Notes: generated by a model from the letters alone, not told the origin. Shown: positions 1 to 64,000, counted from the first letter of the stretch. The stretch is DNA of 64,000 nucleotides from Monocercomonoides exilis PA203 (GCA_001643675.2 LSRY02000002.1:2294001-2358000); one strand, 5' to 3'. Translations and numbers: made by a program.

Positions 1-2662
1 GGCTTTAGCTTCTCCTTCGATCACAACCCATTCGTAGTCTTCTGTGTCTGCTTCTCCTTTCTTCATTCTCTCCTCTCTTTCTTTCTGCTTCTGTCTGGTT
101 TCTTCAATAACTTTCAATGGCTCGCCAAGAACAACGTCACTTCCCTCATACATTGAAAGGAATGACTTCTTCTCTACGGCTTCTTCCAATGTCAAAATAG
201 CTGGCAGAACTTCATACTCCACCTTAACAAGTGTAGCTGCGTATTCTGCGATCTGAGGAGTGTCAGCAAGAATGAGACCAATTGGCTGGTGCATACATTC
301 CACAATCTCATCTGCAAATATTTTTGTGTCCATCACAATTCCTGTGTGCTTGTTCTCTCCAGGAATATCCTTTGCTGTCACAATATCCACAACACCTGGG
401 ATTTTCATGGCTTCACTTCCGTCGATCTTCAGTATCTTTCCGTGTGCAACGGTTGAGAGGATGAATTCAGCGTACAATCCACGTGGTGGCAGAGGCACAT
501 CAACTGTAAATTGGGTCATACCAGTTGCGTGTGATTGGAGATGCATGTTGGACATTGGTTTTCCTATTAAAGTGTCAACTTTCTCGTAATCGAATGAGTA
601 CTTTTGCAATTCATTGCGATAGCGGGTCTGTAATGGCTCCAGCTCCAACGGCTTTTCATCAACGGTCGATGGGCACGGTGAAGCCAATGCACTTCCTGAT
701 GCGCTTTCCTTTTCGCATTTTTTGGGAACAATAGCTTTCAATGTGATTCCCAAGTGATGAGACATGTTGTAAGCGAACCGATTCAACGCTCCAGGCGCTG
801 CGATGGTGATGTAACGCTTTGTAAGCCAAGTAGTGGGCAAAGGAGGACGAGATTCGTTGAGCTTCTCGCAGGCTGCTTTGTAGGCAGCGTCTGTCGAGGC
901 TTCTGTTGGCATTCCAGTCAACAAAATAGTCTCAATTTCTTTCTTCATCACTTCCTTAGCTGCAATGATTGCTTCTGAAGAAAGCTGTGGTGCCTTCTTT
1001 AAGCATTCAGCTGTTCCTTCCAGACGATGGATTACGCAGAGAGGGCGTTTTGTCTTCACTGCCATAACAATGTCAGCTTCGGATGGAGTCGATGATGAGG
1101 ATGCAGAAGATGACGCACTTTCGACTGCCAATTGAGATTTTCCTTCTGGTTTGAATGCTGCTGTGAATGACTTTGTTGTCTCTCTATCAGCGTTACCTCT
1201 TCCGTCAGAGACTGTCAATGCAACATCTGAGAACTTCCATTCGCCTTTTGAGGCTTCTTCCAAAGTTGCCTTCATAACGACTAACATTAGCGATGCAGCA
1301 TTATCCTTTCTACGAGAAACAAGAAGGGCATCTGTGAACTGTTTCTTTGTAGCGCTTTCGTCGACACTGTTAATGCGCAATGTTGCACCAGTGATGAATT
1401 GCTTTCCGTGATTGTTGCAATCCATCACGCAGCATGTTGTAGCTTCGTATGGGGCTGCCTTATCACCCATCGAGCCGCAGCAGCTGCATTTGTCTGTCAG
1501 TGGCGTCCGTTGTGATGTTTTGCCTTCAACATCCTCCAACTGAATTGATATTCCAAGAGATACGAGAAGAGCACTCATTTCGCTCATAGACAGCAATTCT
1601 CCAGCAACAGTTGAAACGCATCTGATCTGCTTCGATCTCAAACGAGGAAGAATATCAGCCAACGTGCGAAGTGGATTGTGAGTGTTTGCTATTCATATGT
1701 TTAAAAATTGTGTATAAGCGGAGAGTAAACAAATGAAAAATAGCAATTTATAAATGAATATAAATTTATGAAATAATGAAATTATTCATCAAACGTGTTT
1801 TTGAAGTCTGTGCACGTGCATATTCGAGCAATGTCTGTACGGGAACGGCAGCTCCAATGTGCAATACTCCGTCCTTTTCCGTAATCTCTGAAAGTTCTGC
1901 AATTGATGCAGTGCTTATAATTGTACGTTTCGTGAGATAATCACGGAAAATTTGATTTGAATTTGTCGCACCTCCAAGAATCAAAGCATCTGGATGTGCC
2001 TTCCACAATGCGCGAAATTCGTTAAGTGATTTAGGTTTGAAGAATTCCCATAGTGAACCTTTAATGTGCAATGATTGCTTGCTTAACTCTACGAGTTCGT
2101 CAGGAAACTTTGGAATTTCCAGTTGTGGAGGTTTTGGTCCTTCTTCTGTAAAATAGTCTTTCAAACTTTGAAATATTGGACGGTATCCTGTGCAACGGCA
2201 TGTATGTCCACCAAGAGTCTCCTCTATATCTCCAACTGTTGGAGGTGGAAGTCCCTCTAATTGATGCTTTTCGAATAGAGCTGTTGTCGACATGATTGTA
2301 CCGGGCAAGCAAAATCCACATTGAGCACCATCGTGCTTTACAAATGATTCCTGAACCGGAGTTAATTTTTGATTTAAAGCCGTATTCTTCCCTTCAATTG
2401 TGTATATCGCGCAACCATGGCAATAAATCAAAGGAAATTGGCAAGATTTTATTGCGGTAATATACGGCTTGGCTTTATTCTCGTCATAGTACATCATTAA
2501 AATTGTGCAGGCTCCGCAAACACCACTCCCACAGCTTTCTTTGGTTCCTGTGAGACCAACTTCAGGGTTCCTTAAATATTGTAATAAAGTTGTGTTTGGC
2601 TCAAATGAATTCAACGTAACTTTGTTGCCATTCAAATAAAACACCAATGAATTTGATTCCAT
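1..2662 (-). CDS. XDH: Xanthine dehydrogenase/aldehyde oxidase family molybdo-flavoprotein; 3' end runs off the window
   Basis: Exon 1 (2662..1795) has both 2Fe-2S motifs (GTKESCGSGVCGACT...SC; QCGFCLPG...CRCTGY). The intron 1794..1689 (GTTTGA...TAG) joins in frame to exon 2 (1688..1), which is open to the edge: RSKQIRCVSTVAGEL (FAD domain), then IGKPMSNMHLQSHATGMTQFTVDVP / ILSTVAHGKILKID / DIVTAKDIPG (start of the Moco hammerhead domain). XDH versus AO cannot be decided because the active-site residues are outside the window. Confidence 0.9.
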
Positions 2663-2947
2663 TATGAATCAGCAAAAGTATAACAACACAAAAATGTGGA
2701 ACTCAATATATGGGATAAATATTGGAAACACAATATATTTTCTTTATATATAAGCTTTGTTGTTTTCAATATGTGAACAATAACCAATGCAAACCTGAAC
2801 ATGATCCTCAATACCATATACCGGTCATATTCAAGATAAAAGATCAAACCGTTGGAGCACCCATTTAATTATTTATTTCAAATTTTCACACTTTCTTAAA
2901 CTTTCGTTGCTTTATATTTTAAAGCAATAAGCAAAAAAGAAGATATT

Positions 2948-4215
2948 ATGGAGGACCAAAGCGTTAACGCAACTGTAAATGAGGGAGCTGCACAACCTAT
3001 TTCCGAAGAGAGTGCAAAATCAGACGATGTTCATGAATATGATCAATCAACAGAAAAAAGCCAACAAAATGCAGAGGAGCCTAATCAACAATACGACGAG
3101 CAATTCGAACAAGCAGTAGCAGATGATCAGGAGAAAAAAGAATCTGAAAGTGTTGATACCAGAGAATTTAAGCCTTCAAGCGATTCAAAACAAGAAGGAA
3201 GTCTGGGGGAATCTCAAGCAGAAAATAGTAATTACGTGGAACAAAGAAAGGAGGATTCTGGAGCTTATGAATCGCAGGAATCATCTCAACCACTTTCTTT
3301 AACTCAAGCAACCGAACCAGAAAAATCTTCATCTCCCGGACTTACTCGTTCAGAATCGCGAGAAAGCCAAAGGCGTACAAGCAGACGTTCTTCTCAAGAT
3401 GCTTCACCACGGCGTGGAAGGGATTCGTCACGTGGAAGTGAAACAATGCGATCTTCTCGAGCAATGGGAAGCACAGGACGCTCACGTTCTGGATCAACTT
3501 CAAGGTCTCGCTCAAGGTCACGCAGTCGACATGGTGCAACAAGGAATTTTATTGATCCAACGGATCCATCGTTTGTTTTGTTTTCTTCAAATGAATTTTT
3601 TTTTCAATTAATTTTTTTCTGAAATTATAATATATCTTTTGAATAACACAGTTTCGAGCATGTTGTAGATAAATATGCACGGTCACCTGGGCCTGTGTAC
3701 GATACTGGAAAAGAGCAAGATGCACTTCTGCGTCGATCATACAACGCTCACATTGGTACGGAATCAAGGGAGAAATTCTTTGCATTGCCAACATTATCTC
3801 CTGGACCTGCTTATAATCCAGATGAAAAGAAGTCATCCAGTCATCCTGCGTCTCCTCGTGCAACCATTGGTCGAGCTCCAAAGAGATCTGCGCTTATGCG
3901 TGATACAGCCGGGCCTGAAGGACCTCCACCCACTCTTCCACCAATTGAGCTCACTCACAAACACAATTTTGTTGCTACAATTGGGAAGGCCAAGAGAGGA
4001 GGTGATGACAGAGAAAAAACTCCTGGCCCTGGAGATTATGCAACCTACAATCGTATGCAGGATAATTGTAATTTTTTAATAATAAAAATAAATATTTTTA
4101 ATTTTTTGGATCACTTTTTCTTTTTTCCTTTTTCCTTTTAGCACCAAAGCCTTCCAGCAAGAGAGGCACATTCAGCGGACAGGAGCGTGGCTCAGGGAAT
4201 TGGATATTTAAGTAA
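2948..4215 (+). CDS. SHIPPO/ODF3-like (sperm-tail PG-rich repeat) axonemal protein with acidic and RS-rich N-terminus, 3 exons
   Basis: Exons 2948..3570, 3652..4052 and 4142..4215 join in frame through GT-AG introns 3571..3651 and 4053..4141. Repeats SPGPVYD, SPGPAYN, TAGPEG and TPGPGDY are separated by H/T-I-G-x-(A/E)-x-R motifs typical of SHIPPO repeats. Confidence 0.7.
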
Positions 4216-4576
4216 TCACCACATTGCCCAACTTTTTATTCACACTATTTGAGACTGTAATTATTCGTTTTTGTTCTTTTGGGTTCGCTATGATCCCCTT
4301 TTTTTCTCTGTACTTCCTCGTAAGTTTGCTTTAAAGGTGATCGTTTTTGTCATCTTCACTTCAACTCAAATCATGTCATCACAAATTATTATTGAGGAGG
4401 AAGAGTTATGTTAATGAGTTAATCGAGATGGTGATTTGATTGACATGTCATTGGCCTTAATTAACACAAAGCGACAGCTTTTGTTAATAAATAATTTTTA
4501 TAAAACAGAAAAATATTTAAAAAATGAAACATAAAAAGTGAAATGTCTCGAAATGAATTTTTTAAAAAAAGTGTTT

Positions 4577-7500
4577 CTAAATTTGTGCTTTCGCCCATCC
4601 AATCAAGCTTGGCGGGAAGATCTGGCTGAGAGACGGAAGAGCTGCAACCAGTTCGTCATTCGAATTGCACAGCAGCTTCAGTGGTGAGTGCATTGGATCG
4701 TCAACTTCCATCAAGCCAGCCCCTTTCCTCTGAACTTTTGCATCGACCATTTGCATCACAGACGATCTTGAAAGGGCAGATTTTGAAGAGCCAGCATTTG
4801 CTGCAGCTAATCTCTGAGCAGAAGCAGCAGAGGAATATGAGGATGTGTCTGTTGTGATGAATCCTTCATCCAGCAGCTCGTTGAAGGTCTCAATGAACTC
4901 CTCTCGCTCACACTGCACAAGATGCCTTTGGCGCTCCGAATCAAAAAGTGCCCAAATTTCTTCAACGTCGCTCAGCCGCTTCATTCCGTCGGGTGTCATC
5001 GCATCGAACGAGCGGGTGTCCTTTGTCAGACGCAGCAGACAGAACAGAATGACAATCGCTGTCTGCGACAGAGACTCAAATCTTGTAGGTGGAGGAGGAA
5101 GTTGTGAATGGGGATTGGATGTTTGGAAAGGTGCAGATGAATCTGGTTTCAAAGAAGAAGATGATGATGATGATGATGACGACTGTTTGAGAAGTGCAGA
5201 ATTAAGTGAAGTGGAGTATTGTTGTGTTGAGGATGATTTGGGAAGGCTGGTGGGAGGAAGGCGAAGTGAAGGAGCAAATGCGAATGAAGAAGACGAAGAA
5301 TCGCTCAAGTTGAACTTTGCCGAAGGAACCTTCAAACGAGCTGCAGGGCCGAACTGAGGAGCAGAATACAATGAAATGGTTGGAATGACATCCTTTTGGA
5401 AGGAAACGGTGTGTGATTGGCGTGCAAGGCAGTTCATCAGACTCAGTTTCTGCAAATGGAAAAGTCAAATTTTGAAGTGGAAAAAAATGAAAGAAATTTG
5501 AAATTTTAAATGTGAGGAATACCATTATTTGCTGAAGCAAGTGGATTGAAGCTGAAGCATAGAAGAAGTTAAGCATTGACTGTTGAAACTGAGCAACACG
5601 GAAAAGATTCTATTGAAATGTTAAAAAAAATGAAATCATGCAAACAAATTCGAAATCAAATTTAAAAGCTGATAAGATTCAGATTAATATGGCATGCCAT
5701 TATCGAATTGTTATATGAATAAACATCTGTCAGCATTTCATCAACAGCCATCGCAACATCGTCTGAAGGCGCAGTAAATGAAGGCTCCAAATCCTGCAAA
5801 TAATTTGGTGTTGCGCTCTTCTTCGATGACTGTGTGATTTGCTTGTCTTCACTTGAGGCACTTTCAGATGACACATCAGAAGAAGAAGGAGAAGAGAAAT
5901 ACGACGAGCGATACGGCTGAAGCGTCTGAGAAGCAGAAGAAGAAGGAATTTGGACAGCTGCCTTTGGCTTTGTGGTTGTGGTTGATGTCTTTGCTTGGCT
6001 GTTCATCTTCTTTTGAGACTTCTTTTTGAGCAAACACGAAACACATTGGCAGCCTCTCTCCAGCAACGGAATGATCGAGTTGTTGATTGAGGACTCATCC
6101 AAATCAAACAGCGGACCATATTTCTTCAGTTCTTCATTGTCTTCCTCTTTTTCTTCTTCTTCTTCTTTGCTTGTATTTTTCTCCAAGTTTGTGTCAGCAT
6201 ACAGAGCAACAGGTGCTTCTTCTTTCACTTTCTCTCTTTCATTCAATCGTTCCTTTTTTCTTCTATCATTCTCCCTCTTCATCTCCTTCACTCTGTTCCA
6301 CATCGCCTTCCACGCCTTTGGTAAGCAGATCAAGCACTGACTTCTCAAATGCTGCATGCAGTCAACAAAACCTCCATTCCTCCAGCCACGAAGAATCTTT
6401 CCGCTGAAACGAGACTGAACACGCTGCTCAAAACGAGAGGAAACATCCTGAGAGGGGGAAATAATAGGTTATGATTCAATGAATAAAAAAATAAATGTTA
6501 CAGACAAAAAAGCGAAAGTCAAGAATTATGACAAAAAATTATACAATTTGATGTAAACTCTTTCTTTAAATAATTCGTTTCTCACAAAAAAAGCATCTTT
6601 TATTTGTTAACATATTCAAAATTCCCACTCATCCACCATAACATCAACAACATCCATACCTCACTCATTGTCCCCACCAAAACAGCGCCTGGTGTGAATG
6701 TCTGTGCGAAGTCGAGGATGCCATAGAGCAGCAGCTGAGACGGGTCGAGTGCCATCCACTGGTCTAAGTGCAGCAGGACAAACAGCAGTGGACGGTTTCG
6801 AGGAGCAAACAGACGCAAAAGATGCGGAATCGAACGAGGCATCACAGAAAGTGAGGGCATTGCAGACAAATCAGAAGATGTGGATGGGCGAGATTGGGAT
6901 GTGTTTGTGGATGATTGGCACAAAAAGGGAAGAACAGAAGGATATTCTCTTTTTGTGGGTTCCTCGTTCGCTTTTTGAGTGAACGACACGACGCTCGAAG
7001 AAGACGATTGACTGTTGTCGTCTTCTTTGTTTGCTGTATCTTCTCCTCCTGAAGAGATGTTCAGCTCTTTCAGTCTCATTTCTCTTCTTCTTTCTCTCTC
7101 AACTTCTCTTTCCCTCTGCCTCCTTCGCAGCTGAGCAATGATTTCAGCATAAGCTGCAGAAGGTCCACTCAAAATAGCACCGTCGAGCCAGACGACGTCA
7201 AAAGGACAGTCAGAAACAGACAGCAGCTGTCTGCTGGAGGAAGGGAAGGATTGTGTGAGAGAAGCATTTGAAGTGTTTGTGTGTGTGGATGATGAATGAG
7301 AAGGTGCGGGAGCAAACAGAGGATTCGTCATGATGCTGTCTGTCTGCTGGAGCAGTGCTTTAAGAGGTGGGATTTGCGACTGCAATGGCTGGCTTAATTG
7401 TTTGATTGTCGATGAAGCAGAGTTGTCTGTAGTGTTCAATGAAAATGCTTCTTCTTTCTCTGAATGAATTGCATCTGATATTTCTGTCCCTTCAATTTGA

Positions 7501-10023
7501 AGCTTGTTTGTAGTTTCTCCTTTTTCTTTGTTCATTTTTTCGCTGTAATTCTTCAAAAGCTTGCTGAATAGCTCATCTCCATTAAGTTTTGTTCGTTGCT
7601 GCTTTGTTGAACTTCCTTCTGTTATGTCGCTTTCTTCTTCGCCTTTCCCTTCACCCATCAACATCTCAACAAGCTGCCCTGCAAATTCTTTTCTTTCCTC
7701 TCGTTTCTGCGCTTTTTCTGCCAATTTCCTCATCTTTCGCGACAAAACTGCTTTTTTCCTGCGATTTTTTGCTTCTGGTTCTGAACTTTCTTCGGATGTG
7801 GGCTCGATATCATCATCGTCTTCCTCTTCTTCATCAATTTCTTCTTCTTCTTGTGATGCTTCGTGTTCGAGTTCTGAGTCTGTTTCAAATTCTGCTTCAT
7901 CTTCTCCTTCTTCTTGTTCTTCCTCGTCTTCTCCGGGAACATATTCACTCTCTTCTTCATCGTCTTCTCCTGTCTCCGACTTTCTCTTTCTTCCTCTCTT
8001 CTTCCCATTCTTCCCCTTTCTCTTCGTTCTATTGTTATTTGTTTGACTTCTGAGCTGTCTAGCTCTTCTTTTGGCTGCATCGTTCACAACTTTCATTTCT
8101 GTCCCATCTTCTGCTATGATAAACAAATCATCATCTTCTTCATTAACATCCATCTCGTTAATAGCATTTGCTTCTTCTTCCTCTTCCTCCTCCTCCTCTT
8201 TTTCTTCTTCTTCTTCATTTGATTTTCCTTCCTCTTCACTTTCATCTGTATCTATATTATTCTCGTTATCATTCTCGTCTTTCTCTTGTTTATCTGCTTC
8301 ATCAGTTTCATTTTCATTCTCTTCATTTGTCAAACATTTTCTCTTTCGCCCTCTTTTTTTGTTTGTTGAGCTTTGTTTTGTGTTCCCCTTTGCCTTTCTT
8401 CCTCTTCTCTTCTTTGGTTTTTCATTCTTTTCTCCAGATCCTTCTCCATCTTCTCCTTTTCTTTCTCTTCTGCCTCTTTTCTCATTCTGTCCATCATCCG
8501 TATCAGCAGCACCAGCATCCTCGTCTTCTTCGTCTTCTTCCAATCCATCGCTTTCTTCTGTCGATGACTCGTCATACATATACAGCGGAACTTGCACTCT
8601 TCGCAGAACCATCTGCGCCTCTCCAACCACACGCCCCATGCTCGACGGTGATACTATCATTGAAAATTTGTTTTTTCTGAAGAAAGATATGAATTTATTA
8701 GTTACGAAGTTAAGTGTTGTAATAACCAAATGTTTTTTTAAAAAAAAGGAAAGAAAGAATTAGAAATTAAAAATATATTCAATAAAAAATGCACAAACGA
8801 TTTCTTTGATCCAGAAAGAGCAACTTCTGTTCCATCTGACCTAATTTCCACAATTTCAACGTCATCATCGTCGTCTTCGTCTTCTTCCTCCTCCTCATTG
8901 TTATCAATTGAACCATTCAAGGCTTTCAACTCTTCTTTGCCTTTCCTTCCTCTTCTGCCTTTCGACTTCATTTCTTCCTTTTCCTTCTCTTCCTCTTCGC
9001 CTTTCTGTTCAGCCACATCCTCTTCTGGTTTGATTTTCTTTGGTCTTCCTCGAGACCTCTTTTTTTGTGCCATTTCTTCAATTTTCATTTCTGCAGCACA
9101 TTCTGCAACTCGTTCAGTTGTGGTTTTAATTTCATCGGTACTTGAAGAACCTTTTTCTTCCAGTTCTCTCTTCATTTTTCGTGTCATGACAATAAAATCT
9201 GTTTTAGTTGGTGTCGTTTTGTTGTTGGCTGGAGTTTCTTCTGGTTTGAGCATTTGTTGTGTATTTGGTAATTCTCTTGGCTTGCATTTTGGTGTTTCGA
9301 ATCTTTCTTCCATATTTTTTTCTGAGTTTATATCTAAATTTAATGATAAGCTGGATCCAGGTTCGGCTGATATTCCAGATGAAAACTGAACTAATTCAAT
9401 TTTTTGTGTTGAATCATTTGAAGAAGAATAAGGTTGTATTTGAGTGACAATGGGAAATCTCAACTTTTGTGGAGTAAATGGTTGTCGATAAGGCGATCTA
9501 AGAGGAGTTGATAAAGACATTGAAAAGCCTTTTGAAGGGGTTCCAAATTTAGCTGCTTCATATTATGAAAATTATAAAGATGCAAAGCATCATGAACATC
9601 ATTAAAAATGAACAAACAATTCTTTGCATTGAAGTCATGAAGATCATATTTTTTTGATATTACAAGAGAAGGTGAAGATATTGGAGTCTGCTCTGATGCA
9701 AGCTCAAACATTGCGTTTCTAGTTTTTAATTCAAAAAATATATAAAAATAGCGTTTAAAATCAATATTCACACATAATAAGAGATTTCTTTCCAGATTGA
9801 GGGGGTCCATGAAGTAATATTCCTCCTCCTCCTCCGCAAGAAGTGACATTTTTAAAATATTCCAAAAGAGCTCTGAAAAAATAATAAAAATTTTTCAAAT
9901 TTTTCATGAAACAGACCGATAATGATGATCCAATCCAAGTAAATGTATTCCTTTTTCAATTTCTTCAATGCGAATTTGTATCAAATTTTGTACAAACAAT
10001 TTTTGACAATTTTTTTGTGACAT
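4577..10023 (-). CDS. ORC4: Origin recognition complex subunit 4, greatly expanded (~1586 aa, 8 exons)
   Basis: Hand-spliced exons 10023..9917, 9872..9774, 9718..9618, 9552..8799, 8676..6660, 6447..5725, 5609..5523 and 5449..4577 total 4761 nt, all GT-AG and in frame. ORC4 landmarks occur in order: LLGLDHHYRALLEYF; ILLHGPPQSGKKSLIINAMFEL (Walker A); FDVVWLDG...AYAEIIAQL; PLLFVLLHLDQW...SQLLLYGILDFAQ (Walker B region); FEQRVQSRFS (Arg finger); and C-terminal winged helix SLSQTAIVILFCL...FIETFNELLDEGFI. Confidence 0.85.
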
Positions 10024-10310
10024 TTAATTATTAAATGAAATATTAGCTCGCAAGTATGGTTTAGTTCCTTCATTTATGATTTCTTTAGAAGTACAAAAAT
10101 CAATAAATGTGTTTTTTTGTTACATAATGATATGTTGTTTTTTATTTATGTTTCAATGATAATTCTATATAGAGAGATAGTGAATATTTTCTTATCGTTA
10201 AAATAATTATTAACAAAAATATAAAATAAAAGCAATGTGAAATAAATTTTCAGAAATTTTTTCTTTATGACTTTATAGAGTTTTGTGAATAATAGATATT
10301 TTTTCATTTA

Positions 10311-10323
10311 TCTCTCTCTCTCT

Positions 10324-10356
<33 letters not shown>
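10311..10356 (+). repeat. (TC)n microsatellite fused to a long poly(T) tract
   Basis: Direct reading: tctctctc... followed by an uninterrupted T run of close to 30 nt, between the ORC4 start codon and the transposon's left end. Confidence 0.9.
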
Positions 10357-10357
<1 letters not shown>

Positions 10358-10540
10358 GATAGAGTAACATGAACTGAAATCGAAAAGTTTACAATAATTT
10401 CAAGAAAATTTTGTGGTTCACAATTTTTATTTGAATATGCGAAAAAAATATTAATGAGATGATTTTTCATTTGTTAAGTTGAAATTATTAAAAAAAACAG
10501 GACTTTTTTCTGTGTGTTGAATTTCAAAAAGGTCTAATAG

Positions 10541-10578
10541 TGATGTGGCAAACCCGCACATTTGCATAAACCCGCACA
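10541..10578 (+). repeat. Left terminal inverted repeat of the transposon
   Basis: TGATGTGGC-AAACCCGCACA-TTTGCAT-AAACCCGCACA, with two direct copies of AAACCCGCACA. Confidence 0.85.
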
Positions 10579-12444
10579 CTAAGGTTTTGATGAAAGTTCA
10601 GACTATAAATATTTGAAAAATTAATTCTTTTTTTTTTAAAAACATTTCTTGATAAGAAAAAAACATTCTTTCATAAAAAATATTTCATGTGGGGTCAGCT
10701 TTGATCTTTTAATTTGAGCCTTTCTTTTCACACCACTCTCTTTTGTTTTTTATATCTAATTTACAAACCGTTGAAATTGAAAAAACAATATTTGTTAAGA
10801 TATTCTTTTGTCTTTATTGTTCAAATTGTTAAAAAAAAAGTGAAAATAAAAAAAGATAAAGCAAAAGCCAAGAAAATAAAGATCTTTTTAAAACGTTTAA
10901 AAAAAATCGATGTTGTTGATTTCAATACATAAAGCATTAAAAGGTTAAGCGCATAATCAACTGTGTAAAATAGAGGATGTGCTCTACTGACAATGTGCTG
11001 TCTTTGAACAGTATTTATCAAAACTTAAGAAAATGAAACAGATAAATAAAAATAAAGAATAATACCGCACAAAAATAGAATGTTTTGAACTTAATGCCTT
11101 CGCCACAGAAAGAACGAAAAGTTTTTGTTTTTAAGGAAATTTTCAAATCAAATTATGGTTTTTGTCCCATAAAATATATATTTACCAAATTATTTCATTT
11201 ATATTTCATTTCAGTGTTTTCAATAATATCTCTTCTTGGAACAATTATTAAACAATTAATAATAAATTCAATGTTACGTTCTGATATTCGAGAATGAGCA
11301 AAAATGTTTGATTTTATTCTTTGCATTATGAATGTTAAAAATTTTTTTATTCTGAACATGAACAGAACATACGCAATAGTGAGATGATCAACAGTCATTC
11401 GAAAATAAGATCTGAAACTTAAAAAAATGAAATGACTTGAAAATTACGAAATAATTATTCGATAAATGAAAATTCCTTGCAATGCAATAATAAAATCAAA
11501 TTTGCTATTAGTTCTCTTTGTATCGAATTGAAGCATCTGTAAATCAATCCACATGATAAAAAGAACGAATGGTGTGACTTTTCATTTATTTTTTTTAATA
11601 ATTGAATGAAAAAATACTTTTATTTCAGCTTTTCTTATGATAATAGTTGTATTTTGGTTTGTCTTTCTTCGATATATGTGTGTTCTCTTATTCTCGTTTT
11701 TTTATTCTCATTATATAGATGGCAAACATTGGTTAACTTATGACCATATGAAACTCTATTCACATTAGATCATGAAATGAATGATTTCTTCTAAAGTTTT
11801 TCCATGGATAAAACACACAATCATCACTATTGTTTCAAATACGATTAAACCAAAGTGACATTTGCACTATTCTGGGGGAGATAATTATGTGGATATGAGA
11901 AAGGCCAACACATGAAAAATATTACAAGTATCAGATAAGTTTATTCAATAAAAATCAAATAATAAATTTACTGATTTGCTTTGGAAGTGTTCAAGGATTG
12001 TTCTGTATGCAAAATAAACTATTCAGTAGCAATCAGATCGGACAATTGTCTCATATACATTACTTTTTTCGTTTCATGAAAAGCAGCTCATATGAATTTC
12101 ATAATCAACAAATACAGTCATTAAATGAATGAACATTTTCGAAATTGTCTATTATATATTAAGTAACAAAAATGTTCACAACAAATAACTGAATGCGAAA
12201 TTTGTTGGTTCACATTATAACAATATGGTTTGTTTGTAATTTCAAAATCGTTTTCAATTTCGTTTTTCAAAGTTTTTTTAAGGTGCTTTATGTTTTATTT
12301 TTTGTAATTGATTGTGTTATTTAAAAGCTGTATTATAATAATTATCGATGAAATGAAAACTTTGTGAATTGATTCTAAAAAAATAATTGTTCAATCATTC
12401 TATTTTTGTTTATAATATTGTGTTGTTCTCAAATTCTTTTCTTT

Positions 12445-14960
12445 TCATAGTTTTTCGATATCATCATCCTCATCAAAGTCTGGATGCACAACGTACTCTT
12501 GTAAATATTTGCTTGTCATGGTTTTTATTGACCGAGTGGAGTATATCTTTGGTATGAAATGAGTTTTTGTTGTTTCACTAATATCTTCATTTGAATCTTC
12601 CGTATTATCCAAATTTTCATAATCTTGTTCGCTATCATTTCTTAATCTCTTTTTCTTAATTTTCTCATTTTTTGAATGTGTTCGTGTTTTTTTTGAAGTT
12701 TGTGACGAAGATATGCTGCTGGAGGAAAAATCTGATTCAGAACAGTTGCATTCAGATTGACTTTCTTCTGAACTGCTTGACGATTGTTCAGAAGCATGGA
12801 CGCTTTTATGTTTCAATTTGGGAAATAGCTGCACACCCAAAATGTTATCTTCTCCCTCCTGAGAATCTGAAGGTTCAGTCTCTTCTTCTGAGGAATGAAC
12901 TTCGCAAATTGCTCTAATCTGTTCTGGAGATTGCTCCATCTTTTCAAGTGAATCTTCCGAAGAAACGTACTTTGGAATTTTCTTTGTTTGCTCTAAATCT
13001 GAACAATTGTCACATCCGCCAGAATTAATGAATTTTGTTTGTTTTTGTCGTTTTTTTTCATTTGTTAACAATTCCTTTTCTTTCTCATGCAACTCCCAAT
13101 CTGTCAGAAACTCAGGGTCTGTGATACATTTGCCAGAAATGGACCAACGGCTTGTGTTTCTTGCAGGCTTCACTTCCGGAGGAAGAGAATCAAGAGTTTG
13201 ATCCACAACATGTGCAATTGAGGATGAGGTGATGCCAGCCTCGAAAAAGCCATGTCTGATTGTTTTCGGTGCCAAAGCGTAATAAACACAATCTGCGATT
13301 GCTCTTACGAAAGGCATGAATTCATTTTTCATTTTTTTAATTGAAGGCTCATTTTTAACTTTTTTTAAGTTGGCTTTTTAGTACTGCGTTTGGTCCGAGG
13401 TCCAAGGGTTGCAAAATGTGCGACGTATGTGCAGGAATAACAACCACATCCACATTTTCAGATGCAAATTGCAACCACAGTTGAAGATTCTGCCTTGATG
13501 AATGACCGTCCAAGATGATAAGAGCAGGTGGAATGGGTTCGTTCTCCTCATCGCAGTTTGTCTTATCACTTTTATTGCTATTAAACTCTTTTTGTTGAAT
13601 CCTTTCCGTTTCAGCTTCTTCTTTTAACCACCAATTGATTTCGTCGCAATTATCTTCATTTATCAATAAGCGAGAAGAACAAGAAGCGTCTTCCTCGAAA
13701 GAAGAAACAAAACCAACACAAGAATTATAAGTTTGATCATCAACATCCGTTTGTTGTTCAGCAGAAGGCAAAGTGTGTTGCATATGAGAGTTTAAGTTGT
13801 CTGAAGAAACTTGTTGAAATTGAAGCGATACTCTTTGAGAAGAAATTTCACTGTTTGCTGCTTTTGAATTCACTAATTCTGAAATTGGATCTCCATCATC
13901 AGAAGAGACGCTTGCTGTTTTCGCTGTTTCTGAGATGTGTGAATCTGTAAAGAATTCGCGATCATCTGAATGTCTGTTAACACGTGAAGTGATTTGCGCT
14001 GATTCTGAAATTGCATTTTCTTCATTTTGAATCTCTTCATGGCTTTGCATTTTCATTATTGATTGAAATGATAAACTGCTCTCTGTTTTTCCTTTTTTGA
14101 TTTTCTTTTTCATCTTTTCTTGAAAATATCGTTTTATTCGAATCACATTTTGTCGTTGCTTTTGAATATTTGGCAGCACATTTTTCATCATTATTTCTTC
14201 AAATAAATTTTTTGTCATCCATCCTTTATTTGACGTGTGCAATATAAAATTTTCATCACTCCACTGTTCTTTTATTTCTTTTTCAAATTTGTTGGGTAAT
14301 AGAAGATGTGAAGGAAGATGGCATCCATCTGCCCTTACAATAAAAAGAAGAGTCAAATGATGAAGCGGAGGAATTTTCAAAGAAGGAACGAATTTGCATT
14401 TGCTCGAGACAACCCTTTTATTTTCTCTTTTGTCAGAAGATTGGCAACTTGTTTCATCCAATTGAAAGATCAATGAAGGATGATATTTTTTCTGTTTCAT
14501 CAAGTTACGCAAGCGCGATAAAAAAGACAAAACATTACTTTTCAATGAGGCCCTTATACGTGCATGATCAAGCTTAATTGGATGTATTGTTCTAAGTTGT
14601 TTGTGTCTAGAAAGAAAACCATATACCCAACGCATGCTGGGCATTTCGATATAAACAGCAGATTTTTCAGAACGTTGTTTTCTAATTCTCCAAGCCTAAG
14701 TTTTTATAAATTAGCTGGAAAGAATAAAGAAATCAAACTATTCTCGGGATGTCTTTCAATGTTGGTTGAGTCGAAACATCATCCCAATTCAAAAGGATTT
14801 CTTCTAGCCTATCTTCTTCTTCCTCCGACAAATATCTTGGCCTGCCGTTTTTCCCTGCAATTTCTCCTTTTGAAATCATTCGAAGTGCCCTTTGTTGACA
14901 ATAATAGCTATTTCGTTCAGATTTATTGATGACAATTTTTTCTTTTTTCATATCATCCAT
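12445..14960 (-). pseudogene. pogo-family transposase (CENP-B-type HTH + DDE_1), one intron and one +1 frameshift; ~823 aa if repaired
   Basis: Exon 1 (14960..14739) has GRPRYLSEEEEDRL. A 43-nt intron (14738..14696; GTTTGA...CTAAT...TAG) precedes PSMRWVYGFLSRH, FQLDET, GWMT, ILDGHSSR and HTSHILQPLD, with 35 residues between the last two Asp. Deleting one base of the T7 run at 13360..13366 fuses ORF 13355..14644 to ORF 12445..13332 (TIRHGFFEAGI motif). Confidence 0.85.
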
Positions 14961-15147
14961 TTATGAAAGTTGAATAATGTTCCAAAATATTGTTTTTCGA
15001 TAAATATTATTTAATGATATGGGAAAAACAACCATAACAGAATTAAAAAATATAAAAAAAACTATTTTAAAATCTATATTCAATTGTTAATAACTTTTGA
15101 TATGAAATATTTGTTTTAAAGAAACTTTCCTTTCATTTGAACTGAAT

Positions 15148-15188
15148 TGTGCGGGTTTGTGCAAATGTGCGGGTTTATGCGCACACCA
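15148..15188 (-). repeat. Right terminal inverted repeat of the transposon
   Basis: Reverse complement reads TGGTGTGC-GCATAAACCCGCACA-TTT-GCACAAACCCGCACA. It lies ~190 bp upstream of the transposase ATG. Confidence 0.85.
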
Positions 15189-16602
15189 TAAAAACTATAC
15201 AGAAATATTATTCATTGAATCTTCAGTGACTCATAATTTTGACAATATAAGATAATTGAGATGAATTCATTTTTTAATTTTCCATTCAGAACGGAATCAT
15301 TTTTCTGTGCAAATTCACAAACATTCAAAACATTATTACAAATCGAAATTTTGGATGAAGATATACAATTACAACAATATTCACCATTTTTTCTTTAAAT
15401 CATATTTCAAAGACTTCATGAAATAACTTGATAATTCTCATTGAAATATTGTTATCGTCCTTTTTGAAAGTTTCAAAGGAATTGCATTAAGTAATTTCAA
15501 ACAATATAATTTCACCAGGTGACATATCAATTATCAAAAGTTGTCTGCACTTTTGAGTGTCAATACGGGGGAAAATATGGTCTTTCAAGCTTTTTTTGCA
15601 CAAGGCACTGAAAAATTGCTTCACTCATAACTTTATTTCCCTTTCTTAGATTTTAAACCGAATCAGATTTTCATATCAATTTAAAAGTTTCAGTATCGTC
15701 ATTACATTTTGTTTTGTGACATCATACGTATTTCGTAAAATGAACATTGGGTTATTATTTTTGGAATCATTACTTTTTTCGGAGTGTTTTTTTTTTTTTA
15801 TTTTTTTGAAAACTCAATTTCATTTGCTAAATAATTAACAATCAAATGTCAAATGTTTATCAATCGTTTTTTTTAACCGGTTGTGGATGCAAATATTTGG
15901 AAAAGATATTTTTTGGTTTGAGTTATCTCATATCTGAGTTTTTAAACAAAAATTCGAAACGAAATTATCTAACCGAATTTTTAATTCCAAAAAATATGAT
16001 TTCAAAAAAAATCACCCACATTTATTTTATATTTTTTGATCACAATAAGTTAATTCACAATGCATAATTTTTCAATGAAAATGCTTGAAGAAAATTATTT
16101 TCCCCCGTTTATTGATTTTTAAACAACGCTTTCAAATTTGATATTTTTCATTTATAAAAATAAACTTATTTATGCAAGTTTCAAAAAATGTCTATAAATC
16201 AATATAAACTTGTTTTTGTTTGAATTTCAGGTGAAATTGAAGACCTTTTATTAACATCAAGTATTTAATTTAACTCGCTAAAATTCACATATCCGGTTAT
16301 TAAAACATTTTCAAGCAGTCGTTTTCTGGTTGGTGAATTTTTGTGAGAAAGATTGAAAACAAGATGAAAATATTCGATTTTCATTTTCATTTTAATATTA
16401 CACAAAAGAAGTTTTTCAAAAAAAAAAGAAAGACAAAATGACAAAACGTCACAAATGAGTTAATATTTCGAAAATAATTACTGGGTAAATTTCTTGAATT
16501 AACAAACATCTCATTTTTTACAAAAAGACAACTTAGCAAACTTCATTTGTTTTTGAAAATCCCATATATTAAAAAAAAAGTTATATTTTTCTTTATATTT
16601 AT

Positions 16603-16857
16603 AAGAGACATGGTATGTCAGCTACAGATCCATCTAAATTAAGAACAATCAAATATTTCGATTTTAGTGTATCTGAAGGTTGTTATTGTCTTGTTTAATA
16701 AGTTGGAATAGGCAATGATAATAAGATAAAGATCGATGATTATTGCTGATATTCTTAGGGGTTCATCATGATTAGATTTTCAGTGATGTTCAATAAGGAA
16801 GGAGTAATTGGTTTATTTTTATTGAGATAGATCTACATCAGACATACCATATCTCTT
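16603..16857. repeat. 255-bp fold-back element with imperfect inverted arms of ~55-70 bp (old MITE or structured RNA)
   Basis: Left arm AAGAGACATGGTATGTCAGCTACAGATCCATCT versus reverse complement of right arm AAGAGATATGGTATGTCTGATGTAGATCTATCT: 27/33 identical without gaps, with weaker similarity continuing inward. Confidence 0.7.
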
Positions 16858-17564
16858 TTATAAAACAAAAATTACAGACATTTGTTTTGTTCAAATTTTG
16901 GAGAAACTTGAAGTTGCTTATTCCTTCTTTTATGCAAAAGAAATTTTTCTTATTTCATTAGCTTTTCATTTTTCAATTTTGATAATTTTCTTTATGTTTT
17001 TTTGTGTGTAATAGATAGGTTAACATCAAAATATTGACAAAAATTTTGTCATTCTGCTCCTCATGCAAAAATCTGTATTGAGAATTATTCTTTTCTGAAA
17101 AAAGCCAAAAATGTTTTCCATAAAAAATATTGTTAAAAATTATTTTTTATTTCTTAAAATAGATCGATGAAAATGAAGTTCAAATTGAGAAAACATAATG
17201 TTGTTGCATAAAAATTTCATTTTCATTGAAAAGGAGTTAATAAGAATTGATTGCTGTATTTTTTAAAAAATATTTTGATTATTATATCAAACAGAAGCAT
17301 TATTATATCAACTGCAATAATAATGTTTATTTTAATACAACGAATTATCTCCAATAAAAATTATTCAATTGGATAATTCAGACATCTTTCAAATCATGAA
17401 AAAAAAATATTTTGATTAAGAAATATTAATATTCTAAATAATAAGCTTATTTCGTAAATGATAAGCGACCCTTAGAAATTTGCATAATAATAATAATACA
17501 TACAATATTCATTCAGATTAATAATTGCCCTGAAGAATTTGAAGAATTATCCCATAATAAAGAT

Positions 17565-20500
17565 ATGGAATCAACAGCATTTTTTAATTTATATTTCCCG
17601 GAATCAAGGATTCATAAAAATTCATTAGATGCTGTTATTTGCACAATTAATTATTATATAAAATTTCTTACAACGAAGCATGTTTGGACAATGGATCATC
17701 TTATCATTATTCCAAATAATTATCAAAAATTACAATATGAGCAATTACTGAGCAATTATACTGAAGAACTCGATTCTAAACACAAAAACCATGAACTTTC
17801 CAATGAATATTTTTGCGAAAAATATCTATGTGCACGTGGATTACTAAGATTTGGAGAAAATATTGAAGATGAATGGCTTTTAGTTGCACTATTGCTGCAC
17901 ATTACTGAAAAATGCAGATCAATAATTGGTACAATTGAAGATGATGATGGTCAGTTCTTATTAATAGAAGGGGCTGAATTTTTACCACGTTGGCTAAAGC
18001 CAAAAAATTGTAAAAATAGAGTATTTATTAAATCAGGAGAAATACATATAATTCCTCTTCCATCTTCTCCATCGGAAATTTCATTAATCCCCCCCAAACC
18101 AACGCTTCGACAATCGTTAACAATTTTATCGACTGGACTTGTTGATACTCGAGGATCAGATGAAATTCAAAATTCCATAAAAACAAGGATCTCAACGTAC
18201 TTGCAACAAACTAAAACTGAAGTACCTTTAAAGTATTTGATACCTTCTTTGAATCTTCCTCCAACGCTATATCACACATCCCTTGTTGTTGTTCCTCTAC
18301 CAATTGCTGTTCTCCTCAAAAAACATCCTTCGATTATTTCTCCAATTATTCGTTCATTTATTGAAAATTCTTCTCCATCTCCATCTTCATTTTACAATTT
18401 GACTCCACTTTCTTCAATCGGTTCATCCAAAAGAAAATTGATTCATCCAGACCTTTCAACACAAAACTCATTTCCCAGAGTTGCAGTAAATATCAAATTT
18501 AACCGTGCTTTATTTGCACATATGCAATTTATTCCTTTTGTTGCTGATAAACATTACACTCTCCCCGAAAAAGACGACTTCATTATATTCAGTCATTGTG
18601 CAGAAAATGATGAGACTGACAAGAAATGGGAATGGAGGATGGTCTCATTAGATGAAAAAAACGAAAATGATACATTCAGTGCAAAAATTGAAGCATCATT
18701 CAAACAGGATTTAGTGCAAGAAAAGAAGAGTGAAAGTGTTAAAGTAGGAAAAGAAAAAGAAATCGTTGGAGACGAAATCAGATGCTCCCTTTTGCATGCA
18801 ACTCAACTCGGAATGAAGATTGCTTTGGGAGTGGAAGAATTGAAAAGAGATTTCTTAAATCGAAAGGAAGACAATTTTCAAGCAGATAAATCAAAAAATA
18901 CGACAATTTCAGAAATAAATAAAGCAAACAATGAAGATAACGCAAATGGATCACTTTCTGCTTTCTATAAATCTCTGGACGATTTGGAGTTCTTTCAAAT
19001 TGAGAGCGGAAAATCAAACAAAGAGAAGAATACAAAGGAGGAAGAAGGCGAGGAAGATAATTCCATTGAAGGAGAAGAAGAAACAGCAGGGGATTTAAAT
19101 CTCGTACGACCTCTCATTTATTCACTGAATGCACAAGCATCATTTCCATCACAAAAATCTTCTTCTTCTCTTTCGCGTAATAATTTCTCAATATTTTCAT
19201 CTAAAGAAGATTGCAACGATTTTCTTGCTACCAAAGGCGAATTGAGTAATTCTTTGAGTTCGGCTGATGAAATGAAGCAAAGACGCCTGTTTGCCCATTC
19301 ATATTATCTCTTAACTTCGTCAGAGACAAATTCGAAAACACAAAAAGACAAGCAAATGAAGGAGTCACAAAAGAAACTTGATGAAGAAAGCGAGAGCCAT
19401 CTTCAGAAAGACACAAAAACTCCAACTGATTCTGGTTCTGATACAAAGTCATGTGACAGCTTTTCTAATATTTCTGGAACGGATGTCTTTAATCCAGAAA
19501 TGAAAATGTTCAACTTGATGAACAATTCTGAGCAGATGTTTATTAAACATTGTCTGAATGATTTGTCACTAATAGAAAATGATGTTTCTCTGAAAATGGA
19601 AAGACAACAAGAAAGTTCATCTTCACAAGAAATTCAACCAAAAACAGATGAAACAGAAGAACCGACAAGCACAAAAGTGCCATCAACATACTTATTCAAT
19701 TTACCACATCCATTAGACACATCTACTCGATTACTATCTGATTATTGCAATAACACTTCACTTGATGCTTCTTTGTTGGTTCCCGATGAAAGCGAGCAAT
19801 GGCTTTGGATGGATGAAGATGAATGGGATGCCCTTGTTGCTCAGAAAGTGGGCACAAAAAACGCATCCAAAAATTCAGAAATAAAAGAAAATAAAATTAG
19901 AAAAAGTGAAATGGAAAACATTTCCAAAGAGCATAATACAACAAAACAAGAAGAAATCTACCAAAAAACAGCTGCCACAACCAGTCAAATGGATGAAGGC
20001 AGTGAGATTATACAATCAGTGAAGGAATTTTTGGATCAGAAATCTTCATACAAAGGAGTGGAATCCACAAAAAGAAATGCTGCTGGAAAAATTCAAACAG
20101 AAGTGAAACAATCTCTTTCGTCATCTGCATCCTCAACTAAAAATTCAAAAATTATTGGAATAGACAGCAAACTTAATTCCAAAAAGAAAAACGAAAGAGT
20201 CGGTGTTGAACCAGCTCTTCATGTTGTGTTTACTGAGAAAGAAAGAGAAGACGTTAGGCGCTGGCTGATGGATGAAGGCGGCACAAGCGGAGATGAAGAA
20301 AATATGCGAAGAAATTCCACAGAAAAGAAAGGAGGATCGAAAAAGAAGGACTCCAAAGTTGTTGGCACAAAGGAACTTGAACAGATGATGATGTCATTTC
20401 TACACGACGAAGATGGAATGGACGAGTGGATGGCCTCACAAAAGCAGAAATTCACTCAAACAGAAGAAGGTGATAAGGGCAAACCAACAAAAGATGATAG

Positions 20501-20936
20501 CTTTTTGGATGGAGAGAATAGCGATGGTGAAGATGAAGAAGAGAACGAGCAAGAAAAGGATGAGGACGAAGAAGAGGAAAGCGATGTTGTTGTTGATGAT
20601 GATGAAAGTGAAAGTGAAAGTGAAGACGAAGAAGATGCACAGAAAATACATCAGCGCCTGAAAAAGTTGATGATGATGATGGATGAAGAATTAGATACCC
20701 ATAAACAGTTGAGCAATGACTTTGTTATGGACGACGAAGACTTTGACGAAGATATTTCAGATGAAGAAAAGAAGATGAATGAAAAGAAAGTTGATGAATC
20801 ACTGAATTTATTAAATAATTTTTCAAAATCCGCAGAATTTCAAGGAGGTGATTCAGGACCTGTTACAAATATGCTTGGGATGCTCGGAATAAAAATGAAA
20901 CCAGAAAAAGTTTTAGTTTCAAACGATTTAATTTAA
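17565..20936 (+). CDS. ECD: Ecdysoneless/SGT1 (ECD) family protein, 1123 aa, intronless
   Basis: N-terminal signature FGENIEDEWLLVALL...DDDGQFLLIEGAEFLPRWLKP...NRVFIKSGEIHIIP; GMKIALGVE; PDESEQWL; LMMMMDEEL; C-terminal NLLNNFSKSAEFQGGDSGPVTNMLGMLG. Confidence 0.9.
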   Translation: MESTAFFNLYFPESRIHKNSLDAVICTINYYIKFLTTKHVWTMDHLIIIPNNYQKLQYEQLLSNYTEELDSKHKNHELSNEYFCEKYLCARGLLRFGENIEDEWLLVALLLHITEKCRSIIGTIEDDDGQFLLIEGAEFLPRWLKPKNCKNRVFIKSGEIHIIPLPSSPSEISLIPPKPTLRQSLTILSTGLVDTRGSDEIQNSIKTRISTYLQQTKTEVPLKYLIPSLNLPPTLYHTSLVVVPLPIAVLLKKHPSIISPIIRSFIENSSPSPSSFYNLTPLSSIGSSKRKLIHPDLSTQNSFPRVAVNIKFNRALFAHMQFIPFVADKHYTLPEKDDFIIFSHCAENDETDKKWEWRMVSLDEKNENDTFSAKIEASFKQDLVQEKKSESVKVGKEKEIVGDEIRCSLLHATQLGMKIALGVEELKRDFLNRKEDNFQADKSKNTTISEINKANNEDNANGSLSAFYKSLDDLEFFQIESGKSNKEKNTKEEEGEEDNSIEGEEETAGDLNLVRPLIYSLNAQASFPSQKSSSSLSRNNFSIFSSKEDCNDFLATKGELSNSLSSADEMKQRRLFAHSYYLLTSSETNSKTQKDKQMKESQKKLDEESESHLQKDTKTPTDSGSDTKSCDSFSNISGTDVFNPEMKMFNLMNNSEQMFIKHCLNDLSLIENDVSLKMERQQESSSSQEIQPKTDETEEPTSTKVPSTYLFNLPHPLDTSTRLLSDYCNNTSLDASLLVPDESEQWLWMDEDEWDALVAQKVGTKNASKNSEIKENKIRKSEMENISKEHNTTKQEEIYQKTAATTSQMDEGSEIIQSVKEFLDQKSSYKGVESTKRNAAGKIQTEVKQSLSSSASSTKNSKIIGIDSKLNSKKKNERVGVEPALHVVFTEKEREDVRRWLMDEGGTSGDEENMRRNSTEKKGGSKKKDSKVVGTKELEQMMMSFLHDEDGMDEWMASQKQKFTQTEEGDKGKPTKDDSFLDGENSDGEDEEENEQEKDEDEEEESDVVVDDDESESESEDEEDAQKIHQRLKKLMMMMDEELDTHKQLSNDFVMDDEDFDEDISDEEKKMNEKKVDESLNLLNNFSKSAEFQGGDSGPVTNMLGMLGIKMKPEKVLVSNDLI

Positions 20937-21052
20937 ATTTATAATTATTTATTTAGTATATTATCTTTGTTTTTTTTCCCCCACAAAAATAGATTGATCG
21001 AATATTCCCATAAAAGAGGTATTTTTATTGAAGAACCTTTTAAAATATAAGA

Positions 21053-23023
21053 ATGAAAAATTCAACAGTAAAAATAGAAGTTTATCGCATCAGATGGTAT
21101 ATTCTGTTCCTCTTTTCACTTAACGCATGCCTCCAATCAGTTGAAATGGTTATTTACAGTACTGTCCCGGAGTCAATTTTTTCATATTATTCAGCAGCCA
21201 ACTTTTCCGCTGGTCATTTAAACTTATTTTTGGCAATCGGAAGTGCATCATTTATTGTTTTCGTATTTGTGATGATGTGGGTGGAAGCTTTGACAAACAA
21301 TTTTAGATTAATGTGTATTATTTCTGGAGTTACTTTGGTTGCTAGTTGTTTATTTAGAATGTTACCAACATGGTTTTCTTCCCTTCTGCCGTACTCATTT
21401 TGTTTTATTGTTGTTGGAGCCATTCTGAATAATATTGGGGCTGTATTTTCATATTCGTTGCCTTCGAGATTGAGTGAAACTTGGTTTCCTCCGAATGAGA
21501 GAACCCTTGCAACTGGAATAGGTACCCAACTTAGTCCACTAGGATGTGCATTGTCCTTTTTAATCGGACCACTAATTGTAAGGAAAGGCTCCGACTTTCC
21601 AATATTTCTTTACATTTGTCTTATATTACAAAGTATATGCACCTTATTAATGTTTATATACCTTCCTGCAGAGCCATTAAATCCACCATCACATTCTGAG
21701 TTACGAAGGAGAGAACAAGCAACCCTATCCAAAGTCAATCAAAAGATTACAGTTGGAGCAAAGCTTAAGAATTCGTTGAAGCCACTTGTTGCCATGATGA
21801 AGTGCTTTAAAAACCCAACATTCATATTTCTTTGCATTTCAGCAGGCATTCAGTCTGGAACAGCCCAGGCTTGGTCCTGCAATATTCCTCTTCTTTGTAT
21901 ACGAATGGGGTTTTCAGAAAGTCAAGGAGCAATATTAACAAGTTTACATCTTATAATGACAGTTGTTGGAGCAGTTGGTGCATCAATTATAGCAGGTCGT
22001 TGGATTCTTAAGAAAGATAAAATTTTAATGCTAATAATGTTTGTTGCCGGAGATGTATTGTCAATTATAATTATGTTGATGTTACCATTTGGGAAAGAAA
22101 CAACAAACGATAACGGAGCTGTACAAATATCATCTGTCATAAGCGGAATGGGAGTTGTCGGTCTAGGTGCATGCTTGTGCGTGTTTGGAGTGATAGTGGG
22201 AGCGCCTTTGCCTCTACTATTTGAGGTTGGTGCAGAAGTTACTTATCCACTTCCAGCAAGTGCTTCAGGAGGCGTTGCATCATTGTTTATTATGGGTGCC
22301 TATACGATTGTCCCGTTTTTATTTGCTGCATGTGGTGAAGGATGGATGACATTCATTGCAGTTGTGATGTTCGTCGTATCAACAGTGTGCCTTTTGCCCA
22401 CAAGAATAGTTTATCTCAGATCTGAAGTGGAAAACGAGAATCAGAGATCTGATTCTCACAGCAGTGCCACTTGTGAACAACCAGAATTATCCCAGGCAGA
22501 ACCAGGAAAAGTCAGAATTTGTTTAATAAATGAAGCAAACGCTGCACAAATTACTGAATCAATAGATATTAACATGAGCGAAGAGCAGAATTCTCCTATT
22601 ATTGAACAACCAATACCAACTGAATGCAATTTGAATTTGGATGAACAAGAATCGAATGAAGAAAGCAGCAATGATGTTGATGGAGATAGTATTGGGTTTG
22701 TTCAGTGCTCTCCTGAAATTGTTCGTCTTGCCCAAAGTCAATCACTTCCAGCACTTCCTACGTTTTCTTTTGCAGCATACACTTCTCTGTCCTTTTCAGA
22801 TTTGCCATCTTCATCTGCTTGTTGTTCTGCAACGCAAACGGATTCTAATTTTCTTTTTACAAAAACTCTTTCGAGCACCTCTGATGATGCTATGAAAAAT
22901 CTATTAGTTAATGCATCGCCTTCTGTTCCAGCAGAGCGAAGACACTCATTTAATGATTTTCTTTCAATGTCCGTGGATTTTCAACCAACAGTTTTGATAG
23001 GTGAAGACATATCAAATGGTTGA
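21053..23023 (+). CDS. MFS transporter, FLVCR/SLC49 (DIRC2-like) family, with ~200-aa hydrophilic C-terminal tail
   Basis: About 12 hydrophobic segments. Family motifs VYRIRWYILFLF, PSRLSETWFPPNERTLATGI, PLNPPSHS and PLLFEVGAEVTYP. Confidence 0.85.
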   Translation: MKNSTVKIEVYRIRWYILFLFSLNACLQSVEMVIYSTVPESIFSYYSAANFSAGHLNLFLAIGSASFIVFVFVMMWVEALTNNFRLMCIISGVTLVASCLFRMLPTWFSSLLPYSFCFIVVGAILNNIGAVFSYSLPSRLSETWFPPNERTLATGIGTQLSPLGCALSFLIGPLIVRKGSDFPIFLYICLILQSICTLLMFIYLPAEPLNPPSHSELRRREQATLSKVNQKITVGAKLKNSLKPLVAMMKCFKNPTFIFLCISAGIQSGTAQAWSCNIPLLCIRMGFSESQGAILTSLHLIMTVVGAVGASIIAGRWILKKDKILMLIMFVAGDVLSIIIMLMLPFGKETTNDNGAVQISSVISGMGVVGLGACLCVFGVIVGAPLPLLFEVGAEVTYPLPASASGGVASLFIMGAYTIVPFLFAACGEGWMTFIAVVMFVVSTVCLLPTRIVYLRSEVENENQRSDSHSSATCEQPELSQAEPGKVRICLINEANAAQITESIDINMSEEQNSPIIEQPIPTECNLNLDEQESNEESSNDVDGDSIGFVQCSPEIVRLAQSQSLPALPTFSFAAYTSLSFSDLPSSSACCSATQTDSNFLFTKTLSSTSDDAMKNLLVNASPSVPAERRHSFNDFLSMSVDFQPTVLIGEDISNG

Positions 23024-23822
23024 CAATATCTTTTTTTTATAACTTGGGATTGTGATTATTTTTTTGATTTATTTTCTTTTCGTTCTTATTGATAATTGCT
23101 CTTCTTTATTCTCTATAATAGTTTATCAGCAATTAGTAGAGCTGATAAAATAGTAATAATGAATTCTTGATTTGAATTTAGAGAAAAACCTTTTTGCGAC
23201 TTTTTACAAACATTCATTTTCACAATTAATTATTTTTTTGATTTTTTCCCCTCAACTCAACCATTCTCATTTTTTCAATTTGTTTAATTTGACTTTTTAG
23301 TTGTTTAACTCATGAAATTTCTTGTTTAAGCAAAAATTTACTTTTTTGTGATTTTTTTAAACGCTTTTGTTGGTTGTCATTTCATTTGACAACTTCTTTT
23401 TACCAAACTTTTTTTTTTCCTGTACAAACAAAAATATTTTGTAATGTTTCTTTTGGAGTTCTGTTTTTGGCTTGTATGTGTGTTCTAGGGAATATGAAGG
23501 AAGTGGTATATCCCTTTTTTGTTTCAATTTTTTTTATTGAATCCAAAAATCAAAATAAAACTTTGTAATCTGGAATATTTTTTCAATAAAATATCAAAAA
23601 ATAATTCATAACACAATTCAAAATAAAAATAAGTAATAAATTTTATTTGGAAAAATTAAAAAAAAATAAAAGAAAATTGGAGAATACAAAGACGATCAAC
23701 TAATATCATTAACAAATACAATAAACTATGAAGTGAAGGAAAGATAACTCATAAAATCTAATATTAATAACACGTTAATTATTATAAAAAATTAAAAAAT
23801 TACCCTATTTCTCTTTTCTTTC

Positions 23823-26800
23823 TCAAATAAAAATTTTTGTAAAGACATCTATTCCATCATTCTGAATGATTTGATCCATTAATCTATCCTGTTCTGCTTC
23901 CATGACAGCAAGTTCGATCTCCAAATTATCGTCTAACGAATCAGTTTTACTTGAATTATCCGAATCATTGCTTTTAACATCATCAAATAGATTTTCATCG
24001 CCAGATGGATCTTGCTCAATGTCTGACTGTCTGTCTGATTGTTCTTCGAATAGCTCTGAACTGTTTTTGCCACTGTCTTGTTTTTCAATATCGCTGCTAT
24101 TTCTAAAGTAAAGTGGATTCGCAGAAACAGAATTATTTTGAGCTTCAAATTGTTCCTCTTGCTCGTTCCGACTATTTCTTGAAGATGTTGGTCTGTAAGT
24201 TTGATCGTCGCCATCCGCGTTTGTTGAAAAATACGTGCTAACAGTCATGCGCGATGGAGCTCTCATATCGACAGTTGGCATAATCTGAGTAATTTCATTT
24301 GTATTATCGAAATTATTTTGTTGTTTAGACTTTCGCCTTCGTCCTTTTGCTGTATTCCTCATCATTTCATCTGGATACCCTTCGATCATTTGATCATTTA
24401 AATCCGGTTTTACAAATTCCTCATTGTCAATATTCTCAAGTGGAATATCATCAATTCGAACGGATTCATATCCATCAGCATCCCAATCTTTTGATTGATG
24501 CGTTGAAAATGAAAACATACTCATTGATTCTTCATTTCTGCTGCTCTCTTCAGTATAATCTGAATCTGATGTTTCTCTAAGAGGTTTTCTTAATCTTTTT
24601 GATCGTTTTCCTTTTTTGCCTTTCTTCTTTTTCTTCTTTTTCTTTTTCTTTTCTGTTGTACTAATCATTGGATCATCCATAATTCCGAATGCATTCATTG
24701 GATGCACAACAAGTTGGACACCTTCCACTTCTTTAACCGGATCAAACTCTCCAATTCCATTTATAAACTTAGATTCGCTTTCCATTCCATCAACCTCATA
24801 AATCGGGTCAAAGCCATTTAGCTCATTCTGTTCTGCAAACGCATCATCAAGATACTCTTCGGGTCGGATCTCAATGCCTTCTCTTCCTTCCCTGTATGGA
24901 TATGTTATTCCTCCAATTATTGAATCTTGCTTGCTTTCAGGTGCAGGGTCATCCCAAGTTGAATACTCTGATTCTGTGCTATCGCTAAGCGACTCTCCTG
25001 TTTTATGATTTGAAAGATTTGAAGACAAGTTGTATCCAACTTGCTTTGAGCTTCTCTTCTTCTTCTTACGTTTGCGTAAAGAAGAATCTGTTAAAGATGT
25101 TGAAGTTTCGTTAATTGTTGAAGAAAGCATTTCCATTTCAATATCATTTCCCATCGTGGAATTATAATCATCACTGGAGCCTAATTCTCTTTCTTTATCT
25201 TCCTGTTGCTCATACTGCTGTTTGGTCAAAGGTAACAGATTTGCTGTACTTGAATCCATTTCGCTTGATATTGTTTTCGAATCTTGTGCTTTCTCATTAT
25301 CAGAAATAACTTGTTTCTTTTCTTGTTTAACTGTTTCATCATCTTCTGTATTTCGCCGACATATGACAACACAAATAATAATGGCAATAATGCATATTAG
25401 AAGAGTGGCAGCTCCAAGAGCAATTGCTACAATCATTCCAACTGTTAAGACATTTGCATCTGAAGACTTGGTTATTGGATCAGGATTTGGAACTGGATCT
25501 GGGCCTGGACCTGGTGTTGGACCAGGGTCATCTTTTGAGTAATTCGCAAGGACAAATTTTGTTGTTTGCCAGGTTTCATTTAATGGATTGCGAAGTTCGA
25601 AACTCAACCTTACAGCTTTAATGAAAGTGACATCAAAATTAGATACTGAGCTTTGAAAAGACGAATTGATAAGTTCCACTGGAACATTAACTTCCAAAAA
25701 CGTTTCATTCACATAATTTGTGGTGTTGTCAAGCCTCATTAATTCTTCTTCTGTTTCATTTTGCCAGGTTATATAAAGTACAACCGAAATATTGCATGGA
25801 ATTAGTTTCTCTCCTTTAAATTCAAATAATGAATATGTGTCTGGATCTCTACTTATTACGTGCTGGAATGAATGAATGGTAGGCATAAAAACAAATCCTT
25901 GATTTTGATTCGCAATTCCTTTCAATTTGCATCCACTTGCATATATCCATTCATCGAGCGTTTCTTGAGCTGATTTTGCAATACCCAACTCTGAACCTTC
26001 TTCACACAAAATATCACGTGCAGCTGATGGAAACAGTTGATGCTGCGCAGTCATTGAATTAAATGTAGAGAAATTAACATCATTAAGAATGATATTTGCC
26101 TCAATCAAGGAAATTCCACCACTCATTTCTGTCTTTATCGAACTATTTTCTATGCTTCCTGTTGAATTTTCAAAATGAACGAGAGAACTACCCCAGCTAC
26201 ATATCTCATCATACTCCTCGTTGAACGCAACTCCTTCAGCAATATTTGGCTCCAAAAGAGAAACATTTTGCCACACGACTTGTGAGAAATATATCGCCGC
26301 AATTGATCCTTTCGATAAACTTGAAGTGCAATTTTCCACAATTACATTTTTCATCACAATTTTTGGACCACGGGTAATGAGGAAAGAAGGTGATGACTCA
26401 TCTAAAACAGATAAATCTTCAAACGAGCAATTTAGAAAGCTAACAGAAGCATTTTTCGTCGCAGTTGTACAATTGAATAAAGATGATTCCACAGAAGTCA
26501 ACATGTTTAATTGTACTCTTTCAAAAATAGCAGTTGTTTCTCCTTCAACAAGGAATAATGAGTTCTGATATCTGATGTTAGTTTGAGAAAACTCTTTTAT
26601 CCGCATTGTTCCATTTGTCAGATGCGCAATTGAAAATGAAAAATAATCGACAATTCCCTCTTCGTGCAAAGAATGCGTGAGGGCGCATTCATTCAGCAGT
26701 AAAGATTTGCCTTGTATCTGGAACAAAGCGTTGTGATATCCAAGAGACTGACCAATCACAAAATTAATGTAATGTATTTCAGTTTCCGCTTTAATTGAAA

Positions 26801-29800
26801 CCATCGAAGATTCAACGCCAGAAATGTTCGTTATTTTTACAACTGCTTTGCTAATAGAACGATCACTGCTTTCATTTTCTCTTGAACTTATTGAAAGTGC
26901 ATTTGATTCAACATTTTCTGCTGTTATAACATGCTTGTATACATCCAATAGCATCTCGCCTCTTAATTCTCCTTCCTCGCAAATGTAGATCTTTCTCTCA
27001 GCTCCTCGTTGCCTTTGAACGGCGTATTCTAATGATTGGCATGCCATGAATGAAAATCCACAGACTCGCATATTCCACCCAGTCAGACTAACCCAAATCC
27101 ATTCACTTATTGGCATAAGATACCAACGCAAAGGAACAGGAAACGTTTCATTAAGCTCATCATATCCCATCATCGCATTGTCAGGCGGAAAGTCTGTCAA
27201 ATTTACAAAAGGCAAAGTGTTTTGATTCACGATATTAGGTAGAACAGGAGCGCAAATGAAAATGTTATATCCAAGTTCTGCTTGATTCTCAGAAAAGTGA
27301 GGCGTATGAATCAAGAAATCTGATGTATCCACATCAACTTGCACACAAATTGCGCCTCCTTTGCCATTTGTATTAGCTTCATACGGAGCGGTGCAGGACG
27401 TAAAGTTAGATTCGTCAGCTCTCCATGTTGTGTAGGCACTTATTTGAACAAAAATTGCTCCTCCACAGTTATCATCCGATGTAAATCCGCTCTTTGAATG
27501 AGAAAAATGAGAATTTTCTTTTCGAGACTTCTTGCTGACTGAATTTAAATTGGATTCCGGCAAATTAGATGATTTAGCGGATGAGTACTTCCGCACAGAG
27601 CTTGAGCTAAAGCTGCAATTGGATATAGAAAATGCAGAGTCAATAGTTGTTTCGGTTAGCATTGACAAACATCCTCCTAAACCATTTTTCCTTTCAATAT
27701 TTTCAAAAACCGAAGAAGTGATTGACATGTCAGTTGTTGCTGAAGAAGAAATAACAGCCTGATTGTTCAAGGCAATATGCTTAAAAGACAGCGAATTCAA
27801 GTGCAATTGGGATTTACTTGTTCCAGAAATAAGAGGAATATTTGGGATGGATAAATCTTGGACACACGAATGCAACGTAAATTGGTTGATTTCCAAAATT
27901 GTTCCCTCATTAAATGCGCAAAACAGTTCTGTAAAATATTTTAACGGGGCTGAATCATCATTGGAAATACTTGAGCCAGTGTCGTTTGCAGTGCAGATCA
28001 TAAAATCCGTTACGATTGCCGTTCCGCTTGTTGCCCTAAGAATATGGAAAGAAATACTTTGCGTTGCAGGAGTCAGAACGAGGACAGTTGCACTCATATT
28101 CAAAAATTGGCCATTTTGATCGATTAATGTCTGATGAAACTGCAAGGATGAAACAACAAATGAAATATGAGTTGTTGTTAATGATTTTGCATTGTTAAAG
28201 ACTCCTTCTTGAAGATGAGTATCATCATTAACAACAATCAACTCAGATTGTTCAGTCGAGCTGTTGCTTCTCAAGTTTATCTCAACTGAGAAAGAGATTT
28301 CTTCATCCAATTCCAATGTTTTATTTATTGTAATATCTTTCGAATTCGAGACTTGTCGCTTGATAGACCAAGGAAGAGTTTGACAGCAATATTCGTTATA
28401 CCCACAAGCAGTTGTATCCACTCCATCGCTTGTAACATACAAAGTTGGATGTTGATCGAGAAGGTAGTACACAATTGGTACAGAGAAAGAAGGATTGTGC
28501 TGATCAAAACCGCAAAACGATGAATGGTCAAAGTAGTAGCTATCGGGATATATGGGTGCAATGAATGGCATAGATTCATTTTTAATTGTATTATTTAGTG
28601 CCGCAGATGTAATGAAAATATCTCTTCCGTATTTTGCTGTATTTGCCAATGGATTATCAAGAGAATAGAATGTTGGATTTGATACCATCCAATCGCAGCC
28701 ACCATCTGGTGATGAGACACTTACATAAAGTCCTCCACCCAACCCATTCTCGTTTGAGCCAAAAGGCGCTGAACATTCAGAGAAAGTGCAGCCGTCAATC
28801 CTGAGCCGCGATCTTTTAACGGATAAAAAGCAAATTCCCCCTCCCATCCCTTCAATTTCTGTAAGCGGTTCATTTGAAACTGAACAACGAGTGAAGTTGC
28901 AATTTTTAAGATAAGTCTGTGAAATAGTTAGAGAAGTTTGATCTGCAAATAAGCTTCCTCCTTTTCCTCCTCTTCGAGTTATATCAGTAAATGAAACAGA
29001 ATCCAAGCTTATTTGTATGACTCCAACAATCTGAAGCATGGGAGAAGTTGACAATTGGATAGAAGAAAACGTTCCATTTTTCAAAGTGATCGCTTGAACT
29101 TTATTTGCATTCAAAAAGCTACAAGCATTAGCTACAGCTCCTTCAGATGTTTCTTCGCTATTTCGTGTTAATGGTTCATTTGTTGATGTAATGTTAGTTA
29201 TGACATAATTTGATAAAGAAAACGTAGTTCCTTCTCCAGAGAGTTCGATGAAAGAGACTAATGCCTCAGCAGCGGAATCATGAGTTACAACAAAATTATT
29301 AATGTTCAAATCCCCTGAAATGGATTTGATAAATGCCACATTTAAAGAAGGCTGAGATTCGGCCAAAAATTGTACTTTACAAATTGAAAGCTGGAAGGAT
29401 CCTCCTTTTTGATAGAAGAAGCATTCAGGTCCGCCTGTTGTTTGAGGAAGGAACATTTTAAAACTGCTAATGGTTACTCGTTTGCTTGACTCAAAAAATC
29501 CAATTTGCAATTGATTGGAGGAAGAAGAAAGAGGAACGAACGTCCAACTGGAGTAGATTAATTCTTGTTCGATTTGCTGACTTTCAGGCAATGATGAAAT
29601 TGCTTTACTATTCGAAAATGCGACCAGTTCGGAATCGGTATCTTCGCCTTCATCATCAACTACAATAGGCGTTCCATCGATAACAAGTGTAGCTCGATCA
29701 ATATCCCATTGGTCGGTAATGATGATATCCTTTATAACTTTAACACGACCAATAATAACATTGTTTTGCCTGTTTAGCGCATAATTTAATGTTTTGCATG

Positions 29801-32800
29801 TGTATGATTGAAATCCACACATCACAACATCTCTTCCATCAGAATTTGATACAAACACATCAGTGCCCAGAGGAATGAGCAAGAAAACCAAAGGAAGAGC
29901 TAAGCAAGCATCTCTGCTATCAAATCCCTGCATCGAAGAAATATCTTCTTTGTGAATTTCGATATACGTGATTTGAAGCCGATCTTCAGTGATTGTTGTC
30001 AGAAGAGAAGACGAGTCAACAAACAAATCTCGTCCATACATAGCTTTGTTTGCTCTTAGTCCTGTTTTTGGTTCGCATTCCAATCGTGCTAATCTCCAAT
30101 CAACATCTGCATTGTTGAGGAAGAGAGATATTCCACCTCCAATGCTCAAAGGCTTGATTACGCACTCATCTTCGTTTGATAACGATGAAACGGGAAGCTT
30201 GCAAGAAAAGCAGCATAAATCATCCATTTCCAATTGAACTCCACAGCTAATTTCAGCAAATATCGCTCCTCCTCGTACAAAATCATCAGTAAGCTCTGAA
30301 TCAAAATTACCTGAACGATGAGTGGAAGCAAATTGAGACACTTCGCAAGATTCGAAAGTGCAATTGTGAATCTGAATAAGTTGGTTGTTTGCATCGCAAG
30401 TCAATACAATGTCATCTTCTCCTCCTTTAATGCATATGCACCCTCCATTTTTGCTTTCTTTACTGATGTTCTGAAAACGAGATCCAAATGTAATGAAATT
30501 CAAAGGCTTCGATATGGAAATAAAAGGCAAATCTGCTATAGATGATTTATGAACTTCGAAAGAAGTGAGATTAACACTGCTTCCTTCATCGCATGCAACA
30601 AACGAAGAATGTCCAGAAGAATACTCTTCAATAATTGAATTTTCAGTCATTCTCAAAGTTGCTCCAGGACAGACTGAAATCAGAGGATCATCACCGCTCA
30701 CTGATATTTTTCCGAATGTGGCGGAAGAGAAGAAGATAGAAGCAGATGCACTTGTAAGTGCAAATAGAGTACAATTGATTGATAAAATTGGTTCATCATT
30801 TGCAATGCATCGCTTCGAAACAAAAGGCGAAGAGGATATTATATCTTGATTGCTATCAGCTTCCAACGAGAAATGAGAGAGAATTACGCTACCTCCGCTT
30901 GCCGAAATGAATGAACAATTTATTGCATGCGTATCAGGGAAAGGATATAACGAACAATATGAAAGTGTGAGTGTTTGTGAAGAATGATCAATAAGTGACT
31001 TATGCGTTTTGACATCTGAACCAAAGATGAAACTTATTCGATTAAATGTGCATTGAGCAGATAAAGTGAAAAAGTTGTTTTTCTCATTCGCTGCATCTTC
31101 TGAAATAATCATCTCAGAATTACTTTCTGTATCGTTGGATGTTAAAATGAAAGTTTTATCAGAAAATTCGAGCTCTTCTTTAAATTCCATTGTTTTATTT
31201 ATTGTGGCATCTCTGTTTGCTTTTGATTGTCTCCACAATGCCCAAGAAAGTGTATGACAGTGATATTCATTAAAGCCGCAAGCTGTAGTGTCAACTCCTT
31301 CAATCGAAACATAAATAGTCGAATGTTTATTTAGCAGATAATAAACTAAAGGAATCGAATAAGCAGAATTATGCTCGTTGTATCCTTCTAGTGATGAATG
31401 ATCGAAATAATAGCCCAATGGATATTCAGGTGAAACGAATGGAAGTGTATCATTAGTTATTGTTTCATTCAATGAAGATGAGGAAATAAAAACATCTCGT
31501 CCAAAAATAGCATTGTTCTGATCCTCGTCTCCAAGCACAGGAAACACAGGATTTGAAATTTTCCAATTTGTAGAAGCAAGTTCCATGTGCAAGTATATCG
31601 CTCCTCCATAACCTTTTGCTGTGTCCCCTTCAAAAGGAGCACTGCATTTTCTGAATGTGCAGGATGTAATTAAGCACTCAACCGTTTCAGAAGAATAAAT
31701 AAATAATGATCCCCCTCTTCCATCAGCTTCTTCAGTTGAAGATGATATCGCACCAGACAAGAAATTGCACTGATTAATATTTATTGAAGATTCAGCATCA
31801 TCTTCTGAAGAAGCTTCATCTGCTCTACAATCAAATGCAATGCAACCACCATCTCCAGATGATAATGAAACATTTGTGAAGTTAGAAAGCGAAAGAGCAA
31901 GCACTGGATGAGAAATGGATTTAATTGCAGAAGAATAAAAATTAATGTTACTAATTGAAGTATTGATGATTGAAGTTGAAGCTTCAACAGCATCCAATAG
32001 AGTTGAGCAAGAGTTCACGAAGCCATCAATTAAGCACGAGGATACTGTTAAATTGGCTGAATTTTGCTTTAGAAGAGAAGGCGCATCAGCTGAAACAATA
32101 GCCATGCGAATGTTTAAGTTATTTATCGAAACATTTGATGTTCCATTTAGGATAATAACTGAAGTATTGTTAATTGAAATTGGTGATTGTTCAACTTCTT
32201 GATTTGAATGACTCACCAACGAAGAAGCAGAAAGAATATCAGTTGCACGTAAATCACTAAAAGGAATAGTTGGTATAATGTTAAAGTCTTCAATCGAAAT
32301 TTGTCCGCCAACAGCAATGAACAACGGGTAATTAAAAGACGAGTCAGATTCTTTTGGAATTATTGAAGAAGAAGAAATAGCAGTGTAACCATCTGTCGCT
32401 AGAAGAAGGCATTCGTGCATAGACGATAAAGAAGACGGGATGCACAAATCAAGCTTTGTAATTGAAAGAGAATGAGAGTTCCCAATTACACCTAATTGGC
32501 TATCCTTCCTGTTGACATCTATTTCAAAATAGTTTTGTTCTCCAATGCCTCTAATTGCAAGGCCTTCCCTTTCATATGCAAACTCTTCTGTAAGAACAGT
32601 ATGCGAATCAACTGAAACAATCATCTTTGAAGATAAGCATCTATGCAAAGAAGCCCAATGAAGAGATTGACATTGATATTGAACAAATCCGCAAGCACGA
32701 GTATCAATTCCTTCCGAATTGAGATACACAATTGGTACTTCAGGATCCGTTCCTGGCTCAACGTGGAAAGGAAGAAAGATGAATGGCAAAGGGACGATAA

Positions 32801-35800
32801 CTGAAAGGTTCGAAAGATCAACACCTTGAAGCGAAGAATGATCGAATGAATCGTCTGCTGCGTAGTCTTCAGGATTATTGCTCAAATATGGTAAAGAGGA
32901 ATGAGTTACTGCTTCGAACAAAGCAGAGCTAAACAGAAATAGATCGCGACCAAATGTGGCTTTATTTTTTGTTTCATCAAAAGTGCTACTACCAATAAGA
33001 GGAAATGATTGAGAAGAAATGCACCAAGAAATTTCGCTGTCTGGAGAGTCATCCTGAAAGCTTAGGCATATTGCTCCTCCATAACCGCTATCCTCTGGAG
33101 AATCAGAAACTTCACACTTCTGGAACGAAGAATTTGATATTTTTAGTTGTGTGCTTCCTTTCAATTGCATAAATACAGCAGCTCCTGACGTATTCTGCAC
33201 ACCAGATCGAGATTCAATGATACAATTATCAAAAGTACATTTTTCAATTGAAATCGATTGATGAGAGATTTCTTGATTTCTTCCATCTTCAGATATTTGG
33301 ACGTCTAACGATATGCAACCACCTTTTAATCCAGAATGTGAAATGCTCATGAAAGTTGAATTACTCAGCGTAACTTTTCCTTGCACCGTGACAATGAAAG
33401 AAATTGCAGATGACTCGTTTGAATGGAACTGGGGTATTGAAATATTCTTGATTTCTGTAACATCACATTTGCTTATTGAGATCAACGATGCATTTCGAAT
33501 CTCATTTTCATTGAATAATACCGTGTCTAATATTAATGAAGTCTGAAGAGAAGAAGCAACAAGTAAATAGTCAGTTGTGCCTGTAGAAAATATGCAATTT
33601 TTCATGGAAAGAGATCCTTTTGTACAATCAAAGAAATTATTTCCTTCTGAAATTGTTGAAGCAAACGTCGAGTCACTTACAGTTAGTGTAACTTCGGATG
33701 TTGATATGAAGCTTTCATTCATTCGAAGATCTGTATAGAAGCCACTTACAATACTTAATATTCCATTTGAGGCAGATATCATTTTATTTGAATGAGAAAT
33801 AATGTCTGTTATATTAACATCAGTCCAAGAAAGGAATCCTTCTTCAACTGTAACGATTGAAGATCCGTCCATAACAATAGTTGAGATATTTACATGGCTC
33901 CAAGTCAGCGAGCTTTGAGAAGCCAAATCGAAAACAGGAGATGTTCCAGATCTACTATGGTTGTTGAATATCATGTTATTTAATTGAAGAGTCCCTCCAT
34001 TGAATTTAACAATTGATGCAAAATATTCAGTAAGCGAAGTGAAGTTACTATCGGAGAACATTAATGAAGCCTGATCAGAAATTTCTATGATTGATTTCTC
34101 TCCAACAACGACTGTTTCAGTGAATAAAATACTGCGAAGTATAACTCGAGTTGCATTGCTTGACGCAACAATAAATTGCGTATTTTGAAATTTAATTGGT
34201 CGTAGAATTGCATCAGAGTCATCATTCAAAGATTCTGGAAGCAAAATTGGAGCAAATGCACATGGCTTTATTTCGAATTCACTTATATCAACACCACCTT
34301 CAGTAGAAACCAAAAACGGATATCCAATACCGTTTGATGGATCAGTTGGTATCAGATCTGCTTTATTAATAGTGAGATATCCCCCGATTTGTGCAAAAAA
34401 TGAAGTTTGTGTTGTTAAAGAAAAAGGTAAGCAAAAAGAAATATTCTGAAATTGGAGAGTATGAGACACTTCAATGAATCCAGTCGAAGATGGCTCAGCT
34501 TCTCCCTCAGAAGAACAAGGGATAGTTTGAACCAACGTTTGATTCACAACAAATTGAGCTTTATTTTCTGAAGAATTGACTTTGTTTAATTTTCTTTCAT
34601 TCAAAGGACAAGAAATATAAACAGTGCTATGAATGATGATTGATATAGACACCTCTTCTTCTGCTAATTGAATCGAATATGAAATAGATTGACAATGATA
34701 CTCTTCAAAGCCGCAAGATGTTGTGTCTTCCCCGTTTGCAGAAACATGCAATGGCTTGCCTTGTTTATTCATCAAGTAGAAAATGAGGGAAATAGCTGGC
34801 TCCTTATGACTGTCAAATCCGATTAAGGCCGTATGATCGTGCTCTTCAGCTTCAAGGTCGACGAATGGAAGCCGGCAGCATATAATGCTAATCAACAAGG
34901 AATTTGACGATACAAACAAATCTCTCCCCATCGAAGCAGAGTTTTGGGTGCTGTCTCCTAACACCGGGAAAGTTGGGTTCACAATCATCCAATTTACGTC
35001 AGGATCTGAAAGGAACAAATACAATGCACCACCCTTTCCAGTATCATTTTCTTGATATGGAGCAGAGCATGAAGAAAAATTGGAGTTATTAACTACAGCA
35101 GTAACTTCATTCGTTATTTGAATAAACAAGCATCCTCCGTTACCGTCAGAAAGTGGGCTATCAGTAGAATTTTCAATTTTGCAATTATCAAAATCACACG
35201 ATTCAACGAGGATAAGTGGCTTCGTATCATCAATTGAACATTCAGTAAGATCGCAGCTGCCCTCGTTTCTCAGACCATTGTTGGTAGTTATTATCTTTCC
35301 GAAAGATATGCACGATCCATCACTTGATTGACGACTGATATTTGTGAACGTTGAATTACTAATAGTTACTGGAAGATTTGCTTTGTTAAATGAAAGAACA
35401 GCACAGGAGATAAGGTTAAGATCAGAAAAAGTGGTTTCATTTATTTCGACTTGGGTTCCATCTTCAATCTCAACAATTGGAGAAGTTAAATTTTGCATAT
35501 TGCTAAATGTAGATTGCAATATTGAAATGGAAGATTGAACAGATTTAATAACTGAAATTGAAGATGTCAAAGATGTGATTGTCGATTCTGATATCGATAA
35601 TGAAGAAGAACTTTTAGCAACAAATATTGCATTATCTTCCACCGATAAAGAGGAAAATTTTGTATTTTGCAACGTCATTGAAGTGATTTCAGCAATTGAA
35701 GACTGACTGACCTTTAAAAGAGAAGAAGAAATGACTATTGAAGGAAGATCTGAAACAGAAACGTCTGAAGTACTCACTTCCTCTGACACATAAGGCATAA

Positions 35801-38800
35801 CAGGAACGATGTTAAGCGACGACACACAAAAAGTTCCTCCAGTAATAACAAACAGCACACACCCAATTGATGAGTTTTCTGCAGTTGGTACTAAGCAAAC
35901 TTGAGTGATTGATGTTTCTCCATTTGAATAAACAAACACAGCTTCGTGAGTGAGCAAAACACTTGGTACACAAAGAGAAATATTTGTAATAGACAGCAAA
36001 GCTTCGTTGTTAATGACTCCAGGACGAGATCCACCAACCGAATCCTTTATTATAAAAAAGCAGCTTTCGCGTAATGGGTCTCTGCCAATATACAGCGAAG
36101 CAAATATGTTGTCTACATCTTCTTCAAATGTAAGTGTGCCATTAACAATAACACAAGCTTTATCAGAAAGTGCCGTATTGTGTATTCTTTCTTCCATCCA
36201 TCCCAAGCTTCTGCAAGTATAATTCACAAATCCACATGCAGAAGTATCGATTCCATCATCGAAAACATATCCAACAGGAACAGAAATAACAGTTTCTCCT
36301 TCATTAACTTCCTTATGAGGAAATGGAATGATGTAATATGACAAAGGAATAGCTGGAGCACTAAAGTTATCAAAGCCTTCAAGCGATGAATGATCAAACC
36401 AATAATTGTCAAGTAGAACTGAATCAAACGAGTCATTGTTTAATGATTCCGTAAGATTTCCAGAATTAACAAAAACATCTCTGCCAAACATGGCGTTGTT
36501 CTGAAGCGAATCTCCGAGCACTGGAAATGTAGTCGATTTAAATGACCATTGTGGCATTGTATTTACCATATAAATACAAACAGCACCCCCTTTTCCTGTT
36601 GCTGTTTCAGCTTCAAAAGGAACGCTGCACGAAGAGAAAGAAGTATTTTGAACCAGAGATTGAGCTTCCCCTTTCATCTCAATCCACAGAGAACCTCCGT
36701 GTCTGTTGTCATTTGTTTCGTTGGTAAGTTCAACTGCTGTTGAACATTCTGAAAAAGATGTGGAGTTAATCAAGAGACTTGAACCTGTATTTAGTTGTGC
36801 AGACATTGAACCTCCATTTTGCTGGCTACGTTTAACATGACAATTAGTAAATGTGCAGTTTGTAACAATAACGTTATAGTCTTCTTCTTCTTCATTTTTT
36901 GAAACTGTATGCTTGGACCACGCATTTTCTCGATTGCTTTGCATGTCATATGCTCCATTTTGTAGTTGAGATGCAGTAGACATGCTGTTGATAATACTAA
37001 GCGCGCAACCAAATCTAATTCCATTTGATGAAATAGCAGAAAAAGTGCAATTGCTTAATTTTAAAAAGTTCTTTCCATTAACAATAATTAATGATCCATC
37101 GCTTAGAGAAATATTCTCAAATGTGTTATTACTAACAGTCAGATTGAAACGAGAGTCTAATTGAATTAATGAGCCAGAAGAATAATTCAGATTATTGAAA
37201 TTGCAGTTCTGAAGTGTAGCACGTCCACCATTTGTGCATTTGAATGTGGATGCTGTTCCCGTTGCCCTCTCGTTGTTCCAGATGATCTCTTGAAATTCTC
37301 CGAGTGCCTTATTTCCGTCGCATACCAAAAATGGAGTATTCGATAAGGCAACGTTCGAGGCGCGCTTTCGAGTCAATCGATTCGATGCAAAAGAATCAGA
37401 AGGAAAAGATGAAAAAGATGAAGACGATGAAAGTGAGGCAGTTGGAGTTGTCTCACATAGAATAATATTTTTCACATATAGCGTTCCAGACAAAGTCATC
37501 GAAAAAGGATATTGAATAGAGTTTCTGGATTGTGAGGCAATGACACAATCAATAAAACTCAAAATTGTGCTTTCTGTTCCGTTAAGAGTAAATAGCGCTT
37601 TGTACGTTATTAAATCATTCAAGACTCTAAAGCGAAGAGAAGAAAACTTTGTTGTTGTGTTTATGAGCACGCAAGAATGACTTCTGAGGCTTAGACGGTC
37701 AATCATTGTCATCATTGAATCATTGTTTGCTCCATTCACAACAATCCCTTCTCTGACAATATATTCCGGAGCGGAAATTGTCATTTCATCACTGATGAGA
37801 AAACTGTAATCAACACAGATGTTGATAACGTTCTCAAAGTATAAGAATTGATCTATAGCCTTTTTGAGTGTTTTGCATGGAAATTCTTCTCTTCCGCAAA
37901 TATGTCGATCTGATCCAAGGTCGTTGTCGAGATGAACTGTTTCTGGAAACGCGGAATAGTATAAATACAAATCAATAGCATCTGAAGGATCAAATTGGTC
38001 ATATCCCATCATTATTTGATTTTCGTGTTCATCAGCATCGCGATCATAAAATGAGATGCGATGTGTTGCGTTCATTGATATGTTTAGATCTTCACTCACA
38101 ATAAAGATATTCTTTCCCCATCGAGCATCGTTCTCAGTGAATGTCATAACCGGTCCAATCTCCCAATCAGCATCTTTTTCATCCAGAAATAGATAAATAC
38201 CACCACCTTTTCCTTTTTCATCATCACCAACATTGGAAGGACAAGTGCACTGAGAAAAAGTCGAGTTATTAATACTCATCTTTGCCATCCCACTTTGAAG
38301 AAGTTCACAAAATGTTCCTCCTTTTGCTTCAACATTCACTGAATTGCAACCAGAGAATGTGCAATCAAACACATTCACTTCACACAAATACTCTGATGGC
38401 GTTGGAACACGAGAACTGCTATTGGTTAAATTCATAAGGCTGTCGCTTCCCATCTTAAAGATGGACCCATCCCCTGTTGTACCTATGGAGGTAAAGGTGC
38501 TACTATTCAGTTTCAGTGAATGATGACCAAGTGTTCTTATCAAATTATTAGACAACAACATCAAGTTTTCAAATAATGAAGAATTGATACTCAGCGATGC
38601 ATTGTTGGAAATTGTAATAAAAGAGTTGGTTCCGTTTTCAAAAATATCATTAAAAATAGATCCATTTAATGTAGCAGTAGCCGAAGAACCTTTAACATCA
38701 AGCAAAGATGAACGTAACTGAACGTTTGTTCCATTATTAAGAGATTTTTGAATTGTGAACAATTCAGTTCTGAAAGCACCAGACAAGACAGAAAAAATAG

Positions 38801-41800
38801 TATATTCGATGCAAAATAATCGCTGCGTTGAAACAAGCGAGCAGTTTATTAGCAAGCATTCACCACCTTCGATTTGAAGAAACGATTCTCTTCTGTTCAG
38901 AGTTGATGGTATTCGAAGCATTATTCGGCTGAAGCAAACATTTGTTTTGACAACAAACAACTGCTCTCTCGTCTTTCCGGTCGTTTCGTCTCTTAAAGAT
39001 AATTCATTCACCGTGATTGAAGAAGAATGAGGTTCTGTTCCATCAATACTTCTAAATTCGAAATCATCGTTTTCTAATGTGAGTTCATTTGTTGCGTTCA
39101 CATCATTTCCAATTACGAGAATCTTTGGATCTCCTTCGTGATACCAAGTCCAGTCAAATCTTGTGAGGGCAAAATTAATCGTCTGACAATGGAATTGCTG
39201 CAATCCACAGAAATCTGTATCACTTCCAAGATTTGACAAATACACGTAGTCTTCAAGCGCAAGAAGATACAGAACAAGTGGAATATGCTCATCCTCGTTG
39301 CGGTTGCTGTATCCAGCCATTGATCTAAAATTTTCATCGGTTGCTCTTGCCTGCAGCAAAGGAAAATGAGTTTCCACAAACTCCTTATTAAGCAATGGAG
39401 CAGAAACAAACACATTTACACCAAAATCAGCTTCATTTGCAGTAAAGTTATCAGTGTTAATTGAAAAGTTGGGGCTTTCATTCACAACATACAAAAACAC
39501 ACCGCCACCTTTTCCGAATTGTGTATATCCTTTTGCAGAGTCACTTCTCTGATCTGTTGGATCGTAAACAATGCCTTCAGTAATTGGTGCCTTACATTCT
39601 TCGAAAGACGTATTTACCACATCTATGCTTGATTGTTGCCCAATCTCAAAATAAACAGCACCTCCACCGCTTTTGGTTTCTGTTACGCGGCATCTTTTGA
39701 AGGTACAACCATCAACATAAACTGCCGGCTCTATTTCATTTGATGAGGATGAAACAGTCACTCCGCATTGACACCACACACAAGAGCCATTTCCTTCAGC
39801 GCGCGTTATACTCGAAAAAGTTGAATTTAATACAGAGACTTTAAGTGAATTTGTTGATTCAACAATGGAAGAACTATCAAAAATTGCGTCTGAGACAATG
39901 CTATTCTTCAAAGTTATTGAACCTGAATCATTTATCACATTCAAATTTCTTGTTTCAAATACAATCGCAAGACTTTTACCAAATGTCAGTGCTGGAGATG
40001 ATGCTGTCCCAGATATCCACGGAGCATTTGTTAAGCGCGAAGTCATCAATGAAGGATGAAGTGAAGCAGAGAACGATAAGTCTTCAAAAACAGCTTCCCC
40101 TCCATGCACAACAACAAGAGAAATTTGAATTTGTTGAGTTGAATCCGTCGATTGAATCATACAACTGGAAAATGTCAGAGTTGATCCGGATTGAGTTATC
40201 ACATTTTCGAGTGCTCCTTTTTGCTCCATCGTCACAGGAAGGATAAAAGAAATCCCGTTAAAAGTGCATACAGTTTCAACTTGAAAAAGTGAAACAAAAA
40301 TTCTGGTTGCATTCACTAAAAGTGCTGGTTTTGGAGTTTCTGTCTCTGGGCTTAATGTGAAGCTTTCATACGAAGTATCTAAAATAATCTGCTCTTCCAT
40401 ATCCAGCCTTTGATTAAGAATTACACTTGGCCTGTTTGTGGAGGCAATGCGTTGATGATTCAAAGCATAAGACAACGTCTTGCATGCATATTCATCAAAT
40501 CCACATCCTATGTTATCCGCTCCATCGAAAAACACGTGCAAGGGAATTGTTGGGTCTTGCAACAGATACTTTATTGGTATATAAACTTCTGGTTCAACAC
40601 GCTGCGATCCTACAATTTCTTTGTGCCACCATTCGTCAAATACAAAGTTTGGAAATGCAACCAACGTAGATGTTTGGAGAAGATCTGGAGATAACACGAA
40701 AATATTACGTCCAATATCTGCTTGATTGTCTTGCCAATTTGCATTTGGCACGTCGAAAACATAAGGCGATGTCACATTTTTCAGAAGTAAAGATACACCT
40801 CCTCCTTTCCCAAGCAGTGACGGATGGAGAGAATCGTTGGTGAATGGTTCTGTGCGAATTGATGTATCTTCAGTCGGTGCATAGCAGTTTTCGAATGAGG
40901 AATTGGTAAAAGTCAGAGGAGAATGGTCATTCAGCTCAGCATAAACTGCTCCTCCTTCAGCATCATTTTCAATCACAGAACATAATGTGAAAGTACAATC
41001 AGTTATTTTCATTGGATGCTGAGACGACGAGTCTGAATTGCTAAATTTTGATAAAGTCGAAGATCGATGACTGCTTTGCAAAATAGTAGTCTCGCAGTTG
41101 TTCTCTATGTGAAGGCACGCCCCATTTTTCTTTCTTCGCGTTATACTCGTAAAGGTTGTTCTATTCATAGTAAGTTCCATAATCTGATCAATCATAAAGG
41201 CAGATGCATCTTCGAAGATCAGATTGTCAAAATGGCAGTCCTCCATTTGAAGTATTGATCCACCAAAAAATAGAAGGGGACCTTCATTTCCAACTCGTGT
41301 ATCATCAGTAGAAAGTGAGGAAAATGTCACTTGATTACATTTTAATGTGCCACCACTGATAATAAATATCAGGCCTTGATCGTAAAGTCCTTCGCAATCG
41401 ATGAATACAGAATTGCTAATCTCTATAACTCCTTCGTTCCCAGCATGAATAATTGTCCATCCCAGCCAATTCTGTATTGTCATGTCGTTAATACAAGCTT
41501 TTCCTGTTTCAACAGAAAGCAAATACATTTTTGTTCCAGCATTTGCATCGACCATACTAACAGATATATCAGACAGAGTTAAAATTGCAGTTGAGTTTTG
41601 AATTGTGAACAGTTCGCCAAAGGTGCATTCAATTGGAAATTTGAAAGCCATGTTTGAAAATGTTGAGCTGATCTCGACTTGCAGAAGAGACAAATGGCGA
41701 TCCGGGTTTGGTACATCAGCAAATATTGCAATTTCCATATCAGGAGTTCGAGCTGTTACGCTATATTCAAAATCTGCAAAATGATATTCTTCATCGAATG

Positions 41801-44800
41801 AGAAGAAAGTGCCATCCAATACAATGTTTCTGGCAGATTCTGAAAACAGCAATTCTACTGCATACGAAAGAGAAGCACAAGGATAATCTGTGTGCCCACA
41901 AGCGGAGAAGTCGTGTCCTCCACTAAACACAGGCGACGATTCGTGGAAGTTGTATTCGTTGTCCCATCCGCTAACGTAAGCAGGTGACGGACGCGGGCGA
42001 AGAAAGGCAGCAAGCGGAATGGGCACACTGGTGTTTCTGGATTCATATCCAAGATAGTTCGTTAAAGTTGATGTTTCAAAATATTGACTTGATGTAATTT
42101 CTTTCAATTTGTTATTTCCAAATAGCATTTCAGTCAGATTGTTTGCATCCAAAAAGAGAATAGGTGCAACAAGAGCTTTACACGTAGTGTAAGTATTATT
42201 TGAAAGTACAAACTCATATTCATCTTGATCAGCATAAAAATAAGCAACGCCCCCTTTTCCAATTCCTGCCGGAGCAATCGATACAAGATTGGACTCTGGA
42301 TCTGGAACATCAAGAGGGAACAATATTCCATCGCTATTTGGAACAATACAATACGTAAAGTTATTTGATTCGATAGTTATTTTCATAGATGATGCAAGAA
42401 TAGATGAGAAAACTCCGCCATTATGCTGATCCGAAGTCGCAGCACAATAAACAAATGTATTTTGTGTAAAAGAATGTGTAGTGCTTGCAGCATTGCTTGT
42501 GATATGTGAATAGACCGATCCGTCAACATCCATTGATCTAATATACTTGAATGTCGATCTTGAGCAGCTTATGTTTGATGATTCAATAGTCATTAGAGTT
42601 GTTCCAATAAATGAAAGCCATTCAAAGACACTTCCATAAATTGTCACTTCTCCGTTTGTTGCTGCCAATATCTGCGTTGTCGAAGAGCTAACTTTGTGAA
42701 ATTTGGAGTTTTGGACAGATAATCTTCCAGAAGATTCAGCAAGAAAAAGTGATGCATCTGTTGACCTTACATCCATAAGTTCCACTTCATTCAATGAAAG
42801 TTCTGATTGTATTCCAGAAGAAACAAGAAACGAGGAAGAAAATGTTGTGTGCTGTAATACAAAATTGTTAAGTGTAATAGTCCCACCTTTTGCTGTGGCA
42901 AAAGAAAAGCCAAATGAAGATGAACTTCCATCTGCGTTTGAAGCACCTGGACTTCGAGAGGACATTGCACAATCAGTCAAAGTCAAAGACGAGCTCTCAC
43001 AAAGGAAAAATGTTTGGTGATATCGAAGAGTTGGATTAAAAGCGAATGTGATGTTCTCAAATGAAGTGATTTTTTGTATTATCAAAAATCCTCTTGGCTG
43101 TGCGGCTCGTGGTGATGGGTCAGTCACGTTTATTGCAGTTCCTTTACTCTCCACATAAATGAAATATCGATCGACATTGAAAAGGATCTCATCTTTAAAC
43201 GAAAAGCACCATGGAATCAAGCAGGCACTAAGCAGACTGTTTGTTGATGATCTCCAAGTCTTGGCTCCAGCTATTGTTTCACATGGATATGTGACATTTC
43301 CACACCCAGAAAAGTCATGCCCGTTTTCAGTACCAATATAAACAAATGTTTCTGTCATGATCTGAGGCCAGAAATAGCACTCGAGAGGAATCAGAAAGGA
43401 AGTGTTTCCGTTCTCATATCCACACATGTTTGTAATGTGATACTTATCAAACGTAAAGCTGAACTTTGCAGGTGAAGTAAACCTTCCAAGATTGGGAGAT
43501 TCAATGAAGAAATAAGATCCATTGACTGTTGTATCCTCTGTGAATGTTAAATCATTTAGCTGAACTGTGTCGGAAATTCCCCCATCAGTCACATAAAATG
43601 CTTTCCCAAAGCAGAGATTGTTGCTATCTGGAGGAACAAAGCAGTTGGCGAATGAAGCGTTCGACACAATAAGCTGAGCATTGCGTCCAAGCGAAAAATA
43701 GCCCGCGCCTCCTTTTGCGCCTGCCACATGCGACGAACAGTTCTCAAAAATGGAGTCAGAAATGCTAAATTGAACCAAAGCATACGAAGATGATTGGCTA
43801 ATTAGAGAAAAGACAGAGCCATTAGTGTTTTCTGTTTCAATCTGTCGAAAGCTGCAGTTGTTCACATTCAGCCCTCCAAGCGAAGTGGATTGAACGAGTG
43901 CATGCTGAGAAAGATTGTGACTTGAAAAGATAACTTTATTGAAGCTTAGAGAACCTGATGATGATGATGTGATGATGCCAGGTGCTCCGTCAGTGTGGAA
44001 ATAGTCATCAAGCGTATAATCATCAATTACTACAGAACCAGAACCAGACATAATTATAAAGGTGACGCAGTTGGTCAAGCGATTGTTTGATAGCTTGAAA
44101 GTTAGAGGAGGAATTGCCATGGATGAAAGCTGCAATGTTCCCGCTTCAACATTAAACAACGAATAGTTAAGCTCCTGCTCATGTCCGACAATTTGAATTT
44201 CACATGCATTGAAATTCAGCACAGCAGATGAAGAGCTCAGAGAGAAAATGCACGAAGTATTCAATTCTGGAAGTAAGTTAAATGTGATGTTTTCAAACTT
44301 AACTCTGTTTTGAACTTGAATAAGTTTATTTTGGTTAGATCCATTGTAGGTTGGATTTTCTACGTCTCTTGCAATTCCTTGCGTTTCAACATACACTTCA
44401 TATTGATTATATCTCAACAATTCCTCTTCGCAAAAGCTGAATTCGTCGAGAAGAGAAATTTTTGCACCTTTGTTGCGAAATCTCAGTTCTCCTGCTCCTT
44501 TAAACGAACGGCACGGATAATCAGCAAAGCCACACATCGAAAAATCCTTGCAAGTATCTCCTTTTCCAACTCTTGCAAAATCTTCGTTTGTTAAATCACG
44601 CAGATATAAAACTAGAGGAATCAAAAAATCGAATTTCCCATCTTCATAGCCAACCATGGAAACCATATCTTCAGGAGGTCCAATAAGCCCATGAGCAAAA
44701 CGAAAAGTGTTGTTAGACACCAATGCAGATAAGTTTTTGCCTTCAAAAAACAACTTTGGTCCGAGATAAGCCGTGCAAGACGTAAAAGTTAAGGAGTTTA

Positions 44801-47800
44801 AACTGCATGTCTGTGGAGAATCTTTCAATGTTCGTAGATAGATACCTCCTCCTTTTCCTGATGATGCTTCATCCGAAGGAGCAGAAGTTTGTGTAAATGA
44901 ACAAGTATCAAAATTGAATTTGTGGTCTGATTGAATAAAAATGAAACAAGCACCTCCTGCTCCTTTTTCTCCCGACACAGAGCAAGAAGAAAAAGTGCAA
45001 TTACGAAATAGAGAATCCTTATTATCATAAATATAACTGGGATCACTTGTGTATTCCAAAGTGACTGCTGATCCATTTCCAGAAGAACGAGAGATGCTGG
45101 TGAATGAGCAATTCTCTGCATTTAGCGATGCGCTGTCTCCACACATCATTGAATGCTTAACATTGTTTTGGTTTGAGAAATTCGTGTTCCTTATAGTCAG
45201 TATACCAAATGAGCGAGAAACAAAAAGCCCGTCCTCTTCCAATGTTGTTGATATGGTTTCGTCGATTGCAGCGTTGTTAATAACAGCACTTGATGAAGTT
45301 CCTTCCGTAGAAACAATCGGAACATTTAGGAATTTAACCTTTGGTAATTTTGTTTCATCGACATTTAGCTTTCCCCTTGAAACAAGAATAAGCGTGTAAT
45401 CAACTTGCGTAACACCAGTATTTGGAATAAATTCAATTGTTGTCAAATTCAACTCTGCGTTGTTTGCGCATTCAAATGCGGCAGAACATGTTGCTAGCTG
45501 AGCTGGAATAGTCAAATGAAACTTACTAATTGCGCATGATACACGGCACATGAAAGGAGCAGTTTGAGACGTTGTAAAAGTATCCAAAAAGAATGGGAAC
45601 ACAACACTGGGATCGTTGGGCTCAATTGAAAAGCTATAACCTTCCAATTTTAGTACTCTTCTGAAACGAAAACTGTCTAAGACTTTGATTGTACGAGGAG
45701 ATGAAGCTAGTCTTAATCGCGCTACTCCGCCGATTGTCTCGCAGCACCGGTCAAGCAACCCGCAAGCACTTGTATCTGTTCCATTTGCAGCAACGTAAAT
45801 AGGCTCATCCGGTAATGATCGAAAATAGTAAATCAGAGGAATTTGGATTGTTTCATTGTTATCCTCAACGCCAATCATCAACGAAATCCAGGCATCATTT
45901 GTCTCATCCGTTACAAATTGGATTGAATCATGATTGATGACTGATCTTAAAATTGGAGCTTTCACAAAAAGATTCGTGCCTTTCCATGCAGAGCATGATG
46001 TAAAGCGCGTCTGTTGAAAAAGTTTAAAGTTTTTAGCATTTGTTCCAAGTGTAATTGCGATGGCTCCTCCCATTTTTCGTCCAGACTCCATTGTTGGTAC
46101 GCCACAGCTTTCAAATGACACAGGACTTGACTTTGCAACTCGAAATGCCCCCATAGAATCTGCCGTGTATGTATGATCAATCACCACAGATAAGGCACCT
46201 CCATTTCCATTAGCAGAAGACAGTGATGAAAACGAGCAGTTGTCGATTTCAAAGGAACCAGAATATGAAGTCATAGTCATCTCAACAGTTGAGCCATCAC
46301 CCATTTGGCGGCTTATATGCTGAAAGTTGCACGAATACAGTGAAAGATTTGCATTACTGCAAACAATAAACGCAGTGTTTGTCATAACGACTTCCTCCAC
46401 AGTGGTACTAGTAATACTTGTTGTACCATTCAGAAGTTGGAAGAATGGATAATCAAATTGAGAGGAAGTTAACGCTGATACTATTTGGCAGTTGATAATT
46501 GATAAAACAGAAGAGTTACTCTCTCCCACAGCAAACATTGGAACCGAAGCTGCAGAACGTAAAAGTTTCATCAGCTGCAAAGTCAGAGATCCGATTTTAA
46601 CTGAGCCCAATCGTTGTGCAGTCTTTGATGTTATGAAAAGTTTATCTGGGCCATTTCCTTTGATGTTAATCGTTTTAGATTCAACCGCAAACTCCGATTC
46701 AGAATAGTTACCATCAACAACAAAAATTGGCTTGGCTCTGTATGTTTCGTTCCATATTTGAACTGCATAAGCCACCGTTTTGCATGGATATTCCTCCAAA
46801 AATCCACAATTATTCCAGTCCTCACCTGTATCTTTATTCACATAAATTTCTGGACCCGAAGGAAATGGAATCTGAGTGTTTGAAATTGAGCCACTTATCC
46901 AACAGTGAGGAATATCACTAACTGAATAAGATGCACTCGAACCGCTCAAGATCGAAAGACGTCTTTGAGCGCCATTGTAGCATAGATCAGAAGAGCCAGA
47001 AGACGCAGTGTTGCGTATGAAAGAGCAACTAGATACGGTCATTTGAATTGACGGATTATCTTCAACCATTTCTATGAAAATGGCTCCTCTTCCATTTGTA
47101 GAACTGCAAGTAATTATGCTGCAATTTGAAATTGAAAAGTCTCCTTTTTGAGAATGAACAGCTATTGCGCTTCCATCAGAAACAGATTTTGAATTGGTAA
47201 AGCTACATTTCCGAATACATGATCCAGCTCCAGAATATTCTGTATAAATTGAGCCTCCCATTCCTGTGCCGGTAGTTGAGCAATTTGTAAAAGTGCACTC
47301 TTCTACTTTCATTTGTTCGTTGTCCGTTATGCAAGATATTCCACCCCCATTCGAAGAAGATGTACATCTTGTAAAAGTGTCTCCATTAAAAGAAGCAGTT
47401 GTTTGTGTTACGGTGTAGTCTCTATTGCTTCGCGCGTTTGATGATGTAAACGTCAAATATCTTTGCCGTTTTTCTGAATATGAAGTGGAGCACATGAGAA
47501 ATGTTGAATTGCAGATTGACGTGGATTGAAGTGTGCTATGAAGTGAAAAAATACCCCCGCTAAGTGGATTGTCGGAATGATAAAATGTGCATCCGTCGGC
47601 TATTTCCTCGTCCACAGAAAACAAAATTTCCTGTTGTGTTTTTTCAGATGATAGGCGAAATTTTTGAATTGAAAAATTTGAAATTAATACATCGCGCAAA
47701 GAAAACACGTCAAATTGTCCATGGACAAATGAAAGGCGCTCATATTGGCAGGAATGAGATTCAAAAGAAGAAGTCGTGATTTCCAATGATCCAAATTCAT

Positions 47801-48164
47801 GAAATAAAGTGAATGCAGGAAAGTTGCTATGACTTTGAAATTTATACTTTGCAGAAATGTTATGAAGACGAATAATCCCTGTTGCTTCAAAAAAGGGAAG
47901 AGAATGACTTTGAAAAATCATTTGGCAATCATCCATCAGGATTCTTGAGTTTTTTCCTATTTCATTTTTGGCTAAGTATTCTCTTTGCATAATAGATAAC
48001 TGACAGATGCATAAACTTGAATTTGCAATTTTCATATTCGCAGAAATACTCGTTTGAGCAAAATTGTGCATTTCTTCTTTACTGTTGTGATGCTTTGTTT
48101 TACACAAATTTGCATGAACTAAATAAAATAACAGCAATATTAATTTTGTTGTTAGTTTTTTCAT
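23823..48164 (-). CDS. Giant 8113-aa type I membrane/surface protein with Pmp-like right-handed beta-helix repeats
   Basis: Single 24.3-kb ORF with a signal-peptide-like start (MKKLTTKLILLLFYLVHA). Many GG(A/G)(I/V/L) and FxxC/FxxN motifs; 15 copies of IPLxYY...D-x3-CG-x5/6-C-x-(T/S). Pro-rich stalk (PGPTPGPGPDPVPNPDP), one TM helix at ~25360..25450, and a ~510-aa charged tail. Confidence 0.85.
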   Translation of the reverse strand: MKKLTTKLILLLFYLVHANLCKTKHHNSKEEMHNFAQTSISANMKIANSSLCICQLSIMQREYLAKNEIGKNSRILMDDCQMIFQSHSLPFFEATGIIRLHNISAKYKFQSHSNFPAFTLFHEFGSLEITTSSFESHSCQYERLSFVHGQFDVFSLRDVLISNFSIQKFRLSSEKTQQEILFSVDEEIADGCTFYHSDNPLSGGIFSLHSTLQSTSICNSTFLMCSTSYSEKRQRYLTFTSSNARSNRDYTVTQTTASFNGDTFTRCTSSSNGGGISCITDNEQMKVEECTFTNCSTTGTGMGGSIYTEYSGAGSCIRKCSFTNSKSVSDGSAIAVHSQKGDFSISNCSIITCSSTNGRGAIFIEMVEDNPSIQMTVSSCSFIRNTASSGSSDLCYNGAQRRLSILSGSSASYSVSDIPHCWISGSISNTQIPFPSGPEIYVNKDTGEDWNNCGFLEEYPCKTVAYAVQIWNETYRAKPIFVVDGNYSESEFAVESKTINIKGNGPDKLFITSKTAQRLGSVKIGSLTLQLMKLLRSAASVPMFAVGESNSSVLSIINCQIVSALTSSQFDYPFFQLLNGTTSITSTTVEEVVMTNTAFIVCSNANLSLYSCNFQHISRQMGDGSTVEMTMTSYSGSFEIDNCSFSSLSSANGNGGALSVVIDHTYTADSMGAFRVAKSSPVSFESCGVPTMESGRKMGGAIAITLGTNAKNFKLFQQTRFTSCSAWKGTNLFVKAPILRSVINHDSIQFVTDETNDAWISLMIGVEDNNETIQIPLIYYFRSLPDEPIYVAANGTDTSACGLLDRCCETIGGVARLRLASSPRTIKVLDSFRFRRVLKLEGYSFSIEPNDPSVVFPFFLDTFTTSQTAPFMCRVSCAISKFHLTIPAQLATCSAAFECANNAELNLTTIEFIPNTGVTQVDYTLILVSRGKLNVDETKLPKVKFLNVPIVSTEGTSSSAVINNAAIDETISTTLEEDGLFVSRSFGILTIRNTNFSNQNNVKHSMMCGDSASLNAENCSFTSISRSSGNGSAVTLEYTSDPSYIYDNKDSLFRNCTFSSCSVSGEKGAGGACFIFIQSDHKFNFDTCSFTQTSAPSDEASSGKGGGIYLRTLKDSPQTCSLNSLTFTSCTAYLGPKLFFEGKNLSALVSNNTFRFAHGLIGPPEDMVSMVGYEDGKFDFLIPLVLYLRDLTNEDFARVGKGDTCKDFSMCGFADYPCRSFKGAGELRFRNKGAKISLLDEFSFCEEELLRYNQYEVYVETQGIARDVENPTYNGSNQNKLIQVQNRVKFENITFNLLPELNTSCIFSLSSSSAVLNFNACEIQIVGHEQELNYSLFNVEAGTLQLSSMAIPPLTFKLSNNRLTNCVTFIIMSGSGSVVIDDYTLDDYFHTDGAPGIITSSSSGSLSFNKVIFSSHNLSQHALVQSTSLGGLNVNNCSFRQIETENTNGSVFSLISQSSSYALVQFSISDSIFENCSSHVAGAKGGAGYFSLGRNAQLIVSNASFANCFVPPDSNNLCFGKAFYVTDGGISDTVQLNDLTFTEDTTVNGSYFFIESPNLGRFTSPAKFSFTFDKYHITNMCGYENGNTSFLIPLECYFWPQIMTETFVYIGTENGHDFSGCGNVTYPCETIAGAKTWRSSTNSLLSACLIPWCFSFKDEILFNVDRYFIYVESKGTAINVTDPSPRAAQPRGFLIIQKITSFENITFAFNPTLRYHQTFFLCESSSLTLTDCAMSSRSPGASNADGSSSSFGFSFATAKGGTITLNNFVLQHTTFSSSFLVSSGIQSELSLNEVELMDVRSTDASLFLAESSGRLSVQNSKFHKVSSSTTQILAATNGEVTIYGSVFEWLSFIGTTLMTIESSNISCSRSTFKYIRSMDVDGSVYSHITSNAASTTHSFTQNTFVYCAATSDQHNGGVFSSILASSMKITIESNNFTYCIVPNSDGILFPLDVPDPESNLVSIAPAGIGKGGVAYFYADQDEYEFVLSNNTYTTCKALVAPILFLDANNLTEMLFGNNKLKEITSSQYFETSTLTNYLGYESRNTSVPIPLAAFLRPRPSPAYVSGWDNEYNFHESSPVFSGGHDFSACGHTDYPCASLSYAVELLFSESARNIVLDGTFFSFDEEYHFADFEYSVTARTPDMEIAIFADVPNPDRHLSLLQVEISSTFSNMAFKFPIECTFGELFTIQNSTAILTLSDISVSMVDANAGTKMYLLSVETGKACINDMTIQNWLGWTIIHAGNEGVIEISNSVFIDCEGLYDQGLIFIISGGTLKCNQVTFSSLSTDDTRVGNEGPLLFFGGSILQMEDCHFDNLIFEDASAFMIDQIMELTMNRTTFTSITRRKKNGACLHIENNCETTILQSSHRSSTLSKFSNSDSSSQHPMKITDCTFTLCSVIENDAEGGAVYAELNDHSPLTFTNSSFENCYAPTEDTSIRTEPFTNDSLHPSLLGKGGGVSLLLKNVTSPYVFDVPNANWQDNQADIGRNIFVLSPDLLQTSTLVAFPNFVFDEWWHKEIVGSQRVEPEVYIPIKYLLQDPTIPLHVFFDGADNIGCGFDEYACKTLSYALNHQRIASTNRPSVILNQRLDMEEQIILDTSYESFTLSPETETPKPALLVNATRIFVSLFQVETVCTFNGISFILPVTMEQKGALENVITQSGSTLTFSSCMIQSTDSTQQIQISLVVVHGGEAVFEDLSFSASLHPSLMTSRLTNAPWISGTASSPALTFGKSLAIVFETRNLNVINDSGSITLKNSIVSDAIFDSSSIVESTNSLKVSVLNSTFSSITRAEGNGSCVWCQCGVTVSSSSNEIEPAVYVDGCTFKRCRVTETKSGGGAVYFEIGQQSSIDVVNTSFEECKAPITEGIVYDPTDQRSDSAKGYTQFGKGGGVFLYVVNESPNFSINTDNFTANEADFGVNVFVSAPLLNKEFVETHFPLLQARATDENFRSMAGYSNRNEDEHIPLVLYLLALEDYVYLSNLGSDTDFCGLQQFHCQTINFALTRFDWTWYHEGDPKILVIGNDVNATNELTLENDDFEFRSIDGTEPHSSSITVNELSLRDETTGKTREQLFVVKTNVCFSRIMLRIPSTLNRRESFLQIEGGECLLINCSLVSTQRLFCIEYTIFSVLSGAFRTELFTIQKSLNNGTNVQLRSSLLDVKGSSATATLNGSIFNDIFENGTNSFITISNNASLSINSSLFENLMLLSNNLIRTLGHHSLKLNSSTFTSIGTTGDGSIFKMGSDSLMNLTNSSSRVPTPSEYLCEVNVFDCTFSGCNSVNVEAKGGTFCELLQSGMAKMSINNSTFSQCTCPSNVGDDEKGKGGGIYLFLDEKDADWEIGPVMTFTENDARWGKNIFIVSEDLNISMNATHRISFYDRDADEHENQIMMGYDQFDPSDAIDLYLYYSAFPETVHLDNDLGSDRHICGREEFPCKTLKKAIDQFLYFENVINICVDYSFLISDEMTISAPEYIVREGIVVNGANNDSMMTMIDRLSLRSHSCVLINTTTKFSSLRFRVLNDLITYKALFTLNGTESTILSFIDCVIASQSRNSIQYPFSMTLSGTLYVKNIILCETTPTASLSSSSSFSSFPSDSFASNRLTRKRASNVALSNTPFLVCDGNKALGEFQEIIWNNERATGTASTFKCTNGGRATLQNCNFNNLNYSSGSLIQLDSRFNLTVSNNTFENISLSDGSLIIVNGKNFLKLSNCTFSAISSNGIRFGCALSIINSMSTASQLQNGAYDMQSNRENAWSKHTVSKNEEEEDYNVIVTNCTFTNCHVKRSQQNGGSMSAQLNTGSSLLINSTSFSECSTAVELTNETNDNRHGGSLWIEMKGEAQSLVQNTSFSSCSVPFEAETATGKGGAVCIYMVNTMPQWSFKSTTFPVLGDSLQNNAMFGRDVFVNSGNLTESLNNDSFDSVLLDNYWFDHSSLEGFDNFSAPAIPLSYYIIPFPHKEVNEGETVISVPVGYVFDDGIDTSACGFVNYTCRSLGWMEERIHNTALSDKACVIVNGTLTFEEDVDNIFASLYIGRDPLRESCFFIIKDSVGGSRPGVINNEALLSITNISLCVPSVLLTHEAVFVYSNGETSITQVCLVPTAENSSIGCVLFVITGGTFCVSSLNIVPVMPYVSEEVSTSDVSVSDLPSIVISSSLLKVSQSSIAEITSMTLQNTKFSSLSVEDNAIFVAKSSSSLSISESTITSLTSSISVIKSVQSSISILQSTFSNMQNLTSPIVEIEDGTQVEINETTFSDLNLISCAVLSFNKANLPVTISNSTFTNISRQSSDGSCISFGKIITTNNGLRNEGSCDLTECSIDDTKPLILVESCDFDNCKIENSTDSPLSDGNGGCLFIQITNEVTAVVNNSNFSSCSAPYQENDTGKGGALYLFLSDPDVNWMIVNPTFPVLGDSTQNSASMGRDLFVSSNSLLISIICCRLPFVDLEAEEHDHTALIGFDSHKEPAISLIFYLMNKQGKPLHVSANGEDTTSCGFEEYHCQSISYSIQLAEEEVSISIIIHSTVYISCPLNERKLNKVNSSENKAQFVVNQTLVQTIPCSSEGEAEPSSTGFIEVSHTLQFQNISFCLPFSLTTQTSFFAQIGGYLTINKADLIPTDPSNGIGYPFLVSTEGGVDISEFEIKPCAFAPILLPESLNDDSDAILRPIKFQNTQFIVASSNATRVILRSILFTETVVVGEKSIIEISDQASLMFSDSNFTSLTEYFASIVKFNGGTLQLNNMIFNNHSRSGTSPVFDLASQSSLTWSHVNISTIVMDGSSIVTVEEGFLSWTDVNITDIISHSNKMISASNGILSIVSGFYTDLRMNESFISTSEVTLTVSDSTFASTISEGNNFFDCTKGSLSMKNCIFSTGTTDYLLVASSLQTSLILDTVLFNENEIRNASLISISKCDVTEIKNISIPQFHSNESSAISFIVTVQGKVTLSNSTFMSISHSGLKGGCISLDVQISEDGRNQEISHQSISIEKCTFDNCIIESRSGVQNTSGAAVFMQLKGSTQLKISNSSFQKCEVSDSPEDSGYGGAICLSFQDDSPDSEISWCISSQSFPLIGSSTFDETKNKATFGRDLFLFSSALFEAVTHSSLPYLSNNPEDYAADDSFDHSSLQGVDLSNLSVIVPLPFIFLPFHVEPGTDPEVPIVYLNSEGIDTRACGFVQYQCQSLHWASLHRCLSSKMIVSVDSHTVLTEEFAYEREGLAIRGIGEQNYFEIDVNRKDSQLGVIGNSHSLSITKLDLCIPSSLSSMHECLLLATDGYTAISSSSIIPKESDSSFNYPLFIAVGGQISIEDFNIIPTIPFSDLRATDILSASSLVSHSNQEVEQSPISINNTSVIILNGTSNVSINNLNIRMAIVSADAPSLLKQNSANLTVSSCLIDGFVNSCSTLLDAVEASTSIINTSISNINFYSSAIKSISHPVLALSLSNFTNVSLSSGDGGCIAFDCRADEASSEDDAESSININQCNFLSGAISSSTEEADGRGGSLFIYSSETVECLITSCTFRKCSAPFEGDTAKGYGGAIYLHMELASTNWKISNPVFPVLGDEDQNNAIFGRDVFISSSSLNETITNDTLPFVSPEYPLGYYFDHSSLEGYNEHNSAYSIPLVYYLLNKHSTIYVSIEGVDTTACGFNEYHCHTLSWALWRQSKANRDATINKTMEFKEELEFSDKTFILTSNDTESNSEMIISEDAANEKNNFFTLSAQCTFNRISFIFGSDVKTHKSLIDHSSQTLTLSYCSLYPFPDTHAINCSFISASGGSVILSHFSLEADSNQDIISSSPFVSKRCIANDEPILSINCTLFALTSASASIFFSSATFGKISVSGDDPLISVCPGATLRMTENSIIEEYSSGHSSFVACDEGSSVNLTSFEVHKSSIADLPFISISKPLNFITFGSRFQNISKESKNGGCICIKGGEDDIVLTCDANNQLIQIHNCTFESCEVSQFASTHRSGNFDSELTDDFVRGGAIFAEISCGVQLEMDDLCCFSCKLPVSSLSNEDECVIKPLSIGGGISLFLNNADVDWRLARLECEPKTGLRANKAMYGRDLFVDSSSLLTTITEDRLQITYIEIHKEDISSMQGFDSRDACLALPLVFLLIPLGTDVFVSNSDGRDVVMCGFQSYTCKTLNYALNRQNNVIIGRVKVIKDIIITDQWDIDRATLVIDGTPIVVDDEGEDTDSELVAFSNSKAISSLPESQQIEQELIYSSWTFVPLSSSSNQLQIGFFESSKRVTISSFKMFLPQTTGGPECFFYQKGGSFQLSICKVQFLAESQPSLNVAFIKSISGDLNINNFVVTHDSAAEALVSFIELSGEGTTFSLSNYVITNITSTNEPLTRNSEETSEGAVANACSFLNANKVQAITLKNGTFSSIQLSTSPMLQIVGVIQISLDSVSFTDITRRGGKGGSLFADQTSLTISQTYLKNCNFTRCSVSNEPLTEIEGMGGGICFLSVKRSRLRIDGCTFSECSAPFGSNENGLGGGLYVSVSSPDGGCDWMVSNPTFYSLDNPLANTAKYGRDIFITSAALNNTIKNESMPFIAPIYPDSYYFDHSSFCGFDQHNPSFSVPIVYYLLDQHPTLYVTSDGVDTTACGYNEYCCQTLPWSIKRQVSNSKDITINKTLELDEEISFSVEINLRSNSSTEQSELIVVNDDTHLQEGVFNNAKSLTTTHISFVVSSLQFHQTLIDQNGQFLNMSATVLVLTPATQSISFHILRATSGTAIVTDFMICTANDTGSSISNDDSAPLKYFTELFCAFNEGTILEINQFTLHSCVQDLSIPNIPLISGTSKSQLHLNSLSFKHIALNNQAVISSSATTDMSITSSVFENIERKNGLGGCLSMLTETTIDSAFSISNCSFSSSSVRKYSSAKSSNLPESNLNSVSKKSRKENSHFSHSKSGFTSDDNCGGAIFVQISAYTTWRADESNFTSCTAPYEANTNGKGGAICVQVDVDTSDFLIHTPHFSENQAELGYNIFICAPVLPNIVNQNTLPFVNLTDFPPDNAMMGYDELNETFPVPLRWYLMPISEWIWVSLTGWNMRVCGFSFMACQSLEYAVQRQRGAERKIYICEEGELRGEMLLDVYKHVITAENVESNALSISSRENESSDRSISKAVVKITNISGVESSMVSIKAETEIHYINFVIGQSLGYHNALFQIQGKSLLLNECALTHSLHEEGIVDYFSFSIAHLTNGTMRIKEFSQTNIRYQNSLFLVEGETTAIFERVQLNMLTSVESSLFNCTTATKNASVSFLNCSFEDLSVLDESSPSFLITRGPKIVMKNVIVENCTSSLSKGSIAAIYFSQVVWQNVSLLEPNIAEGVAFNEEYDEICSWGSSLVHFENSTGSIENSSIKTEMSGGISLIEANIILNDVNFSTFNSMTAQHQLFPSAARDILCEEGSELGIAKSAQETLDEWIYASGCKLKGIANQNQGFVFMPTIHSFQHVISRDPDTYSLFEFKGEKLIPCNISVVLYITWQNETEEELMRLDNTTNYVNETFLEVNVPVELINSSFQSSVSNFDVTFIKAVRLSFELRNPLNETWQTTKFVLANYSKDDPGPTPGPGPDPVPNPDPITKSSDANVLTVGMIVAIALGAATLLICIIAIIICVVICRRNTEDDETVKQEKKQVISDNEKAQDSKTISSEMDSSTANLLPLTKQQYEQQEDKERELGSSDDYNSTMGNDIEMEMLSSTINETSTSLTDSSLRKRKKKKRSSKQVGYNLSSNLSNHKTGESLSDSTESEYSTWDDPAPESKQDSIIGGITYPYREGREGIEIRPEEYLDDAFAEQNELNGFDPIYEVDGMESESKFINGIGEFDPVKEVEGVQLVVHPMNAFGIMDDPMISTTEKKKKKKKKKKGKKGKRSKRLRKPLRETSDSDYTEESSRNEESMSMFSFSTHQSKDWDADGYESVRIDDIPLENIDNEEFVKPDLNDQMIEGYPDEMMRNTAKGRRRKSKQQNNFDNTNEITQIMPTVDMRAPSRMTVSTYFSTNADGDDQTYRPTSSRNSRNEQEEQFEAQNNSVSANPLYFRNSSDIEKQDSGKNSSELFEEQSDRQSDIEQDPSGDENLFDDVKSNDSDNSSKTDSLDDNLEIELAVMEAEQDRLMDQIIQNDGIDVFTKIFI

Positions 48165-48349
48165 TTCGAAAAACTTAAATAAAAAGGAGAAAGTTATCCG
48201 TTTGGATGAAAATGTAAATAATAATGGTTCAAAAATTCAAAAAAAATTAAACAAGATTTATCACAAATGTGAAGTGTGAATGAAATGATACGTGTAATGA
48301 CTTTGAAGTGTATGAAACGCTTTATAAATTTTTTCCGTAAATATTTGAA

Positions 48350-49717
48350 TTATGTTTCTGTTTTTTGTTGTAATTTTACAATCTCTCTTTGTATCCACCA
48401 TTCCCCAATAATATCAACAATCGAAGAAAGAAAGCACAGTCCAGCCACAGACAAAATAAGTGCTGCCCATGCCCAAGCACTTGCATATCCCACTAAGTCT
48501 TGCGTGTCTCGCAGTGCAACGCTTTCCATATCAGCAACAGTGCAAAGGATATAACCAATCATAAACATAACTGCAATAATCCAGTGGATATATCGAGCAA
48601 CCCGTCTCAATCTCTGCTCTTCTGGTGTTCTTCGAGACTTTTGTTCCTCTATTCCCCGTTGTGACTGACCATTGTTTGAGCTGCTTGAACTTGCAGAGCC
48701 CTGTGCACTTGCTTTTGTAAGAGGATTCTTTTTGCTTGAATCGTCTTTATTCAAGTGAAGGTCACCAAACCTCCAATACACATCATCTTGCTTAAGTTTC
48801 AGCCCTCTGTTCTTCGCCTGAGAAATTAAGACTGGAGTTACAATCTTCCCTAAAAGAACACTCAATGTAAAAACTTCATATATTGTTGTAAACACAAGCG
48901 GAAAGAGTGACGGAGCCGCGCATAAATCGTAGATAATTGTTTCCCTTAATGGAGTTATCACAAAAGTGAGGATAACGCAAAGAGAAAACCCTGCCACCAT
49001 TTTTGATAAGGTCGTATTTGATAGAGAAAAGAGTTTTATTAACCACTATATAATTGAATCAGCAAATATCATTCCGGCAAAATAGAAGAATGTTGATCAA
49101 TGAATTCAATTTTTTATCGAAAGTCAAATTGCCAATTGGAAAAAAAATCTTCATTAAACATGACAACATTCAAACCTGAACCATATTTCTTCCCTCTTCT
49201 GCTGCCGTTTGGGCCGTCTTAGTAAGTTTGTGCTCTTCCTTGCTTCTTTGGGCACGTTGTTCTGGAGTGTTGTTAACTTTTGTAAATTCTCCAGTCACTG
49301 GATCTTCAATAAAAACAAAATTATGTTCACGAACTGGATGCAATTGCGTTTTTACTCTCTGGGAAATTAAAAGTTGTTCAGAAGGATTAGGAAATACATT
49401 TTCAGCTTGGAATTGATCATCATTTTGATAAAATTCTTCCTCTTTATCTCCGATTTCTTCTTCTTCTTCTTCCTCGATTATTCCTTCTTCTGTTTCTTCA
49501 TCATCCATTTCTTCTCTTTGTCGGCTTTTCTTTTTATTTCTTTTATCATGGCGTTGTTCTGTATTTTTTTCAAATAAAGAAGAAAACAACAATTACATAA
49601 TTTGTTGAAAAAATATTCAACATAATTTAAATATAGCTATTATTAACCTGGATCACTATCTATTTGAATTTTTGTAGCTTTTTTATTTTTTCTAGTGCTT
49701 GATGTTTCATTTTGCAT
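48350..49717 (-). CDS. Hypothetical 4-TM membrane protein, 3 exons, ~382 aa
   Basis: Exons 49717..49648, 49558..49176 and 49045..48350 join in frame through GT-AG introns. Charged N-terminus, then two pairs of hydrophobic helices separated by a Ser/Arg-rich loop. Family not recognised. Confidence 0.65.
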
Positions 49718-50029
49718 GTCAAAATGCAAAATTCGAAATTCAAGTGATCAATGTTCCAATATAAATTGATTCAAAAAAAAAAAACTGCAATCTAAAGTTG
49801 GATGGAAAATTTAAATAAAAAAATGAAGTGATATAAAATAAAATATAGTTCATTGCTAACGAAATGAAAATATGTTTTGAAAGAATAACAAAAAGATATT
49901 TTATCAAAGTCAAAATTTAAACTATTTTATGTAAGTGCAATAAAAATGTGCAAATTATATTTCTTGGAAATTGAACGCAATAACAAAAAATGCATGATAA
50001 AAAGTGATACAAGCAAGTTTGAATGGTAT

Positions 50030-52824
50030 TCAGCCATTAAAATTTGCAAACATATTGTTTTCTTCCCCGCCCATTTCTGCATTCTCATTGTCATTTTCGC
50101 TTTCTGTATCTTCTTGTTGAGAATTATGATGAGCAACTAACGAATTGTGGTTGCGTCTCAATTCAAAGACAATTATAATAACAGAAAATATAAGCACGTA
50201 AGTGTCCCAAGAAATATTGCCAAACGCTTTCGATACACGATGTGTCATAGAAGAGTATATTTCTCTATAGTCTGTAAAATATATCATAATAATCACATAA
50301 TACATCACATGCAAAAACAGCTTCATTCTCTTCACTTTAAGCATTGCCATTCCGAAAAGCTGCTGAATGACCTCTTTGCGCTTCTTGGTTTCCATGGCAG
50401 TGCTGTGGAAGCAATTTCGCTGAAATGTGTCATTCACAGAAGAAGAAGACAGCATGTCTGGCTCTGGAATATTCAGCTCAGTCATAAAGACAGAATACTT
50501 TTCAGAATTCATTCTGACTTCGTCTCCAAAATCACCAAATTCCAACATTTCATCTAAGCTATCATTGGTGCTGTTATACTCTGCTGATTCTGATTTCTCC
50601 TTTGTGCTTACATTTGTGTCATGTTTGCTATTCGGTTGTCTGACCACATCGCATCCCCACCGAACTCCGATCTCTTTCTTTGCCACCATCAACGCCAGAC
50701 GAATCAGCGCATCTCCTTCGCCAACAAGCCGATGCTCCACTTTAATCGATCGTATTGTCGGAGAAAGCATCCAATGCGACAGCGACTTGACCCACTCAAC
50801 AAGATTGATCGACTTCTGTGGGACAGCCCGAGCAATCTCATTCATGTTCTTCTCCCTCGAATATGGCCCTTTGAACCTGAATGGTGTGATTGACCGCGAT
50901 GCCTGCACATACATAAAGGCAGCTTGCCTGTACAGCTTCAGCGAGCGCAAGAAGTCTCCCAAAAGCAACAGCGCTGGATGTGAATTGTGCTTAGCAGCAA
51001 CCAACAAGAAGTCGATGCCACGCATCCCTCCAACGCACGGCTTGTCTCCTCCTTCAGACTTCATACACGCCTCTCCAATCTGCGTCAGTATCTCCACATT
51101 GCCTTGCATAGCCAGACTGACGGCTTCCATGAAGTCGCTCCACACTTCAGTTTCCTTTTTATTGTTTTTTTCATTCTTTTTGTATGTTTCTATTTGCTTT
51201 TTTAAAGCTTTTTGCGATTTTTCTATTAAAAACAGACAGAATAAAAAATACATTGAAATTTGCTCAAATGTTTCATGAAAACAACTAATTGATGCACACT
51301 TGAAAACTGCGAAGGCAGGCTGTTTTTGTTTCTGCTCTGCATGTTGATGTCTGTTTCGATTTCAGAATATGAAGCATTTGATTTCTGGAGTTCTTCCATC
51401 AATCCATACTCCATCCAAGCCTGCTGCGCTTTGTTGTGCTTTCGAATAAGCCCCATTTTCACAGTGTTGCTAATTCCATGTGCTGATTTGACAAAGCTCT
51501 TTGTGGTGTTTGGCGAAGCAGACGACACCATTTGCAGCAAGCGAATGGCTTCTTTGCACAAATGGTCTCCCTTTTCGTACCAATTGCTGCCAGAGAAGAA
51601 GTTAAAGCCGTTGTAGAAAGACAGCTTTCCATAATTTAATTCGTGCATCATGTCTTCGCTTATTTTATACCCTTTCGCTTCCAGCCGATGTTGATAGATA
51701 AGCATCGCTCGTCGTTGAAGCAAAATGTTTGCGTAATGGTATGTAGCTGTCAAATGCTCGTTTAGTGCTGCTTTGTTTAACATCTGCTCGGCATAGTCCA
51801 TATTTCTCTTAACTGGCGAAGGGCCAATCAATGACAGTATTCCTGCAAGATACATTCCTTCATATTCCCCTTCGTTTGCTGCTGCTCTTGCCAGTTTGTA
51901 TGCGTGTCCATAATCATGCTCCATTATTTTTAAAAACGCCAGACCAACATATGACCTTGTATTTCCTTTTGCAATTCCTGCCACAAAATGTGCATGAGCA
52001 TCTTGCAGGCTTATTTCTGTCCCAAGGCCATACATGTACATGATCCCTAGAAGGCAATGTACTCTTCCTGATTTTTCTGGCAAAGAACTTAACGATTGAA
52101 ACCCTGTTTCAAAATCACTTAAGAAAAGTCGCTTCTCGTATGTTGACATCGAATTTTCCTCCACAAACCCGAGAGATTGAATTAGTGAAACGAATTCGTT
52201 ATATTTTCGAGCATTTTTAACATTGATATTTAATCCTTGCTTTACATCGATGCAACTGTCATTGGCTTGTTGTTCGACACATGGAGGAATAACAAAAAGC
52301 CATGACGTTTCGATATCGGGAAACAAAAAGCTTTTTTGGCAGCTGACTAATGTTTGCTCTGATATTTCCGAATATAGTTGTGCAGCATACTCGCAATCTT
52401 CTGAAAACCCTCCAAAATTCTGAGAAAATGGTGATGTAAGTTGGAATGCAAGTAATTTTTTTGCTGTTAAACTATGCTCTGCTGCAAATGCATAGTACAT
52501 CATTGCATTCCCCCAATTTATTGAAGAAGAATTTCGAAAAAATCCGTTTTTGAAGCCGAGTCCAATACTATTAAAAAGGCCTGCATATTCTTGAGATTTT
52601 GCATGACCATTTGCAGCTCCTTCTTCCAATGCTGATAAAATACTTGAATAATCTGATGTTGGTGATAACTGTTGAAAATTGATTAAAAAGTGTTAATTTC
52701 AAAAATTGGAAAAGAAATAAACATGAGTCAAGAAATTTTCAGATTCATTATTCAATTGATGAGTTCCAAATTCCTCACAAAAGCAAAACTGCAAGATCCA
52801 TAAAAGTGTGGATAATATTCTCAT
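50030..52824 (-). CDS. SEL1L: SEL1L/Hrd3-like ERAD adaptor with Sel1-like repeats, ~887 aa
   Basis: Exons 52824..52723 (signal peptide MRILSTLLWILQFCFC), 52668..51300 and 51222..50030. Motifs AMMYYAFAAE...EDCEYAAQLY, LGIMYMYGLG, AANEGEYEGMYLAG and ALLLLGD; C-terminal SWDTYVLIFSVIIIVF TM helix resembling SEL1L WDLYL. A further short in-frame intron near 50270-50310 is possible. Confidence 0.75.
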
Positions 52825-53518
52825 TTGTAATTTATCTCAAAAATCAAATCACCTGAAACAATACACAACAATTTTTAGAAAAAAAAACATGTTTCATTTT
52901 TCAAAATACGTTCGATCAGTAAATCGTTCTTATAAAATAGTACTTCAAACCAATAAATAATTTTCTGTTTAAATCACTAAATTTCAGCAAATATTCAACA
53001 TAAAAGTTTTTGATGTCTAACCATATTAAATTATTTCTTATTAAAATTTCTATTGTGGAATGTTTGCAAAATCCACAATTATCATTCAGTGTTTGGAATT
53101 CAAAGCAAAATAACTATATTATTATTAATCAAGTTGCATTAAATTCACAAATGTTTTCTTAAAGATGAAATATTTATTGAAAAATGTTCGAGCATTTCAA
53201 TCTCTTTCACATTTCTTTATTAGTATTTTTGCGCATTTAAAAAATAGAAAATGTGTATTAAAAAAGAAAAATATATCTATATGATTAGTCTTTTTATAAT
53301 TCCAATTAATTCTGTTTTTGAATATTGAAATTGAAAAAATAAATCCTAATTAAAAAATTCATTTTCAGTCAAAAAATTTTTTTCATTTGCAATTTTGTTG
53401 TTATTCTTATAGCTATCAAACAATAAAGAAAATAAAAAAAGCAAAAAAAAACTTAAAAAAATAGAAAAAGATGATCATTGATCCCATTGCGTCCTGATTT
53501 TGTCAACTGGATTAAATA

Positions 53519-56500
53519 ATGTCGACAAAAACAGAGGAAACTCGTTCGGTATCATTATCGCTTGCATCAGAAAGTTCTACGGCAAGTGGTTTTGCATTGA
53601 CAAAATTAGGTGTTGCTGATGAATGGTATGCTCACATTAATTTTTCTAAAATATTTTTCATTTTTTCAACTATTCTTCACTATTTTGTTGAATAGGTTCT
53701 TTTCGTTGTTACTACCATTGCATCGGGTATGTGTATTTGCATTTTTCTCAGTTAATTGAACAAATATTTTTGTTGAATGAATATAGGCACAAATAACTAG
53801 TTTTTACTTCTGGCTTTTACAATTAATAATTTTTTCATTTCAATGTATTGCAATCAATTTACGATATAATGTTTGGCCAATGACTGGAGCGTTTCAACAC
53901 GGATGCCTTTCATTTTTTGGGTATGAACGTTTTGATTATCAATTTTAATAATGCAAAATTCATTAACGTTAATTGTATTCAAGATATCTTGACTTTTCCA
54001 TTTCATGGAGTAGTGACATTTTCGTGATGGTCATGCTTATTATCGTTGAATTGATTTCACTTTTATCTATTTGCGGACTATTTCTTCTTCCTGTAATTGG
54101 TCGGAAAAATCTTCGTTTGCACAGGGAAATGTCACGCATAATTGTCCTTGGATGTTCGTTGTGCTCTACTTTATTTGCAATTCCAATAATTAATGTTGAA
54201 TGCGGGCATTTTTTGTGTTATCTTGGAGGGGAACATTCATCACCTCTTATTTCCATTGATTGCCAAGGCTCTGCTCATTCTGTTTTCATTATTATAGGGT
54301 CAATTACAGGAGTTTTGCACGTTGGAATGTGCTTCTTTTTCAGATTATTTATCTTTAATTATAATTTCCATCATCTTCCTGAAGCGACGTTCTCTACACA
54401 GTCAGGGTTTTTTTCAGCACTCAGTACACTTTTACCCCAAGTTGCTGTTGTTGTTTCGCTTTGTCTAAGCACTGTACCATATGCCGCTCCCGCAATTTGT
54501 TTGGCGATCTTCTTGCTGCTAACGTTGATAATTGTATTTTATCAACCGTTTTTCCATAAACGTGGAAATTCTCTCTATGCAGCAGCATTTGCCTTTCCTG
54601 TTCCGTTCTTTGTGATGAGTATGGTCTGCACTGCTATCTTTCCATCTGCAGCTGACATTTCCGAAGGCAGACGCGCTCCGCTTTCAGATTCGCAGTGGAA
54701 TCTTTATGCATATTCATGCTGGATAGGATTTGCTGTGTTGGCTCTCGCATTCAGCATTTTAATGTATTTTCTGGCTTCTGTCAGAGCGAAGAAGCTGTGG
54801 GTTGTTGGTGAAGGCGAAGAAATCCCAGAGCTGCCTGTGAAACACAAGCAAGAATTGCAGCGCGCAATCGAAGTGCAAACACATGTGCCGTCTTCTCTTC
54901 AGATGCCTCAGCCAATTTTGCATCCAGCACAGCCATCGTCTCCTTTTATGTCTTCGCTTCCATCAACTCCCACATCTTTGAGCCAACGCGGAACACCTTT
55001 GCGGCTAACAAATTTGGGTGTTACTCCTTCGAATGAGCCATTGCCGATTCATGTGCCCCAATCGCTGGGGCCGGGGTCGAACAACACATCAAATGGAAAG
55101 CCCTTTTCAGTTTCGCAGAATCATCTGCTTCCTCATTCAAACTATTCTCCCTCAATTCAATCGTCAGAACAAGAAAAGGGGAAGAAGCCTTTAAAGCCTG
55201 CGCGTGTGGTGAAGAAGTGGAGAAGCTCTTTTGCGTGTGAGCGAGCCATTCGCTTTCTCTCATTGCGGTCGCTTCGATGCGAACACCAATACATTACATT
55301 GGCTGGTCAAGTGCTCAACTATGGCACAACTAAATTCCCCGATTCGTGTTCTATTTGGATTGAAAGTGCGCTGTTCCACCGCTACTTTTCGCACAATTTT
55401 ATGAAAGGTGTGGAGGCGCTGCGTGTGTCGAAGCAGTGCATCCCTTCGATTGTCCAGCGGTGGCTCATCCATGTTGTCACCACAGAGATGGAGAAGGATG
55501 GAGGAAGACATCGCTCCACTTGGTCGAGTGTTGACAGCTCGTCATCTGGAAACCAGTCAACAAGCGCCTTCCGCACGGGGATGACAAAGGCCACTAAAAG
55601 CTATGAATCTGCCAAGTATTTGCTCAACCAACTGTTTATCATGCTGATGAAGGACAACATCGATGTCAACCGGTCCATTCGCCTGCTCGACTTGATTGTG
55701 GAGCACGACATGACTGCCAACGATGAGTTTACTGCTCTGCTGGCTGTGTATCCGAACAGCACCCAGCTGCTTCGGGCATACGGAGTACATCTACGCGACA
55801 TTGAGCGGGATGACGAAACTGCAATGTCTCTTTTTTCGATTGCACAGCAGATTGAAGATGATCTCACCACCATCTCCTCCATGTCGCAGGAGACTGGCTC
55901 CATCGCTGCCTCGCAGATGGGTGTGCCAGGCTCTGGGCGCGAATTTAACTTTGAGCGGGCCAGCTACATCAGCACAGACAGCCGACGCTCGGCTTCGCAT
56001 CCAGACACTTACGCCTCGAAGAAGAAACAGATCACCAAGAAAAAGAGGAAGAAGTTTCGGCAGGGAAGAAGTGGAGCAAATGCAGCTGCTGCTCTGAAAC
56101 TATTTCAGGACAAAAAGAACCTGCTTCCATATTTTTATCCAGTTATGTTTATTTGTGTGATCACCATTACTGCAGGCCTTGTGATTGCATTTGTGGAATC
56201 TTGGTCAGCATTCTCGCTATCAGTAAACACTGTATCCACATTGGATTCTGTATCAAAGAGCCAAATGAACTTGTATGAAGAGATGCTTTTCTCGAAATAT
56301 TTTCACTCTCAACTGATTTACTTTCCTACACATGGAATGCCGGATGGCACTGAGTTCATCCCATCTATTCAAAAACTGGAAGGTTTGATTGGCTCACGAC
56401 GGGGAGTTCTTGTGGAGCACATGAAGACTGCATACAAATTGGCAGCTAATGCAGAAGAGCGCTCGATGTGGGAGGTGAAGTCCATCAACGTTACCTTCAG

Positions 56501-59500
56501 CTCCACTGTCGGTGATCAAGTCACTGGAATGTGGAGTGTGAAATGCAACCTGATTGACGCATGCGCCACAGCAGCAAACAGTGGCTGGGATTTGCAGCAA
56601 TATGATGTGACTGGCGAGACACCTCCGCTTTCCACAGGATACTATTTCATCAGCGCAAATGTGCCAATTGCAATGATGGAGACGATGAAGGCGCTTGCCA
56701 TTGTTACCATCCAGAATGTGGAGAAGAAGGCTCAGGAATCTGTGTTTATTACTCTTGTTTTGGGGATTGTTATAACAATAGTCGATATTGCTGGACTTCT
56801 CATTCAATACGTTCTCACCATTCGTAAGTTGAAGAAAGAGCGTCACTCGATTGTGTATGATTTCCTGACAGCACCAAAGAACAAAATTCTGAAGCTGAAG
56901 ATGCGACTGGAGGAGGCAGACAAAGACCACGAGGACGATGCACTGCGGTGGGACCAACGAATGCGGCAGAGCCGGTCAAGAGACTTATTTGATACTACAA
57001 CAGACAGCACAGCAAGATCAAAGCGAAACAGGGATGATGCAGACGACTTATCGGAAATGAGGTCACATCCTCAATTGTCGCAGATAAATGAAGAAAAGTC
57101 GGATGGGATTGAATCACCAGAGCATTCTCAGAGCATGATTGACGATTCACAGGTTGATGTCAGTTTTCAAAAGGTGCTGAAAACAGTGGGAATCGATCTT
57201 AGCGATCAGCCTGGACCAAAATTCCGAACGATTTCATCAACCGATGAGGCAACGGAGCAGCAGCGCGAACCTGTTGATCCAATGGACAGAGCCCCGTCAG
57301 CAGCATCGTTTGATGCTCAAACGAATCAAGGATATCAAAGGAACGCAGTATCATCAATGTATCAGACACGATCTTCTATTACTTCATTTGGAAATGACTA
57401 TTCTGCATTGAAAGTATCACCCACAACAAGTGCAACGACTTTTGCATCTGCGTATGGAAATGTACCAAACATGAAAACTGCACCCGCTCCCACGCCTTCA
57501 CCATTCCAGAGTGCTTTGTTCCAGCAAACGCAGCAACAAGTCGGACAGCTGCAGATGATTCCTCATCCAAACGATCCAACTGGCCAGGCAGCTTTGATGA
57601 TGCAGGCGCAATCTCAACAAGCAGACAGTCAAAGCCCATCTCTTATTCCTTCGTTGTATTCTGTACTCACTCAAAATGGATCGATTGCGAATCAAATGCC
57701 TGGAATGCCACTGAGCGATGATCGAGAGCGCTATTTGTACGAAGAACAGAAATCTGAAAAGACCCACAAGCATCACCATGGTAAGCATCAACAGTCGAAA
57801 AAGCATCGTTCAGAAAAGGATGGAGAGCAAGATGCTATGCAATATCTTACGACTTCCATGCCGTCTTCTCCTTTGGCACCAGGTTCGTCCAATGCTGGCC
57901 CAGAACTCTCTAATTCTGCTGGTGGAGATAAGAATGACTTGGAGAAGGAGAGGCTCGCTCAGGAAGAGGCAAATGAGGAGAATGAAATGAAACTTGAAGC
58001 AATGGAGGAGCAAGACAAATTGGCAGATTTGGAAGAAAAGGTAAAGAAAAACAACTCATTTATTCCATGTTCTTTCTATTTCCGTGTCGTTGTTGGATTG
58101 ATATTTATCATCACATTCTCAATTGTATTTTATTCTATTTCGAGTGTTGCCATCACATCCGTGTCGAAGCCTAATGGAGCCATTTATCTTGCGTCCTTCC
58201 GAACAGTTATTGTCGAACTTATTGCACTTCTTTCAATGAGCATCGTTACACCTTATTACACAATGCCTGATAATGCAAAGGATATGATACACACCACTGC
58301 CACTTGCCCTCTCTGGGACGGGCTGAATCATTTGTCCAACAATCTCACCGAAATTCAAAGGCTTATGAAAAGAACCGAGACATTTTTCTCGTTGCTTCAT
58401 CAGAAAGTGAAAGAAGGCGGAGGCAAAAACACTGGAGGTGCAATCACAGGTGATGATATGATAGATTCTTTGGATACTCCACGAACTTATGTAGTTGACT
58501 CGGAAATCAACAAACTCATGCTCGATTCTGCAGAATGTTTTCCTGTGGAGTCGCAAGCTGATTGCAACAACAAAACACGTTTGTATGGAATGTCTGGGAA
58601 TTTCAGTGGATTGGATGGTCTTATAAATACTTTTCTTTCATCTTCGATTGTCATTGCAAGCGACAGGAATCCAAACATTCTACTTGCGAATAATTCTCAC
58701 ATACAAGTTATCAATAGCTTGACAATGAATGATTTAAAAGGAGGATTGCTGAAGTACTCTCAGATTCTCAGCAACGAGCAAGACATCTCTATCAATGCAT
58801 ACAACTCTCTTTTAATTGCATTCTTTGTTCTGAATATCGGTGCAATTGCGCTTAGCTTCTTTGGCTGTTTCCTGCAGACGCGAGATCAGCTATTCAACAT
58901 TGCGAAGAAGACGGTGAAAATACTCGATTTGGATCCTCGCAACGACCAGACGCTGCACATGATGGAGTGGAGCGAGCAGCATATGTCTGATGTTCCTCGG
59001 CTGGACAATGCGCATCAGCAGTGCTGCAACTATGCACTCGATCTGCTGGACAGCGTTGAGAAGATCGAGATTGACGTGCAGCAAATTAAGAGTGTGTCGC
59101 ACGGCGCCACAACGTCAGATGTGGAAGAGCGCAAGGCCAAGCACATGATTGAGCTGAAACAGAAGCTTAGATCGTTTGTGGTTGCGTTCTTCCTTTCGTT
59201 CTCAGATGAGGAGGTGATGATGAGGAGGTTTTCTGTCTCGCACAAGCACCGGAAGAAGCACTTTTCAGAGCACATCAACCAAGTGCGAAAGATATGCAAG
59301 TTTGTTATTTCGGCAGCGCGCGAAGGTGTGTCGTCGCAGTCAGTTGTGGAGAACACAGGAATGTGGCTGTCTGACCACGTGGCCAAGACAGACAAAGAGC
59401 TGGGCACGATTTTGATGGGAAAGGCTCCTCCGTCGGAGCTTGAACGGGATGTCTCACTTGATGTTATACCTGAAGAATCCATCTTTCCAATGTCTTTCAT

Positions 59501-59582
59501 TAACTTTCTGCAGTCTGATGATGCGAGTCTTGTTGATAGGAATTTGTATGAGTCGTTTTGCCACACTTTTCATCTGAAGTGA
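53519..59582 (+). CDS. TmcB-like multi-pass membrane protein with TPR region and C-terminal hemerythrin-like domain, 4 exons, ~1956 aa
   Basis: Exons 53519..53625, 53696..53726, 53787..53920 and 53984..59582 total 5871 nt, in frame. N-terminal bundle of ~8 TM helices (YQPFFH..GN); TPR-like YGTTKFPDS and FTALLAVYPNSTQLLRAYGVHLRDIERDDETA; two TM-loop-TM units; then the hemerythrin signature. Confidence 0.8.
58960..59410 (+). other. Bacteriohemerythrin-like di-iron four-helix domain within the TmcB-like CDS
   Basis: MEWSEQHMSDVPRLDNAHQ ... SFSDEEVMM ... HFSEH ... WLSDHVAKTDKEL matches the W-x8/9-(I/L)DxxH ... HFxxEExxM ... HxxxH ... WLxxHIxxxD pattern, except for one His-to-Ser change. Confidence 0.85.
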
Positions 59583-60252
59583 GGATTTGATTAATTTCAT
59601 TGTCTTCTTTCTGATAAAATATATGCACTTTCTTTCAGCTAATCATTTCGCCATTTATAAATATGTAATATCTATGTTTGTATTTTATTGCAGATTTATT
59701 ATCTTCACTAACGGAAGGGACGTATTTTTTGTTTACAAGTTCTTATGTATTTTTTATTGCAACTTATAATTATTTTTATAAACTCATTCACTTCACTCTA
59801 TTAATAACCACTTCAGTTTGATGGTGTTTTTTACATTTATTTGTGTTTTATTGACGTTTTTAGTAATAAACCTTGACGTTTTTTTTACTTAACTATTTTA
59901 TAGAAAAAACTTAGAGATTTGTTTTTTTGTTTTCTAAAACCACCAACTTCGAATTTCATTCGATGAAATATTTTTCTCGCTCATTTTCTTTATAACACTT
60001 TCAATAATAATTTGGCTATCGCTTTTAGTCTGTTTTTTTATTGTTTTAAAAAATGCACACAAACAAATAGCATGCCTTTAAGCATTTTGGTAATAAAAAG
60101 AAATAAACTTTACAATATTTACACGCAAAAAAGCACAGATTGTATAAAAACTATGTAATCAACAATAAACAAAAAATACAAACGTAAACAGTAAGTTTTA
60201 AAAAGTCGTGAACAAAAAAAAAATACAGAACGAATATCTTATAATAAATGAA

Positions 60253-63200
60253 TTATGAACGGAAAAGATTGGAGCGTGCAATTGTGGAGTCTGAAAATAT
60301 CTCTGAATTCGATGAAGGAGGCGGAAGGAGAGCAGAAGGAGGAACCAATGTTGTGGCAGTCTGTGTATTTGTTGGATAAAAACCTGAAGAAGAGTCTGCT
60401 ATTATTGGAGAGATGGGAAAAGCAGATGAGGTTGTTAACAATGCATTTGTAGCCTTTGACGAAGTGGTTGTCTGCAACGAGAATAAAGTTGATGATAATG
60501 CAGGTGCTGTTGCAGCCGCTGAATTCAACAGATTCGAAGGAGCAACTAGATATGTCTGATCGTTTTTCCCTCCTTTTTCATTTGACGTTTCCTCTTTTGA
60601 GGTCATTCCCATTGTTGCTTTGTCTTTTTGTTCTTTTCTAAGTCCAACAGCTGCTGCAAACTGCTTCTTCAGCATTTCCCATCCGCTGTCTTTCTTCTCT
60701 TTCCTTGATTTTTCTTCTTGTGGAGCCTCATTTTCTTCTTCTTCTGATTGTTCAAGCTCTGCTCTTCCTGAATCTCCTAGTCCCAGACGCTGTGAAATAA
60801 CTGACAGAATATGAGAATAGCGTCGTTTTCTGTTCTTTTCAAGCTTTTCCTTGCCAATCCGCTTCATCTTCTCTTCCCATGCTGTGAGTTCATTAAACAC
60901 GGATGAATGAGAAACAGGAGAGCTTTCAAACTTTGGTATTTTTAATCCTCCGCTGCGAATGTGGTGCTGCCGATGTTTATGCTGCTTCAGTTTTCTGTTA
61001 TGGATTGCATAGCTTTTCCCTTTTGCAGTCTGATTCTCTGTTGTCTGATTTGATCTGGAATTGACATTTAATTCACTCCCTGTGTCACTCGATGTTTCTG
61101 ATTCAGTTTCTCCGAGAAATTCGCTTTTGTCCTTTTTCTCATCATAGTTTTTCTTTTGTTTTTGCTCATTCGATAAACCTTCATTTTTCTTGATTTCTTC
61201 ATCTTCTTCTGAAATAGCAGGTTCCGTGACGCTCTTTCTATGATGCCTTTCCTCTTTCTCTCTCAGCCTCTTTTCATTCAAATGTTTGTAATACCTCCTC
61301 TTTCTTTGTCTGTGCCTCTTCTTCCTCCTGTTTCTCCTTTCCTTCCTCTTCTTCACTTCTTCAACCAACCTCCTTCTCTGTTCAAGTGCATCAAATACAT
61401 CATCCTCATCGGGACATCTCTTCTTCTTTTTAACTCCGAAATCTTCGCCTTCTGCGCTGCTTGTCTCATCTCCAATCACAATCCCATCGAGCACATCCAA
61501 TCCTTGTGTCTTGCCTTTGGCTGCTGCACTCGAAGGAGAATCGATTTCTATCTGACTGATATCCTTTTTTGAAATATCTTCAATTGGTTCATCCATTTTG
61601 TTCATTGGCTTCAATTCATTATTGTCCTTTTCTTCTTCTTCATCGACTTCATCCTCATCATACGGCGACAGTGATGGAATAGACAGCTGTCTCTTGTTTT
61701 GTAGCTTCTTCTTCACAACAGCAAGTGCATGTGCTGTGTGATGATGTGGTGAAAGCGACGGTGGAAGAGACTCCGCCATCGACATCGATGCTGAAGTTGC
61801 ACCTCTTCCACCCAAAACTGGCTGCTTTTCTGAAAGTTGCTGAGATGATGGCGCTTGAGTCGCAGATGATTGCTTCTGGCTCAACGGCTTTAGTGACAGC
61901 GCAGGTGTCTGAATCTGTTCAGCTGCTTTGTTTCTTGGAGGCGAAAACTCGGCAAACAGATCATCGTCGTCTTCTTCGTCTGCCTCATTCAATTGGATGG
62001 GGTGGAGTGCATCTCCTCCATTCAAGCGCCTTACCTCTTCTTTCTCCTCCTCCAGCTTTTGATTCTCTTTGTCTGCTTTTATTCCGAGTTCAAACAATTT
62101 TGCTCTTTTTCTTTCTTCTCTCTCTTTCTTCTCCTTTGCTGAGATGGCTTGTCTGATCCTCTGTACTTCTGTTAGATGAAGCCGCCACACAGAAATTGAG
62201 CGTGATGCTGAAAAGAGATGGTGTGATTTGATGTCTGAAGACGAAGAAATAGAAGAAGTTGTGGAAGATGTGAATGAAGAAGTTGAACAGGGAGAAGAAG
62301 ATGCTTTGGAATCAGAAGAATGTGCTGAAATATCTGAAAATGATGAAGAAGAAAAAGGAGAAGATGATGAAAATGTTGATGAAAGAGAAGAAGATCGTGA
62401 ATGTGTTGAAGACAGGAAAGATGAAGGTGATGGTGATCTGCTTGATGAACGAGATTGAAAAGAAGAAGAAGAAGAAGAAGAGTCGAATGAAGATGTGTTG
62501 GATGAAGTTGAGTCAGGTGAAGATGAATGGCCAGACTGTCTGTGCTGAGCATCTGAAGAATGAAATGAAGAGTTTTGAGTGTGTCGCTTTTTGTGTTTGT
62601 GAGCAGGCGAAAAGGAGGGAGAAAACGAAGAATGCGACTCAGAGTCAGAGAGTGAGATAACAGAAGCAGACAAAGACGGCTTGTACTTCAATGAACACTT
62701 GCTGCTTTGTGAGGAAGACTTCTTCAGCGAAAGAGAAGAGCCAGCAGACAGGTCAATATCATAGCTCATTCCAGACGGTGTGAGCTTTGCCTGTGAAAAT
62801 GGATTCCCGGAGCTTGCAAAGTTTGACGGTGACAGCGACGACAGAGAGGACGATCCAGAAGCAGAAGAGCCGAGAAGAGTGTTGGGAGGTGTGGGTGGAA
62901 CAGAAAACAGCGAGAAGGAGCCAGAAGGGTATGTCATTTCTGAAGCGTGTGGAGAGAGGGAAGAGGCAGACGGGGCAACAGTGACTGAACGAAGGCCCCG
63001 GCGCTGGTGCGCGAGAGAGGGAGACATCATCATCGAAGAGGCGGTGGAAAAGGAAGCGAAAATGTTGGTTGAGGTTTGGAGGGGTGTTGAGGGGGGGAGG
63101 CTGGTTCCGGTGGATTGAGATGAAGGAGAAGAGAGTAATGAAGAAGAGGAAGAGGAAGAGGAGGAATAGGAGGAAGAAGAATATTGGGATGAAGAGGATG

Positions 63201-64000
63201 ATAATGATGATGTTGTTGTTGTTGATGAAAATGAGGGAGAAAGAGAACCAGAATTGTGAGAAGAAACCTGAGAAGGGGCAAAAATAGGGGAAGAGAGCGA
63301 AGGAGCAAACTGAGGTGAAAGTGAAGTTGGTTCTTTGTTCTGAAAGGAAGAGTATGAAGTGTGCAGAAAAGAGGGCACAATTTGAGGTTTTGAAGGAAGC
63401 AGAGGGAGAGTGAGAGTGGCAGAAGGGGAAAGAAGAGGGAAAGGAAATGAATTTGATGACTGAGGAAAAGAGACGAAGGAGCTGTAGTTAGGATGGTGAG
63501 AGAGAAATGGACTGGAAGAAGGCACAGAAGAAGAATTCTGAGGAGAAGTGAAGTGGAAAATGGACTGATCATTTGAAGTGTGTGTTGCTGTTGATGATGA
63601 TGATGAGGAGGAGGAGGAGGAAGAAGAAGAAGAAGAAGAGGAAGATGGTTGCATTGTGAATTGAGTGTGTGATTGTGTCTGATAAGCAGCAGGAGAAGAG
63701 AGAAAAGAAGGATAAGTGATTGAAGTGGGTAAGGGTGTTATCACAGACGAAGGAAGAGCAGAAGACGAAAGGGACGAAACAGATGATCCATTGTTAGCAT
63801 TCATGCCCTGTGTTGATTGTGTGTGTGGATCAGATGTTAAAGAGTGAAGTGAAGATGAAGGGAGAGCGAAGAGAGTGGCAGCAGATGTGAGCACAGCTGT
63901 TGAGGTAGAGAGAGAATTGACTCCGTCGCTTTGGTCGAGCTGGCTGGCTGAGGAAGGATTGTCTGAGTAGATTTGGTGAAATGGCGATGATGATGTGCCA
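60253..64000 (-). CDS. Large Ser-rich/charged low-complexity hypothetical protein; 5' end lies beyond the window
   Basis: The frame of ORF 60253..63894 stays open to the window edge, and the listed start is an internal GTG. Poly-Ser tracts, coiled-coil-like E/K/R segments and an NLS-like basic cluster (RRNRRKKRHRQRKRR). No recognisable domain. Confidence 0.7.
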   Translation of the reverse strand, partial: GTSSSPFHQIYSDNPSSASQLDQSDGVNSLSTSTAVLTSAATLFALPSSSLHSLTSDPHTQSTQGMNANNGSSVSSLSSSALPSSVITPLPTSITYPSFLSSPAAYQTQSHTQFTMQPSSSSSSSSSSSSSSSSSSTATHTSNDQSIFHFTSPQNSSSVPSSSPFLSHHPNYSSFVSFPQSSNSFPFPLLSPSATLTLPLLPSKPQIVPSFLHTSYSSFQNKEPTSLSPQFAPSLSSPIFAPSQVSSHNSGSLSPSFSSTTTTSSLSSSSSQYSSSSYSSSSSSSSSLLSSPSSQSTGTSLPPSTPLQTSTNIFASFSTASSMMMSPSLAHQRRGLRSVTVAPSASSLSPHASEMTYPSGSFSLFSVPPTPPNTLLGSSASGSSSLSSLSPSNFASSGNPFSQAKLTPSGMSYDIDLSAGSSLSLKKSSSQSSKCSLKYKPSLSASVISLSDSESHSSFSPSFSPAHKHKKRHTQNSSFHSSDAQHRQSGHSSSPDSTSSNTSSFDSSSSSSSFQSRSSSRSPSPSSFLSSTHSRSSSLSSTFSSSSPFSSSSFSDISAHSSDSKASSSPCSTSSFTSSTTSSISSSSDIKSHHLFSASRSISVWRLHLTEVQRIRQAISAKEKKEREERKRAKLFELGIKADKENQKLEEEKEEVRRLNGGDALHPIQLNEADEEDDDDLFAEFSPPRNKAAEQIQTPALSLKPLSQKQSSATQAPSSQQLSEKQPVLGGRGATSASMSMAESLPPSLSPHHHTAHALAVVKKKLQNKRQLSIPSLSPYDEDEVDEEEEKDNNELKPMNKMDEPIEDISKKDISQIEIDSPSSAAAKGKTQGLDVLDGIVIGDETSSAEGEDFGVKKKKRCPDEDDVFDALEQRRRLVEEVKKRKERRNRRKKRHRQRKRRYYKHLNEKRLREKEERHHRKSVTEPAISEEDEEIKKNEGLSNEQKQKKNYDEKKDKSEFLGETESETSSDTGSELNVNSRSNQTTENQTAKGKSYAIHNRKLKQHKHRQHHIRSGGLKIPKFESSPVSHSSVFNELTAWEEKMKRIGKEKLEKNRKRRYSHILSVISQRLGLGDSGRAELEQSEEEENEAPQEEKSRKEKKDSGWEMLKKQFAAAVGLRKEQKDKATMGMTSKEETSNEKGGKNDQTYLVAPSNLLNSAAATAPALSSTLFSLQTTTSSKATNALLTTSSAFPISPIIADSSSGFYPTNTQTATTLVPPSALLPPPSSNSEIFSDSTIARSNLFRS

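Follow-up and report, generated by a model that had tools for sequence, protein, structure and literature searches.

The 64,000-nucleotide stretch of the Monocercomonoides exilis PA203 genome analysed here (the window) was found to carry a transcribed, spliced gene whose product, with its passes predicted from hydropathy, appears to be a 12-pass, receptor-like, eukaryotic TmcB-type membrane protein, and whose C-terminal tail is, by AF2 modelling, a bacterial-type hemerythrin fold. The reading that we favour, with a probability of roughly 0.55, is that this protein of a mitochondrion-less gut protist may act as a receptor with a cytosolic hemerythrin tail, in which a six-ligand metal centre gauges iron, the redox state, or contact with O2, NO or peroxide; we infer its metal binding, sensing, output and topology from sequence and model. 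From the sequence, an iron or redox gauge appeared more likely than an oxygen carrier.

The gene lies at 53519-59582 on the + strand and comprises four exons and 1956 codons (5868 nt), in agreement with the first-pass annotation, which had proposed a spliced gene for about 1956 amino acids (Table 1). Contigs assembled from 4 RNA runs of a single study contained one spliced transcript per run, with a 5' end at 53504-53514 and extending beyond 59499, in which three GT..AG introns were removed and no letter differed from the genome. The source study is labelled 'synthetic metagenome', and its contigs attest a spliced transcript, not its regulation. The public protein MONOS_957 (1879 aa) begins at an internal ATG of exon 3, which is 77 residues too late. 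An open frame without a stop runs from 53973 to 59582 (+; 1869 codons) and the ORF residue numbers given below refer to it, with ORF 1742 corresponding to residue 1829 of the 1956-residue protein.

Table 1. Features of the hemerythrin receptor gene, with positions counted from the first letter of the window
Feature	Position	Strand	Description and evidence
Exon 1	53519..53625	+	Start codon 53519; predicted-cytosolic N-terminal 35 residues and a split codon; splice 53625/53696 in RNA contigs
Intron 1	53626..53695	+	70 nt, GT..AG; joint in contigs of 4/4 RNA runs
Exon 2	53696..53726	+	31 nt; RNA contigs
Intron 2	53727..53786	+	60 nt, GT..AG; RNA contigs
Exon 3	53787..53920	+	First membrane helix at ~53793-53855; internal ATG is the annotated MONOS_957 start
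Intron 3	53921..53983	+	63 nt, GT..AG; RNA contigs
Exon 4	53984..59582	+	1865 codons, then stop 59580-59582; open frame and RNA contigs
N-terminal bundle, eight predicted membrane helices	53793..54773	+	Hydropathy; one helix in exon 3, seven in exon 4 (ORF 16-267)
TmcB-type TPR repeats (Pfam PF25474)	55566..55862	+	Best-conserved predicted-cytosolic block (conservation profile)
Unit 1, helix-ectodomain (~184 residues)-helix	56139..56804	+	ORF 723-944; hydropathy
Low-complexity linker, predicted cytosolic	56805..58085	+	ORF 945-1371
Unit 2, helix-ectodomain-helix	58086..58865	+	ORF 1372-1631; helical bundle, two invariant cysteines
Hemerythrin-fold domain	58950..59417	+	ORF 1660-1815; profiles, alignment, AF2 model, structural matches
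Ser codon TCG at the second (helix-B) histidine ligand position	59196..59198	+	ORF 1742, protein residue 1829; unchanged in RNA contigs
Conserved C-terminal tail, ~54 residues after the bundle	59418..59579	+	Two short helices packed on the bundle (model); alignment

The layout of the protein would run from the eight-helix bundle through a cytosolic TPR platform and two helix-ectodomain-helix units to the hemerythrin and a conserved tail, with both termini inside. The first-pass annotation had described an N-terminal transmembrane bundle, a TPR-like region, two TM-loop-TM units, a hemerythrin signature right after the last membrane helix and the absence of PAS, cyclase and kinase domains, and each of these elements was recovered by hydropathy, Pfam searches, hemerythrin profiles or structural modelling. 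The N-terminal bundle has two conserved cysteines in the loop after helix 3 and gave no Pfam family match. Further single membrane helices were placed by hydropathy peaks at ORF residues 723, 926, 1372 and 1613. Membership of the TmcB/TmcC TPR family was assigned by the PF25474 gathering score, with a TPR_TmcB match at long-exon residues 532-630 (E 6e-12 to 1e-12; 46-48.6 bits, cut-off 27). When all pieces of the protein were searched against Pfam, this was the sole match apart from a weak one to hemerythrin, with no PAS, guanylate cyclase or other cyclase, kinase, HAMP or methyl-accepting chemotaxis domain in any segment.

The two units resemble one another by profile-profile comparison (probability 84.5%, E 7e-6, 90 columns), and the linker between them is poorly conserved in 15 full-length homologues (occupancy ~0.5, identity 5-13%) and gave no Pfam family match. 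The AF2 model of the unit 2 ectodomain (pLDDT 90.5) had as its best six structural neighbours among 48,161 chains the four-helix-bundle sensor domains of bacterial periplasmic receptors (Z 10.3-11.8), although matches at Z 10-12 lie below the caution level of the tool, since a similar arrangement of helices is enough to make bundles match; Foldseek returned no clear match for this ectodomain. Like unit 2 in its model, PilJ (8wdf), Vc1313-LBD (8bsa), NarQ (5iji), McpN (6gcv) and PcaY (6s18) hold a helical bundle between two membrane helices, but unit 2 has no sequence-family match, and it shows oxymonad-specific traits in its pair of invariant cysteines and its additional short helices. Both ectodomains may resemble membrane-anchored helical-bundle sensor domains.

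The hemerythrin tail is predicted to lie in the cytosol, as the first-pass annotation had supposed, because of the charge bias at the helix flanks and the placement of conserved cysteines, the topology being based on hydropathy and charge rules. Lysines plus arginines flanking the helices numbered 30 inside versus 6 outside in this protein (14-30 versus 3-11 in 15 homologues), and all four conserved cysteine columns fell in predicted outside loops. A partly conserved N-x-S/T motif was also seen in the tail; in a luminal tail it would be a glycosylation sequon, which counts against the cytosolic placement.

The hemerythrin domain begins ~30 residues past the last membrane helix and carries a ~30-residue insertion that lengthens helices A and B. 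All profile scores fell below the curated cut-offs, with the E-values of the first two still significant: NCBIfam bacteriohemerythrin (NF033749) gave E 3.5e-9 and 35-37 bits against 84, TIGR02481 gave E 3.5e-8 and 32-33.5 bits against 51.75, and Pfam PF01814 gave only E 0.03 and 14-15.4 bits against 25.3. The signature is nevertheless beyond chance, because the domain recurs at 59 loci of this genome, and at two of these it scores above the curated NCBIfam cut-off. The AF2 model of the tail (pLDDT 92.6, pTM 0.88) formed an up-down four-helix bundle with the hemerythrin N-terminal loop, and its best Foldseek matches were to DcrH-Hr (TM 0.80-0.85, normalised to the target). In VIA-align superpositions on DcrH-Hr and the bacteriohemerythrin of Methylococcus capsulatus it reached Z 14.3 at an rmsd of 1.8-2.0 A, with 127-131 of 130-133 residues aligned; the leading 14 matches were all hemerythrins, and those that followed fell to Z 10. 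The ~54 residues after the bundle (model pLDDT 89-98) are common to clades A and B of the domain phylogeny and missing from clade C.

Six of the seven metal ligands were present in the alignments (H1681, E1746, H1763, H1767, H1802 and D1807, ORF numbering). The complete pattern, H ... HxxxE ... HxxxH ... HxxxxD, is broken at its second histidine, which is Ser. In the classical hemerythrin site this helix-B histidine coordinates the O2-binding iron (Fe2). A phylogeny of the domain placed the gene in its own clade of 23 sequences, Monocercomonoides and Blattamonas included (SH-aLRT 99), and the second histidine was absent from 23/23, which suggested that it was lost in this clade before the two genera split. 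The residue found in its place varies (S, C, V, A, G, T, M or N), and therefore no replacement ligand is present there. The other six ligands are kept across the clade with one exception, a Gln at the third histidine. An extra histidine lies one turn ahead of the third ligand, as it does in both bacterial outgroup hemerythrins, and from helix geometry would fall on the Fe1 side. These data suggest a metal site that is conserved yet under-coordinated, instead of a classical O2 binder. Of the di-iron sensor for O2, NO or iron that had been proposed from the sequence, the hemerythrin fold and six ligands stood, but the di-iron site proved incomplete.

Retention of the fold as a metal-free relic, with no role beyond that of a structural or dimerising four-helix bundle, would be in keeping with the lost ligand, with profile scores under the cut-offs and with a larger sister clade that is short of both Fe2 histidines. 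We consider it very unlikely, since at a mean identity of 28% within the clade only ~17 columns are conserved at 85% or more and all six ligands are among them, a pattern that a structural role alone would leave unexplained.

The known system closest to this protein is DcrH of Desulfovibrio vulgaris (PDB 2avk, 2awc, 3waq), likewise a membrane receptor with a cytoplasmic C-terminal four-helix bundle of bacteriohemerythrin type. DcrH-Hr was the best structural match over nearly the whole chain (Z 13.9-14.3, rmsd ~2 A), and its N-terminal Trp loop and W-L-x-x-H-x-x-x-x-D stretch align with those found here. DcrH differs in being bacterial, in having HAMP and methyl-accepting domains between membrane and hemerythrin and in having seven ligands, whereas the protein studied here is eukaryotic, with 12 predicted helices, a TPR, two ectodomains, six ligands and a hemerythrin right after the last helix. 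The bacteriohemerythrin of M. capsulatus (PDB 4xpx and mutants) matched as closely (Z 14.3, rmsd 1.8 A, 127/130 residues, 20% identity), but that protein is a soluble O2 carrier that stands alone, and its di-iron site is complete. These neighbours, the seven-ligand paralogues in the same genome, and the conserved Leu before the fifth histidine (W-L-x-x-H, in the alignment to DcrH-Hr), which presumably lines the O2 pocket (compare the L114 mutant entries of the M. capsulatus protein), would suit the earlier reading of a classical sensor with a complete di-iron site, whose Fe2 takes up O2 or NO reversibly and which signals that ligand binding. With one of the two Fe2 histidines missing from the whole clade, however, DcrH-like reversible O2 binding cannot be assumed; no conserved ligand replaces it, and the extra histidine, probably on the Fe1 side, also occurs in the two outgroup bacterial hemerythrins. 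We regard such a sensor as improbable.

In the receptor that we favour, the six retained ligands are under strong constraint, and the tail would still carry a metal centre, probably di-iron, whose second iron would be under-coordinated and more exchangeable or oxidisable. The signal would then be metal occupancy or oxidation state and not reversible O2 binding, and what is sensed may be the iron supply or redox state of the cytosol, or contact with O2, NO or peroxide. The change could be relayed both to the adjoining membrane helix with its ectodomain unit and to proteins bound by the TPR or by the conserved tail.

A related possibility is that metal loading would control folding of the tail and, through it, degradation or trafficking of the receptor, with the conserved tail as a docking or degron element. 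A precedent in eukaryotes for a hemerythrin fold as a stability switch is FBXL5. Its hemerythrin-like domain (PDB 3u9j, 3v5y), a eukaryotic regulatory fold that senses iron and O2, was a structural neighbour as well (Z 8.4), and a switch of this type would fit both the ~54-residue tail of clades A and B and the lack of an enzymatic output domain. FBXL5 belongs, however, to another subfamily with another ligand set, is a soluble F-box ubiquitin-ligase subunit and matched much more weakly; the domain found here is of bacteriohemerythrin type, and neither a degron nor a ubiquitin-ligase link was found. We give this purely conjectural switch little chance.

Counting paralogues across the M. exilis genome gave 59 hemerythrin loci, 57 of which follow a TmcB TPR in the same reading frame, and 69 TmcB-TPR loci, 57 of them carrying hemerythrin; no stand-alone hemerythrin gene was seen in this genome. 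What had been taken for a singular chimera is thus a family of ~59 genes, common to at least three oxymonad genera, and the gene belongs to an oxymonad expansion of the TmcB/TmcC-TPR family. The expectation of PAS or cyclase domains as the usual partners of these scaffolds failed in this genome, where none of the 4 cyclase loci lay near the TmcB-TPR loci and a PAS_9 search gave no match. Seven-ligand paralogues (for example the C50 locus and MONOS_2049) and Blattamonas KAK2957477 form the separate clade A; they share the scaffold, domain position and conserved tail of this gene but differ in their intact site, and two of these relatives pass the NCBIfam cut-off. Most hemerythrin copies lack at least one of the two Fe2 histidines.

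This family bears on the further possibility that the tethered hemerythrin buffers O2, peroxide or iron and so shields Fe-S enzymes. A protective role has been proposed for the hemerythrins of Campylobacter, and a copy number as high as 59 loci could provide capacity. In the 2019 genome paper, M. exilis hemerythrin is listed among LGT-derived oxygen-stress genes, and protection has been suggested as its role (PMC6759080). For a buffer, however, so large a receptor-like scaffold, with its ectodomains and TPR and of TmcB type in 57/59 cases, would be an unusual and expensive carrier, and the loss of Fe2 histidines in most copies would weaken O2 binding, so that we find a scavenging role unlikely.

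The first-pass annotation knew of no description of this architecture. Our literature search found no paper on a fusion of TmcB scaffold and hemerythrin, but hemerythrin itself was already named in M. exilis (PMC6759080) and in the public record of Blattamonas KAK2957477 ('putative hemerythrin'). In UniProt, the Blattamonas homologues bear automatic names that point to the TmcB/TmcC family. Dictyostelium TmcB/TmcC ('tiny macrocysts'), after which PF25474 is named, have the TPR_TmcB domain in common with this protein, and we know of no hemerythrin reported in those proteins. Clusters resembling TmcB/TmcC TPR proteins were also observed in Preaxostyla and Parabasalia by a feature-based Atlas search.

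The long open frame that ends in the hemerythrin-like tail was found to be preceded by three short GT..AG introns, and RNA contigs from each of four runs (one study) contained a single spliced transcript that starts at 53504-53514, extends beyond 59499 and shows zero letter differences from the genome. The runs were metatranscriptomic, with the label 'synthetic metagenome' (2024), and plausibly originate from PMC12308965, a study of M. exilis in polyxenic culture. Taking the first ATG (53519) as the start gives 107 + 31 + 134 + 5596 coding nt, or 1956 codons, the same length that the first-pass annotation had proposed before any RNA was considered. GC content was 40-53% in coding sequence and 20-30% in the flanks. 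In the public annotation, MONOS_957 (1879 aa), translation begins at an ATG within exon 3 and two upstream coding exons that the RNA contigs support are left out, so that our model corrects it by 77 N-terminal residues and one membrane helix. All searches on the protein were carried out with the long exon or parts of it. The open frames on either side lie on the opposite strand and gave no Pfam family at E 0.01; the longer of the two is extremely serine-rich and of low complexity. In assembly numbering, the window corresponds to C14:2294001-2358000.

Features of the gene and its surroundings (residue numbers refer to the 1869-codon open frame; those of the full protein are higher by 87)
Feature	Window	Strand	Residues	Remark
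Upstream coding exons backed by RNA contigs	53519-53984	+		two more than in MONOS_957
Intron 1	53626-53695	+		skipped in RNA contigs
Intron 2	53727-53786	+		skipped in RNA contigs
Intron 3	53921-53983	+		skipped in RNA contigs
Long open frame	53973-59582	+		1869 codons
N-terminal helices			16-267	seven, by hydropathy
TPR_TmcB			532-630	Pfam
Single membrane helices			723-741, 926-944, 1372-1390, 1613-1631	hydropathy
Linker			945-1371	low complexity
Weaker hydropathy peak			1407-1425	ectodomain helix in the AF2 model, not a membrane helix
Unit 2			1365-1640	modelled with AF2
Segment after the bundle	59418-59579	+		about 54 residues, conserved
Neighbouring open frame	51226-52629	-		467 codons
Neighbouring open frame	60253-63894	-		1213 codons

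Hydropathy analysis placed seven helices in the N-terminal bundle, in addition to one encoded in exon 3, followed by four single membrane helices that delimit two helix-loop-helix units (units 1 and 2). The tetratricopeptide family TPR_TmcB, at 46-48.6 bits (cut-off 27), was the sole Pfam match; none of the segments of the long exon gave a PAS, cyclase, kinase or MCP domain, in line with the first reading by eye, which had seen no PAS, cyclase or kinase domain. Among 15 full-length homologues the TPR block was the most conserved part, followed by unit 2 and the tail, and the linker was poorly conserved. With the N-terminus taken as inside, lysines and arginines in the 15-residue flanks of the helices numbered 30 inside versus 6 outside (14-30 versus 3-11 in the 15 homologues), and all four family-conserved cysteine columns, two in the loop after the third helix and two, invariant, in the second ectodomain, fell in predicted outside loops. 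From this charge bias and the placement of the cysteines, a cytosolic position is predicted for the TPR, the linker and the hemerythrin tail. A feature search of the Atlas with the N-terminal bundle gave scores below 0.9, including a cluster of TRP channels at 0.84, and was counted as no evidence.

The last 230 residues matched the NCBIfam bacteriohemerythrin profile (E 1e-8 to 3.5e-9) and TIGR02481 (E 3.5e-8), both under the curated cut-off, and Pfam PF01814 at E 0.03. Searched by sequence, the solved structures yielded no more than a weak match to DcrH (E 0.63), and structure comparison was needed. An AF2 model built from an alignment of 27 sequences (two bacterial hemerythrins together with paralogues and with homologues from Blattamonas and Streblomastix) reached a pLDDT of 92.6 and a pTM of 0.88. 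Foldseek placed DcrH-Hr and the M. capsulatus hemerythrin on top (target-normalised TM 0.80-0.85, rmsd 2.2-2.4 A) with weak E-values, and in VIA-align the first 14 rows were hemerythrins throughout (Z 14.3, rmsd 1.8-2.0 A over 127-131 of 130-133 residues), with generic bundles next at Z 10. On these comparisons, the hemerythrin fold of the modelled tail is secure. Helices A and B are lengthened by an insertion of about 30 residues, and the conserved segment that follows the bundle packs against it in the AF2 model. Together, the gene model, the TPR match and the fold of the tail bear out the original observation of a TmcB-type membrane protein with a hemerythrin at its end.

In classical hemerythrins Fe2, the iron that binds O2, is held by the first and second histidines, and Fe1 by the remaining three. 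The tail has six of the seven classical ligands (H1681, E1746, H1763, H1767, H1802 and D1807), with the second histidine replaced by Ser1742 (codon TCG at 59196-59198, identical in the RNA contigs). In a maximum-likelihood tree of 74 tails, rooted on two bacterial sequences, three clades were recovered: clade A (16 rows, support 95), whose sites are intact or nearly so and which takes in a Streblomastix fragment and a Blattamonas protein named 'putative hemerythrin'; clade B (23 rows, support 99), which holds the gene under study and is made up of 13 M. exilis loci, 8 Blattamonas proteins, one sequencing-run protein and one metagenome protein; and clade C (31 rows), mostly of half-site tails. 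None of the 23 clade B rows has the second histidine, its position being taken by S, C, V, A, G, T, M or N, and the other six ligands are kept across the clade, with a Gln at the third histidine as the single exception. As no clade B member retains the second histidine, its loss is old, preceding the split of Monocercomonoides and Blattamonas. Mean identity within the clade is 28%, with about 17 columns conserved at 85% or more, and as the six ligands are among these, along with the signature Trp and Asp, the alignment indicates that the remaining six-ligand site is under strong constraint. An old loss combined with a constrained remainder speaks against a decaying relic and equally against a classical O2 binder, and argues for a predicted metal site with an under-coordinated second position. 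A further histidine, one helical turn ahead of the third ligand, was considered as a replacement for the lost one and dismissed as unsupported, because it also occurs in the two bacterial outgroup hemerythrins, is missing from several clade members and, by helix geometry, would lie on the side of Fe1.

We therefore favour, at a probability of roughly 0.55, a receptor-like protein whose cytosolic hemerythrin-fold tail would carry a conserved metal site one histidine short and would gauge iron, redox state or an oxidant, rather than bind O2 reversibly. Metal binding by the tail, sensing and the route of output are all steps that we infer. The sensor proposed in the first-pass annotation is thus retained in part: a hemerythrin-fold tail, predicted to be cytosolic, does sit on a receptor-like TmcB protein, but a complete O2-binding site does not stand, the second histidine being a serine.

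The M. exilis genome was searched with the bacteriohemerythrin profile and with the tail as query, yielding 59 distinct hemerythrin loci, which nearly all form the 3' end of open frames 1200-3500 codons long. All seven ligands were kept in 8 of these, the fifth histidine was changed to Glu or Asp in 4, the second histidine alone was lost in 16 (the gene under study among them), the first and second were both lost in 29, and 2 had an aberrant pattern. A profile search found 69 TPR_TmcB loci. Of the 59 hemerythrin loci, 57 are preceded by a TPR_TmcB 3-8 kb upstream, on the same strand and in the same frame, and the two that are not are near-identical partial copies, both on contig C47. No stand-alone hemerythrin gene was seen among the 59, and all of these detectable loci fall into a single family of receptor-like membrane proteins. 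The expectation that TmcB scaffolds usually carry PAS or cyclase domains fails in this genome, in which PAS_9 had no match and the four cyclase loci are unrelated to TmcB scaffolds. At 12 of the 69 TPR_TmcB loci hemerythrin was undetected (for example C14:903833, C62:323395, C9:1060887, C16:1084710, C19:828982, C29:815650 and C67:169843), some of them lying in open frames of up to 3804 codons.

Oxygen, oxidant and iron sensing in anaerobic protists are poorly understood, and M. exilis is the model eukaryote without mitochondria. With 59 of 59 loci in one receptor-like family, that family becomes a concrete candidate for such sensing. On a wider and distinctly more speculative reading, which we consider rather unlikely, oxymonads would have spread one acquired bacterial hemerythrin over about 59 receptor scaffolds as graded cytosolic classes of metal site (intact di-iron, one-histidine-short and half-site), the one-histidine-short class using an exchangeable second iron to gauge labile iron (or NO/peroxide) and gate a channel- or transporter-like 12-helix body. 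If true, this would be a eukaryotic sensory system without a described counterpart, and possibly the main iron and oxidant monitor of a mitochondrion-less organism. The gene under study stands for a class from which one Fe2 ligand was removed long ago with the rest of the site fixed, and comparison with intact-site paralogues would reveal the role of a natural six-ligand hemerythrin site. The same comparison would tell whether the oxygen-stress 'hemerythrin' of M. exilis is the tail of these receptors; PMC6759080 places a hemerythrin among the LGT-derived oxygen-stress genes, and makes no mention of a fusion.

The literature search found no paper on a TmcB scaffold combined with hemerythrin, and nothing relevant for TmcB or 'tiny macrocysts'. 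With the divergent tail as query, HMMER was run exhaustively over 1.84 billion cluster representatives and returned only 38 matches, whose checked sources were long proteins of M. exilis and Blattamonas nauphoetae, a fragment from Streblomastix strix, and sequencing-run and metagenome fragments 32-44% identical to M. exilis paralogues, with a few bacterial hemerythrins at the weak end. Scaffold look-alikes were seen in Preaxostyla and Parabasalia by feature-based search. Word-based searches with the tail, with the TPR and unit 1, or with the tail of an intact paralogue recovered just the query or one M. exilis paralogue, the method being too insensitive for distribution. The B. nauphoetae homologue KAK2957477 (1727 aa) is a full-length TmcB-type membrane protein, and because it is named simply 'putative hemerythrin' in GenBank, it may mislead database users toward a small soluble hemerythrin.

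The AF2 model of unit 2, from 25 sequences (pLDDT 90.5, pTM 0.83), was all-helical, with both membrane helices continuing into long bundle helices; the weaker hydropathy peak corresponds to the second long ectodomain helix. Exhaustive VIA-align gave bacterial periplasmic four-helix-bundle sensor domains as the top six (PilJ, Vc1313-LBD, NarQ, McpN, a histidine-kinase sensor and PcaY), and since their Z of 10.3-11.8 is below the tool's warning level for helical bundles, the model suggests a resemblance of layout and not membership. Foldseek returned just generic long-helix matches (flagellins, FlgL) at TM <0.4, which were dismissed as meaningless. Units 1 and 2 aligned to each other in hhalign (probability 84.5%, E 7e-6, 90 columns, partly membrane helix) and gave no match in BLASTP; from the profile-profile comparison alone, they may be distant duplicates.

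Several tails showed features of their own. The segment after the bundle is found in clades A and B (including the ends of loci L002-L016), is missing from clade C and contains a partly conserved N-x-S/T motif. Contig C47 carries three near-identical intact-site hemerythrin ends, L016 (about 119 kb), L017 (about 471 kb) and L018 (about 219 kb). For two of them the open frame is short, 522 aa in one and 208 aa, closed by a TAG stop, in the other, and has no TmcB TPR upstream; these short copies look like recent partial segmental copies or pseudogenes. On contig C37 the half-site tails L049 (about 64 kb) and L050 (about 582 kb), some 518 kb apart, are identical in protein sequence, which indicates a very recent duplication. 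L033 and L040 (C7:382090 and C30:943727), an aberrant pair within the family, sit on a very long branch with the bridging Asp changed to Asn, and in one of the two the third and fourth histidines are altered as well.
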